Assembly: GCA_965287045.1 (NCBI GenBank)
Contig: OZ336884.1
Coordinates: 16,306,001-16,370,000, forward strand
Length of the DNA stretch: 64,000 nucleotides
Source of the DNA: Carcharhinus amblyrhynchos
Taxonomy: Eukaryota
Direction of reading: 5' to 3'
Position numbers and translations under genes: made by a program
The notes under the pieces: generated by a model
What the model was told of the DNA's origin: nothing
What the model saw: only the letters and a program-made list of their open reading frames with translations
Databases searched by the model: none
Shown: one piece after another, positions 1 through 64,000 of the stretch
How positions within the stretch are numbered: the stretch's first letter is position 1
Layout of the letters: every line of letters begins with the position of its first letter

Positions 1-235
1 CCCACTTACCTTCTTCTGTCGGGAAAGAGACACAAAAAGTACCAACCAACTCAATAACAGCTTCTTCCCTGCTGCCATCAGTCCTTTGAAATGGGCCTAC
101 CTCGCATTAAATTGACCTTTCTCTACACCCTAGCTATATGACTGTAACATTACATTCTGTTTCGTTTGTGTAACATGTAAGAAACAATACTTTTCAGTAT
201 ATGCTAATATGTGACAATACTAAAGCAAATAAAAA
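1..235 (+). mobile_element. Rex1/Babar-type LINE 3' end fragment
   Basis: Nearly the same as the 3' end of the Rex-like element at 40560-40821 (ACCAACCAACTCAATAACAGCTTCTTCCC...TGTGACAAT). Confidence 0.7.
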
Positions 236-479
236 AAACCCATCCCAGCCCCACCTTACGAGTAAAAATCTGCCCTCTGATTCCCAGACTATCTCACTTG
301 TAAGCACATCTCCTTCTGACACATCCTCAGATCTGCTTCCAAACCTAGCAAACAGATAGATGTACTAATAGTAGTGGTGTAGCTACCCACCACTACTCCC
401 CCTTTCCAGTATGAGCCAGTTTTTTTTTACAGCCTGGCCTAAACTAGTCATTTCCCGTAGTGTGTTCTCAGTATTCCCC

Positions 480-960
480 TGTTATAATCGACCTTTATCT
501 GAAATGGAAAGAATCTCAGTTTATCGACAATTTAGATTAATGAGGGTCACATTGAGAAACAATTCACGGCCCGAGGCGCAATATTTGAAATGCTAATTAG
601 GTTCACTGCGAATTGTAAACAGTGTAATTAAAAATCCCACTCCCTGATGGTGTTTCTGAATGAATAATTATCGATCTTAAATAATTCTCCACGGTGCCGA
701 TAAAATCTGATTCAGATTTCTTTATGCGTCTTTTTTTTGCCTTTATCGATTTTTTTTTAAACTCATGCTGATGATGACTTCAATCATGTCCAGCCGTGGA
801 GTCAGACACAGACAGGCGGAAAAGAGCTGCATCAGCTGTGTGCTGCAACTGGAACCGTGTGCATTACATCGTTAGCCTGAAACTGAACAACCAAACCACC
901 CCCCGCCCTCTCCATCAATGAGCCCCTTGGGTGTGGTTAGTCATAACCTGTCCTTCACAA
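480..960 (+). promoter_or_regulatory. Probable TAGLN3 promoter
   Basis: Locally CpG-enriched, non-repetitive sequence. GC box CCCCGCCC at ~901-908, E-box CAGCTG at ~833, repeated TTATCGA(T) motifs and an RE1-like site at 685-700. Lies just upstream of a strong splice donor at 1072. Confidence 0.5.
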
Positions 961-1071
961 ATATCCTTCTCTGAGCTGTTCTGAGGAGTTCACTCTTCTT
1001 CCAACCTAACTGGAGGTGTCTATCTCACCTCCGTCTGTCTGTTAGCATCCCTGCGGACGCCTTCATTTCAG
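960..1071 (+). other. TAGLN3: Putative non-coding exon 1 of TAGLN3 (start approximate)
   Basis: Ends at CAG|GTTAGT donor (GT 1072-1073). The ATG exon at 8269 has its own acceptor, so an upstream 5'UTR exon is required. Confidence 0.5.
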
Positions 1072-3564
1072 GTTAGTTATATAAACGGCAAGCACAATAT
1101 AGAGAAAGAGTAATAAAAACACACTTGGATTGAGGGGGGGGGGAAAAAATCACTGGGGGTGGGAATGCTTTTAAATACAATAGCCCAAGGCAAGCTAATG
1201 ACTCATTAGCAATGCGGTTGTAATTGTGGGCAGTATTAGTTATAAGAGCAGTCCTGTAGAGATGCTGTACCAGAACGTTCATATTCAGCTATCTTCAGCA
1301 TCGTTCAGTTAATTATTTGAGAAGGTCAGGTCGTCTATCCTTTCTTTACTGACTTTTTTTTAAAAGATGTTGTACCTAATGTTTAATTCTAATGATGCTG
1401 ACAAATTTCTGGAGTTTTTATTCTCTAACTTAAAGTTACACAAATCCAAAAACTGTAGGCTTATTCAGTTTTCAGTGAAATGCTACTGTTATTAGAAAGT
1501 ATACTTGTAACATTAATTTTTTTCAAAAAATTTAAAGGTTGTAATTGGAAGAAATATAATATTAGTCTTTGTGTAAATTATTTTCTTCCCTTACCCTGTA
1601 ATATATAAATATTGGTGGTACTTTGTCAATGGCTAGAAGCAGACTTTGATAATGGCAGGAGAGCAGATGGCAATACGTGAAGAGACTGGGGGCTCTTTGC
1701 TGTTTTGGCTGTGAAGTGCTTAAGTGGTTTTCTACTGGTTGAAAATTCCAATTGCACAAACTTGGTTGCATTGTAATAGACTAAAATTAAAATGGAGCAA
1801 CTGGCATGATCAGGTGAATCATTAGGTGATAATGGTGTAAATGGCCTAAAAGCAAAGCATTGAACACAACCAATAAAATGTTCCAATATCTGACCCATTT
1901 ATTTATGTTCTTGCATAACTGGCCTTGTATTGAGCCTGTGTTCAAATTTAACTTGCCTGTGTATTCAGTATCCTTGTTCTTTTTGAGAGGATTGAAGTGA
2001 AAGGAAAATCAGTTTTAAACACAAGTTCTGTCACCCATAAACTTTAACTATTTAGTATATTTGCATGCTTAATAGGGAAGGGCACCACAAATTTTAGTTT
2101 TTTTATTAAAAAAAATGCAAATGATTGAATCTGAAACACACTTTGAATGCATATCAGTTCAAAAACTGAGGGGTAAAAATAGAATGCCTGTCTGAGACCA
2201 AATGATTTGATTACAAACAATGGTTGGTGGACATCTGGAACTTGCTCTCTCTCAAAGGGGCTGTGCTTGGCCATTTAAAATTGAAGGTCCATAGATTAAA
2301 GAACAGATCACCATCCACTTTAAACTGCAGAATAAGTTCATGGGGGTGAATAGCCTATTTCTGTTGGGTTATTTGAAACCTGGTGCTGAATTACTGCTTT
2401 TCTTTCAATATAAGAATATTTTAAATCAGTACAAAATTAGAAATGAAGAAGTAACAATACTTGCACTAACACAGTTGTCTTTAAAATGAAAATTTTAAAG
2501 TCTTTATTTGAAGACCTAGACTACAATTTATTAACTGGCAGTTTTGCAGCAGTCAGCCAGATCTCATTAAGTGCATCGAATTATCTTTTTGCTTGCAAAT
2601 CCCAAAATGAGTAATTGTATTCTGTTCAATAGTGAATCGATATTGAATATTTAGCAGCTTGTTCAATTCAACCAGTGAACGTATTGATCTAGCCATCAAA
2701 TCCCTTGTCCACAAGGCATGGCCTAATTATTACAATTCAGTTTCTCTTGGTGAATCACTGACTCAGTTGTTTTTGGCTTTTGAATAATTGAGATAGTGTG
2801 ATGATGACAAAACAGATTTGGAATCCAGTAACTTTATAATACAAGGCTAGATAAAATTCCACAAAGACAACCATTAACTAACTTACTTGTGATTTGTATT
2901 GGGTTTTGGAAAATAACTTGCAGCAATTGAAGCTAAACTGATAATTGCATTTTGAGAATTGCCTCAGTCCTACAGTAGCTGATTTTCACCCTCCTGTAGT
3001 CATTGTTAAAGGTTGAAATAGGAATGTAAATAGGCCAATGTTTCATTTTGCCCCTTGAGCCTTTTCCATCATTAGATCACAGTTGATCTATCCTTCAACC
3101 CCATTTACTTGGTGTTTTTCTTTGCTCCAAATCTCTCGGTACCCATGCCGAACATCCATCTGCTCAGTTAAATCTGAAATTTTATTGATCTGGCGTCCTT
3201 TTGGGAACATGTTCCAAATTTCTGCTGCTGTTTGGAGGGAGAAAGTAATTCTTGATTTAAATCCAAACAGCTGATGATATCTCACATTCGACGAAAGAAA
3301 AACCTTGGGTTAGTTTGCCATTAATTTGTTGTCTCATTTCGGAAGTGTCTAGTCTCTAATGGTTTGGTCTGTATTTAGTATGGTATGCATCTATATTAAT
3401 TTTGCTGTAGCCTGCCACTTTCTATTCTCAATTTCAATAAATCTTTAGGCTCAGTAATGATTCTCCTTTTTTAAAATGTTTTTTCCATTTACTTTGCAGC
3501 CTTGGATATTCTGGGTGTTTTTTTGTTTTAGATCTTCCCTGTTTTGGAGCAGGCAATCATTAAC

Positions 3565-4280
3565 TAGGGAAGTGGGCCAAGGATTGGCAAATGGATTTCA
3601 ATACACTTAAATGTGAGGTGTTGCATTTTGGAAAGCCAAACTAGGGTAGAACTTGTACAATGAATGTTTGGGCCCTGGGGGTATTGAGGAACCTAGAAGT
3701 ATAGCTATATAGTTTGTTAAAAGTATCTCAGATGGGGTGGTGAAGAGTGTCTGGCACCCTGACTTCAGTCAGGGCATTGAGTATGAGTTGGGACATTGTT
3801 GCAGTTGTATAAGTCATTGAGACAGCACTTGGAAACAGTTTTGGTCACCCTCCTTTTTTACAGGTAAGATACTGGAAAGAGTGCAAAGAAGATTTGTGAG
3901 GACACTGCCAGGGCTAATGGGCTGCCTGAATTTTATAAGCAAAAGTTAACCAGGCTAGGAAAATGAGGGGCATAGATAAAATGAACATAGTCTTTCCCTA
4001 GGAAAGGGGAATTGAAAACTAGAGGACATAGGCTTAAAGTGAAAGGGACTTGAGGGGTAGCTTCTTTATGCAAGAGTGGTGTGTATGGAATGAGCTGTCA
4101 GAGAAAGTGGTTGAGGCAGGTACAATAGCAACATCTAAAAAGCATTAGAGAAGCCCATAGATGGGAAAGGATTTGAGGGATATGGGCCAAACACTGGCAG
4201 CTGAGACTATCTGGGAGGGCACCATGGTCAGCATGAGCCACTTGGACTGAAGGGCCTGTTTCTCTGCTGTGACTCTGCAC
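3565..4280 (+). mobile_element. Old degenerate CR1 LINE 3' fragment
   Basis: Decayed RT C-terminal coding (WQMDFN..KCEVLHFG) and CR1 3' hairpin GGACTGAAGGGCCTGTTTC. Confidence 0.7.
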
Positions 4281-4499
4281 CTCTCAGCTTAATCTTGCTG
4301 CACTGATGAAGCCTCCTGTCTCTATGTAGTCAGTTCTTTGGTTGCTGCATATCCAGCACCTCTTTTTAAATAAAACAGAAAATAAGGTTAGACATGTGCA
4401 TAGCATCTTCTGTGGAGGAAGATGTTTCAGGTTCATGGCCTTTTGTCAGAAATCTTTCTTCATTGGTGATTGAGCTGTTCAGTTATGTGAAGCTATAAA

Positions 4500-7030
4500 C
4501 ACAGGACTACCTGTGAGCAAACTGGTGAATGCAGCATGCAAAAGACAGAGCTAAGTGTTTTTACTACCACCACCACACCAACAAAAACAGGTCATCTAAA
4601 CTTAGCAGTCCTGACACATCAATTGTGACTGGTATTGGACAATTAAACAACTGGAGGAATTCGCTCTACAAATATCCTCATCCTTTAGTGATTGGGCACC
4701 CAGCACAATGAGGCTGAAGCATTTGCAGCCATCTTCAACCAGAAGTGCTGGGTGGCTGATCCATCTCAATTGCTTCCTGAGGTCCTCAGCATCAGATGCC
4801 AGCCTTCAACCATTTCAGTTCACTCCATGTGATATCAAGAAATAGCTGAAGGCACTGCATGTGACAAAAGCAATGGGCACTGACTGCTTTCCAACAGTAG
4901 TACTGAAGGTTTGTGCTCAAATTAGCAGTGTCTCTCTCCAAGCTGTTCCAGTGCAGCTTCAACGCTAGTATCTACCTGGTAATGTGCAGACTTGTGCTGG
5001 TATGTCTTGTCCACAAAAAGCAGGATTAAATCCAGCCTGGCTAACTAACTGCCTTGTCTAGTTACTTATCAGTCTACATTTGGATCATCCATAATATGAT
5101 GGATGGGATAGCCAATAATGCTATCAAGTGGTATTTAGTAATCACCTGTTCATTGCTCAGTTTAGGTTGTGCCAGAGCCATTTGGCTCCTGACCTCAATA
5201 TGGCTTTGGATCCAAATGTGGACATGAGCTGAACTCAAGGGCAGGTGAGAATGCCTGCATCTTACAAGTAGGCAGCATTTGACTAGGTGTGACATTAAGG
5301 AGTTCTACCAAAACTGGTGTCATGCATAGGTAGAAAGGAAGATAGATGTTGGAGGTCAATCTGCCTTTGTTCCATGACATCACTGCAGCAGTGCCTCAGT
5401 ATTGCATCTTCTGCCCAAACAGCTAGCTGCTTCAGTGACCTTCCTTGCATCATGATGTCAGAAGTGGGGTTGTTCACTGCAGTCATTGGTGAATATTCCC
5501 ATCACGTTCACCACTCGCTGTCTCAGACTGAAACAGTCCATGCCCTTGTCCAGAAAGACCTGGACAACAAAAAAGTTTGGGCTGTTTGTGGTGAAACAAC
5601 CATCTTCAATAAGAGAATCCAACCTTCTACTTTGATGTTCTGATGAAACTTGGTGTTAAATATTTGGGGGTTTGTTATTAAGCAGGCTTGTGGGTATCAT
5701 GTATGTTTGTGTAAAACTGTACTTAAACAAAACTGGTTGCAAGCTTTAGGACATCAAGGTGTTAATAGCATGCACTTCAATAAACAAGGGAGAAATTTGA
5801 ATTACAAGGTAAGGAAGGAATTGCGGTTTCCTTAGTTATGTCAAAGGACTGTAAATATTACAGCTTTCAAATTTTATAAGCTTAATTTAAAGTGTTGGGT
5901 GAATATGGAAGATTTTTATACTGGGAAGTTAAGGGCAATAGAATCAAACTAAAGTGGCAGAGTAAAGCAGCATTACAGCAAAGAAAAGTCTTTTTTCCAG
6001 AAAGCAGGGTTTCATTTTAAGGTTTCATGAACTTCCAAAACACAATGGGAGATGGTGAGAAATCCTGTAATGTACCTTTCCCACAGCAACAGTAGATTTG
6101 CCTTGTGGCAATACTGAAATTGTTACAACTAAACATTAGGAGTTGTTGCTTTTTGGTGTTTACTTAGTCTAACCAAGTAGGAAATCTTTTTGGGAGATTG
6201 TTCTGTAAAACTAATTTTAACTATGTAAATATTATCTTGTGCACTTAATTTGCTTTTCTTGAAAATCCTGAAAGCATTACTGGAATTTATGGCTCCTGAA
6301 TTCAGTAAGCATGTCTTTTGTGATACAAAGTAGTGATAAGTAGGCCAAATTTTTCTTTGGGATTTGGTTTGCAAGGCAGTTACCATCTGCTGAATCATAA
6401 CATTCAATGACATTACCATTCCCCCACTTATCAACATTTTTGGGGTCACCATTGATTAGAGACTAAACTGGACCAGCTATATAACTATAAAATCAAAAGC
6501 TAGGAATTTTGTGGAGAGTAATTTCCCCAAAGCCTATCCATCTACATGGCACAAGACAAGAGTGATAAAATACTATCCACTTGCCTGAGTGAGCATAGCT
6601 CCACCTACACAAGCAGCTTGATGCTGTTCTGGACAAAAGTTTCTTGTCACCTCATCCTCCACCTTCAACTTTTACTCACTGCTGCTACTGTGTGTCAGTG
6701 GGGGAGTATGTATGTACCATCTGCAAAATGCACTGCAGCAGTTCAAGGCTGCTTTTACAGCACCTTTTTTTTTTGAAACCCACAACCTCTTCCACCTAGA
6801 AGGAGCAGCCGCCACATGAACACTACCACCTGCAAGTTCCTTCCCAAACCTCCCACCGTCCTGACTTGGAATGTATTACTGTTTCTTCACTGTCGTTGGG
6901 TCAAAATCCTGGAACTTCTTCCCTTACAGCACTGTGGCTATTCTTGAACCACATGAATTGCAGTTCACCACCACCTCTAGGGAAACCCAGCAATAAATGC
7001 TGGACTAGACAGAAATACCCACATTCTGTG
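4500..7030 (+). mobile_element. Degenerate L2-clade LINE interrupted by an LTR-like insertion
   Basis: Decayed RT-like sequence. The 3' end GCAATAAATGCTGG...CCCACAT is shared with the copies at 16020-16520 and 63070-63630. Confidence 0.55.
5636..6402. mobile_element. Putative solo LTR (~767 bp)
   Basis: Termini TGTTCTGAT...ATCATAACA (8/9 inverted match, TG...CA). Flanks TTGA/TTCA. It splits the L2-like sequence, which resumes on the other side. Confidence 0.5.
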
Positions 7031-7269
7031 TAAAGAGACTTTTTTTAAAAAAAAGTTACCCACTGCAGTCAACTATCCAATACTTGCACTTCCATCTGCA
7101 GACTTGTTTGTCTATTTTTCTCTAGTGTTTTTGGTGCAATGCTATTAATCTCATTATTGCAGTGGATTTGCAGTGAGTCAGAAGCAAACTGAGGCTGCAA
7201 CTATTTCATTTTAGCTATGCATATTTATGCTATTAACTGAATCACAAAAGGTGAGTATACAGGCACAGT

Positions 7270-7800
7270 CTTTAGAATTGAATACAAAAATAGGAAGGTT
7301 AGGCTTCCCTTGCAAAGGGCACTAACACATTTTTGTACTGATCACCATATTTTAAGGAAAAATGTAGACATGTTGGAAATAGCGTAGACAGGCTTTACCA
7401 GACTATACCTAGAATGGGTGGGTTGATTTGAGGAAAGGTTATACAGGCTAGGTTTGTATCCGTTTGAGTTTAAATATGTAAGAGATGACTTGATTGAAAC
7501 AAGATCCTGAGAGGTCTTTATGGGGAAGATGTTTTCTCTTGTGGGAGAATCTAGAACTAGGATCACTATCTAAAAATGAGTTGCCCATTTAAGATGGAGA
7601 TTAGGTTTTTGTCCATAGAACTCTTCTTGAAAAGATGGTGAAAAGTCTTTGAATATTTTTAAGGCAGATGTTAGTTGATTCTTGGTAAGGGGTGATGGGT
7701 TATCAGGGACAGACATAATACTGATTTGAGGTTACTATCACATGTCATGACCTTTTAAGTAACAGAACAGGCTCAAGGGCTGAATGGCCTGCTCCTCATT
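7270..7800 (+). mobile_element. Old CR1 3' fragment
   Basis: Decayed ORF2 C-terminus and 3'UTR ending CAGGCTCAAGGGCTGAATGGCCTGCTCCT. Confidence 0.65.
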
Positions 7801-8268
7801 CATAATATAATTCAAGAAATGAGATCTGGTCAGATGTTTCATTCTGCCTGCAAGACCTGGAATTGTGCTCTATTGATGAATGCTGTGTGTAGATTAATGT
7901 TTATGGGGCAATTGTTCTGTTTTAACCTGGCTAAATTTCCAAAGTAATGGAAATGGTTCATTTGTATGAAGGAGTTTTTAACACAGGATGATTGCTGTAG
8001 TAGGTATAAGCATTAGCACTAAATTAATATGGTAGAAAGGCTCAATAACTTAAATTTTACACTGACCTTGGTTTCTGCTTTTGATCAGTATCTAGAAGCT
8101 TGATTGCAGTGACCTGACTGAGCTATAATGTGGGTCAGAAGGGGATTTAAATTTCCAGGTTACTGTGGTGCTGCCATTTATATTCAACACCATACATCTA
8201 CATATAGATGATGCAGGTAATGGTGTGAGCAGTTTCATACTAAATTTGTTAAATGTTTGCATTTCTAG

Positions 8269-8469
<201 letters not shown>

Positions 8470-9491
8470 TAACTCATTATTCCTAATTAACCAAATCCTG
8501 AGGAAGTGGTCAAGAATAAGTTTGTAGAAAATGTTGAATATATGATTTGGTTAAAATGAGGACCTCCATTATCAGGGAATTGTGCCTAATTACCATACTT
8601 GAGTGCCTATCCTTCCACTTGGGGTGATCTCCTCCTCTTTTTGTCATGTCTATGACGGTGAGTGCTATAACTACAGTGAAATAAGCCTATTGCTTTAGTT
8701 TCACAAATATTGTGGAATATCTTAATTTTAACAGACTGAAAAACCTTTTACCATTTTGGCCAATGGTTTTTATTCTAATTGCTTACAGGAATCTGAGCTA
8801 ATTAATTACACTAATCAGATGATTGACATTTGCTGTTGGCTTGTATTGGATGTGAAATATTCTAATACCTAACAGAAGTTTGAAAAACTGTAGAAGTGCA
8901 TCCAAAGAAGCATGGGGGGGTGGGGGGGGAAAATTAGCACTTTAGCAAGCAGCAATAGTAGGCATGTGTTTTTAATGTCTCCTTCAGGTTTTTCCAATTT
9001 GAGTGACCAGTTGTAGCAGTCTGATTCTGAGCAGAGGACCATTTTTAATCTAGACTGGGCTTTCTCTTTCTTTAAATTTAGTTGTTTTGATTTCTAGGAC
9101 CTTGCTGTGGGTAAACTGCATGGCTGTGCAGTTCAAGGGATGCCTTGGAAGATTTGAAATCTGCTATGCAGGTTACGTAAAAGTGGAAATTTTCAATCCT
9201 AGTCTGCTTTGATGTTTGCTGGTAGTAATATATTTTGGCCTCAGTTCCTTGGGTTAGCTAGGAGGAAATGCAATGTTTCCATTTTCCTGGATGCTAGTTA
9301 CAGACTGAATTGAGTTTGGATATGATGCCCTTGTAACCATGGTCAAGATGTTGTTATCTTCTACTCATTCTAATTCTTGAGCAAGAACAAAAAGCTGGGA
9401 AATATTCCTTCAACCAGTCAGTACAGTAGGTCATGTAGAACCTTCATCAGAACTGGAATTACTTTTTGGTGACAGCTTTAAACTTGAAGAG

Positions 9492-9815
9492 GTAATGGCC
9501 AATGGTATTGCTAGATTATTAGTCCAGAAACTTCAATTAATGTTTTGGGGATTTGGGTTCAAACACTGCCACAGCAGATGGTGGAATTTGAATTTATTAA
9601 AAATATTGAGAATCTATTGACCATAAAAGCATTGTCAGGAAAAACCCATCTGGTTCACTAATGTACTTTTTTTGGGAAGGAAATCTGCTGTACTTAACTG
9701 GTTTGGCCTACCTGTGGCTCTGGAGTCACAGCAATGTAGTTGATTCTCAACTGTCCTTGGGCAACTAAGGACCAGCAATAATTGCTGGCCAGCCAGCAAT
9801 ACCAACATCCCATAA
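9492..9815 (+). mobile_element. tRNA-derived SINE with L2-type tail
   Basis: B-box-like GGGTTCAAAC. The 3' end GGGCAACTAAGG..GCAATAATTGCTGGCCAGCCAGC..CATCCCAT matches the L2-like 3' ends in this window. Confidence 0.55.
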
Positions 9816-9929
9816 TGTTTTTTTTAAAAAAAACCTAATGTATGATTTTAAATAATGCAGCTGTAGTTTTGGTGGCTCCTCAATTGAATGGATAATGAAA
9901 GGTACAAATATTGAATTACTAGTGAGTGC

Positions 9930-10205
9930 TTAGCTTCTGTGGCACCTTTTATGTCCTAAACACTTCACAGACAAGCCATTGTAATGGTCAGAAATGCAAA
10001 CCATTCCACTAAATAGCAATGTGATAATGACCAAACCTGTGATTTTTGAGAGGGATGTATGTTGGCTGGATACCCAGGGAGAACTAAGCTGCTCTTTGAA
10101 TTTAATCCCATGGATTTTTAACATCAGGTAAAACTGACTAGGGTTTAGTTTTGACTTCTCATCTGAAAGAAAACAAACACAATGTGGCACTCCTTCAGTA
10201 CTGGA
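9930..10205 (-). mobile_element. Old Deu-domain/SacSINE1-like SINE fragment
   Basis: Contains TCTCATCTGAAAGA...GTGGCACTCCTTCAGTACTG, recalled as typical of shark Deu-SINEs. Confidence 0.45.
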
Positions 10206-11586
10206 TTTTTTTCATCTGTGTAACAGCATTACTAGCTGGTCCAGCATCTTTTGCTCATCTGGCCATTTTGAAGTTGGTGGGGACTAACCTTGAACCTGCT
10301 GCAGCCCATATGATGTGGAACATGGGCTGGTGCAAAAGTATTAGGCACTCGAGGCAAAGCATCAAACTTGCCAACTACCCCCCACACAATTTTGTGCATT
10401 ATAACAAAATTCTTTTAATGAGATTTATTTAACAAAGGAAAGAATATGATTGCACATGTAATACTGTACCTGTAACAATTACTAGATTTTATTCACAATT
10501 TGCAGTTAATATGGTATTTAACCATTACAAAAATGGACTATTATTTAATGTGGAATTTTGGGAAAGACTGCAATATGTATGTCAATTATATGGAGAAGTG
10601 TATCTGGACTATTCATTCCCACTGTCTGAAGCCTGTTTGTTTATTTTAGTAAATATTGATTCAGTATTTTGTTGCGCTCAGCAACTACTTAGTGGTTGTA
10701 CTAGCCCTGTATGTACAGTCTTTTAAAGGGAGTGAGTTCTAGTGATATGACTATATAGTTCCAAGTCGGGTGGTGGGTGACTTGCAACTTTGCAGGTGGT
10801 GGTATTCCTCAGCATCAGATCCCCAGAGAATGTGGGGTATTACTAAAGAAAGCACATTGAGCAGTGAATAAAATATACTAAATTGAAATGTGTGCAAATT
10901 GTGCTTTCATCTGGAAAGTGTTTGGTGCCTGGGATGGTGCTCAGATGGAAAGTAAAAGGGCAGATGTTGTGCACCTTCTGCTTGCCAGGCCCCCAGGTTG
11001 ATGGTTGGATCTGGTTACACCCAAAAAAGTTTTCAAAGTAGACAAAAAAATTGGGATTTAAAACATGTGCTCAGAAGAAAGTTCAAAGCCCATTAGAATC
11101 TTATGGCTAACAAAATAAATGTTCCAATAAAACAATTTACAATATGAATTAGGAGCAGGCAATTCAGCCCTTCAACCTGCTGTGCCATTCAATACAATCA
11201 TGGCTCATCTCCATTTCATCTTCATGCCCACTTCCCATAACCCTCTCCCCTCTATATTAAACTTATCTCATTACATCCACTGTAAAGTTTATTTATTAGT
11301 CACAAGTAAAGCTTACATTAACTCTGCAATGAAGTCACTGAAGCTCCCTTAGTTGTCATAGTCAGGTGCTTGGGTCAATGCACCTAACCAGCATGTCTTT
11401 CACTGCACTCTAGGGTAACCAAATACCACAGATTTGTGACCCTTTCCTGTTTTAAATATGCCACCCCTTGGTATGAAACAGTCACCTTTTTGGAATGCCC
11501 AGCAAAGGGAATTGTCTGCTCTGTCCATCCCCTTAACATCTTGTATACCTCCAGTAGATCTCCTCTTGTTCTTAATTCTAGTGAGT

Positions 11587-11951
11587 ACATAAGAAATAGG
11601 AGCAGGAGTAGGCCAACTAGCCCTTCGAGCCTGCCCCACCATTCAATAAGATCATGGCTGATCTGTCGTGGCTCAGTTCCACATTCCTGCCCTCTCCCCA
11701 TAACCCTTAATCCCCTTGCTTATCAAAAACCCATCAACCCACGTCTTAAAAATATTTAGCGAGGTATCCACCACTTCAACGGGCAGAGAATTCCAGAGAT
11801 TCACCACCCTTTGAGTGAAGAAGTTCCTCCTCAACTCCGTTCTAAACCGCGCCCCCCTTATCTTGAGGCTGTGCCCCCTAGTCCTACTATCCTTTCTGAG
11901 CAGAAGAGTCTCTCCACCTCTATCCTATCCATCCCATTCATCATCTTATAC
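11587..11951 (-). mobile_element. Young CR1 family A, 5'-truncated copy
   Basis: Reverse complement of ~22826-23195, with the ACATAAGAAATAGGAGCAGG tail end. Inserted into an older CR1 fragment. Confidence 0.9.
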
Positions 11952-12009
11952 TATTATAAACTAATTAAACTAACTAGTATAAACTATTCACTGACTCCAG
12001 GGATGAAGG

Positions 12010-14300
12010 ACTTGTGTTAATCTTGTGAAACTTCCCTGAGCTCCTTCTAATGCATTTGATCCTTCCTTGAGGGCCAAACTGCAGAGTACTCCAGTCTCTA
12101 ATGCCCTATACAGTATCAACAGCTTCCCATCTGCCAAATGCTGGCCCACTTATCTAACCTATCATATCAATTTATTACAATTCGTTTTCCCACCTATTTT
12201 GGTGTCATCTGCAAAATTTGGCTTTAGTACATTCTATCTCTGCATTCTAGTCACTAATATAGATTGTAAATAGTTGGGGCTTAAGAACTGAACCCTCTGG
12301 CACATCACTAATTGCAGCTTGCCTACCAATTTAAAAAAAAAAATTATACCCATTCCATTTTAGCCAATCCTCTATTCACTAATTTATTTACCCCCTTCCC
12401 CCAAAACCCCATGGGATCTTGCCTTGTGTATAACTTATGTGGCACCTCTATCAAATGCTTTCAGGAAGTCCTGAATACAGTGGTGATTCTTAGCCCACTG
12501 TGCTGTTTTAGTAGTACAGTGGGCCAGAAGATTTGCATGGAGGCCAGTTAGTGGGCTCCCTCCTAGATGCTATGTCCAAAAATCTGCACAAACTGTATAA
12601 CTTGTGTAGGAAGCAATTTAAAATGATTTGCAGCTGATTAGCAGTCCCAGGACTGAGTGTCTCAGCTTGCTAGCCTCCTACAGAGCCACCCCTGCCCCAA
12701 AGTGATTGAGAGACCAGCAGTGTGGGGCTACTGCATGTGCTGACAGATCGATGCATGCATGGGGCCCACTTAGCACTATGCTGCCAGTGCCTCCAACAGG
12801 ACTAGGCCCTGCTGACTGATTTATGCTAGTGCACTCTGCGGTGTATTGGAGATTCATTTGAAACTCCCACTGAAGAAAAATCAGCTGCAGTTTTATGCAA
12901 ATCAACACTTAGAATTTTTTTTCAGGAGAATCACCCCCACTATTTCTACAGAATACCCATTATCCACTTTGCCTCTTATTTTTGAAGAACTCCAGCAAAT
13001 TAGTCAAACGTGATTTACTCTTTATAAAACCATGCTGACTCAAATTCCAAGCATCCTGTTATTACTAAATAATGGACCAAACAATTTTCCAATGACAGAT
13101 TAACTAATTGGTCTATAGGTCCTATTTTCTGCCTTTTCTGTATTTGAACAGGGGCATTATATTAACCTTTTCCAATCCACTGGAATCCAGGCAATTTTGG
13201 AATATTATAACCAATGTTTCTGTTATCTCTCCTGCCACTTCTTTTAAGATCCTAGGATGTAGGCCATCAGGCCCTGGGGACTTGTCTGCCTTTAGTCCCA
13301 ATACTTTGCTCTCTACTTTTCCCCAGAGATGTTTTAAATTCCTCCTTTGCAACAGCCTCTGCATTACCTGTTACTATTGGGATGGTTCTAAGTGTCCTCT
13401 CTCATGTAGATGAGGCACTATTGATTTGCTGTCCCCATAATTGGCCTGGTCATCCAATGGACTAACAAATGACTTTATTCAACTCCTTTTTTATATACTT
13501 GTTGAACCTTTTGCTATCTACTTATATTTTGTGCTAGATTTCTTTCAGAATTTATCTTTGTTACTTTCTTAGTTACCCTTTTAGTCACATTTCCCAATCC
13601 TCCAGCCTGCCATTTAACTTTGCAATGTAGTATGCCTTACTTTGCTTTTCTTAGCTGTAGCTGAGCAAGGAGGTTAAAGATGTATTTTCCCTCTACCTCA
13701 ATCCTCCCTCCTTGCTCTCTGGAATATACTTTAGTTGGAAAGAGTGGAATATTTCAAATGTCTGCCACTGTTCATCAATTGTCCTACCTTTTTTAATCTT
13801 TCAGACATGAGGACAGATTGACAATGTAATTACCTTAGTTTAACACCAGAACACTCTTTTGTTGGGTTTATGTTTATTGCCCTCAAACTGAATTTGAAAT
13901 TCAGTTGGGCTATGATCACTCTTCTGCTATATTATATCCAAAATATCCTGCTTGCTGCTGGTTTGACAACCTATTGCCCTGAGAAACAATCTTTAATACA
14001 ATCTGTGAACTCTTCCTTGAGGCCACCCTTACCAATTTAATCCAGTCTATATACATCACCCATGGTTATTATTGTACTTCTTTTTAAAAACAATACCCCA
14101 ATATTTCCTCACTTAGACCTATCAGTTAATCCCACCTGGGTCCTCTTTCCCTTGCTATTTATTTCTATCCAAACCAATTCCATGTTGTGATCTCCTCCTG
14201 TGCCAGTATTGCTAAGTACTTTTTACTAACAAAGCTACACAACTTTATCTCCTTTTCTGTCTATTTTTTCCAAAAAGTTGTGAAGATTCTAACCTGTTGA
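12010..14300 (-). mobile_element. Old fragmented CR1 ORF2, interrupted around 12480-12950
   Basis: Minus-strand ORF 13122-13364 contains LKADKSPGPDGLHPRILKEVAGEI, a CR1 ORF2 motif. Confidence 0.7.
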
Positions 14301-15606
14301 TCCAGGCAGCCATTGTTAAAATGATTGAACAGTTACTGCAAACACAATTTCTGCAGGACCCCACAAAGATCAGCAAGCATGAGGAAAACCCTTGGTGTGG
14401 AAGTACAGGGCAGCGCCATCTTGTATTTTAAATCTCTTTTTAAAGCTGTGCAATTTTAACCATGGTTCAGAAATCCACTCTTTGAGATCAGTTTTGACTT
14501 GTCCAAGGCTCAGGTCAATATCAAAACTGGGGACTCTGGAGAAATGGATTCCTTGGATACATTGCTTCAGGTCATGATAGAACTAAACTGAACAAGTTAA
14601 CACGCTCCAATACCAGATTGGTTCCTGATCAGCTTTCAATTTAAAAATATATATTAATAGCAAGACTACAGAGCAGATGTTGAAACACCAAGCCATTGCC
14701 ACAAATGAGTAGCAACCATCCATTGACAAGACCACACAAGTGAGTTTATCAACAAGTCATGCCCTCATAACAGGAAGAGCCATCTTTCATCCCAGTGTTT
14801 GTCCTGACTAGCTGTACAAAGAAAAAGAGAAGATTATGGAGCCCAGAATTCACTCACCCTGTAAAGGACAGGATAAACCATTTGTCTCTACAACAGGGGA
14901 ATTGACAGATTATTTCAATTCTAAAGAAGGCAAAAATGGCTATTTTCTTTAAAAAAAAGCTTAAACAACAGTGACAGCCTACCGCTCCCAGCTGTTGTGA
15001 AAACACAATCTGGAAGGATTTTTAAGACCTCTGAGCTCCTGAGAATGGGGGTACTAAATGACAAATACCAGAGGTAAACTGGGATAGCTTGTAAATACAT
15101 TGCATAAAGACTTGGAATAAGAGCCTTTAGAATAGGGTCTGGCACTGACAACAGTATTGCCTGTAGTGATGTAAGACACATGGCCCACACATAGGGGTCA
15201 GGTGTGTAGAAGCAAACATGGAAAAGTGCCTAGTTGTATACAGGTAATGCTTACATACCTAAGATTATGAACACCTTAAGACCTACTGAGCTATACATGG
15301 CAGATTATTACAATTTCCACCTTTATGTGCTGTGTGCTTTAGCTGATTTTTGCTGTAAAAGCTGTGTATTTTTTAAATTTAAGAAACACCAGTTTTGCAT
15401 GCAGTAGATGTCACTTTCCATTTCTTTGGGCATTTCATGCAGTTACATTTACTCAAAGTTTCAATTTTACTTGAGCTAATTGTTCCCAAATACAATCCTG
15501 ATTAATCCATGGAAATGTTAATAGTATACTTGTTAGCAATGGAAAATACTATAACATTTTACATCCAAACTGAACTTTTAATGAAATGATTTTTTTTCCT
15601 CCTTAG

Positions 15607-15789
<183 letters not shown>

Positions 15790-16019
15790 TAATACTTCAC
15801 TCCTGACTTTTAATAGCATTAGTTTTTGACCTTGATGGCAGTGGATTTATCATCTTTGGGAAGAAATCAGAATTGATTTGGGTAGCTATATTTGAATATC
15901 TACTCCCCTTCAAGGGGAAATAACTAAGTGGGATGATGGCACCTTTTTTCTTAATGGCTTTTCATTAGTTCTAGAATTATGTCAAAACAATTTTTAGTCA
16001 ATACTCAAATGGACACCAA

Positions 16020-16520
16020 TCAGGTCAAAGGTTAGGAATCCTGTGGTGAATAACTCACCACCTGTCTCCTAGAACCTGTCCATCTCCCCATTTGGATGCA
16101 TTAGTGCAGCTCCAACAACACTCTAAGCTCAACTCAACACCATCCAGCCTGCTTGATTGCTACTCCCACAAACATTCAATGCCTCCACCACTGAGCAGTG
16201 GCAGCTGTGTATCATCTACAACATGCACTCTAGGGACTCACCAAGGTTCCTTAAGCAGCACTTTCCAAACTCCCTACTAATCAAAAGGACATGAACAATA
16301 GATGCCTGGAGGTTTCTTCCAAATCACTCACCATCCTGTCTCTGAAGTATATTGCAGTTCTTTCATGATCATTGGGTCAGAATCTTGGAACTCCCTTCCT
16401 GACAGTACTGTGTGTACCTAAACCTCCAGGATGGCAGTAGTTCAAGAAAACATCACCACTTCTGACGGGCAATAATTGCTAGCCTAGCCAATAATACTCA
16501 TGTCCCATAAATGAATTTAA
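16020..16520 (+). mobile_element. L2-like LINE 3' fragment
   Basis: Similar to 6500-7030 and 63070-63630. Confidence 0.55.
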
Positions 16521-16966
16521 AGATAATCAACTTTTATTCACTTTTTTAAACTTGAAGTTCTTCAGCCCAAAGTGAGAATGTGTGCACAGGTGTTTGAGAA
16601 ATGAGATGACTATTTGAAGCTCTCATAGATATTCAAAATGTACACAACTTGTGTCCTTTTGCTAGATCTTTAAATTGTTTCAATAATATTTTGGTCAGTC
16701 TGCATCATTATAAAATGAACTACAAACATGCTAAATTTATATCCCTCAGCCACATAGAATTTGAATTCCATTGTGCATGAATTAAGATTTTTGGAAGCTA
16801 CTCTAAATTTGCCAGAAATGGATAGAATGCAGAATTACAACATTAGTGCAGTAATTAGACTTGGATAAATTGCCATTTTGCTGATCATTTAAGTATGTTC
16901 TGAAGCTCTGCCACTTGTGTTTATGGTTTCAAGTCATCAGAAGTTCAATGCCTGAAAAGTGAATAA

Positions 16967-17092
<126 letters not shown>

Positions 17093-17281
17093 TAAGCATT
17101 TTGTTATCATCCCTTTTTAAATCTAAGCTGCTTTAGCCATCCCTCAATTTTGCTTAAATTAGTGAAATCAGTTTAGTTTTTCTTAAAATATTAAATTATT
17201 TCACATTGGATTAGAATATTAAAACTTGTTGAAGAAATGACTGTTCCATAATTATCTAAATCTGGAAGATTGTCCCTGTGA

Positions 17282-17461
<180 letters not shown>

Positions 17462-19910
17462 AACACCATCCTGTGGTGACAAGCACCAGAACAAATGGAC
17501 TACAGACTCCAAAACTGAACCTTAAACTGCCATTTTCTGAAGCATCATTTGTCCAAATAGAATGCTTGCTTCTGTGTTTAATGGCTATGTCATAATGTCA
17601 CATTTCAAATTATTTAATCTCAATTGCTTTCACCAACATAAACAGCTGACAAAAAAGCATGTTCTAAGATTTTACCTGTTGACTGTGGAAATGATGTGGG
17701 AACAAAGTGGATCTTTTCTTTGACCATTCAAATTCAAATATGCTTTTTCACTATCTCATGATGTGTAATCTGTAACTTTTGGGATTTCCAAATGGCTCCA
17801 TTTTGTTAATGAAATTTAATAGAAAAATCAGTCTGCAGTCAGTTGTTCAGACTGTTTGACAATGGGGGGGATTGCTGAGTTGCTAAATGCCTGAATAGTG
17901 TTCTGCTTTTTGAGTCACAAGGTAATGGGCACAGTTAAAGTGATGACTGAAATATCTAACCTTCATCATCTTTTAGAATTTATCAATGTTTATGCCCATG
18001 TATTTTTACAAATTTGGTCCAGGTTTTTCTAGACTTCTCATTTTCCTTTTTATCAAGAACTTCTGAGCATGGTCTTCATAATTTAGCTCCCAATGACCCT
18101 TAAATATCCTACTGTCGTATCTTATACACAAAGGTGTTCACTAATATTTTCAGTTTGTCTCATCCTAAAGAGAGATGCATGTGTGCGCACACACACACTT
18201 ATTATTTATCATGCTTTTGCATTATACACTTTTTTCTACATTTTTTGGCTAATTTATCTACCTGATTTTAAAAAGTGGCTACAATGCTTAAATTCCAAGC
18301 TATTTCACAAATCAAAAGGATAGAGGCACTTATTCTCATGAGGGCTAGTTCACAAACTTGATCTGGAAACATTTTTAATTTGACCCATTGCATTTCCTTC
18401 AAGGAGGCCACACCTCACGAAATTGTGACCAATTAACCATTTATCAGGGAAAAGAATCACTTGAACCTACCAGTGGAATGTGTAAGAAGCTGTGCTTTTT
18501 TTGTATTTATTCCAAGTTGTCATAGAATTGCGAAATTTGATATTTGGTACACTTCAGTACTTCAGTTGTACTGTTGCTAGCCTATACTTGACTTGTTGGA
18601 CCAGTTTTGATATGAATTGAGTATTCAAGTGCTTAACTATAATTTAAACCACAGAATTGCCTTGTCTAACCAAAACAAATTAAATTGACTATAGACCCTC
18701 CCAGGCTTTGGGTTTTCATTCTGAACTTGGGTTTTGAGGTTTTTTTTTAAACACTTGAATCAGATCAGCAAATTGTGAATTCAAGTGCACGTGCCTGTGG
18801 TTTCTTCAAATGTTAAACCATAACCAAAGTTATCTTGTACTTGTTTTTACAGAGCCCTCCACTTCATGCCTGTTATAAATTAAGTCCATGTCTCCAGGAT
18901 GTTCCATGAATTAGTAAACATTTCAAACTATTTTGAATTTCCTCCATTTTAAAACTATCCAGAACAGGAACATTTCAGTTTGTGGCAAAATATTGCACAC
19001 TAAAACTATCATGATGATGTTTCAGCCTTGAGGATGGGGCACATGTAATGCAAAAACAGCCTCAATTGTTGCCTCAGTTGAATTAAGAGCTGTGAACTTC
19101 TAACTTCCTAATGGGCACAGATGCTCTGGGACAAATGGCAGTCTGAAAGAACCCCCTGACTGAGTAGGTGATTCCCAACAATTAATTGCCTATGTTGCAG
19201 TTTGATATTTTAGTTCTGCTCCCTGGAAGTCTAGGAAATTGAGTGATTAACTTGTTTTAGAATTTGAATGGGATTGACTTGATTTACTCTAGAGCAGTCA
19301 TGATGGGCTGCATAGCTTCCTCTTCTGCCACAATGATGCTATGACTCCTTGACTTCATTCCCAAGCTCCATGTTTAGCTAAAGTAAGAAAATGGGGGAGA
19401 AATTACCATGACTACCTAGAAAGATGGTGAAATTGCATTCAGATATATTGAGTGCAAAATGGTGCATCTGCAAATGTATCACTTTGTGTAATAGCAGGGC
19501 ACTCATTTGGCTTTCTTTTCTCCAAGGTTGAGAAGGGGCACATTACCATGATTTATGCAAAATGTCATATCAAAAGGCATTTAATTCTATGCAATGGAGT
19601 TCTTTTCCAAACAGGTATACTTACCACAGCTAGCTTGCTTTGTTCTAAAATCTGTCTACCGTGATGGTGTTAGGAAGGGAGCAGGACAGTATGGGGGATG
19701 ATGAGGCGCACAGCATAAACATTTTGGTATGAGCGTGATTTTCCTCTATGCATTTTATATACCAGCAGGCTATCCAAAACACTATTCTCCTAGTTGGCCT
19801 TTTGTTATCCATCACCTAATATCTCAAACTAAAGAGTTTGAGTAGTAATTGAGTTCTGGGGCTTCTTTTAATTACAAGAATACTGTGTACGTTTGTTTGG
19901 GGCATCTTAA

Positions 19911-20132
19911 CCTGAACCGTGTGCAGATGGGCGTAGGGTTGACAGGATTAAGGAAGTGAATGGGTGGCTCAGGGATTGGTGTGGGAGGAATGGGTTTGAA
20001 TTTATGGGGCATTGGCACCAGTATTGGGGTAGGTGGGACCTGTTCGGGAGGGATGGGGTTGGTCTGAACCGTGCTGGGACCAGAGTGCTGGCGAATAGAG
20101 TAAAGAGGACTGTAGACAGGGCTTTAAACTAA
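19911..20132 (+). CDS. CR1 ORF1 C-terminal fragment (SGNH esterase-like)
   Basis: Reads PEPCADGRRVDRIKEVNGWLRDWCGRNGFEFMGHWHQYWGRWDLFGRDGVGLNRAGTRVLANRVKRTVDRALN*, a typical CR1 ORF1 ending. Confidence 0.8.
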   Translation, partial: PEPCADGRRVDRIKEVNGWLRDWCGRNGFEFMGHWHQYWGRWDLFGRDGVGLNRAGTRVLANRVKRTVDRALN

Positions 20133-23108
20133 TTGGGGGGGGGGGAGGGTGCGAGGGTAGGTGATGTTACGAGGTCTAAAGTTAAGGAGAGTGTAAATGT
20201 AAAGGAAGAGGCCGAGGATGTCCCAATAATAGAGGGAGTAGGGGGCATGGGTATAGTTGGTGGCGTTGCGGCAAATAGGGTCCAGGTGAAGGCTGGGATG
20301 AAAGCACTTTATCTGAATGCACGAAGCATTCGGAATAAAGTGGATGAGCTGATGGCGCAGATCGACACAAATGGATACGATCTGGTGGCCATTACAGAGA
20401 CGTGGCTGCAGGGTGACAGGGACTGGGAGCTGAATGTACAGGGCTATCAAGTGTTTAGGAAGGATAGACAGGAGGGAAAAGGGGGGGGCGTAGCTCTGCT
20501 GATTAAGGATAGCATCACGGTGGTAGCAAGGGATGATATTGGAGCCAAGGAGCAGAGGGTGGAATCGTTGTGGGTGGAGATTAGGAACAGCAAAGGGAGG
20601 AAGACGCTGGTGGGTGTCGTCTATATGCCCCCGAATAATGATCTGGAGATGGGGCGGGCTGTTAACGCGCAAGTAAGTGCGGCGTGCAGGAATGGGACGG
20701 CCGTAGTTATGGGGGATTTCAATCTGCATATTGATTGGTCGACCCATGTTGGACGTGGGGGGCTCGAGGAAGAGTTCTTGGAATGCTGCCGGGATAGTTT
20801 CCTCGAACAGTGTGTGTTGGAGCCGACGAGGGAGCGAGCTATCTTGGATCTGGTGCTATGTAATGAAGCGGGTAGAATTAGGGACCTTGTGGTGAAGGAT
20901 CCTCTTGGGGAGAGTGATCATTGTATGGTGGAGTTTCTGGTGCAGATGGAGGAGGAGAAAGTGGGTTCCCGGACACGCGTCCTTTGTTTGAATAGAGGGA
21001 AATACGGTAGGATGAGAGAAGAATTGGCGAATGTGGACTGGGAGAGCGCGTTGGAGGGAGGGTCTGTTAAGGAGCAGTGGAGGATCTTTAAGGAGATCTT
21101 TCTTGGTGCTCAACGGAAATTTATTCCGATGGTCAAAAAGGATAGTAGGAGGAGAGGTAATAAGCCGTGGATAACAAAGGAGGTGAAGGAAAGTGTTAAA
21201 CTAAAAGCGGAGGAATTTAGAGTAGCTAAGAGTAGTGGGCGAGAAGAGGATTGGGAGAGGTTTAAATGTCAACAAAGATTGACAAAGAAGTTGATAAGGA
21301 AGGGTAGGAGAAACTATGAAGCTGGGCTCGCGCTTAATATAAAAAAGGATAGCAAGAGTTTTTATAAATATATAAAAAGGAAGAGGCTGGCTAGGGTGAA
21401 TGTTGGTCCTTTAGAGGATGAGAAAGGGGACCTAGTGGTAGGGGATGGGGATATGGCTAAGGTATTGAATAACTTTTTTGTTTCTGTCTTCACGGAGGAG
21501 GACGTGAATAATTTGCCGGGTGTTAGCGATAGAAAGGTGGTAGGACTGGAGGGTCTTAATGACATTACTGTTACTAGAAAGGCGGTGCTCGACAGACTGG
21601 AGGGGCTGATTGTGGACAAGTCCCCAGGACCGGATGGAATGCATCCGAGGGTTCTGAAAGAAATGGCGGAGGTGATAGTGGATGCCTTGGTGGTTATTTT
21701 CCAAACGTCGCTGGATTCCGGGGAAGTGCCGGATGATTGGAAAACGGCTAATGTTACGCCGTTGTTTAAGAAGGGTGCCAGGCAAAAGGCGGGGAATTAT
21801 AGGCCGGTTAGTTTAACATCTGTGGTAGGTAAAATGTTAGAATCTGTCATTAAGGAGGAAATTGCGAGGCATCTTGAAGGGAATTGCTTGATAGAGCAGA
21901 TGCAGCACGGTTTCATTAAAGGGAAGTCGTGTCTGACAAATTTACTGGAGTTCTATGAGGATGTGTCTAGGGCGGTGGATAGAGGAGAGCCGGTGGATGT
22001 GGTCTTTCTAGATTTTCAGAAAGCGTTTGACAAAGTGCCTCACAAGAGGTTATTGCAGAAGGTCGAGGGACATGGAGTTGGGGGTAGGGTGTTAGCGTGG
22101 ATAGAGGATTGGTTGTCAAATAGGAGACAGAGAGTGGGGGTCAACGGGTGCTATTCGGATTGGCGGATGGTGACTAGTGGAGTGCCCCAGGGGTCGGTGC
22201 TGGGGCCTCAGCTTTTTACCATTTATATAGATGATCTGGAGGAGGGAACCGAGTGTAGAGTGTCGAAATTTGCTGATGACACCAAGATTGGGGGAACGGC
22301 AAATTGTGCGGAGGGTGTGGAGAGTCTGCAGAAGGATCTAGATAGGCTGGGTGAATGGGCCAGGAAATGGCAAATGGAATTTAATGTTGGCAAGTGTGAG
22401 GTGGTCCACTTTGGTAGGAAAAATGGTAGGAAGGACTATTACTTACGAGGCGAAAAACTGCAGCAGGCGACGGTACAGAGGGACCTCGGGGTCCTTGTGC
22501 ATGAGTCGCAAAAACCCAGCTTGCAGGTGCAGCAGGTGGTCAGGAAGGCGAATGGGATGCTGGCCTTCATAGCGAAGGGGATTGAATATAAAAGTAGGGA
22601 GGTCTTGCTGCAGCTGTATAGGGCATTGGTGAGGCCGCAACTGGAGTACTGTGTGCATTTTTGGGCGCCGCACCTGCGCAAAGATATTTTGGCCTTGGAG
22701 GGAGTGCAGAGGAGGTTTACTAGGCTGATACCGGAGTTGAGGGGGTTGAGCTATGAGGAGAGGCTGAATAAACTGGGCTTGTACTCGTTGGAGTTTAGAA
22801 GAATGAGAGGAGATCTCATTGAGACGTATAAGATGATGAATGGGATGGATAGGATAGAGGTGGAAAGACTCTTCCCGCTCAAAAAAGACAATAGGACTAG
22901 GGGGCACAGCCTCAAGATAAAAGGGGGACGGTTTAGAACGGAGTTGAGGAGGAACTTCTTCACTCAAAGGGTGGTGAATCTCTGGAATTCTCTGCCCGTT
23001 GAAGTGGTGGAGGCTGCCTCGCTAAATATTTTTAAGACGCGGGTTGATGGGTTTTTGATAGGAGAGGGGATTAAGGGTTATGGGGAGAGGGCGGGAAAGT
23101 GGAACTGA
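20133..23108 (+). CDS. CR1 ORF2: APE endonuclease plus reverse transcriptase (family A)
   Basis: 991 codons without a stop. Endonuclease motifs NARS, ITETW, GDFN, SDH; RT motifs KSPGPDG, NYRPVSL, GVPQGSVLGP, FADD. First ATG at 20247. Confidence 0.95.
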   Translation: MGGGEGARVGDVTRSKVKESVNVKEEAEDVPIIEGVGGMGIVGGVAANRVQVKAGMKALYLNARSIRNKVDELMAQIDTNGYDLVAITETWLQGDRDWELNVQGYQVFRKDRQEGKGGGVALLIKDSITVVARDDIGAKEQRVESLWVEIRNSKGRKTLVGVVYMPPNNDLEMGRAVNAQVSAACRNGTAVVMGDFNLHIDWSTHVGRGGLEEEFLECCRDSFLEQCVLEPTRERAILDLVLCNEAGRIRDLVVKDPLGESDHCMVEFLVQMEEEKVGSRTRVLCLNRGKYGRMREELANVDWESALEGGSVKEQWRIFKEIFLGAQRKFIPMVKKDSRRRGNKPWITKEVKESVKLKAEEFRVAKSSGREEDWERFKCQQRLTKKLIRKGRRNYEAGLALNIKKDSKSFYKYIKRKRLARVNVGPLEDEKGDLVVGDGDMAKVLNNFFVSVFTEEDVNNLPGVSDRKVVGLEGLNDITVTRKAVLDRLEGLIVDKSPGPDGMHPRVLKEMAEVIVDALVVIFQTSLDSGEVPDDWKTANVTPLFKKGARQKAGNYRPVSLTSVVGKMLESVIKEEIARHLEGNCLIEQMQHGFIKGKSCLTNLLEFYEDVSRAVDRGEPVDVVFLDFQKAFDKVPHKRLLQKVEGHGVGGRVLAWIEDWLSNRRQRVGVNGCYSDWRMVTSGVPQGSVLGPQLFTIYIDDLEEGTECRVSKFADDTKIGGTANCAEGVESLQKDLDRLGEWARKWQMEFNVGKCEVVHFGRKNGRKDYYLRGEKLQQATVQRDLGVLVHESQKPSLQVQQVVRKANGMLAFIAKGIEYKSREVLLQLYRALVRPQLEYCVHFWAPHLRKDILALEGVQRRFTRLIPELRGLSYEERLNKLGLYSLEFRRMRGDLIETYKMMNGMDRIEVERLFPLKKDNRTRGHSLKIKGGRFRTELRRNFFTQRVVNLWNSLPVEVVEAASLNIFKTRVDGFLIGEGIKGYGERAGKWN

Positions 23109-26100
23109 GCAGCGACAGATCAGCCATGATCTTATTGAATGGCGGGGCAGGCTCGAAGGGCTGGATGGCCTACTCCTGCTCCTATTTCTTATGTTCTTAT
23201 GTTCTTAACAAATACATCTATAGAATGGGAATAGAGGGATATGGTCCCTGGAAGAGTGGGGGTTTGGCAGAGTTAGGCACCATGGTTGGTGCAGGCTTGG
23301 AGAGCTGAAGCACCTGTTCTGGTGCTGTAATTTTCTTACATTAATGTCTGTCTCTAGACAAGATAAGTGTTGTAGCAATGTTGGTTTCCCAAGCTCTGAT
23401 CATATGGCATCAATATCAAAGCATGTATCTGTGCAGCAAACAGTGATAGTCTCTGAGCTGTTGTGTTGCCCAGCATCTGATCCAGTTTAAGGGTACACTA
23501 ACAATGTGAAGTACTAGGCTACCTGCTAAACAACCAAAAGCAGCCCTTGTATGACCCATTGTGTGTATATCCCTTGTTGGACAAGTTGGAAGATGGAGAT
23601 GTTGGGGTGAGGGAATTTAAAAAATGACCAAAAGGTTGCACTTTTAATTGCATAAGTGAGATTTAAGTATTGGTGATAGATCAATAGAAAAATAATTTGA
23701 TTCTTTTGCTACAGAAAACCAGCTTCTGAGGTTGATGCCAAAATTTCAAACTGAACAAGCTAACTTTTTTTGGAGACACAGCAAGACTGGGCATACCAAG
23801 TGAATGAACTACCTGCAATATGGGCAAAATTAAATGTGACAAATACAAGATTTGCCTGTTTTGGTAAAACCTATGTATTGTTAAATCAAAATTTAAACAG
23901 AAAAAGTACAGTATACGTATGCAGCCTTCATATCAACACCAGTCTGCTTCAGAATTCTCTTAAAGCACTCCCTGCATATACTTGAATAAAGGTGATCCTA
24001 ATCTATTGAGTCTCATGTGATTAGTGTAAGAAATCAGTGCTAACAGAACATGTGGTCTACTTGAAGATTCTATCAGACTTCCTTAATGATACCTATACTT
24101 TGGTCATATGTTTCCTTTGAACTTTCCCTTGTCGAATGAACATGAAATACTTTTCTTTCAGTGATCTAGACTTGTAGGAGTGCTACCTCAGTGCTTACCC
24201 TTCACCCTATCAACCTCTCGTGACTTGCTAGTCAATAATACACTGTCAATCCTGTGCACATGGTCCTGACATCCCTGCTTGGTAACTGAAGAGGTAGCAT
24301 CTTTTCACCTGATCTGATAGATTCCATCCACTTGTTGAGCAGCGATTCTAAGCTTTAAACATTCATTGATCCGTGATGGGTCAGAGGTTGGAGGCCAGTG
24401 GCTGATCAGTGGAACATGATGGTCCCTTCTAATTGTTGGAGATAGCACCTGTGCTCTGCATCAATCAAGTTGGTTTACTGTTCTTAACAACACAGGCGAG
24501 AGCAGTTATTGCTTTCCACTACAGAGCAGATACTCCAGATTCACTTACAACTTGCACCATTGGCTAGCAGTAAAGTGAGAATACACCGGTTGAAAGCTAA
24601 TTCTCTTCATGTACTAGATAAATTTCATCATTCTGTTGGGAGAAGAACAAAGTAGCCTAAATATCAGTTAACTTATCACAGCTGCCTGAAATGTGTATGC
24701 ACACTATTTCAGCAATTTAAAATTTTATTCTCTTAAATGTGAACCTCTGTTTTAGAAATCCACAGTGTTATACTTTTGAAATTTCTAGATATATTGCAGT
24801 ATATCCACACTCTGACTTTTAAACTAATAATGTGAACTGTGTTGCATTTAAGCTGTTTGGGAGGATTTAATGAACAAATCCTTTTTGCGTTCTACAAATC
24901 AGAAGGATACTGAAGAAAATATGGTGCAAGCAGGTATACTTTTTTTGGTCAGGCTTTTGATCACATTTTCTCCCTCACACAATTGAACTCTAAGCATTGC
25001 AGCAAACTACATTCCTATTTGCTAATTTGTAATCGGAGATGCAATTGCAATAGTAGCCACATCTGCTCCCAGAGAGAAACATGTTCTCAGCAGGTGCATG
25101 CTCTATTTGCATGTGTCAGATGGCTCTTCATCCTTTCTGCGATTAGGATTTAAAAATCCAAATGCAGCATAGAATTTAATGGAATGAAAAGAGAAAATGC
25201 TGAAAATACACAGCAGGGTTAGACAGCATCTGTGAAAAGGAATTAAATGGATTGTTTTAATTCCAGAAATTTTTTTAGACTTAAAATCTAATCAATGTTT
25301 TAAACTCTGCTTTTAAGAAACCTAACATAGTCATTGTTTTGTGCATTAGTCCAGATTTAAGCACTGCCTGTTCACAGGCATCCCACCCATCAAACCTTGA
25401 ATATCTTGTTTCTTAATGAATACTGTTCTAAGACCTTTAGATTGTGTATTTACTTCTAGTTTGCAAAATGGTCAAGATTTCATATTTTAGTTAATGTTTT
25501 CTGAAGCAGTTGTGGCTTTGAAATTCTTTCCTACAATGCAACCTTTATTAATCCAATGAGACAAACTAGTTCTTGCAATGTATTGGCTGCTGCTACTATT
25601 TGATTGCAATGCAGCATTTGTAACATGCATAATTGGAATATCTAGTGAATTTCACTAGGGCTTTGTAAATTTACAACTATACACACTGAAATGCATGCTT
25701 GGTTGAAATAGAACAGTGAAATTGACCAAGAGCGCAGCGCGTGTTGCAAATCAATAATTGCATGTGTTTGAGCTCAGCCAGGCCAGATGGCTTTTTTATT
25801 TTTAAATTATAAATGGTGCATTTGCAAGGAAATGCTATTGTTTTACAACCAACGGTTAGAACATGGAGATGGTGTGGACAGTTGGGATAGAAATTAACTG
25901 CCTGAAAGGAGATTGTCTAATTTGAGTATTTGCTCTGAGCTGACTGCGTAAAGCTTTGCATTTAACACCAGATGTCGGTTTAGCAGAAACTCTGGTGATT
26001 CACGAGCTTCCCTTGACCTCTGGCAGATGTGCTCCTACCACCCCTTTCACCAGTCTACTAGGGATCAGCTGCATTGTCATTTGATCGCTCCTGGTCTCAG

Positions 26101-28325
26101 GTGGCGATGTGCAAATGTGTTGAAGCAGATGCATCGTTCATCATTTGGATAATGGATTTCCCATCCTGAAGGTATCTTCCAACAAAAAAACCATTAATTC
26201 AAGCCCCAGAACTTAGAATGATGTAAAATGAGGCTTTAGAGATGGAATTTGATTTTGGAGCACTGCCTAAATCATGGTTATGATAAGTTAATTAAGTGGA
26301 ACAAATGCAAATTGATCACTTTGCATGCTCCTTCCTAGTGGACGTGATGCCCTGATTAGTATTGGTGCAGCACTCATTCTGTAATGTTAATGGCAACTAT
26401 TCTACAATCTCGAAAGGACAATTTTTGGGCCTGATTCGGTGCTGTGAAGAGGGCTCAATAAATGGGATGTTTAATACAGGGTAAAGGACTTCCACTTCAA
26501 AATGGATCAAGTAATTCAGGTTTTTACAGCTTACTAACAACTTGTTATGTGTGAAATGGGGATCACTTTTTTCACTCCAGTAAAATGCTATGGGAATCTA
26601 ACATAGGCAAGTACTTTTTTTTCAAGCAAAACTTTAGATTAATCAAGTGGATTAATACAAATTATAAATTTGTCCAATAAATTAACTCATTCCTGCTGCT
26701 TCCCAACCGCATCACTAGGACCATCTGATACCTGTTTCCTCTATTGCACTGTCACTGTTCTGCCATGAAGTGTCCACCATTAGCACCCTTCTTAGCCATG
26801 ATCACCACCATTTCAGTCCTTTGTCTTCTTGTCTGATTATTGTTGTCACTCTTTCCCCCGGCCCTCTATCCAGCCCCTACTGCTATATGCTGCTCGCTCC
26901 CAAAACAGTTTGCATTTCTTCCTATTTTGAGTTCTCCATCTCTTACAAAGAGTGGCCCAGACTCTCAAAAGGGTGAGAATCTCTGAAGAAAATGGTTGAA
27001 TTTGCATAAAAACTGGAGTAAATCCCACTGTTTCTTCAACAGTGAATCTCGTGAAAGATCGGTAGGTGGGGTTTATTCACACTGGCAAGGCTGGCAGTGT
27101 AACAGTGGGCCATTATGCATGAGCTGATCTGTCAGAGCAGAGACAGGCACATTCAGTAGCCCACACTGCCAGTCACATGGACATCCTCGAGCCAGTCCCA
27201 CAACACCCCTACCCCCAAATCACTGACCTCAACCTAATTACAGTCCCAGGCCTGATAATGATATGGTGATTCAAATATAAATTATACAACTCTGTGCCAA
27301 TTTCTGGTGCAGAGCTGACAGTGCTGGGAATCTGCCGGAGACTTGTGCAGGCCATGGGCCCAGCGGGGAGTGTGCTAGATGGCCTCTGGGTCTGCTGGCC
27401 CTGCTGCACTACTTTTAGCGCTGCAGCAGACTGGGAGAACCATCCCCAAAGTGTTTCTACTAGTCTCTCTTCAGATGCTATCAGACCTGAAATTTTCCAG
27501 GATCTTTTTTGTTTTGGATTTCTGCATCCACAGTAGTTTTTAATTTGTCCAGTAATTTAACTTATTTTAATTCAATAAAAAAGATGTGACCCCCACCGCA
27601 CCCCCCGCCCCCCCCTTGAACCTAATGATTTGTGTCTGACTTTCAGCTTCATTCCACTTCCCATCTGCTCCCTATGTCTCGGTTTCCTGAGATTAAGCAA
27701 GACTATTTGCCAGCAAGATATTGATTTGGGATCTGTCCTTGTGCAGGTGGGCATTTGAGCACTGAAAATCAAATAGCAACTGAAACCAGTCCATAATTAT
27801 GGATGTAAATCAAGATTGTCGGATGCTCAGAATTGATCAATTCTGAGATTAACATAATTTTTTTTGCACTAGGCTACCACACAACCAGTAGGTGGCAATG
27901 CTGCACCACACTGTTCTCATTGGAATGCAAGTCTTCAGCTCAACCATAGATTATTAAAATATTCTATTTCCACGATATTGGGAACTGAAACACAACACTT
28001 CCAAACTATCCTATAATTATTTGGAGAGATTCTTTAAATGAATTTTGCTATTGAACTCCCTTGCTTGAGTATCTGTGTGCTTAGCTGTTATCTGCATCTC
28101 AGAATAAATTGATAAATTTCATCAACCTTGATTTCTGTACAGAGCTATTTTTCTCTAAGTGTTACAAGCCTTCTGTCTAATTAATCCCAATATGTTTTTC
28201 ATACTTTGCTGTAAGTCACTGTTTACTATCTCATGGTAGCCATTAATGTACTTTTTTTTGCATAACCCAGGTACTATCTAAAATACATTCTATTTACTTT
28301 AACTGCATTCAGTTAATTTTCGAAT

Positions 28326-28889
28326 CAGCTGGAGTACTGTGTGCAGTTTTGGGCGCCGCACCTGCGCAAAGATATTTTGGCCTTGGAGGGAGTGCAGAGG
28401 AGGTTTACTAGGCTGATACCGGAGTTGAGGGGGTTGAGCTATGAGGAGAGGCTGAATAAACTGGGCTTGTACTCGTTAGAGTTTAGAAGAATGAGGGGAG
28501 ATCTCATTGAGACGTATAAGATGATGAATGGGATGGACAGGATAGAGGTGGAAAGACTCTTCCCGCTCAAAAAAGACAGTAGGACTAGGGGGCACAGCCT
28601 CAAGATAAAAGGGGGGCGGTTTAGAACGGAGTTGAGGAGGAACTTCTTCAATCAAAGGGTGGTGAATCCCTGGAATTCTCTGCCCGTTGAAGTGGTGGAG
28701 GCTGCCTCGCTAAATATATTTAAGACACGGGTTGATGGGTTTTTGATAGGAGAGGGGATTAAGGGTTATGGGGAGAGGGCGGGAAAGTGGAACTGAGCAG
28801 CGACAGATCAGCCATGATCTTATTGAATGGCGGGGCAGGCTCGAAGGGCTGGATGGCCTACTCCTGCTCCTATTTCTTATGTTCTTATG
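28326..28889 (+). mobile_element. Young CR1 family A, 5'-truncated copy
   Basis: Near-identical to 22638-23200. GAATC flanks both sides. Confidence 0.92.
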
Positions 28890-29178
28890 AATCTCTACAG
28901 GGCAACAGAGGCCATTTGGCCCATCAAGTCTGCACTGACAACAATCCCACCCAGGCCCTATCCCCACTCATTTATCCTGCTAGTCCCCCTGACATTAAGG
29001 GGCAATTTGGCATGATCAATCCACCTAACCTGCACATCTTTTGGATTGTGGGAGGAAACAAGAGCACCCGGAGGAAACCCACACAGACACAAGAACGTGC
29101 AAACTCTACATGGATTGACCTGGAATTGAATCTGGGCCTCTGGCACTGAGGCAGCAGTGCTAACCATTGTGCCGTCCC
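28890..29178 (-). mobile_element. HE1/V-SINE-like tRNA-derived SINE (CR1-type tail)
   Basis: Reverse complement of the GGCACAATGGTTAGCACTGCTGCCTCA head and the TTCCTCCCACAATCCAAAAGATGTGCAGGTTAGG core. Confidence 0.8.
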
Positions 29179-29662
29179 AATTATTGTAGGAGAGAGTTGA
29201 TTGTATTTTTAAGCTTATTCCAATATTCTGAAGGATGTAATCTTTTGGTATTTGTGCACATCTGACATTCTAGTTCCTAATATTTAGAAATGGCATTGTA
29301 CCCTGCAAATGCTGTGAGATGTGATCAAACAAGATAGAAGTGAAAGTAAATATGACTTGAGCAGTTTCCAGGCTGAAACAAATGCCTTTGTTTTTAGGTT
29401 GAAGCATGTCATTTAATCTGTAAACTGTAGTTAAAATTTAAATGCATTAACAATTTAATAGACTTTTTTTTTACAACTAGGTAACTTATAGATTTTTGCA
29501 GTGTAGAAGACATCCACTCAGCCCATGTCCACATTGGTCAACAAAAATCTGATTACACTAATCCCATTTTCCAGTGCTTGGTCCATAACATTTTGGACAA
29601 ATGCTTGAATCTGTGGTGTTGATCAATAATGGCTACTGTTTGAATTTGGATGAAATAATAAA

Positions 29663-29945
29663 GGGTGGCACAGTGGTTAGCACTGCTGCCTCACAGCGCC
29701 AGGGGCCCAGGTTCAATTCCTGGCCTTGGGTGACTGGAATGTGCAAATGGCACTTTGTTTAGTGTGGGTTTTCTCAGTGCTCTGGTTTCGTCACACAGTC
29801 CAAAGATGTGTAGGTTGGGTGGATTGGCTGTGGTAAATGCATGGGGATTGGGGAGGAGGGGGTAGAGGACAGGGCCTGGGTGGGATGCTCTTTTGGAGAG
29901 TTGATGCAGAATCAATAGGCATGATGGCCTCCTCCACACTGGGTT
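29663..29945 (+). mobile_element. HE1/V-SINE-like SINE
   Basis: A box TGGCACAGTGGTTAG, B box GGTTCAATTCC, shared core. Confidence 0.8.
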
Positions 29946-30099
29946 TTATCAAATGATGGCTTTCAGTTGTTTTGTGGAAGTTGAAATGCTCAGATCTGTT
30001 TTTAAAAACAACTCATAACATTCTCACGAGCTCTTGCAGAGAAGGCATCAGTTGCAGACCTTCAAGGAAGCCTATGTTGCTTTCAGAATCTTTTGCATA

Positions 30100-30330
30100 G
30101 GCCTAACATTCTGCTTTTTAATCAGTGGCACCCTCTCTCCATTCATTGTCTGTACCTTTTTAAGACTTGGTTACCTGTAAATTCCAACCATTATCTTGTA
30201 AATTGAGTTTGTCTGTATAAGCCTGGTTTGTGAACACAACTCCCACTCAACTGAAGAACTCGTGCTCCAAGCTTGTACTAAACCTGTTGGACTTTAACCT
30301 GATGTTGTGAGACTTCTTACTGTACTACAC
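30100..30330 (+). mobile_element. Possible Penelope-like element terminal fragment
   Basis: Contains AAACCTGTTGGACTTTAACCTGATGTTGTGAGACTTCTTAC, recalled as a common elasmobranch repeat end. Class assignment is by recall only. Confidence 0.35.
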
Positions 30331-30796
30331 CTAATGCCCCATTCTGTTTGGATGGACATAGTCCTGGCAAGGCCTTGCTTTGGAAGAATAACTAACTAAC
30401 TTCTGATGAAACCTGAGCCTTTTCTGAATTGCTTCTGTGATATCTTTTTTGAGTTTGACTGAATTACCTAGTTCCCTATGAACAAGGGCATTTGCCCTTA
30501 ACCAAAGAGGTTGAAATAGTAGGTGAAAGGCTGCAAGGTCTGTCCCAAGAATGCAATGTGCTAACCTTGACAGTGGATCCTTGGGAAAAGACCTTAACAA
30601 TAAATATTAATAAATATGCATTCTAATTAAACTAATCAATGCTAACTGCTTCTGTGATTTCTTCCCCCTCCCCAGGAGAAATAGGATGAGATTTTAAGGC
30701 TCTGGCTACTTATCTATAGTCTCACCTATGTACTGCCCTTCAGAGGGATTACCTTTCAATGCTGAAGGCATTTTTTTTTAATTCAAGAACTTGAGA

Positions 30797-32360
30797 GCAT
30801 CCGAGGGTTCTGAAAGAAATGGCGAAGGTGATAGTGGATGCCTTGGTGGTTATTTTCCAAACATCGCTGGATTCCGGGGATGTGCCGGAAGATTGGAAAA
30901 CGGCTAATGTTACGCCATTGTTTAAGAAGGGTGGCAGGCAAAAGGCAGGGAATTATAGGCCGGTTGGTTTAACGTCTGTTGTAGGTAAAATGTTAGAATC
31001 CGTCATCAAGGAGGAAATAACGAGGCATCTTGAGGGGAATTGCTTGATAGAGCAGACGCAGCACAGTTTCATTAAAGGGAAGTCGTGTCTGACAAATTTA
31101 CTGGAGTTCTATGAGGATGTGTCTAGGGCGGTGGATAGAGGAGAGCTGGTGGATGTGGTCTTTCTTGATTTTCAGAAGGCGTTCGACAAGGTACCTCACA
31201 AGAGGTTATTGCAGAAGGTCAGGGGACATGGAGTTGGGGGTAGGGTGTTAGCGTGGATAGAGGATTGGTTGTCAAATAGGAGGCAGAGAGTGGGGGTCAA
31301 TGGGTGTTATTTGGATTGGCGGATGGTGACTAGTGGAGTGCCCCAGGGGTTGGTGCTGGGGCCTTAGCTATTTACCATTTATATAGATGATCTGGAGGAG
31401 GGAACCGAGTGTGTGGTGTCGAAATTTGCTGATGACACCAAGATTGGGGGAACGGCAAATTGCGCGGAGGGTGTGGAGAGTCTACAGAAGGATCTAGATA
31501 GGCTGGGCGAATGGGCCAGGAACTGGCAAATGGAATTTAATGTTGGCAAGTGCGAGGTGGTCCACTTTGGTAGGAATAATGGTAGGAAGGATTATTACTT
31601 ACGTGGCGAAAAACTGCAGCAGGCGACGGTGCAGAGGGACCTCAGGGTCCTTGTGCATGAGTCGCAAAAACCCAGCCTGCAGGTACAGCAGGTGGTCAGG
31701 AAGGCTAATGGGATGCTGGCCTTCATAGCGAGGGGGATTGAATATAAAAGTAGGGAGGTCTTGCTGCGGCTGTATAGGGCATTGGTGAGGCCGCAGCTGG
31801 AGTACTGTGTGCAGTTTTGGTCGCCGTACTTACGCAAGGATATTTTGGCCTTGGAGGGAGTGCAGAGGAGGTTTACTAGGCTGATGCCGGAGTTGAAGGG
31901 GTTGAGCTATGAGGAGAGGCTGAATAAACTAGGCTTGTACTCGTTAGAGTTTAGAAGAATGAGGGGAGATCTCATTGAGACATATAAGATGATGAATGGG
32001 ATGGATAGGATAGAGGTGGAGAGACTCTTCCCGCTCAGAAAGGACAGTAGGACTTGGGGGCACAGCCTCAAGATAAAGGGGGGGCGGTTTAGAACGGAGT
32101 TGAGGAAGAACTTCTTCACTCAAAGGGTGGTGAATCTCTGGAATTCTCTGCCCGTTGAAGTGGTGGAGGCTGCCTCGCTAAATATTTTTAAGACGCGGGT
32201 TGATGGGTTTTTGATAAGAGAGGGAATTAAGGGTTATGGGGAGAGGGCGGGAATGTGGAACTGAGTCACGACAGATCAGCCATGATCTTATTGAATGGCA
32301 GGGCAGGCTCGAAGGGCTAGATGGCCTACTCCTGCTCCTATTTCTTATGTTCTTATGTTC
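30797..32360 (+). mobile_element. Young CR1 family A, 5'-truncated; RT with one premature stop
   Basis: ORFs 30819-31367 and 31413-32264 are the same frame, broken only by CAG>TAG at 31365. (TATGTTCT)n tail. Confidence 0.93.
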
Positions 32361-32580
32361 TCTCTTCTAACTGAACTGCCAGCAGCTACTGCTGCAGTCC
32401 TGGGGGTTGTGGGGGGGAGCTCCTATTGCTCTGAGAGCCTACCTACCCTCTGGCCACTAATTGGCCAATTTGAGATGGGGGGAGGAGAAAAGAAAATCAC
32501 TGGGTGACTATTGGTCGTGCAGTTTTGAGTTCCATTTGATCCTGATTGAAAAGTCAAAATACTGCACCCTGATCCACTGA

Positions 32581-32917
32581 CCATAGAATAGAACCCCTAC
32601 AGTGCAGAAGGAGGCCATTTGGCCCATTTGAGTCTGCATCCACGACAATCCCACTCAGGCCGTATCCCTACAATGCCACATATTTACCCCATTAATTCTT
32701 CTAACATATGCATTCCAGGACACCTAAGGAGTAATTTAGCCAATCAACCTTTCCCACCATTTGGATTGTGGGAGAAAACCAGAGCACCCAAACAAAACCC
32801 ACACTGACACAGGGAGAATGTGCGCAGAGTTTGCACACAATGACCCAAGCTAGGAATTGAACTCAGATCCCTGGAGCTGTGAGGCAGCAGTGCTCTCCAC
32901 TGTGTCTCTGTGCTACC
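32581..32917 (-). mobile_element. HE1/V-SINE-like SINE (CR1-type tail)
   Basis: CATAGAA..CCCTACAGTGCAGAAGGAGGCCATTTGGCCC tail, core and tRNA head on the minus strand. Confidence 0.8.
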
Positions 32918-33969
32918 TTTGCACTCATATATTCCTCCCCAGATCAGGTTTACTACTGCTCTGCACAATGAGATTTTCCATGGTCTGCATTATATAGGCC
33001 TTTATTCAAATCCTTATCAGATTTCCATCTTTCTCCATTACAAGCTGACCCTGTATACTTAATGTGCTTAGGTTTCGAGTGGGATTCACAGAAGTGAGCC
33101 AACACGCTCTCCTAGGCTGCCAACTGATAAACTTGTGAATAAGCTGGATGAGGTAACTATGCAGTGACTCGCGAGCTCCTCTAATTGCCAAGAAGAGCTT
33201 AATGGTTTCTGAGAATTGTAGAACTGGGAGATACTGAAGTTCAATCTCTGGAGGAAGAAAGTACGCGTAGGCAGTCAAAGGAAGAATGTATTTGGGATGC
33301 AAACTCATCAGGGTCTGTTGTACTAATTGTAGAAAGTTACTGAAGCAAATTTTATGGTTATGGTTTGTGATTTTTGTAGCTTCTGGAGTGGCAGATCAGG
33401 AACAATACGGATGGTAGAGTTTCATTTGTAGGTTGAGGAGCAACTGAATTTGAATTCTGAGTGACTAACAGAAAGTGGCTAATTTGGAGCACAGATTTGT
33501 TTCACAACTGTTAATTTTATTGCTTCCAGACTGTCGTGACCACTGTGGGCTCGAGTTTAAGTGAATTTTTATTGTAAAGATTTTTTTTCAAAAAAGGCCC
33601 TTTCTTGGCAAGCATGTTCTTTTTTAAGTGACACATTATAATGGAGGAAGCAGCATTGGGAACAAGACAGTTACTCAGCAAATACTTGTTTGAAATGAGT
33701 ATTACACAATGTGCTGGTTTCAGAGCAAGACGACCTTAGTTCCCTTATGCAGGGCACTGGAGCATTTGGGGTGGGGAGGAGGATGGTAGGGATTTGCAAT
33801 CTCCAAATTTTCTGTGCCCCTTGCATGTTAGTGCATTATAATTCGAATACCGTGAATTTGGTAACATATCAAGGAGATAGTAGCAGTGCTGGTTCCTAAA
33901 TGGTACATCACTTGCTGCAACAAACAATTTTGCCCTGAATTTGAGGGGTTTGCTGTGTGTATTCAGTTG

Positions 33970-34233
33970 AAGTTTATTTATTTGTCACAAGTAAAGCTTA
34001 CATTAACACTGTAATGAAGTTATTGTGAAATTTCCCTTGTCGCCACACTCCGGCAACTCTTCAGATCAATGCACCTAACCAGCACGTCTTTCAGATTGTG
34101 GGAGGAAACCGGAGCACCTAGAGGAAACCCACGCAGACACAGGGAGAACAAGCTGAGTCCACAAAGACCGAAGCTGGGAATCGAACCCGGGTCCCTGGCG
34201 CTGAGGCAGCAGTGCTTGCCACTGTGCTGCTCC
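33970..34233 (-). mobile_element. V-SINE with Rex-like tail
   Basis: Same head and core as HE1, but the tail is AAGTTTATTTATTTGTCACAAGTAAAGCTTACATTAACACTG on the + strand. Confidence 0.75.
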
Positions 34234-35853
34234 ACTGCAATCTGAATTGCATTTTGCGTGCCTACTGCCTAAATTTAGTTCGGTTTGTTAATAAACCCAA
34301 TAGATGTCTAATTAAACCTTTCGTCCTTCAGCGTTATTGGCCTGCTACGGAGAATGGGCCCTATCCCATTTATTGCTATATCAAATTCCAATTTGATAAA
34401 GAGAATATTCACAGGATTTGACTATTTTGAATGCATGAGATTTCCTGTTATATGAAGCTGAAATGAATGTCTTATTGGATGCTGATGGAGAAGGATGCTT
34501 CCGGTCATTAGGAACATATTGTTCTTGATAACCATGCATGTTCAAGTTTTATTGCCAAATGTAATGATTCACAGTGGAAAAGACAAGTAAAAAATTGAGA
34601 TATCGAATGGATACTATTGGTTTTTCTCCCATTTTGTTTGTGTTCTGCTCCCATAGCTGCTCTGTGTTATTGGCCTCCCCCAGAGGTCATTCAGTTCTGC
34701 GGCCAAATTTTTGTTGCAAAGAGGCTTCCACTCTATAGCTGAAATATTATCAACCGAGTACCAGCTGTACCCTCTTGTCAATCATTAAAAGCTCAACATT
34801 TTTGTAATTCTGAATGATAACAGCAAATAAGTTTCACACTTCTTTACAATTTTCTGTCAGCTCCTTGTGATGTCAGATCTAACATCTGCCATTGCCTCTG
34901 TACTGTTGTTTTGTGTCGTTATTTAACACGAAATGTTGGGAGGACATATAATCGTTTTTTTTTTCTTTTGGTCATCTTTCTTATTTCTCTTCAACCATCC
35001 CCTTTTAAAATTTTGTGACGGCTGAAAGTTAATTTGTTATTTCCTAAAGCTTGTATTGACCTCTGTTTCCAGATTTTTTGTTTTAAACGCAGGTTTTTAA
35101 ACATTTCCTACTTATGAAGGAAATATGGTGGAATGGAGTTTGAAAGCATAAACTTGAGCTGTTCTAATCATTGGCGTGAAATACGATTAACACTGGGATG
35201 GAGAGAATGAATTGAGCCTGTTCAGACTCTTTGTTTCAGATGAGGGGCTCAAATCCATTTGCAACTGCAGTGAACTTAAATGTGAATATCATCATAAGTC
35301 GTATCGAGGGGTGACAAACTAAACCAACAGAAAATTTAGACCTTCAGCCATATTAGTCTTGCACTAATTTCCTCGGTAAACCTCCTCCCAAGATGATAAC
35401 AGTCAAATCGTGCCAGGTGGAGAAGCTTTAGTTGGGGGGGCGGGGGGTGGGAGAGAAGGAGTGTCGTCACCTTTCAACCAAGTTTCAGTCCAAATCATAA
35501 CGTTAATATCATTGAACCACATTTAGCTTGTGGATTATAAAGGCTTTGTTTGTGAGTGAATGAACGTTCCAGAAGTGTAGCAGTGAGACCTGATTATAGT
35601 GGCAGAATCTATGGGGAGGAAATTGGTAGATGACCCCAAAGCAGTAAAGCTGGGTGAGAAGGAGGATAGTAGGGTGGAGCGGTGTGGTTACTGCTCATAA
35701 GGCAACAGTGAATACCTTGATTGATTCTTCAGATTCTGCCAAAAGAGGATTGCAATAACCTTATCTAGGAGGGAAATGAGCAGAGATTTCAGACAGGGAG
35801 ACACTTGATGATGAATTGGTATTAAGACAATTCATTAAACAGATGCTATGCTG

Positions 35854-36114
35854 ATAAGAACATAAGAACATAAGGAATAGGAGCAGGAGTAGGCCATCTA
35901 ACCCCTCGAGCCTGCCCCGCCATTCAATAAGATCATGGCTGATCTGAAGTGGATCAGTTCCACTTTCACACTTTCTTCCCATAACCCTTAATTCCCTTGT
36001 CTGTCAAAAACCTATCTACCCGTGACTTAAATATATTCAGCGAGGTAGCCTCCACCACTTCAACGGGCAGAGAATTCCAGAGATTCATCACCCTTTGAGT
36101 GAAGAAGTTCCTCC
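35854..36114 (-). mobile_element. CR1 family A (or close subfamily) short 3' copy
   Basis: (AGAACATA)n tail plus the reverse complement of the ORF2 end and 3'UTR. Confidence 0.85.
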
Positions 36115-37193
36115 AATCAAGATCAAGAGAAGGTAGTCAATACTCTAAGTCAGGTAGTTCTTGCTTTCCGCTGACTCATGCGATTTTTTTTCACCTTCTT
36201 TCTCTCGCTTGCGATCATGAGCCCTGAACCATAGTTGTGACCCAAACATAAACAACCCATCCATACATGTTAACTCAGGCATTTGCAGGCATTACCCATG
36301 CATCAACAGTTAACCCTCTGTCAACCAAGATGTTTAAAGTGCACTCAGATCTTGCACGGAGCAGTTGGCAGAAGTATTCATAAACATCTTCAACCTCTCT
36401 TTACAACCTTCTGAGGTCCCTTCAAGAAGACGACCATCATCTTGATACCTAAGAAAAACCAAGAAGCATCCCTTAATAACTGGCTTTGACATCCATCATT
36501 ATGAGGTACTTCAAAAGGTTGGTCATGGCACGAATCAATTCCAGCATCCCGGACTACCTGGATCCACTACAGTTTGCCTACTGCCGCAACTGGTCCACAG
36601 CAGACACCATCTCCCTGGCCCTGTACTCAACCCTGGAACACCTAGATAACACCTATGTCAGACTCCTAATTATTGACTACAGCTGAGCCTTCAACACCAT
36701 TATTCCTACAAAGCTCATCTCCAAAACCCGTGGCCTGGGCCTTGGTACCTGTCTCTGTGACTGGATCCTGAATTTCCTAACTCTCAGATCATAATCAGTA
36801 AGGATAGGCAACTACACCTCCATGATCATCCTCAACATCGGTGCCCCACGAGACTATGTTCTCAGCCCCCTACTATACTCCTTATACACCTATGACTCTG
36901 CAGCCAAATTCCCCTCCAATTAGATTTTCAAGTTTGTTGATGACACCACAATAGTGGGTCGGATCTCAAACAATAATGAGACAGAGTACAGGAATGAAAT
37001 AGAAAATCTGGTGAACTGGTGTGGGAATAATAGTCTCTCCCTCAATGTCAACAAAATGAAGGAGATTGTTATCAACTTCAGGAAGCGTAAAGGAGAACAT
37101 GCCCTGTCTACATCAATGGGGATGAAGTAGAAAGGGTCAAGGGCTTCAAGTTTTTAGGTGTCCAGATCACCAACAACTTGTCTTGGTCCCCAC

Positions 37194-40100
37194 ATCTTGG
37201 CGGGAAGACTGGCTAAGGCTACCGGGGGGACTTTAAACTAGAAAGGATGGGGGGAGGGAACTGTGATGGGGAAACTGGGACGGAGGAGGTTCGCTCCCAG
37301 GTAGGGGAGGACCGCAGGCAGTATGGGAGGGAGGTTAGACAGGCGGTGGAGATGGGAAATGCCCAGACTGAGGGGCTGAAGTGTATATATTTTAATGCAA
37401 GGAGTATAGTGAATAAGGTAGATGAGCTTAGGGCGTGGATAGCTGTTTGGGATTGTGATGTGGTGGCCATTACGGAGACTTGGATGTCTCAGGGACAGGA
37501 CTGGGCACTTCAGGTGCCAGGCTTCAGGTGCTTCAGGAAGGACAGGGAGGGTGGCAGAAGGGGTGGTGGAGTGGCACTGTTGATCAGGGATAGTGTCATG
37601 GCTACAGAGAAAGAGGATGTCGTGGAGGGATTGTCTACAGAATCTCTGTGGGTGGAAGTTAGGAACAGCAAAGGGTCAAAAACTTTGCTGGGTGTATTCT
37701 ATAGGCCGCCCAATAGTGACAGGGAAGTTGAAGTGCAAATAGGGAAACAGATTCTGGAGAGATGTTTTAATAACAGAGTTGTCGTGATGGGAGACTTCAA
37801 TTTCCCAAACATCGACTGGAATATCCCTAGGGTAAGGGGTATAGATGGGGAGGAGTTTGTTAGGTGTGTTCAGGAAGGTTTCCTGACGCAGTATGTGGAC
37901 AAGCCTACGAGGGGAGAGGCTGTACTTGACCTGGTACTGGCGAATGAACCAGGGCAGGTGATGGATCTTTCGGTAGGTGAGCATCTTGGAAATGGTGACC
38001 ATAATTCTATCTCCTTCACAATTGCGTTGGAACGAGATAGGATCAGGCAGGCTAGGAAGGTGTTTGTCTGGGGTAAGGGGAGATACGAAGAAGTCAGGAA
38101 GTTACTTGGACAAATAAACTGGAAGGAGGCGTTCTTAGGGAAAAGTACCGAAGGAAGGTGGCAGATATTCAAGGAATGTGTGTCTGGAGCTCTGAATGAC
38201 AACGTTCCGATGAGACGAGGGGGTTTTGGTGGGTCGAGGGAACCATGGTGCACAAAGGAAGTGTTGAACCTAGTCAGGAAGAAAAGGAAGGTGTACAAGA
38301 GGTTCAGGGAATTAGGAGATGTTAAAGATCTTGAGGAGTATAAGGACTGTAGGAGGGAACTTAAAAGAGAAATTAGGAGAGCCAGAAGGGGTCATGAGAA
38401 GACCTTGGCGGGTAAGATTAAGGAGAATCCCAAGGCCTTCTATAAATATGTGAAAGGTAAAAGGATAAGAAGAGAAGGGATAGGACCTATAAAAGGTGAG
38501 GGGGGAAAGGTTTGTGTGGAACCAGAAGAAATGGCGGAGGTGCTTAACGAGTACTTCGCCTCAGTATTCACAGTGGAAGCCGATCTGGGAGATTTTGTTA
38601 TGGATTTGCAGCAGATGGAAAGGATTGAGTACGTGAATATTAAGGAGGAGGATGTGTTGGAACTTTTGAATTCTATCAAGGTAGATAAGTCGCCGGGACC
38701 AGATGGGATGTACCCCAGGATACTGTGGGAGGCGAGGGAAGAGATTGCAGAGCCCCTGGCGATGATCTTTGCGTCGTCAATGGAGACGGGAGAGGTTCCA
38801 GAGGATTGGAGGATTGCGGATGTAGTTCCTATTTTCAAGAAAGGGAACAGAGATAGCCCGGGAAATTACCGACCGGTGAGTCTGACCTCAGTGGTTGGTA
38901 AGCTGATGGAGAGGCTTCTGAGGGACAAGATTTACGAACATTTGGAGAGGTTTGACATGATCAGGAATAGTCAGCATGGATTTGTCAAGGGCAGGTCGTG
39001 CCTTACAAGCCTAGTTGAGTTCTTCGATAATGTGACTGAACACATTGACGAAGGAAGTGCCGTGGACGTAGTGTACATGGACTTCAGCAAGGCGTTTGAT
39101 AAGGTCCCCCATGCAAGACTTCTTGAGAAGGTGAGAGGGCATGGGATCCAAGGGCCTTTGGCCTTGTGGATCCAGAACTGGCTTGCCTGCAGAAGGCAGA
39201 GAGTGGTTGTGGATGGGTCTTTTTCTGAATGGAGGTCAGTCACCAGCGGAGTGCCTCAAGGATCTGTTCTGGGACCCTTGTTGTTTGTCATTTTCATAAA
39301 TGACCTGGATGAGGAAGTGGAGGGATGGGTAAGTAAGTTCGCTGATGACACGAAGGTCGGTGGTGTTGTGGATGATCTGGAAGGATGGCAAAAGTTGCAG
39401 CAGGACATAGATAGGATGCAGGACTGGGCGGAGAAGTGGCAGATGGACTTCAACGCGGATAAATGTGTAGTCGTCCATTTTGGCAGAACCAACGGGATGA
39501 ACGAGTACACTATCAAGGGCAGAAGTCTGAGTAGTGTTGAGGAGCAGAAGGATCTTGGGGTCCGGGTCCACAGGACTCTTAAATCGGCCTCGCAGGTGGA
39601 GGAGGTGGTCAAGAAGGCGTATGGTGTACTGGCCTTCATTAATCGAGGGATTGAGTTTAGGAGTCGGGAGGTAATGCTGCAACTTTATAAGACCTTTGTC
39701 AGGCCTCATTTAGAGTATTGTGTGCAGTTCTGGTCGCCTCACTATAGGAAAGATGTAGAAGCTATTGAAAGGGTACAGAGGAGATTTACAAGGATGTTGC
39801 CTGGACTGGGAGGCATGCCTTATGAAGTTAGGTTGAGGGAGCTGGGACTCTTTTCCCTGGAGAGTCGAAGGTTGAGAGGCGACCTGATAGAAGTTTACAA
39901 AATGTTGAGAGGAATAGATAGGGTGGACTCTCAGAGGCTATTTCCCCGGGTTGAAATGGTCGCTACGAGAGGACACAGATTTAAGGTGCGGGGAGGGAGG
40001 TTCAGAAGTGATGTTAGGGGTAAGTTTTTCACTCAGAGGGTGGTGAGTGAATGGAATCGGCTGCCGTCAGTGGTGGTGGAGGCGAACTCGCTGGGGTCTT

Positions 40101-40248
40101 TTAAAAGACTCCTGGATGAGTATATGGGGTTTAATGAGATTGAGGGTTATAGATAGGTCTGTAGGTTGGTAGGTGATGATGTGATCGGCGCAACTTGTGG
40201 GCCGAAGGGCCTGTTTGTGCTGTAGTGTCCTATGTTCTATGTTCTATG
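37194..40248 (+). mobile_element. Young CR1 LINE family B, truncated near the ORF1 end, with (TATGTTC)n tail
   Basis: ORF1 end ILAGRLAKATGGTLN*, complete ORF2, 3' hairpin GGGCCGAAGGGCCT, 7-mer tail. Confidence 0.95.
37247..40156 (+). CDS. CR1 ORF2: APE endonuclease plus reverse transcriptase (family B)
   Basis: 969 aa open frame with NARS, ITETW, YRPP, GDFN, GDH, KSPGPDG, GVPQGSVLGP and FADD. Clearly diverged from family A. Confidence 0.95.
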   Translation: MGGGNCDGETGTEEVRSQVGEDRRQYGREVRQAVEMGNAQTEGLKCIYFNARSIVNKVDELRAWIAVWDCDVVAITETWMSQGQDWALQVPGFRCFRKDREGGRRGGGVALLIRDSVMATEKEDVVEGLSTESLWVEVRNSKGSKTLLGVFYRPPNSDREVEVQIGKQILERCFNNRVVVMGDFNFPNIDWNIPRVRGIDGEEFVRCVQEGFLTQYVDKPTRGEAVLDLVLANEPGQVMDLSVGEHLGNGDHNSISFTIALERDRIRQARKVFVWGKGRYEEVRKLLGQINWKEAFLGKSTEGRWQIFKECVSGALNDNVPMRRGGFGGSREPWCTKEVLNLVRKKRKVYKRFRELGDVKDLEEYKDCRRELKREIRRARRGHEKTLAGKIKENPKAFYKYVKGKRIRREGIGPIKGEGGKVCVEPEEMAEVLNEYFASVFTVEADLGDFVMDLQQMERIEYVNIKEEDVLELLNSIKVDKSPGPDGMYPRILWEAREEIAEPLAMIFASSMETGEVPEDWRIADVVPIFKKGNRDSPGNYRPVSLTSVVGKLMERLLRDKIYEHLERFDMIRNSQHGFVKGRSCLTSLVEFFDNVTEHIDEGSAVDVVYMDFSKAFDKVPHARLLEKVRGHGIQGPLALWIQNWLACRRQRVVVDGSFSEWRSVTSGVPQGSVLGPLLFVIFINDLDEEVEGWVSKFADDTKVGGVVDDLEGWQKLQQDIDRMQDWAEKWQMDFNADKCVVVHFGRTNGMNEYTIKGRSLSSVEEQKDLGVRVHRTLKSASQVEEVVKKAYGVLAFINRGIEFRSREVMLQLYKTFVRPHLEYCVQFWSPHYRKDVEAIERVQRRFTRMLPGLGGMPYEVRLRELGLFSLESRRLRGDLIEVYKMLRGIDRVDSQRLFPRVEMVATRGHRFKVRGGRFRSDVRGKFFTQRVVSEWNRLPSVVVEANSLGSFKRLLDEYMGFNEIEGYR

Positions 40249-41754
40249 TCGACACTATAGTTAAGAAAGCCCATCAATGCCTTTACTTCCTCAGAAGATT
40301 AAGAAAATTTAGCATATCAGCTACGACTTTCTCAACTTTTACAGAACCATAGAAACATTCTTTCTGGTTGTATCACAGCTTGGTATGGCTCCTGCTCTGC
40401 TCAAGACTGCAAAAAACTACAAAAGGTTGTGAATGTATCCCAATCCATCACGCAAACCAGCCTCCACTCCATTGACTCTGTCTACACTTCCCACTGCCTC
40501 AGCAAAGCAACCAGCATAATTAAGGACCCACGCACATTTTCTCACATTTTCTCTTCAACCACCTTCATCCAGGAAAAAGATACAAAAATCTGAGGTCACA
40601 TACCAACCAACTCAATAACAGCTTCTTCCCTCCTGCTGTCAGACTTTTGAATGGACTTGCCTTGTATTAAGTTGATATTTTTCTACACCCTAGCTATGAC
40701 TGTAACACTACATTCTGCACTCTCTTGTTTCTTTCTCTATGAATGGTATGTTTTGTCTGTATAGCGCACAAGAAGCAATACTTTTCATTGTGTTAATACA
40801 TGTGACAATAATAAATCAAAATGCACATGAAAGGCAATTCATAACCAAAACAAAATATAACAACAAATATGGAAAAGGTCATGTTTTCTATAGAAAATAG
40901 GAAGTGTAGAGTATTGAATGGTTGGGATTGGAATTTTGAGAGCTAATTATTCAAGAGGTGGGAGAAATGAAAGGAGGTGTCATGACCAAGATTGATCTGG
41001 GAGGATGGAGAGAAAATAAATGATGGGCTTTGATCCAGAGCAGGAGCCAAAATACTGTGGACAGACTCACGTCTACATCCATTCCTACTCTTTGTAAATT
41101 TGCATTCTAAAACTGCCCTCTGTACTAAGTTCCATTCTTCAACCCTAAACCCTGTGTTCAATGACCTATGTGACTCCCAATTCAGCCACACCTCATTTTA
41201 AATTCTCATCTGTGTTTTTAAATCCTGCATGGTTTCTCCTATCTAATCTGGTGCAGCCCCACAACTTTGACGTCTGTGCTCTGCTAACTCTCAACTTGTG
41301 AGCACCCCCAATGTTAACCGCCACACCATTGGGGCCATGCATTGAGCTCCCTAGGCTGCAATTCCTTCCCTTATATTTTTTGTCTCTCTTGCTTTCCTCC
41401 TTGTAAGACACACCTTCAAAATCTAATAACTCCCTAATGTGGTGCAATGTCATTTTGCATAGTAGCACTTCCGTGCCTTGGGCAGTTTATTTATATAGTG
41501 CCATTAAAGTAATACAAATTACTAATTTCCTTTGCCTGTTCACCATTTCCTTTTAAAATTGACCTCTGATAGCACTTTTGTCACACTTCCTCAAATCCTT
41601 TTTATTCTTGATGCTTAATTAGATTAGTCCTCTGAAAGGTTTTGAGACAATTCCCTACATTTACATGTCAGTCCACAGTACCTACTTCTGACCTCTTGTT
41701 ATATTTCAGGTCAGGAAATCCACTGTTTTATTAAGTCTGCCTGGATCATAAGAC

Positions 41755-42525
41755 TTGCTGTTTGAATTTGGCCAAGCTGAGCTGAGCGATGTTTTACTTT
41801 AGGTATGAATCGAATGACCTGCTAGGGAGCTTTAATCAAACAAAGTATATTTAAGTATACAATTAACATGTATAGAAAGTTAGCAATAACTATTACCAGT
41901 TACAAAGAAATATTGTATAAACCTTAACAGCTAAATAAATCCCAACCAAAAAATGCCAATAAGAAAACCTTTATTACAGGCTTGGCACAGAAAATACAAA
42001 TGCTCACGTGATGCTGGCACTTAGTCCTTTGGTTGGATGCTGCAGTTCTCTTGGTACAAACAAACAAACTTGAAGTCAGAACAGCTTCCAAAAACACCAG
42101 AAAGAGGAGTTCTAGGTACTAACTAGTAAGCCACGAAAAACAGAATTCTCTCTCCAGGAACGCAAGAAACCTTGCTTCTATCTAGACAGCAGAATTTACA
42201 ATCCCAGGGAGAGACACAACCAGGATAGCTTCTGACTCTAAACCAAAATTGAAAGCAAATCCTTGGATTCTTCTAGGGAGGAGCCACTGGACTGCGATTT
42301 GTCAATCAATCTTCCCCTTCACAGTGCAGGGTCATTAAAAAGTCCCAGAAAGTTTCTGAGACTCCGAGTAAAAGAAAAAATAAGCAAACCCTATTTAAAC
42401 CATTTGAAGCAACAATAAAAGGGCTTCTAGCAGGCATTTTAGCAACAATGAAAAAACCCAAAGCTGCTTAATTGCAGAGAACATCATTTTTAAAGAAACG
42501 TTTCTTAAAGACACACTAACATCAC
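41755..42525 (-). mobile_element. Possible solo LTR
   Basis: The minus strand begins TGTGATGTTAGTGTGTCTTTAAGAAA, with LTR-like composition. Left boundary and TSD not resolved. Confidence 0.3.
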
Positions 42526-45149
42526 ACTCTATGTAGTTTTATATTGGTGGTGATGGGTGAATGGGTAAAAAGTATCAGCATAATGAGCTGCAGAATATGC
42601 AAAACTAAATACAGCTTGAGCATTGGGGATTTTTAATGTATTCAATTGTAGATTTGTGGTAATTCATAAAATAGAAATTCTATTTGTATGTAAATTAAGT
42701 AGTTTTGGGACACCTTTTTATATCAAGAATTTGACTTTCAGACTCTGCCTTGTTTTGAAAGGGTAGGGCTTCAAAAGAAATGTGAACATACAGCCACTTG
42801 TAAATAAGCTTTCATGGGATTTATTTATTATCTGTGAAGATTAAGATCACATTCTGGTTAAATGGCACTTCAGATCACCTTCCAGTTGCAATCCGATTTA
42901 CACACTGGTGGGATAATGATTTAAATTTTAGCTGGGTAGAATGTTATTTCAGATGTTAACCATTCTGACCAAGGTCTTGGCTATTCAATTCAATAGCTAT
43001 TCAGTTCCTGTCTTAGTTTGTTCATTTGTAAATTTATTCCACTCTGTCTATTCTACTATGTATCTTGTTTACCGGTTCCCAACCTCATTTGTAACATTTC
43101 CTCATAACCCCGCCTTATCCTGCATTACTTGCAGGAATTCAATGTTTTAAGATTCCGTATGACTGAAGTGGTGTACGCTTTTTATGCTTGACTTTTGAAT
43201 TCTAATATTTGCTACAGTACTCTACTGCTTTATAGTCTCTCGCGCTGGCTTTCATGCATCGTTTACTGCTGGGATTAGTGAATTTATTCCAGATCTCTTT
43301 CATCCCCAGCTGCTTTGACTTCATTTATTAAATAAATATATCTCATTTTTCATTGTGTGTAATACCTTGACTGGATTTCATCTGCCACAACTCTTATCCG
43401 CTTGCAGTTTCCAAATAGATCCTCCTTTGTTCCATGGCCGCTCTGCAAGATTTATTTGGATTAAATCCCTGATGTATTACAGGGTTGGTTGGCTCTCCAC
43501 CACGAGATACCACAGGTTTCGTTTGCTGAGATTGAATACAGTCGCGTCCGTCCCTATGAGGAAGATTCAACGGCGACTAGTTTGGATTAAAGCTGCTTGC
43601 TTTTAAACCTCCGGTACAGGAGAGTTTAGTTGCAACATGCATGCAGTGACATGGAGTCTGTTTTATAGGATGAAACACTTGTATTTCTTTTTGAAGTGAC
43701 ATTGAACAACCAAGAGCCCCAACTGAAATGAATACCACCAACCTGCTGACAAAGCCTGAATACATTATAGAAATATTATTTATATTAATGGTGTTTTCAG
43801 TACTGACATGGAAAGTCTCGAGTGTACCAGTAGACACCATATGGCTACTACAGATCGGCCAGGGCCATCCATGGGCCAATGTTTTCATGGAAGAGAAATA
43901 GGCAGTTGAGTTGAGCGATCCCTTGTTCATCTGCTGCCTATTTAATGATAATTGTATAACTATTGTGCACAGTAGCTGTAGTTTGAAGGGAAGCATTTCA
44001 GTCTAGTTTAAATGTGACTTCAGTTCACATTATCCAGTTGGCTGCTCACTCATTTCCCCAATCAATGGGGGTGGCAGTGACAAAGTGGATTTTTTGTCTC
44101 GGCCTCTAGTTTCCTGGGTTGGCAAATGGAAATTGTGGTGACCACTAGATAAGTGTAGCTGTTCCTAGGGAGATGAGTTCGTAGAACAGAGTCCCTTTCT
44201 GATATCCTTTGAAGTGGTGCAACAAGCCAATCCAATGGAATAAACAGTTTTAAAATGCAGCATCAGTGAACATGCAATCAAGCAATAGACTGAGGTTGTC
44301 ATATTCTCAATCATGTCAGTTAGGCAACATCCCAGAGTCTTCCATTATAATCAACAGGTGACTATTGACCTAATCCAATGCTACAAAATAGGAAGGTCTC
44401 TGGGTAACGCAGAACAAGAAAACATCTTGCTGATTATCACCCTCCCTCCACCTTCCTGGACCACCTGTACTGTTTGTTGACCACCGTTTGAGGAGACAAT
44501 GAGGCACCCCTTGGCGTAGGTGCCATGATCAGTGAGCGTTGTGCACTGCTGAGTGAGTTTATTGTATCCAGAAGGACATAGATGCCAAACCCAGGCTTAC
44601 ATTACATAAGGAAGGAAATTAATAAAAGGGAGTAGACTATTTAACTGTATCAGCACCAACATACATCTGTTCGCAATAGAGCCAATAAGTGCAATAACTG
44701 GAATGTTCTGATTCTTTAAAGACACTCTTCATTAAGATACTGAAGACATTGCTGCTGTTTTTTGTAAGATAGAGCAAGAGCAGGGCAAAACTGAGCAGCC
44801 ATGAGGTGATGTTGGTTATCAGCCACCGCAAAGATGTATACCACCATGATCAATATTAATGATGAATAGATAGGTAATTTGTCTGCAGTGGGTACCCTGT
44901 AGTGAATATACTCAATCTGATTAGCCATTTGGTACACACAGAATTCACAAACTAGAATTAGACAAGCCATATGCTGTAGTGTTTTGCTTGTTTGTATTAA
45001 ATGCCCATACAGTCTGTCTTCTGAGATTGTGTCAGATATATGACCCCTATTTCCTGGGATTAATTACCCAGTATACCCCAAGCTGTCATTGACGCCAAGT
45101 GGCCTGCTCTTGATAATTGCAAGAGAGGTCCGAGCCAGAAGACAATGCA

Positions 45150-45570
45150 TTAAGAGCTACTCAAATTAAAGTCTAACAGGCTGCTAAATGGTGCCCTAAT
45201 GACTGTCTATGACTTGTGCCGGAACATCCAGATGTCTTTTGACATAAGAAATGCTATGGGTATGGATGAAGAAATAAAAAGATACTCAGCCCATCATAGG
45301 GGCATGGGAGATGATCACCAACTGCAATAAGTAGTTGGAGAGATGGGTGGAATAGTACCTTGAGTTCTACTCTAGGGTGAACACTCACTGAGGAGGTTCT
45401 AGCCACCAGAGAAAGCCTGTCTGACAGATTTGTATATTGAATTCACAATAGAAGAATGTAACAAAGCTATTGACTTGCTTTCCATGGGCAAAGCTCCAGG
45501 TAATGATGTGATAGCACCTGATCTCAAGCATAGAAACTGGCCACCTGCTACATCTGCACTAACTTCTGTC
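45150..45570 (+). mobile_element. Degenerate RTE-clade LINE fragment
   Basis: ORF 45430 contains EECNKAIDLLSMGKAPGND, an RTE-type pre-RT motif. Confidence 0.55.
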
Positions 45571-45649
45571 TCCATTGGAAAGTGGCTTCAGGTTCTCCCA
45601 AGTTTAAAGGTATTTGACAAGCTGGGGAGAAGATCTAAGTTACAATGGT

Positions 45650-46760
45650 AAGATTTGAGGGAGGAGATTTGAGGCAACAAGGTCTTCTGGTTGGAGGAGG
45701 GGAGAAGGTAGGTCAGTTTGGGCATATGAAGATGGACCGGGGCAGAGTAAGGATGAGTTGGGCTGGGCCTCTGGGTGTGGGGACATGTTGAACCTCTGTG
45801 GCTGGGCGTGTGTCAGGCCTCTGGAGGTAGTGTTGGGAAGGACAAGAGTGGGTTGAGTGGAGACTATGTGGGTTGGGGATGTGCCAGGTCAGGCCTCTGA
45901 ATGTTGTGGGGGGGGGGGGGTGGATGAGGTTGGGTCAGTTGGGAAAGGGAGAGTGGTGTGGCTTGTGGCAGTGGTTGTGGGGGGGAGGTGGTGGACAAGG
46001 GTGGTTGTGGTGGGTCCTGTTTAGTTTTAAAGTTTATTTATTAGTGTCACAAGCAGGCTTACATTAACGCTGCAATGAAAATCTCTTTGTCGTCACACTT
46101 GGGCGCCTCTTCGGGTACACTGAGGGAGAATTTAGCATGATCAATGCATCTAACCAGCACATCTTTCAGACTGTGGGAGGAAACCAGAGCTCCCGGAGGA
46201 AACCCACACAGACACGGGGAGAACGTGCAAACTCTACACAGACAGTGACCCAAGCTGGGAATCGAACCCAGGTCCCTGGCGCTGTGAAGCAGTGGTGCTA
46301 ACCATTGCGCCACTGCGCCGCCCTAGTGTGAAGATGGGTCAGGTCCAGCCTCTGAGGGTAGCAGGTGTGGGACAGAGCCTCCGAAGGGGTGTAGAGAGGG
46401 TGGGAATGGATGTAAAGGTCGGGGGGTCAGTCCTTGATGGGGAAGAGTACCAATGAGGGGGAATTCTGTGCGGTTAAGAGAATCCCTTTGGGGAATCTGA
46501 GGGGGACCTGTTGGGGAATGCAGGGGTTGGGTAGGGGACCCCTTGTAGTGAAGTCCCTTATGTGGGTATAATTAGGGAGTCCCGTGTATGTGAGTAGGCA
46601 GTGGAGTCAGAGTGTGGCTGTGATATATTGGGATGAGGGATTCCTGCATCTGGGGGTAGTTAGGGAGTCCTGTGGGTGGGGTAGGAGATGTGAGATTAAC
46701 TGGAGTATTTGCAGGATTTGGGATTGGGAGTGGGGGAGCCCCTGAGTGGTTCTGTTCTGT
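45650..46760 (+). repeat. G-rich low-complexity tract with an embedded SINE
   Basis: Many G3-G13 runs with strong G skew. Confidence 0.5.
46029..46323 (-). mobile_element. V-SINE with Rex-like tail
   Basis: Same structure as 33970-34233, 50496-50763 and 57047-57329. Confidence 0.8.
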
Positions 46761-47030
46761 TATCAGAGAAACTGAATAGAGCTGGACACTGCTGAATGAT
46801 CAACAATCCCAGTCTGACTGTGATGGAGAGAAGATCCATATTGAAGCAACTGGAGATGATTGAGCTCAGGACCAGCCCCAGGGCCTCAGGGTCTTTGATT
46901 TGTGAAAACCAGAAACATCTTGAATAGTACACACTAAAACCTCAATCACAGGAGGCTCTTACATTTTAACTTCATTGTTCTAACTCAATGACTCAGGGTT
47001 CTTGTTGCTAGTCAAATTGATGCCAGGACA

Positions 47031-47347
47031 TCATGATGGCACAATGGTTAGCATTGCTGTTTCACAGTGCCAGGGAACTGGGTTCGGTTCTGGCTTCAGG
47101 TGACTGGAGGAGTTTGTATATTCTCCCTGATCTGTGTGAGCTTCCTACAGACGTTGCGGTTTCCTCCCACAATCCAAAGATGTGCGGGTTAGGTTGATTG
47201 GGCATGCTGTAGGCCCATTAGTTTCAGGGGATTGGTAGGGTAAATATTTGGGGTTACAGGGATAGGGCCTGAGTGGGATTGTTGTCAGTGCAGGCTTGAT
47301 GAGTTGAATGGCCTCTTTCTGCATGGTAGGGATTCTATGAAATTCTA
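47031..47347 (+). mobile_element. HE1-like SINE (CR1-type tail)
   Basis: tRNA head, core, and tail GAATGGCCTCTTTCTGCATGGTAGGGATTCTATGA. Confidence 0.8.
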
Positions 47348-47875
47348 CCCTGATGTTTACTATACCCCCTCTATCCCCTAGAACAGCTTCTCCCTGTCAC
47401 AGGCTATAAAAAAACTAAAAAGATCAGAACAATAGGACAAAGTTATAGATAAAAAATTGTATCTTATCCATAATATATAGAAAAGGAAAGTCAAATATTT
47501 ATAATCCTGGATTTAATAGGGTCTTGAAAGTTAAGCAATTTTGTATTTATGACATTTAGATTTTTGTTCTGTATTACACATACTAAAATTGGACTGCATT
47601 CAACAATGATCTGTGCCATTCTAGCACTGGTTTCCATGCTGCTCCTGTCATGTGGTACATGGTTACTAACAAGGTAACACAATACCTCTTCAGAGTCGAG
47701 CATTACTCATAGACCTCCGTTCGGAAACAGTTCAACAAAAGATTTAGCGGAAATTAATTGTGTTATGGAGTCAGTTGGACTCAGTGAACTGTGAGGTTCT
47801 GTAAAAGGTCTGCAGGTTCCATTGTTCTACACCTCTGCTTGTGCTAGGACCGAAGGCAGGTTTGACAATTCTGTG

Positions 47876-47929
47876 ATGGCAGAAAAGAAAAGCTGTGAAC
47901 AATCCACCAAACCAGAGGATGATCTAGGT
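47876..47929 (+). CDS. TMPRSS7: TMPRSS7 putative first coding exon (MAEKKSCEQSTKPEDDLG)
   Basis: Acceptor TGCTAG ending 47847, ATG at 47876, GGT|GTAAGT donor. Phase 0 matches the next exon, and the size is similar to the short mammalian first coding segment. Confidence 0.6.
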
Positions 47930-48403
47930 GTAAGTGTAAGTGCACAAGATTCTTGTTAAGTAAAGAACTCATTAAAACACTTTTCTATTTGGGTTTCAGT
48001 AACTGATTATGAAATGCTAATGTATTGAAGAAGTGTTTAATAGCAGTGAAGAATAATTTTACAAATTAGAAAGGCTGATTTAGGAATGAATGTCAAAATT
48101 AAATATATTTGGTGTGTAATATTTGTGCAGAGTCTGATATTTATGAAGTGAGTTGATAATTGGTCAGCCTATTTCACTGCAGAGGATTCAGTAGATTTAT
48201 AATTACTGTAGATTGTATAAGAGAACCTCATTTTTACAATGCCAAGAAATTGGTTTTTTTTGCATATTCTCAGCATATAAATTGACCTTTTTCAGCCATT
48301 CTCACATTAGAAAACCTCAATTTTTTGCTCCACAAATGCATGTTTGACTTACCTTATAACTGAGTGCAAGGGATCAAGCAGACTGTACACCTCTTTCTAG
48401 AAA

Positions 48404-48706
48404 GGGTGGCACAGTGGTTAGCACTGCTGCCTCACAGCGCCAGAGATCCGGGTTCAATTCTGGCTTTGGGTCATTATATGTGTGGAGTTTGCACGTTCTC
48501 CCCACGTCTGCATGAGTTTCCTCCAGGTGCTCCCGTTTCCTCCCACAGTCCAAAAGTGCAGGTTAGGTTGATTGGTCGTGTTAAATTGCCCTAGGGTACT
48601 AGCAGGGTAAATGTGTGGGGTTATGGAGATAGGGCCTGGGTAGGATTATTGTCAGTGCAGGCTTAATAGGCCAAACGCCCTTCTGCACGGTAGGGATTCT
48701 ATGATT
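48404..48706 (+). mobile_element. HE1-like SINE
   Basis: A/B boxes, core and GATTCTATGA tail. Confidence 0.8.
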
Positions 48707-49065
48707 TTACAGGCTGCATTATGAAGCTAGTTTCAAGCTAAAATATTGGCTAACTTGTCAAATAACTTATGTTGGCTTGAGGGAATTTGGTTAGTGAAAA
48801 ACTGGTGTGAGAATGGAAGAAGGCAGCATCTTCCCTGCCCTAAATGTATCATGAGAACAGGAAGCAGCCATTGGCCCGATCTTGAGAAGCAGGTATGAGA
48901 ATTTGTCTTTGAAAATTGTCCGAATGATTACATTGTCACCAGAAATGCAGTGCGGTTATAAAGATTTAAGTAGGACAAATGAAACGCCGTTCAGCAAAGA
49001 TTTCAGAGAGACAGCTAAATGGTGGAGCCGCTTTATGGAATGTAAATATCTCGTGTTGTGGCAGA

Positions 49066-49341
49066 AGAACAAAGAACAAAGAACAAAAACAGCCCGGGAA
49101 ACAGGCCCTTTGGCCCAACGAGCCCGCGCCGCCATCTCAACACCACTAGTCCCTCTCTCCACCCATGACCCTTGTCTAATGTTTTATGGCCATCCACATT
49201 GAGGGAAACTAATTTAGGGACAATTTATTCCTGCCAATCAGCCCAATAGCACATCTTTGGGGTGTGGGAGAAAACCGGAGCACCCGGAGAAAACCCACGC
49301 AAGCACGGGGAGAATGCGCAAACTCCCACAGACACTGGCCC
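49066..49341 (-). mobile_element. V-SINE variant with (TTCTTTG)n tail, 5'-truncated
   Basis: Shared core. Tail on the minus strand reads GGGCCAAAGGGCCTGTTTCCCGGGCTGTTTTTG(TTCTTTG)n. Confidence 0.7.
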
Positions 49342-50495
49342 AAATCCATGTGCCTGCACAGCAATCAGTGATAGTCACTGAGCTGTCGTCTTGCCCAAGA
49401 ATGCTCAGAGTCCACCAAATGGCTTCTGCCCAAATCACCAGTTTCCAGCAATTCTTCATCAGGCAACAGCAATTCATAGGAGTGTCTCATCCAAGTTAGC
49501 GATGGCCGTAGTTCAACCTTTGCATGTGTGCTTCAATATACCATTTAAGGATCATTTTCACACTGAATGGAAAAGGTGGATGGTTGTCAAAGAAAAGCCT
49601 TCACAAACTTGTGCAAAGTCTTGCTTGATGTTTTGGCATCAAAATGTGCGATGTTATTAGTGCACAAATTATCAAAGTGCAGAATGTCCAATTCAATGGA
49701 TGAAGAGGAAGATGATTTATTGTGGGGGAAGGGGCTGATTCTGAAACTTAAAATGTCATCTCTGATCCAGATTGGAATCTTTATAATATGCCATTGCCAA
49801 AGTGATGAATTCATTCAATCCAACCCTGCATGTTGTCATTGATGAAGCAGCTGAAGTTAATTGGGATAAAATAGAAAATGCTGGAAACACTCAGTTTCTA
49901 GCAATATCAGGTCGTATGGAGAGATAAATGAGAGTTAATGGGGGTAAGTTTTTAGACTTAGTTCCTGGAATGGTGAGGCTATTTGTGGATCAGAATCACC
50001 AATGGAAAGCATGCTTTGCCAAGGCTCTTTCAGTGAGTTGCTGTGTTGACATCTTGTCTCCGGGGTCCCTGGTTAACCAGGGCAAGTGGGCAGGGTGATG
50101 CATCCATTCTGTGAAGAGAAGGACTCTAATTAAAGGGACTGTGACATGGGTTACAATGGCTCACCAGCACATGAATCCTTGAACATGCAACAAGCATAGG
50201 CATGGGGAGGGGAGCTGGAAAAGTTGCTCCTTGGATCTCTCGCTCTTTTGTGGAATTCATGATGTTGCCTTGAGGTGAACTCTATCAAGGGAGGTACCAA
50301 GTGACAGGTACCTTTACAGGGCACTGACAACCTAAATCCTAGGGTTCCAACAGGAAGGAGATTTTCTACCAGACACACAGTTGTGCTGGAGGAAGAATGG
50401 AGCATAAAAAAGAGGATGGTCATGTTGGGGAAGAAATGGAGCAGAATACAAAATTCTAAAATGAATTTGGGCTTCAAGAGAACTAGACTTGGCTT

Positions 50496-50763
50496 AAAGT
50501 TTATTTATTAGTGTCACAAATAGGCTTACATTAACACTGCAATGAAGTTACTGTGAAAATCCCCTTGTCACCACACTCCGGCACCTGTTCGGGCACACTG
50601 AGGGAGAATTTAACATGGCCAATGCACCTAAGCAGCACGCCTTTCAGACTGTGGGAGAAAAGCAGAGCAACTGGAGGAAACTCACGCAGACACAGGGAGA
50701 ATGTGCAGACTCTGCATGAACAATGTCCCAAGCCAGGATTTGAACCCAGATCCCTAGTGCTGT
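50496..50763 (-). mobile_element. V-SINE with Rex-like tail
   Basis: Same structure as 46029-46323. Confidence 0.8.
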
Positions 50764-51780
50764 GCTGGTTCATTATTTTGTTTAGCTGAACAGCAAACAA
50801 CTTTGCACCTGTTAGTGAATGTGAGTTATAAGAACATGAAGGTGTGCGCTGAAAGGCCATTGAAACAATCCATCTCAGATTATTATCCTGGCCCTTTCCA
50901 GGATCCATTTTAATCATTTTTCATTTCAAAGGCAGTAGAAAGGTCACATTCTGAAGTATGAATTTGTTGGACACATAGAAGTGGTCAATGTTGCTCTTAA
51001 TTGTTTACCAGGTGGAAAATGGAGGCAGAAATGATACATTTTACAGGGTAAATCAAACTCTGAGTACCAAGGATATCTTAGAAAAAAAGGTTTGAAGCCA
51101 AATTGACCTTGGGGAAAGCATTTTCAAGAATTGGACAGCCCAGCAAAAGCTGTGGTAAGGCTCCTTGGCTCTGATGTTTCAGCACCCTCGAAATTGGGCT
51201 GCCTTGAGTGGAGCAGTTTCCTCTGCTCTGGTTTTGCCAGTGTAGATGTAGCTTGGCAAATACTCACCCTAGGAGGGTCATGAGTGCTCCCTGCCAACTC
51301 CACAGATCTTTTGCTTGCTTTGTTTGGCTGTTCTCCTGCCCAATCCCTATTACTCTCCACTCCACTGTGACTCATCTGAGGCCACTGCTGGTGAGGCAAG
51401 CAGGCTAAAATTCAATGCACCCAAAGAGAGGGCTGTCTATGGAGGAATGACTGGCACCAATTGTTCACCATATGTCCTGACAGTTTTAAAGCACTAATCA
51501 TTAAAGTGCTGGTAAAAGTAGCCATTACATTATTTGCTCAGGTACATCAGCTAAGAGATTCTTACTTAGAATAGTAAACACTTTATAATTTCCACTGAAT
51601 TGTTATTGCTATAATTATCCTTTTGATGGCAATAAAGTGAAAAATACAAGTTAATTTTTATGGTTCATACATACACATCATGAAATGATCTAAAATCCTA
51701 TCCAATGTAATAGGCAGATGCTGGTGAACAAATACAATGTCCAGACATAATTATATGGGATTCACCATTGCTTTACTGGA

Positions 51781-52106
51781 GGGGTGGCATGGTGGCACAG
51801 TGGTTAGCACTGCTGCCTCACAACGCTAGGGATCCGAGTTCAATTCCTGGCTTGGGGACTGCCTGCGTGGAGTTTGCACATTCTCTCGGTGTCTGCGTGA
51901 GTTTCCTCTGGTGCTCTAGCTTCCTCCCAAGTCCAAAGATGTGCTGATTAGGTGGATTGGCCATGCTAAATTGCCCCTTAGTGTAAGGGGACTAGCTAGG
52001 GTAAATACATGGGGTTATGGGGATAGGGTCTGGGTGGGACTGTGGTCAAGGCGGACTCGATGAGCTGAATGGTCTCCTTCTGCACTGTAGGATTCTATGA
52101 TTTTAT
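51781..52106 (+). mobile_element. HE1-like SINE
   Basis: Full head, core and GATTCTATGA tail. Confidence 0.82.
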
Positions 52107-53149
52107 GAGTGATTTATACAGCGTGACTGTTTTGTGAAATCTGCTTTCAATTTTCATTACTTGCCTGTTGAAGGAGCTGATGTGGCCCTGAAAGCCATTG
52201 TCTACACATTCTAATCTAAATTAATCTTAGTACACTCTTTTCTTTGATAGTTTTTTAAAATCGTATTAGTAGATCCATACATATTTTGGATTAATGGGAA
52301 ATGTGAGTTCCATTGCTTTGCTCTGTAAAGCTTCCAGAGGTGCTGTGAACTGTAATCCTGATTCTACTGTCTGTTACTATGTGTGGTGTTGTATTTCCTT
52401 AATAAATAATAGCATCAGGATGGAAGAACATACTATACTATACAATTACCAGGATAATGTAGCGGTGTTTATTTTAGATGCTGCATCCTTCCATCATTTA
52501 TTATTTAAGGCCTGTGCACACTATATAAAACCATTAGCTGTTCAGACTACCATGAGTATTGAAGACGGGATTGAATTCATATTATATTCTCTTAGACATA
52601 TTGCTGCTATGAAATGTATGACATTATGTAGATAGATTGACAAGAATCTAATTAGCTAAGATAGCCAGCCTAAAAGTTTCAGATATTTAGATTAAAACCA
52701 GTATTGTACACGTTCCAAATATCATTTTATTCCAAAAACATATTTAACGTTTCCTACAATTCCTAATACCAAAATCCATCTGTTTACTAAGATCACACTT
52801 TTTACTTTTGCAAAAAATGGACTAAGCAATTATTAGTTCAATTAATGTGCAGGCGTGTAAGAATCCTGATTACTGTAATAATTCAACTCTTTCTTTCCTT
52901 TACATAACTGTAAAGCCATTCATGGACAACCTCAGATGCGTTGAAGTCCATTTTGCACAATATATGATTAGCACTCCTTTCTCCAAAGTGATTTGAGTCT
53001 AGCCTGAGGTTTGAGGGCAAGTGGTCAAAATGCAACTTGCTTCAAGTTGTTGCTGCTGCCCTGACACGGTCAAATCCCTCGTGTAATGATTTCCACTTGT
53101 TGTTATACAGTTATTTTTTGAGGAAAATTCAGAAGGCCTCGGATGAATT

Positions 53150-53820
53150 ATAGCACTCTTGTCTCTGAATCAGCAGATTGTAATTTCAAGCCCTGCTCCA
53201 GCAATGTGAGCTCATCATTGAGATGAGTACATCAATGCACTGGGGGCAACTCAGGGGAGATGTAAGTATGAATGCACCTACCCGCACGGGTAGAGGGAAA
53301 AGATCCCACATAGCAATTTGAATTCAGGGGACCTCTGGACATTGTTAACAGAAGGATAAATATTGAGAAAAATAGAAGGAGGGGGGTATGGGGGCGTTAA
53401 TTCTAAGTGCCAAACGAGTGTGGAAATTAGGAGAGATTTGTGCCTTTTTTTCAGTGAGCTTTAAGACCCTATCTTATACATAATGCAACAAAAAGAGAAA
53501 CGTGTGATTCATATCAGTGGAGGGAGTGGATGTAGTCTATTCTTGCTGGAGAGCTGGCTGCTCACACTAAAGGGTGTGAAGCCGGTTTTCCGCCTCTCTT
53601 GTGATCTTACTGGCTTGCCATGCCAATCAGCCAACGTGACAAGCCGGTAAAACTGCCCCCTATCTTGATTGCTCTTTGACTGAACTTTCCTTATGCAAAT
53701 TGTCTGCACATCTCCTGCATTAAAACAATGACAACACTTCAAAAATATTCCATTGCCCATAAACAGGTTGGAACATCATGAGGTCATAAATGTGATATAA
53801 ATACAAGTTTGTCCTTTCTT
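53150..53820 (+). mobile_element. Old Deu/SacSINE1-like SINE, interrupted
   Basis: Head GCACTCTTGTCTCTGAATCAG..TTCAAGCCC and 3' end TGAGGTCATAAATGTGATATAAATACAAG. Confidence 0.45.
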
Positions 53821-53827
53821 GATTTGA

Positions 53828-54549
53828 TTGTGCATGAGTCGCAAAAACCCAGCTTGCAGGTGCAGCAGGTGGTCAGGAAGGCGAATGGGATGCTGGCCTT
53901 CATAGCGAGGGGGATTGAATATAAAAGTAGGGAGGTCTTGCTGCAGCTGTATAGGGCATTGGTGAGGCCGCAGCTGGAGTACTGGAGTACTGTGTGCAGT
54001 TTTGGGCGCCGCACCTGCGCAAGGATATTTTGGCCCTGGAGGGAGTGCAGAGGAGGTTTACTAGGCTGATACCGGAGTTGAGGGGGTTGAGCTATGAGGA
54101 GAGGCTGAATAAACTAGGCTTGTACTCGTTAGAGTTTAGAAGAATGAGGGGAGATCTCATTGAGACGTATAAGATGATGAATGGGATGGATAGGATAGAG
54201 GTGGAGAGACTCTTCCCGCTCAAAAAAGACAGTAGGACTAGGGGGCACAGCCTCAAGATAAAGGGGAGGCGGTTTAGAACGGAGTTGAGGAGGAACTTCT
54301 TCACTCAAAGGGTGGTGAATCTCTGGAATTCTCTGCCCGTTGAAGTGGTGGAGGCTGCCTCGCTAAATATTTTTAAGAAGCGGGTTGATGGGTTCTTGAT
54401 AAAAGAGGGGATTAAGGGTTATGGGGAGAGGGCGGGAAAGTGGAACTGAGCCACGACAGATCAGCCATGATCTTATTGAATGGCGGGGCGGGCTCGAAGG
54501 GCTAGATGGCCTACTCCTGCTCCTATTTCTTATGTTCTTATGTTCTTAT
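53828..54549 (+). mobile_element. Young CR1 family A, 5'-truncated, with an 8-bp frameshifting duplication
   Basis: Near-identical to 22495-23206. CTGGAGTA duplicated at 53974-53989. Confidence 0.92.
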
Positions 54550-55042
54550 TCTGTGCATGTGTTTACATATTCTTCATCTCTGGAGGTATGGTGGATAAAT
54601 AATTGTTACTTAGCTCTCCATTACTTGAAGAAATGTTCACTTAGAACTGTATTCTATTCTGCAACAAGTCCAACTTACTCATCATATCTCTTGCGAACCT
54701 GAATCAGCTCCCAATTCTCTAGTCGTACAAATCCTTAATTCCTCAGACTCTGGTCTCTTGTACCCCTTCATCATCTAGTCCCTATGCTGGGAATTCCTTG
54801 CCTGAGTCTCTCTGTCTCTCACTCTCGCTCTTGTATAAAATCCTCCTTAAAGCACCCCCCCCTTTCAGACCAAGCTCAGTTGTCACCCCTCCTAATAAAT
54901 CCTCCTTTGACTTGGCGTTCATTCTTATTCAACTACCCTGCTTTGAAGCAGTTTGCAACATTTTCCTGCATTAAGGTGCTCAACAAAGGCCTGCTGTTGT
55001 TGAATTCTAAAACTGGTTTGCTTTCTTGTCTTTAATTTTTAG

Positions 55043-55259
55043 CTTTCTGAAATATCAGTCAACGTGACCACTGTGGATGGAATTCTGCCTGTGAAAAGGA
55101 AATGCCCACAAAATGGAAAGAAAAAATCAAAATTATCACGGAAATGCCACATTGAGGAAACAACTGAATGTTTTTATATAAACAAAAAAATTATTCTCTT
55201 TACTCTGATGGTTTTTGTTACTGTGATAATAACATGGACTTTACTGTGGGTCTTTGTCT
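55043..55259 (+). CDS. TMPRSS7: TMPRSS7 exon: cytoplasmic tail and type II transmembrane helix (LSEISVNVTTVDGILPVKRK...NKKIILFTLMVFVTVIITWTLLWVFV)
   Basis: TTTTTAG acceptor, T|GTGAGT donor, 217 nt. Resembles the recalled mammalian TMPRSS7 sequence ISNISVQV..LPVRR / NKIILFT..WTLLW. Confidence 0.88.
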
Positions 55260-55569
55260 GTGAGTATTTCACATAACTATTCCCATAGAACAAGTAACTT
55301 AATTCTTAAAGTTTATGGTGTATTAATAATGTATTCAGAAATCAGATTTATTTAAATTGTTAAAAGTGCTGAAAAGCGCAGATTATCTATTTGACCCCAG
55401 TTTAATTTAACACAGACAGGTGTCAGCTTATAAAGCTGAATCCAAAGCATTAAATAATACCCAAACCTAACAGTACAGTTGGTCCATATCGTTGGCAATT
55501 TGTGTTGCAGGGTTAGGGTCTGTGTAGGCATCTTTTTGTATTCAGTTACATTCGTTGCTTAAATATCTC

Positions 55570-56723
55570 TGTTATGTGAGTTGCCCTGTTGCGAAATTCA
55601 AAAGTAGCTGCAGGGTCAGGAACACCAATTCCTGATAAACCTCTGACCTGCCGCACAGGCAACAGCTGGGAACTGGCATATGTGTGGTTCAGATATTGCA
55701 CATTCTCCAGGCTGGGGATTGGCCCTGCATGCCTGGGCACTGGGAAAAAAGATCGGTGCGAAAACCCAGGTCACTGGATATGGAGTGCCACAATCAAATA
55801 AGTGTCCCTGGGGAACGGGGCAATGGAGGGAGATGGGGAAAGGCCCCAAAACAGGGAGGGAGCAGGGAGAGGACCCAGAGGCAGGGATAGATGACAACAA
55901 CAGATCCAGTTGAGTTAAGAAAATGAGAAACAGTCTCCAATTAAACAAAAAGCTGCAGAGGGCAGTCTTTAATTAAAGTGGGTTTGGGAGAATTGCTAAG
56001 CGTCGATGTTTTGTGAGAATCCCTGAAGATTCAAGAAGGCAGGTGATGGTTGGTGAATCTGTGCTGTAGGCCAGTGGGGCAAAGATACTGCTTTGGAGCT
56101 GTGGTGTTCTGCTTGACATGGCCAAAGATCTGAAACTGTACTTGTAGATTTGTGCTCGGGTGCATGCAGAAACCCAGAGGAACAGAATCTCGGAAGGTTA
56201 GATTGAAATCCTGTGAGATGAGCCATCATTAAAGCATCAGGGTGGGAGTGAACTTAGAAGAGAATTTCAGGGTGAGAAAGTGGTGATTGGAAACCCTTGT
56301 GAGAATGATAAAATTTCAATGAGATTAGTTGGCTCAAAGTAACTGATATCTGCGTGAGCTGTTGAGAAATCCATAGAATCTGTTTTGGTTGCATCTGTCA
56401 TTTATTGTGTCATAGAATGTGTTCAACCACAGCTTGCCAGTTCATTCACGCATATCTCATATTTACCCTGAATATTAGAGTATTAAATTGATGTTGTACA
56501 TCTTTCTCAACTTGTAAAGTTTATTTTTGTTTGTTTCAGTGTTATGGAATCTTATGGCTTCAAGGTTTTTTTGTGCCACAAGTAGGCTGACATTAACACT
56601 GCAATGAAATTAATCTTTATTACGTGTCTTAGTAAGTGTTTTAAATCTCAAACCTTAAACAAAATGTTATTGCTTCCTAACTGGATTTCACCCAGAGTTC
56701 AAAGTTTGGCCAAGGATCATAAC
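55570..56723. mobile_element. Possible solo LTR (~1.15 kb)
   Basis: Starts TGTTATG and ends GATCATAAC, the same terminal style as 5636-6402. No clear TSD. Confidence 0.35.
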
Positions 56724-57046
56724 TTTGTCCTATATCATGGTATTTGGGAAATTGTGGAATGGACAATGTATCAGTGACACCATGTTGTGAATCATCTTGT
56801 GATAATTTGTGTCTTCCACTTGTTATCTCATGGTGTCTCTCCAAACTTTCTAAAAGCAGAACAAGAATATACCGTGTGAAATAAAACCTGATACTAATCT
56901 AAACACTACTTAATTTCACAATAAGGTGTACAGAACAATTGTTAACCAGACCAATTACTCAACTCTGTCAGTGCACCACATAATACAAAATAATAAAATG
57001 TCTAAACTGATGATAAAATAAGATGATCTTTAAACTTCCTGTCTAT

Positions 57047-57329
57047 GGGACAGTGGTTAGCACTGTTGCCTCACACAGCCAGGGACCTGAGTTTGATTCC
57101 CACCCGGGTCACCGTCTGTGTGGAGTCTGCACATTCTTCTCAAGTCTGTGAGCATTTTCTCCAGGTGCTCCAGTTTCCTCCCACAGTCAGAAGTTAGGTG
57201 CATTGGCCATGCTAAATTCTCCCTCAGTGTACCTGAACAGGTGCTGGAGTGTGGAGGCTAGGGGATTTTCACAGTAACTTCATTGCAGTGTTAATGTAAG
57301 TCTATTTGCGACACCAATAAACAAACTTA
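57047..57329 (+). mobile_element. V-SINE with Rex-like tail
   Basis: Head and core, then TTCACAGTAACTTCATTGCAGTGTTAATGTAAG..GACACCAATAAAC. Confidence 0.8.
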
Positions 57330-57964
57330 ATTCTAACCTCTCTCAAAAAATCTTACTGGATTTCTTTTAAAACCTGACTGAAGACATGCTTGTCTTTGTT
57401 GCACAGTTTCCTGTCTCCACAGGAATATGAGGCTTTATTCCCAGCTCGTTCCTGCTGTCCAGTGGTTGTGAGCTGAACTGATATCTAATGTGCCACTATG
57501 TCACCTTCCTTTAATTCAACTTCATGTTGCTTAATAGGATTGGACATTTTAGTCCTTGGTGATGTGAGTTGGTAGACTTTGACAAAAAATCCTGTATTTC
57601 CTGATTATCATAGATAGTCCGCCAAAATGAGCAGCTGTTGGGCCAATGCACAATTTTAATTCACAATTTCACACAACCTTTTTTAATCCTGTGTATTCAA
57701 GTAAAATTATTTTGTTTTAATACTCTACCACTTGGAAATGTAACTATTTTCCAAATATATTCTGTGGAAAAATGGTCAAAATACCACAAAATATGATGTT
57801 GCTTGTAGGATAGGTGTCGTTTTTTTCCAGTGGTCTAAGGCTGATGAATATGTTTTTAATCTCATTCATTCAAACTTTTCTGTAATTTTTGCCTCACTTG
57901 AACTAAAATCCTGATAACTTGAAGGCAGGACTATTGGCAAGTACATGAGATAATGGGGTAGATT

Positions 57965-58860
57965 CATAAGATCATAAGATATAGGAGCAGAATTAGGCTT
58001 ATCGAGTCTACTCTGCCATTCAATCATGGCTGCTAAGTTTCTTAACCCCAGTCTCCACCTTCCCTGTAACCGTTGATCGCCTTACCAATTTAGAACTTAT
58101 CTATCTCTGTCTTAAATAGACCCAATGACTTGGCCTCCAAAGCCCACTCTCTGGCTGAAGAAATTTCTTCTCATCTTGGCCCTGAACTCTACTCTGAGTC
58201 TGTGCCCTAGGATCCTAGTCTCTCCTACTAATGGAAACATCTTCTCCACGTTCACTCTACCCAGGCCTTTCAAGATTTGCTAAGGTTCAATGAGATCCTG
58301 CCTCATCCTTCTCTTATTGAGTACAGACCCAAAGTCCTCAAACAATCCTCATACAAACTTTTCATTCCCGGGAACGTTCTCGTAAATTTCCTCTGGACCC
58401 TCTCCAAGGCCAGCACGTCCTTCCTTAGATATGGGGCTCAAAATTTCTCACAATATTCCAAATGTGGTCTGGCCAGAGCCTCATAAAGCCTCAGGAATAC
58501 ATTTCTCTCAAAATGAATGCTAATATTGCACCTGCCTTTCTAACTACCAACTCAACCTACAAGATAACATTAAGAGAATCCTGAATTAGGGCTCCAAAGT
58601 CTCTTTGTGCTTCTGATTTCTGAATTCTCTCCCCATTTAGAAAATAGTCTACGTCTTTTATTCTTCCTTAAAAATAGTGCATAATCTCACACTTTCCCAC
58701 GTTGTATGCCATCTGTCACATCTTTGGTCACTCTCCTAACCTGTCCAAGTCCTTCTGCACCTTCCCACCTCCTTACTACTATCTGTCCCTCTGCCTATCT
58801 TTATATCATCTGCAAACTTGGCCACAGTACCCTTGATTCCTTCATCTAGATCATTGATTC
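57965..58860 (-). mobile_element. Older CR1 3' fragment with (TATGATCT)n tail
   Basis: CATAAGATCATAAGATATAGGAGCAG tail; TCATCTGCAAACTT is the antisense of KFADD. Confidence 0.75.
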
Positions 58861-58974
58861 TCCCTTTATGCAGTTTTTGAGGCAACCAAGAGTGCTGACA
58901 GGAGGGTAAGGTCACACTACCTTGAGGCCCATGGATTCACAGGCAGGAAATAAGCCCTCAGAGCTATTATAATG

Positions 58975-59410
58975 TTCAGTGGTCTAGCAACAGTGCAAGT
59001 CCGTTCTATAAAGTTCTGGTTAGGCTGTATCTGCACCTCAAATGATGTATTGACTTTGAAAGAAGGTGCAGCGCAGATTCACCAAAATAGTATCAGGGCT
59101 TCTGGTCCCGTGGAAGTTGAACGTGTCAAGGGTTCCTAGATGGCGACACAGGTAAGGAATTCCCACTGACTTTGGCAGGGGTGGTACCGGAAGATTCCAC
59201 CAACAGGCTCTGCTGGGCATGGGGGTTGGGTGGAATTTTGCCTTAGATCATTTGAAAATTTTAAAATTAAGATAAATCTTTATTGTTTGGTGAGGGGTAT
59301 GGAACAGAAGTGGATGAATGGAGCAATGGTACAGATCAGCCATGAGCTTAACTGAATGGCCAAACAGATTCAATGGGCTGAATGGCCCACTCCTGTTGCG
59401 ATGTAGCTAT
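58975..59410 (+). mobile_element. Old CR1 3' fragment, interrupted
   Basis: CAGATCAGCCATG...GGGCTGAATGGCCCACTCCTG 3'UTR. Confidence 0.55.
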
Positions 59411-59571
59411 GCCTCAAAACTGGAAAAATGGTCAATATGAAGGGTCTTATTCTTGGGAAATGAGATCTGCTGTTCCACCAGCTCTGGCTATTCTTTTAGA
59501 ACCCAGATGAGCTCCGACTCCATGTTGCCCAGAAAAGTAAATAAATACTTAATTCTGGGCTTCCCTTCAAC

Positions 59572-59819
59572 TGGTCGCTGTCTGTGTGGAGTTTGCACGT
59601 CCTCCCTGTGTCTGCATGTGTTTCTTTCGCATGCTCTGGTTTCCTCCCACAGTCTAAAGATGTGCAGGTTAGGTTGGTTGGCCATGCTGAATTAACGTTA
59701 ATGTCACAGGGATTAGCAGGGTAAATATGAGAGGTTACAGGAATAGGGCCTGGGTGGGATTGCGGTCGGTGCAGACTCAATGGGCCAAATGGCTTCCTTC
59801 TGCATTGTAGGATTCTATG
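59572..59819 (+). mobile_element. HE1-like SINE, 5'-truncated
   Basis: Core plus GGGCCAAATGGCTTCCTTCTGCATTGTAGGATTCTATG tail. Confidence 0.8.
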
Positions 59820-60169
59820 GACAATCAAGTTGTCCTGTTGAGCGCTAAAATTGCAATGGGGTTTACTTCTAACATAGGATCCTGTTTTAAAAACCTAAAC
59901 CAGCTGTATGTTCAAACAGGCCGCCACTGGACCCACTTCTCCCAAGGATCACGACAAACCACGGCAGTGATATGGGAACGGGTCTGTAAAGTCTGTCTTG
60001 TTTTTGTCCTCAAAATCTCCCTCAAGTTTCTCTCTTCAAAGTTTTATTAATCCACTCAGAGAGGTGGAATGACTTGCAAATTGTGCTAGTTGCTTCTGCC
60101 TAATGTGTCCATTTACTTATTCATTTTTAGCAAAAGATTTACTAAAAGTTATTTCTTTCCATTATGTAG

Positions 60170-60300
60170 TGCGGACACAAAACAGTACAGCTTTGTATTT
60201 CGCTGGGTTATTCCGTATAGCTAATGCTGAATTTGTTCCTGAGTATCGAAGAAAGGACTCCCCTGAATTTCTCTCCATGGCAACTAAAATTCAGCACGTG
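60170..60300 (+). CDS. TMPRSS7: TMPRSS7 exon, SEA domain start (RTQNSTALYFAGLFRIANAEFVPEYRRKDSPEFLSMATKIQHV)
   Basis: AG at 60168-60169, GTAAGA donor at 60301, 131 nt, phase-consistent. Matches the recalled TMPRSS7 YFAGMFRITN.EF.PEYR. Confidence 0.9.
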
Positions 60301-60444
60301 GTAAGAAACTTCAATAACATAATAAGATATACAATACATGATAAAATGTGGAAAGTATTCAATGATACTACAGCTACATAATCTGTGAACAAGAAAATTG
60401 CAGGTGGGTTATGTCACATGGAATTATCCCAAGTATTGTGAAAC

Positions 60445-60790
60445 TTTGATTTGATTTATTATTGTCACGTGTATTAACATACAGTGAAAATACAGTGAAA
60501 CAGTATTGTTTCTTGCATGCTATTCAGACAAAGCATACTATTCATAGGGAAGGAAAGGAGAGAGTGCAGAATGCAATGTTACAGTCATAGCCAAGGTGTA
60601 GAGAAAGATTAACTTAATGCAAGATAGGTCCATTCAAAAGTCTGATGGCAGCAGGGAGGAAGGTGTTCTTGAGTTGCTCAGACTTTTGTATCTTTTTCCC
60701 GGTGGAGGAAGATGGAAGACAGAATGTCCAGGGTGTGTGGGGTCCTTAATTATGCTGGCTTCTTTGCTGAGGCAGCGGAAAGTATAGACA
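60445..60790 (-). mobile_element. Rex1/Babar LINE 3' end
   Basis: TTTGATTTGATTTATTATTGTCAC... is the reverse complement of the 40490-40821 end. Confidence 0.75.
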
Positions 60791-61905
60791 GAATGCAGGG
60801 GAAACACTTCTGATACTTGTCAATAGTTTTTATGGTTATTTGTCATGTGATACATGTTTCTCTGATCTGAACAGTTTTACCCAGTATCAGGAGTGTTGGA
60901 TCAAATGTTTTACTCAAACTGTAGACTTGGTACTTGGGTTGGAGTTACTTTGTGAAGTGTCAGAAAGTGACATGCGTGTAATCACAGCTTTGTGCTTAGT
61001 CACTTTTTGTCTTAAATATTCTGATTCATTGTAGCCTTCAAGCTGTGGATTCAGCAGGTATTGTTTAACAGTTTAAATATTGAAAGGCATAAATCCTGTT
61101 CACAAATAATGGTACAGACAGTTCAACCACTAAATTGTGGAAATTATATGTGATGTTGATTATATTTTAAAGCATTTTACATCTTGGTGCAACAACTTTT
61201 GAAATAGTTTTTTAGTTTCCATAGAATTTAAGGGTTGAATGTGAAGGTAGAGAGATAGGATAATGCGATGTAAAATAGGTCTAATCAGATCCTGAAAACA
61301 GCCCAGATGACTAACTACACTGGATGGGCAAAATACCTTCTTTCTTATTAATAATTCTTGCACTATGTTGTTATTACTGCACAAATGGGTAACTAAGTTA
61401 ATATGTGAGGGACAAAAATTGTCTAGTTTAGTATATAAGTAAACAATTGGTTTTTAGTGGGTCAGACTGAAGTTTAACTGTGAAACCATAGAAATGGTTC
61501 CATAGAAACCACGGTATTGTATTATATACTTTCATTCATGGTCTTGCAGTGAAAAATACAGAAAAATTTTTACAATCTACAGGAACAGTAACAGTTTCAC
61601 AGTAACTTCATTGCTGCATTAATGTAACCTTTACTTGTGACTCATAAATAAACTTTTAAAATAAAATTATCACTATGATCTGAGAGTTTCCATGGGCATA
61701 AAAATATTTTAATCAAATTGTAGACTTGATACTTGGGTTGAAGTTATTTTGTGATGGTTCAGTAAATGATATGCGTGTAGTCACAGCCATGTGTTTACAG
61801 GCATTTTTTTGTCTTACATATGCCATTTTAAAGCATTTCTCTATTCCTGGATTAATTCTTTTTTATCTGTTGCACTTTGAGTTTTGTGTTTTTCTGTTCT
61901 TTTAG

Positions 61906-61973
61906 ATGAACAATGTTTATCAGAAGTCGCTTTTCTCCAAGTTATACAAGCAATCAACTATTTCTGACTTGAG
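61906..61973 (+). CDS. TMPRSS7: TMPRSS7 exon, SEA domain (MNNVYQKSLFSKLYKQSTISDLS); gene continues beyond the window
   Basis: Long pyrimidine tract plus AG at 61904-61905, AG|GTATTG donor, 68 nt. Resembles INLVY..SAFSKFY.QS..AD.S. Confidence 0.85.
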
Positions 61974-62409
61974 GTATTGTGTTTCATGGGTGTGTTCATT
62001 ATAAGGATTGAATGCTGACTTCTTGGAATGCAGAAATTGTACAGTGTTACCTAATAGTCCTCAGGCAGTTGGAGAATAAAGCGTCAAATAGCATGGATGG
62101 GATTCCCTCCGGGATCCAGCCCATCTGGACCCAGACATGACTTTATAGTGGAGTGGGCAAAGCCTTGGATAAGAAGATCATCTATGGCCCACCCCTATTA
62201 AGTTGCCATTAAGTTGCCAGTCAAAGGCCTGATGGGCCTTTTCCCACCCAGCCCAATTTTTAGGCTGGCGGGCACCCAATGATTGAAGATGGGAAACAGG
62301 AAGTTTTAAGAACCTTGATCTCAGGTGGGAAGGGAAATTGGAAAACCCTTCAGACTGGGGGCACCCTCCCCTCAGAGACTGGGGAGCGCCCTGCCCTCAG
62401 GCACCTGGG

Positions 62410-62714
62410 TGTTTCTGCATTTGAAGAGTTACTTCTGATGACAAAAATAGAACAAAACTTACTCCAACTTATAAATCAAAGCAAAGGTTTAATAAAGAAA
62501 CACGATTACTCCAAGCTTGGGGTCTCGTCATGGGCGAATCCAAGCCTCCTTCAATTCTATCCAGGTTCTTATTTATCGCGAGTCATCTGGTCAGCTGACT
62601 ACTACATCATTCTGTAATTGGTTCTATAGTTTACTCTATCAGCTGATCTTTACATCTTGTTACCATTGGTCACATTCCATCCAATACAAAGTTGTCACCG
62701 GTTACATTCTAACA
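62410..62714 (-). mobile_element. 305-bp solo LTR with 5-bp TSD CTGGG
   Basis: TGTT...AACA termini; CTGGG at 62405-62409 and 62715-62719. On the minus strand: CCAAT boxes, GATAAATAA, ATTAAA and a GT-rich U5. Confidence 0.75.
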
Positions 62715-63069
62715 CTGGGAGAAGCCTGCCCTCAGGGACCTGGGAGCTCTGGTCCTCCCAATCCCCAAGTCTACTCCCCAAAACTGAAATCACCACCACC
62801 CCGCCCCCCCATCTCTCCCAACCACTCAGGGCATCCCATCATGACCCCACACCCAAGTCCCGGGACTTGGGCTCGAGCATGGTGCTGCAGTTCTTCTTCT
62901 GGCCACTGTAGCAATGTATCTGGAGGGACTGAAAAACTGTCAGCCAATCTGGCCGTCAGCTGTCCAAGATGGGACTTCTGTCCAAGTGAGGATGGATGTC
63001 CTACCTGCTGCCAATCAGCGCTCCGCTGAGTGTGAAATTGCAGCTGGCCTGCCAGTGTTAGCTGTGACA

Positions 63070-63630
63070 TTAATATCCCGGGAGTTACCATTACCAGAAA
63101 CTGAACTGGACTAGCCATATAAATTCTGTTGCTACCAAAACAAGTCAAAGGCTTGGAACGTTGCAGTGAGTTAAACTCACCTCCTGCTTTCGCAAAGCCT
63201 GTCCACCTGTGCCTGTCTACAAGGCACAGGCCAGGAGTGTGATGGAATACTTTCCACTTGCCTGGTTGAGTGCAACTCCAACAACACTCGAAGTTTGACA
63301 TCAAACAGGACAAAGTAGCACGCTTGATTGCTACCCATTCTGCAAACATTCAATCCCTCCATCTCTAATGAAGAGTGCCAGCCTGGTGTGCCATCTAGAA
63401 GATGCACTGCAGGAATTCACAAAGGTTTTTTAGGCAGCTCCTTTCAAAACCACTGTTCTTTCGTTGTCACTAGGTCAAAATCCTGGAACTCCTTTCCCAA
63501 CAGCACTGGGTGTATCTAGACTTCCAGAGACTGCTGTATTTCAAGAACGCAGCTTGTCACCATCTTTATAAGGGCAACTAGGGATGCGCAATAAGTGCTG
63601 GTCCAGCCAGTGATGTCCGTATCCTGTAAA
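63070..63630 (+). mobile_element. L2-like LINE 3' fragment
   Basis: ACCAGAAACTGAACTGGAC...GGGCAACTAGGGATGCGCAATAAGTGCTGG. Confidence 0.6.
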
Positions 63631-64000
63631 TGGACAAAAAAGGATGTGTTCCCTGTTGACTCTCAGGATGACAGGTATACTTGTCACCCTGAAAATTCAG
63701 GCCAGTGCCTTTTAATAAAAATGAATCACACTTTGAACAAGGGCAAGCACCTTCTTGAAATGGGGGAGATGATAACTGGAAAAGTGAAGACAAAGTAATA
63801 GGGAAATAACTTGCTAAAAAACTATTACTGTATTTGTAGTATGTTGTGGGTTCCTTAAGTCACCAACATCAAGGACTTCCAATAAAGATGGTTTATCTGA
63901 AGCACAACAGCTATAAACAACACTTGTGCTTTGCTCACGCTCCCTGGGATAGCACCCACTATGTGATCTCATTTGTAGCCACATTATCACGTTCTCACAT

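Follow-up and report, generated by a model that had tools for sequence, protein, structure and literature searches.

The window, by which we mean the whole 64,000-nt stretch of DNA analysed, carries a 5'-truncated copy of a CR1 LINE at 19911..23206, placed in one family (family A) by sequence comparison with other copies. This copy and all features described below lie on the forward (+) strand. The loose ends of other copies fall at 19910/19911, i.e. at the 5' edge of the window element (about 19911), and a likely 7-nt target-site duplication could be read from the sequence, with its 5' copy at 19905..19911 and its 3' copy at 23203-23209. The last 73 codons of ORF1 remain (19911..20132); they cover the end of an SGNH/GDSL esterase-like domain, terminate in ALN-stop and are 100% identical to ORF1 of the full-length copy L062. 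Since the element begins at about 19911, neither the promoter nor the ORF1 start codon is retained. The copy itself is an ordinary dead insertion, a promoterless relic, approximately 98.2-99.0% identical over 1.35 kb to eight young family A copies.

ORF1 ends in the slippery heptamer TTTAAAC (20123..20129), read T TTA AAC in the ORF1 phase, and the stop codon follows immediately (20130..20132; TAA here, TAG or TGA in other lineages). TT separates the TAA from a run of 11 G residues (20135-20145), the first part of a G11-A-G3 tract (20135..20149) that begins 5 nt past the heptamer and is computationally predicted to form a G-quadruplex. Relative to the family A mode this tract is one base longer and its leading A is missing. 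ORF2 spans 991 open codons (20133..23108), with the endonuclease at about 20313-20921 and the reverse transcriptase at about 21774-22430; it lies in frame 0 in the window copy and in the -1 frame in the family mode. The -1 frame of the window copy reads FKLIGGGGGCEGR and is closed by the TGA at 20162. The original prediction had placed the heptamer, the TAA, the G11, the frame-0 ORF2 and the TGA, and every one of these coordinates proved correct. Its statement that ORF2 has no ATG before 20247 is true of the window copy (first ATG at 20247..20249). The 29 closest copies lack this ATG and all have GTG at that position; some older family A copies do have the ATG. A further ATG, at the first endonuclease-strand residue (20298..20300, MKALYLNARS), is near-universal in family A and is replaced by Leu in families B, C and E.

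The ORF2 domains, ORF1 and the tail assign the flagged site to the ORF1/ORF2 junction of a CR1 LINE of the esterase type. ORF2 of the window copy scores above the cut-off for PF03372, PF14529 and PF00078 (APE endonuclease and reverse transcriptase). Full-length family A ORF1 has a Cys motif and a GDSL-like domain; its match to PF13472 (E = 3e-5) falls under the curated cut-off, which the family B ORF1 exceeds, and its named homologues are SGNH proteins, mostly from sharks, rays and birds. The 3' end is an 8-nt repeat tail (about 23186-23206), i.e. short tandem repeats with no poly(A). In the portion of PMC13343379 available to us, canonical vertebrate esterase CR1 elements are likewise described as having an ORF1 with a Cys motif and a GDSL/SGNH-like domain, an ORF2 with APE and reverse transcriptase domains, a short tandem-repeat tail and 5' truncation. 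A second family, B, is represented in the same window by a junction at 37232..37260, with the identical heptamer (37232-37238), TAG and a G-rich tract, and by an ORF2 in the -1 frame (37217..40156).

The heptamer is of the X XXY YYZ type and in phase with the upstream ORF1. On its own the junction 10-mer is a weak signal in the AT-rich window, where it matches twice (0.44 matches expected) and does so equally often in 8 of 100 shuffles; what carries the argument is that it sits where ORF1 ends in many lineages. A motif-independent test used 1 Mb of sequence in 100 blocks, which were not random but adjoined the window or were repeat-dense and near earlier matches, and ORF1 ends were located there with ORF1 queries lacking the last three residues. 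TTTAAAC was present at 21 of 23 such ends, 17 times exactly at the projected position and four times within 2 nt of it. The two exceptions were a TTTAAAT lying 11 nt off and a deletion chimera. Among the 21 motif-bearing ends, for which the endonuclease was also found, ORF2 was in the -1 frame in 16, +1 in three and frame 0 in two.

Codon usage at the junction was compared in 13 lineage representatives, which form about four related groups and therefore amount to few independent observations rather than 13 separate events. The terminal Leu is TTA in 13/13 and the Asn AAC in 13/13, and the codon before TTA encodes A, T, G or D, yet its third base is always T. The stop codon varies (TAA in six, TAG in five, TGA in two). 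At control codons 20 positions upstream, a conserved Leu is written with four codons and an Asn is split 6/6, and TTA makes up 5-7% of the ORF2 Leu codons (7/94 and 4/74). These comparisons show that the junction heptamer is kept at the nucleotide level, beyond protein coding, across lineages. The consensus sequences in the supplement of PMC13343379, as far as it was available, were selected by a 9-mer that is itself the motif, so that this search is circular; of 23 matches, 16 were judged by eye to lie at CR1 ORF1 ends, and their hosts, deduced from abbreviations, are crocodilians, bowfin, frog, coelacanth, chimaera, rays and sharks.

The position of ORF2 relative to the heptamer was then compared between families, those other than A having been queried with the sequence downstream of the G-tract. 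Of the family B copies with ORF1, 21 of 23 had a -1-frame ORF2 (7 of 30 loci had no ORF1 match), as had 27 of 29 copies of family C, 22 of 27 copies of family E and 26 of 30 copies of a set selected by the Pfam esterase. Modal leaders in the four families measure 92, 104, 137 and 182 nt, each 2 mod 3. In the modal copies the open -1 frame of ORF2 reaches back to the heptamer, unlike in the window copy with its frame-0 ORF2. The idea that a common signal is kept in divergent CR1 families, put forward from the heptamers of A and B, is borne out by both and extends to the -1 frame of C and E.

Family A is more variable. A junction pattern search over the 2.9-Gb genome returned 3,905 family A matches; because the pattern requires the heptamer, its spacer counts are uninformative on copies that lack it. 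A 10-nt spacer, which places ORF2 in the -1 frame, was found in 1,989 (51%) of the matches and any other length in 1,916, about half; the 11-nt spacer of the window copy (frame 0) accounts for 379 (10%). Among the first 100 matches listed, 49 spacers had 10 nt, 23 had 9, 11 had 11, 8 had 8 and 9 had other lengths. The G-run tabulation that had been suggested as a test therefore gives a mode of 10 nt, with the G11 of the window copy a per-copy departure from it. The companion expectation, that a run of 10 Gs would join the -1 frame to ORF2, was right as to length but not composition: the usual family A spacer is A+G9 or an interrupted variant, and among the first 100 ten-base spacers listed just 4 are G10. 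When the closest family A copies were collected with the G-run left out of the query, 16 of 29 were in the -1 frame, seven in +1 and six in 0; of the 11 close copies that are stop-free across the flanking 300 and 400 codons, eight are -1, so frame 0 or +1 is not the rule in intact young copies. A genome search whose query contained the G11 returned 11-nt spacers in 18 of 30 copies, a selection bias, and was excluded from the frame counts.

A run of eight Gs inside the endonuclease coding region (20481..20488) served as a homopolymer-slippage control, since every source element needs this run in frame. In the same copies, with one duplicate locus removed (28 versus 29), the G8 is in frame in 19/28 against 16/29 at the junction (Fisher p = 0.42). 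In families with G6-G7 runs the spacer is far less variable than in family A, and 81-93% of copies are in the -1 frame. As the spread at the junction resembles that of the G8 inside ORF2, the spread of G-run lengths is best read as homopolymer slippage, and a switch is not supported.

We propose that programmed -1 frameshifting at U UUA AAC makes an ORF1-ORF2 fusion in intact CR1 elements, and we place the probability of this reading, based on sequence comparison, at about 0.8. Most ribosomes would terminate directly at the ORF1 stop, and a minority, presumably a few percent, would slip back one base on the heptamer just ahead of it. The slipped ribosomes would yield ORF2, with its endonuclease and reverse transcriptase, as the minor fusion product. 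Stimulation of the shift is predicted to come from the stop codon next to the heptamer and from the G-rich tract that lies 5-20 nt downstream. Because a fixed heptamer ends ORF1 and ORF2 usually lies one base back, the CR1 copying enzyme is likely made by such a slip, and a family-wide CR1 -1 frameshift signal is probably real. On mammalian ribosomes U_UUA_AAC is among the most shift-prone heptamers, according to the sections available of a review (PMC5009743).

Alternatively, ORF2p could be made as a free protein by ribosomes that finish ORF1 and then re-initiate shortly after its stop, on a -1-frame AUG or near-cognate codon. We consider this unlikely as a full account, though it stays a rival since family A has downstream AUGs, near-always including the one at the endonuclease start, the argument from an AUG-less ORF2 being weakest in this family. 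Eleven of the 29 closest (young) family A copies carry an AUG 2 nt past the stop, and a 10-nt spacer puts this AUG in frame with ORF2; genome-wide, it is present in 6 of the first 100 such spacers listed. Young family B copies have an AUG 5 nt past the stop. The stop and start overlap as TAATG in element L180 and in 2 of 29 family C copies, and a precedent of restarting at UAAUG exists in SART1 (PMC10275272, available in part). In TAA and TGA lineages the -1 frame often has ATT or ATA as the codon across the stop, but in TAG lineages this codon is GAA or GTA, which are not start-like. An AUG that overlaps or adjoins the ORF1 stop is present only in some sublineages, and most copies of families A, C and E lack it. 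Families C and E and part of family B amplified without an early AUG: 26 of 29 family C copies have their first ORF2 Met 21 codons inside the endonuclease, and in 27 of 27 family E copies it comes at least 43 codons in, in both cases beyond the N-A-R-S motif, whose Asn we take to be the first catalytic Asn of the endonuclease, as in APE enzymes. Restarting also gives no reason for TTA AAC and the T before it to stay fixed when the stop codon varies. It may nonetheless act in some lineages or alongside the shift.

The heptamer could also be kept for other reasons, as a C-terminal xLN protein motif or as an RNA or DNA signal, with ORF2 expressed through internal initiation or a separate transcript. 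Among 53 ORF1 homologues, whose hosts range from sharks to ducks, 44 do end in LN, and TTTAAA-like words occur in the 5' region of family A; yet a protein constraint would permit synonymous codons, which are present at other Leu and Asn sites and never here, and a -1 phase held constant over leaders of different length is not predicted, so that we regard such a constraint as very improbable. Least credible of all, in our judgement, is the suggestion of the original prediction that G-run length acts as a programmed ORF2 switch or that the TAA is read through in frame 0. The frame-0 spacer of the window copy and of the 379 matches sharing its length speaks for it, a reporter carrying G-quadruplex structures showed 1.5% readthrough (PMC3919603, in the portion available), and readthrough of the window copy is formally possible if it is transcribed and entered in the ORF1 frame. 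Against this, the 5' end of that copy is lost, the control G8 varies about as much as the junction run, and families with shorter runs scarcely vary. Readthrough is moreover unable to serve family A, because with the usual 10-nt spacer a TGA closes frame 0 nine codons past the TAA.

For the proposed frameshift, the nature of the stimulator is uncertain, since a canonical three-tier G-quadruplex pattern occurs in only two of six lineage representatives and no conserved hairpin was seen at the junction among the six. By G4Hunter, the 25 nt past the site rank in the top 0.1-2.1% of windows in the surrounding 2 kb in 6/6 representatives. The stimulator may be a G-quadruplex or, just as plausibly, a protein-binding G-motif. 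In reporters, shifting reached about 7% at most when a G-quadruplex lay 5-8 nt behind U_UUA_AAC (PMC3919603, same portion). Base-pairing between the junction and the 3' tail found no support, as shuffled junctions did as well in 48% (family A) and 96% (family B) of cases. A scan for C-rich partners found none at a shared position, and the best C and E matches lie outside truncated elements. The more encompassing proposition, that vertebrate CR1 reverse transcriptase is produced as a retrovirus-like -1 ORF1-ORF2 fusion at a site retained in vertebrates as far apart as cartilaginous fish, birds and crocodilians, and stimulated by a G-quadruplex, is accordingly one that we advance tentatively and with more doubt than belief.

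Programmed frameshifting as a class of mechanism is well known in viruses and LTR elements. Coronaviruses of the IBV type use the same heptamer (U_UUA_AAC) in the same phase, with an upstream ORF that ends just after it and the polymerase ORF in -1, and in retroviral gag-pol (Rous sarcoma virus) the upstream ORF also ends just past the slip site with the polymerase ORF in -1 (PMC5009743, sections available). CR1 differs from these viral sites in being a non-LTR element with no predicted pseudoknot or conserved hairpin and a G-rich tract instead, and in being known here from its sequence. The synthetic G-quadruplex reporters of PMC3919603 and PMC12710887, both available in part, share the heptamer and have G-tracts starting 5-10 nt downstream; unlike the CR1 junction, where the canonical pattern fits two of six representatives, they are engineered constructs. 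The consulted sections of the 2016 review (PMC5009743) state that natural use of G-quadruplex-stimulated -1 frameshifting was not known at that time.

Translation of the second ORF of LINEs is an old question, and the cases checked are explained by re-initiation. SART1 and L1 resemble CR1 in having a bicistronic RNA with ORF2 reached from ORF1, and some CR1 lineages have an AUG at or near the stop. For L1, an unconventional, AUG-independent translation of ORF2 is reported to release free ORF2p by re-initiation, which would favour the same for CR1. SART1 makes free ORF2p by re-initiation, in contrast to the fusion proposed for CR1 (PMC10275272, portion available). The words 'frameshift', 'slippery' and 'reinitiation' have zero occurrences in the main text of PMC13343379, although the signal is present in its consensus sequences. 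A CR1 frameshift is likewise not described in the available text of PMC13343379, PMC4316615, PMC11835228, PMC4255032, PMC3905857, PMC5006619, PMC8535693 or PMC5009743; the 1997 chicken and turtle CR1 papers may mention the site.

CR1 elements as a group are the dominant retrotransposons of most vertebrates (PMC13343379, in part). If our main reading is true, a Gag-Pol-like CR1 fusion would fix the ratio of ORF1p to ORF2p and would tether the enzyme to ORF1p multimers, and annotating ORF2 from its first AUG would remove the endonuclease active site. If a G-quadruplex is the stimulator, the junction would be a natural case of productive frameshifting driven by such a structure.

The G11 of the window copy itself likely arose from homopolymer slippage (in reverse transcription, replication or sequencing) together with loss of the leading A. 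G-only spacers, which lack this A as the window copy does, peak at 8-9 nt and not at 10, and they are scattered with no clade in a tree of 58 copies built with the spacer removed. A possible compensated frameshift, combining a longer G-run with a 31-nt deletion, was found in just two copies genome-wide and was uninformative. Among the records listed for sequencing runs X1, X4, X7 and X24, none spans both the unique flank and the G-run of the window locus. In Illumina run X24, with all copies pooled, the commonest indel relative to the G11 is one base fewer (984 reads at a depth of 4,375), and a G is read at 20247 in 2,343 of 2,654 reads.

Two single copies of family B, L103 and L105 (G000:C12 near 384 kb and C10 near 73.57 Mb), carry a one-base insertion that places ORF1 and ORF2 in a single frame. 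In L103 the stop that separates the two reading frames is absent as well, and the open frame runs for 1,172 codons. These are natural fused copies, each known as a single copy.

Family A spacers that lack the leading A (L031-L090) are most often 8-9 G long, not 10, and have arisen repeatedly on the tree; this pattern is perhaps a signature of slippage at the G-tract during reverse transcription. Two CR1 copies, L262 and L312, are truncated at their 5' ends within or directly at the G-tract or junction, which might reflect stalling of the reverse transcriptase there. In the full-length family A copy L062, a C-rich stretch in ORF1, approximately 740 nt upstream of the junction, is predicted to pair with the G-tract (-28.7 kcal/mol), and family B showed no counterpart of this stretch at the corresponding position.

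L005, L010 and other family A copies contain, in their 5' region about 1.25 kb upstream of the junction, a cluster of recurring words with TTTAAA. The heptamer with its stop is also present in the 5' ends of two dogfish CR1 consensus sequences.

At the protein level, family A ORF1 reads DGVGLN at the position of the esterase His (window 20050-20070; L062), and this residue is likewise missing from the bird ORF1 homologues. Despite its loss, the terminal ALN is retained in all of these proteins. Two CR1 ORF1 homologues with an LN end, P0020 and P0028, are assigned in their records to a bacterium and a flatworm, which may reflect host contamination of those entries.

Elsewhere in the window, further 5'-truncated family A-like fragments, at 28326-28889, 30797-32361 and 53828-54548 and, on the minus strand, at 11584-11951 and 35852-36114, are 89-98% identical to the flagged family A copy (19911..23206). 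An older and distantly related LINE fragment (about 36300-37190 and from 40252) apparently surrounds the family B copy; it gives a 23% RT match at 36480-37094.
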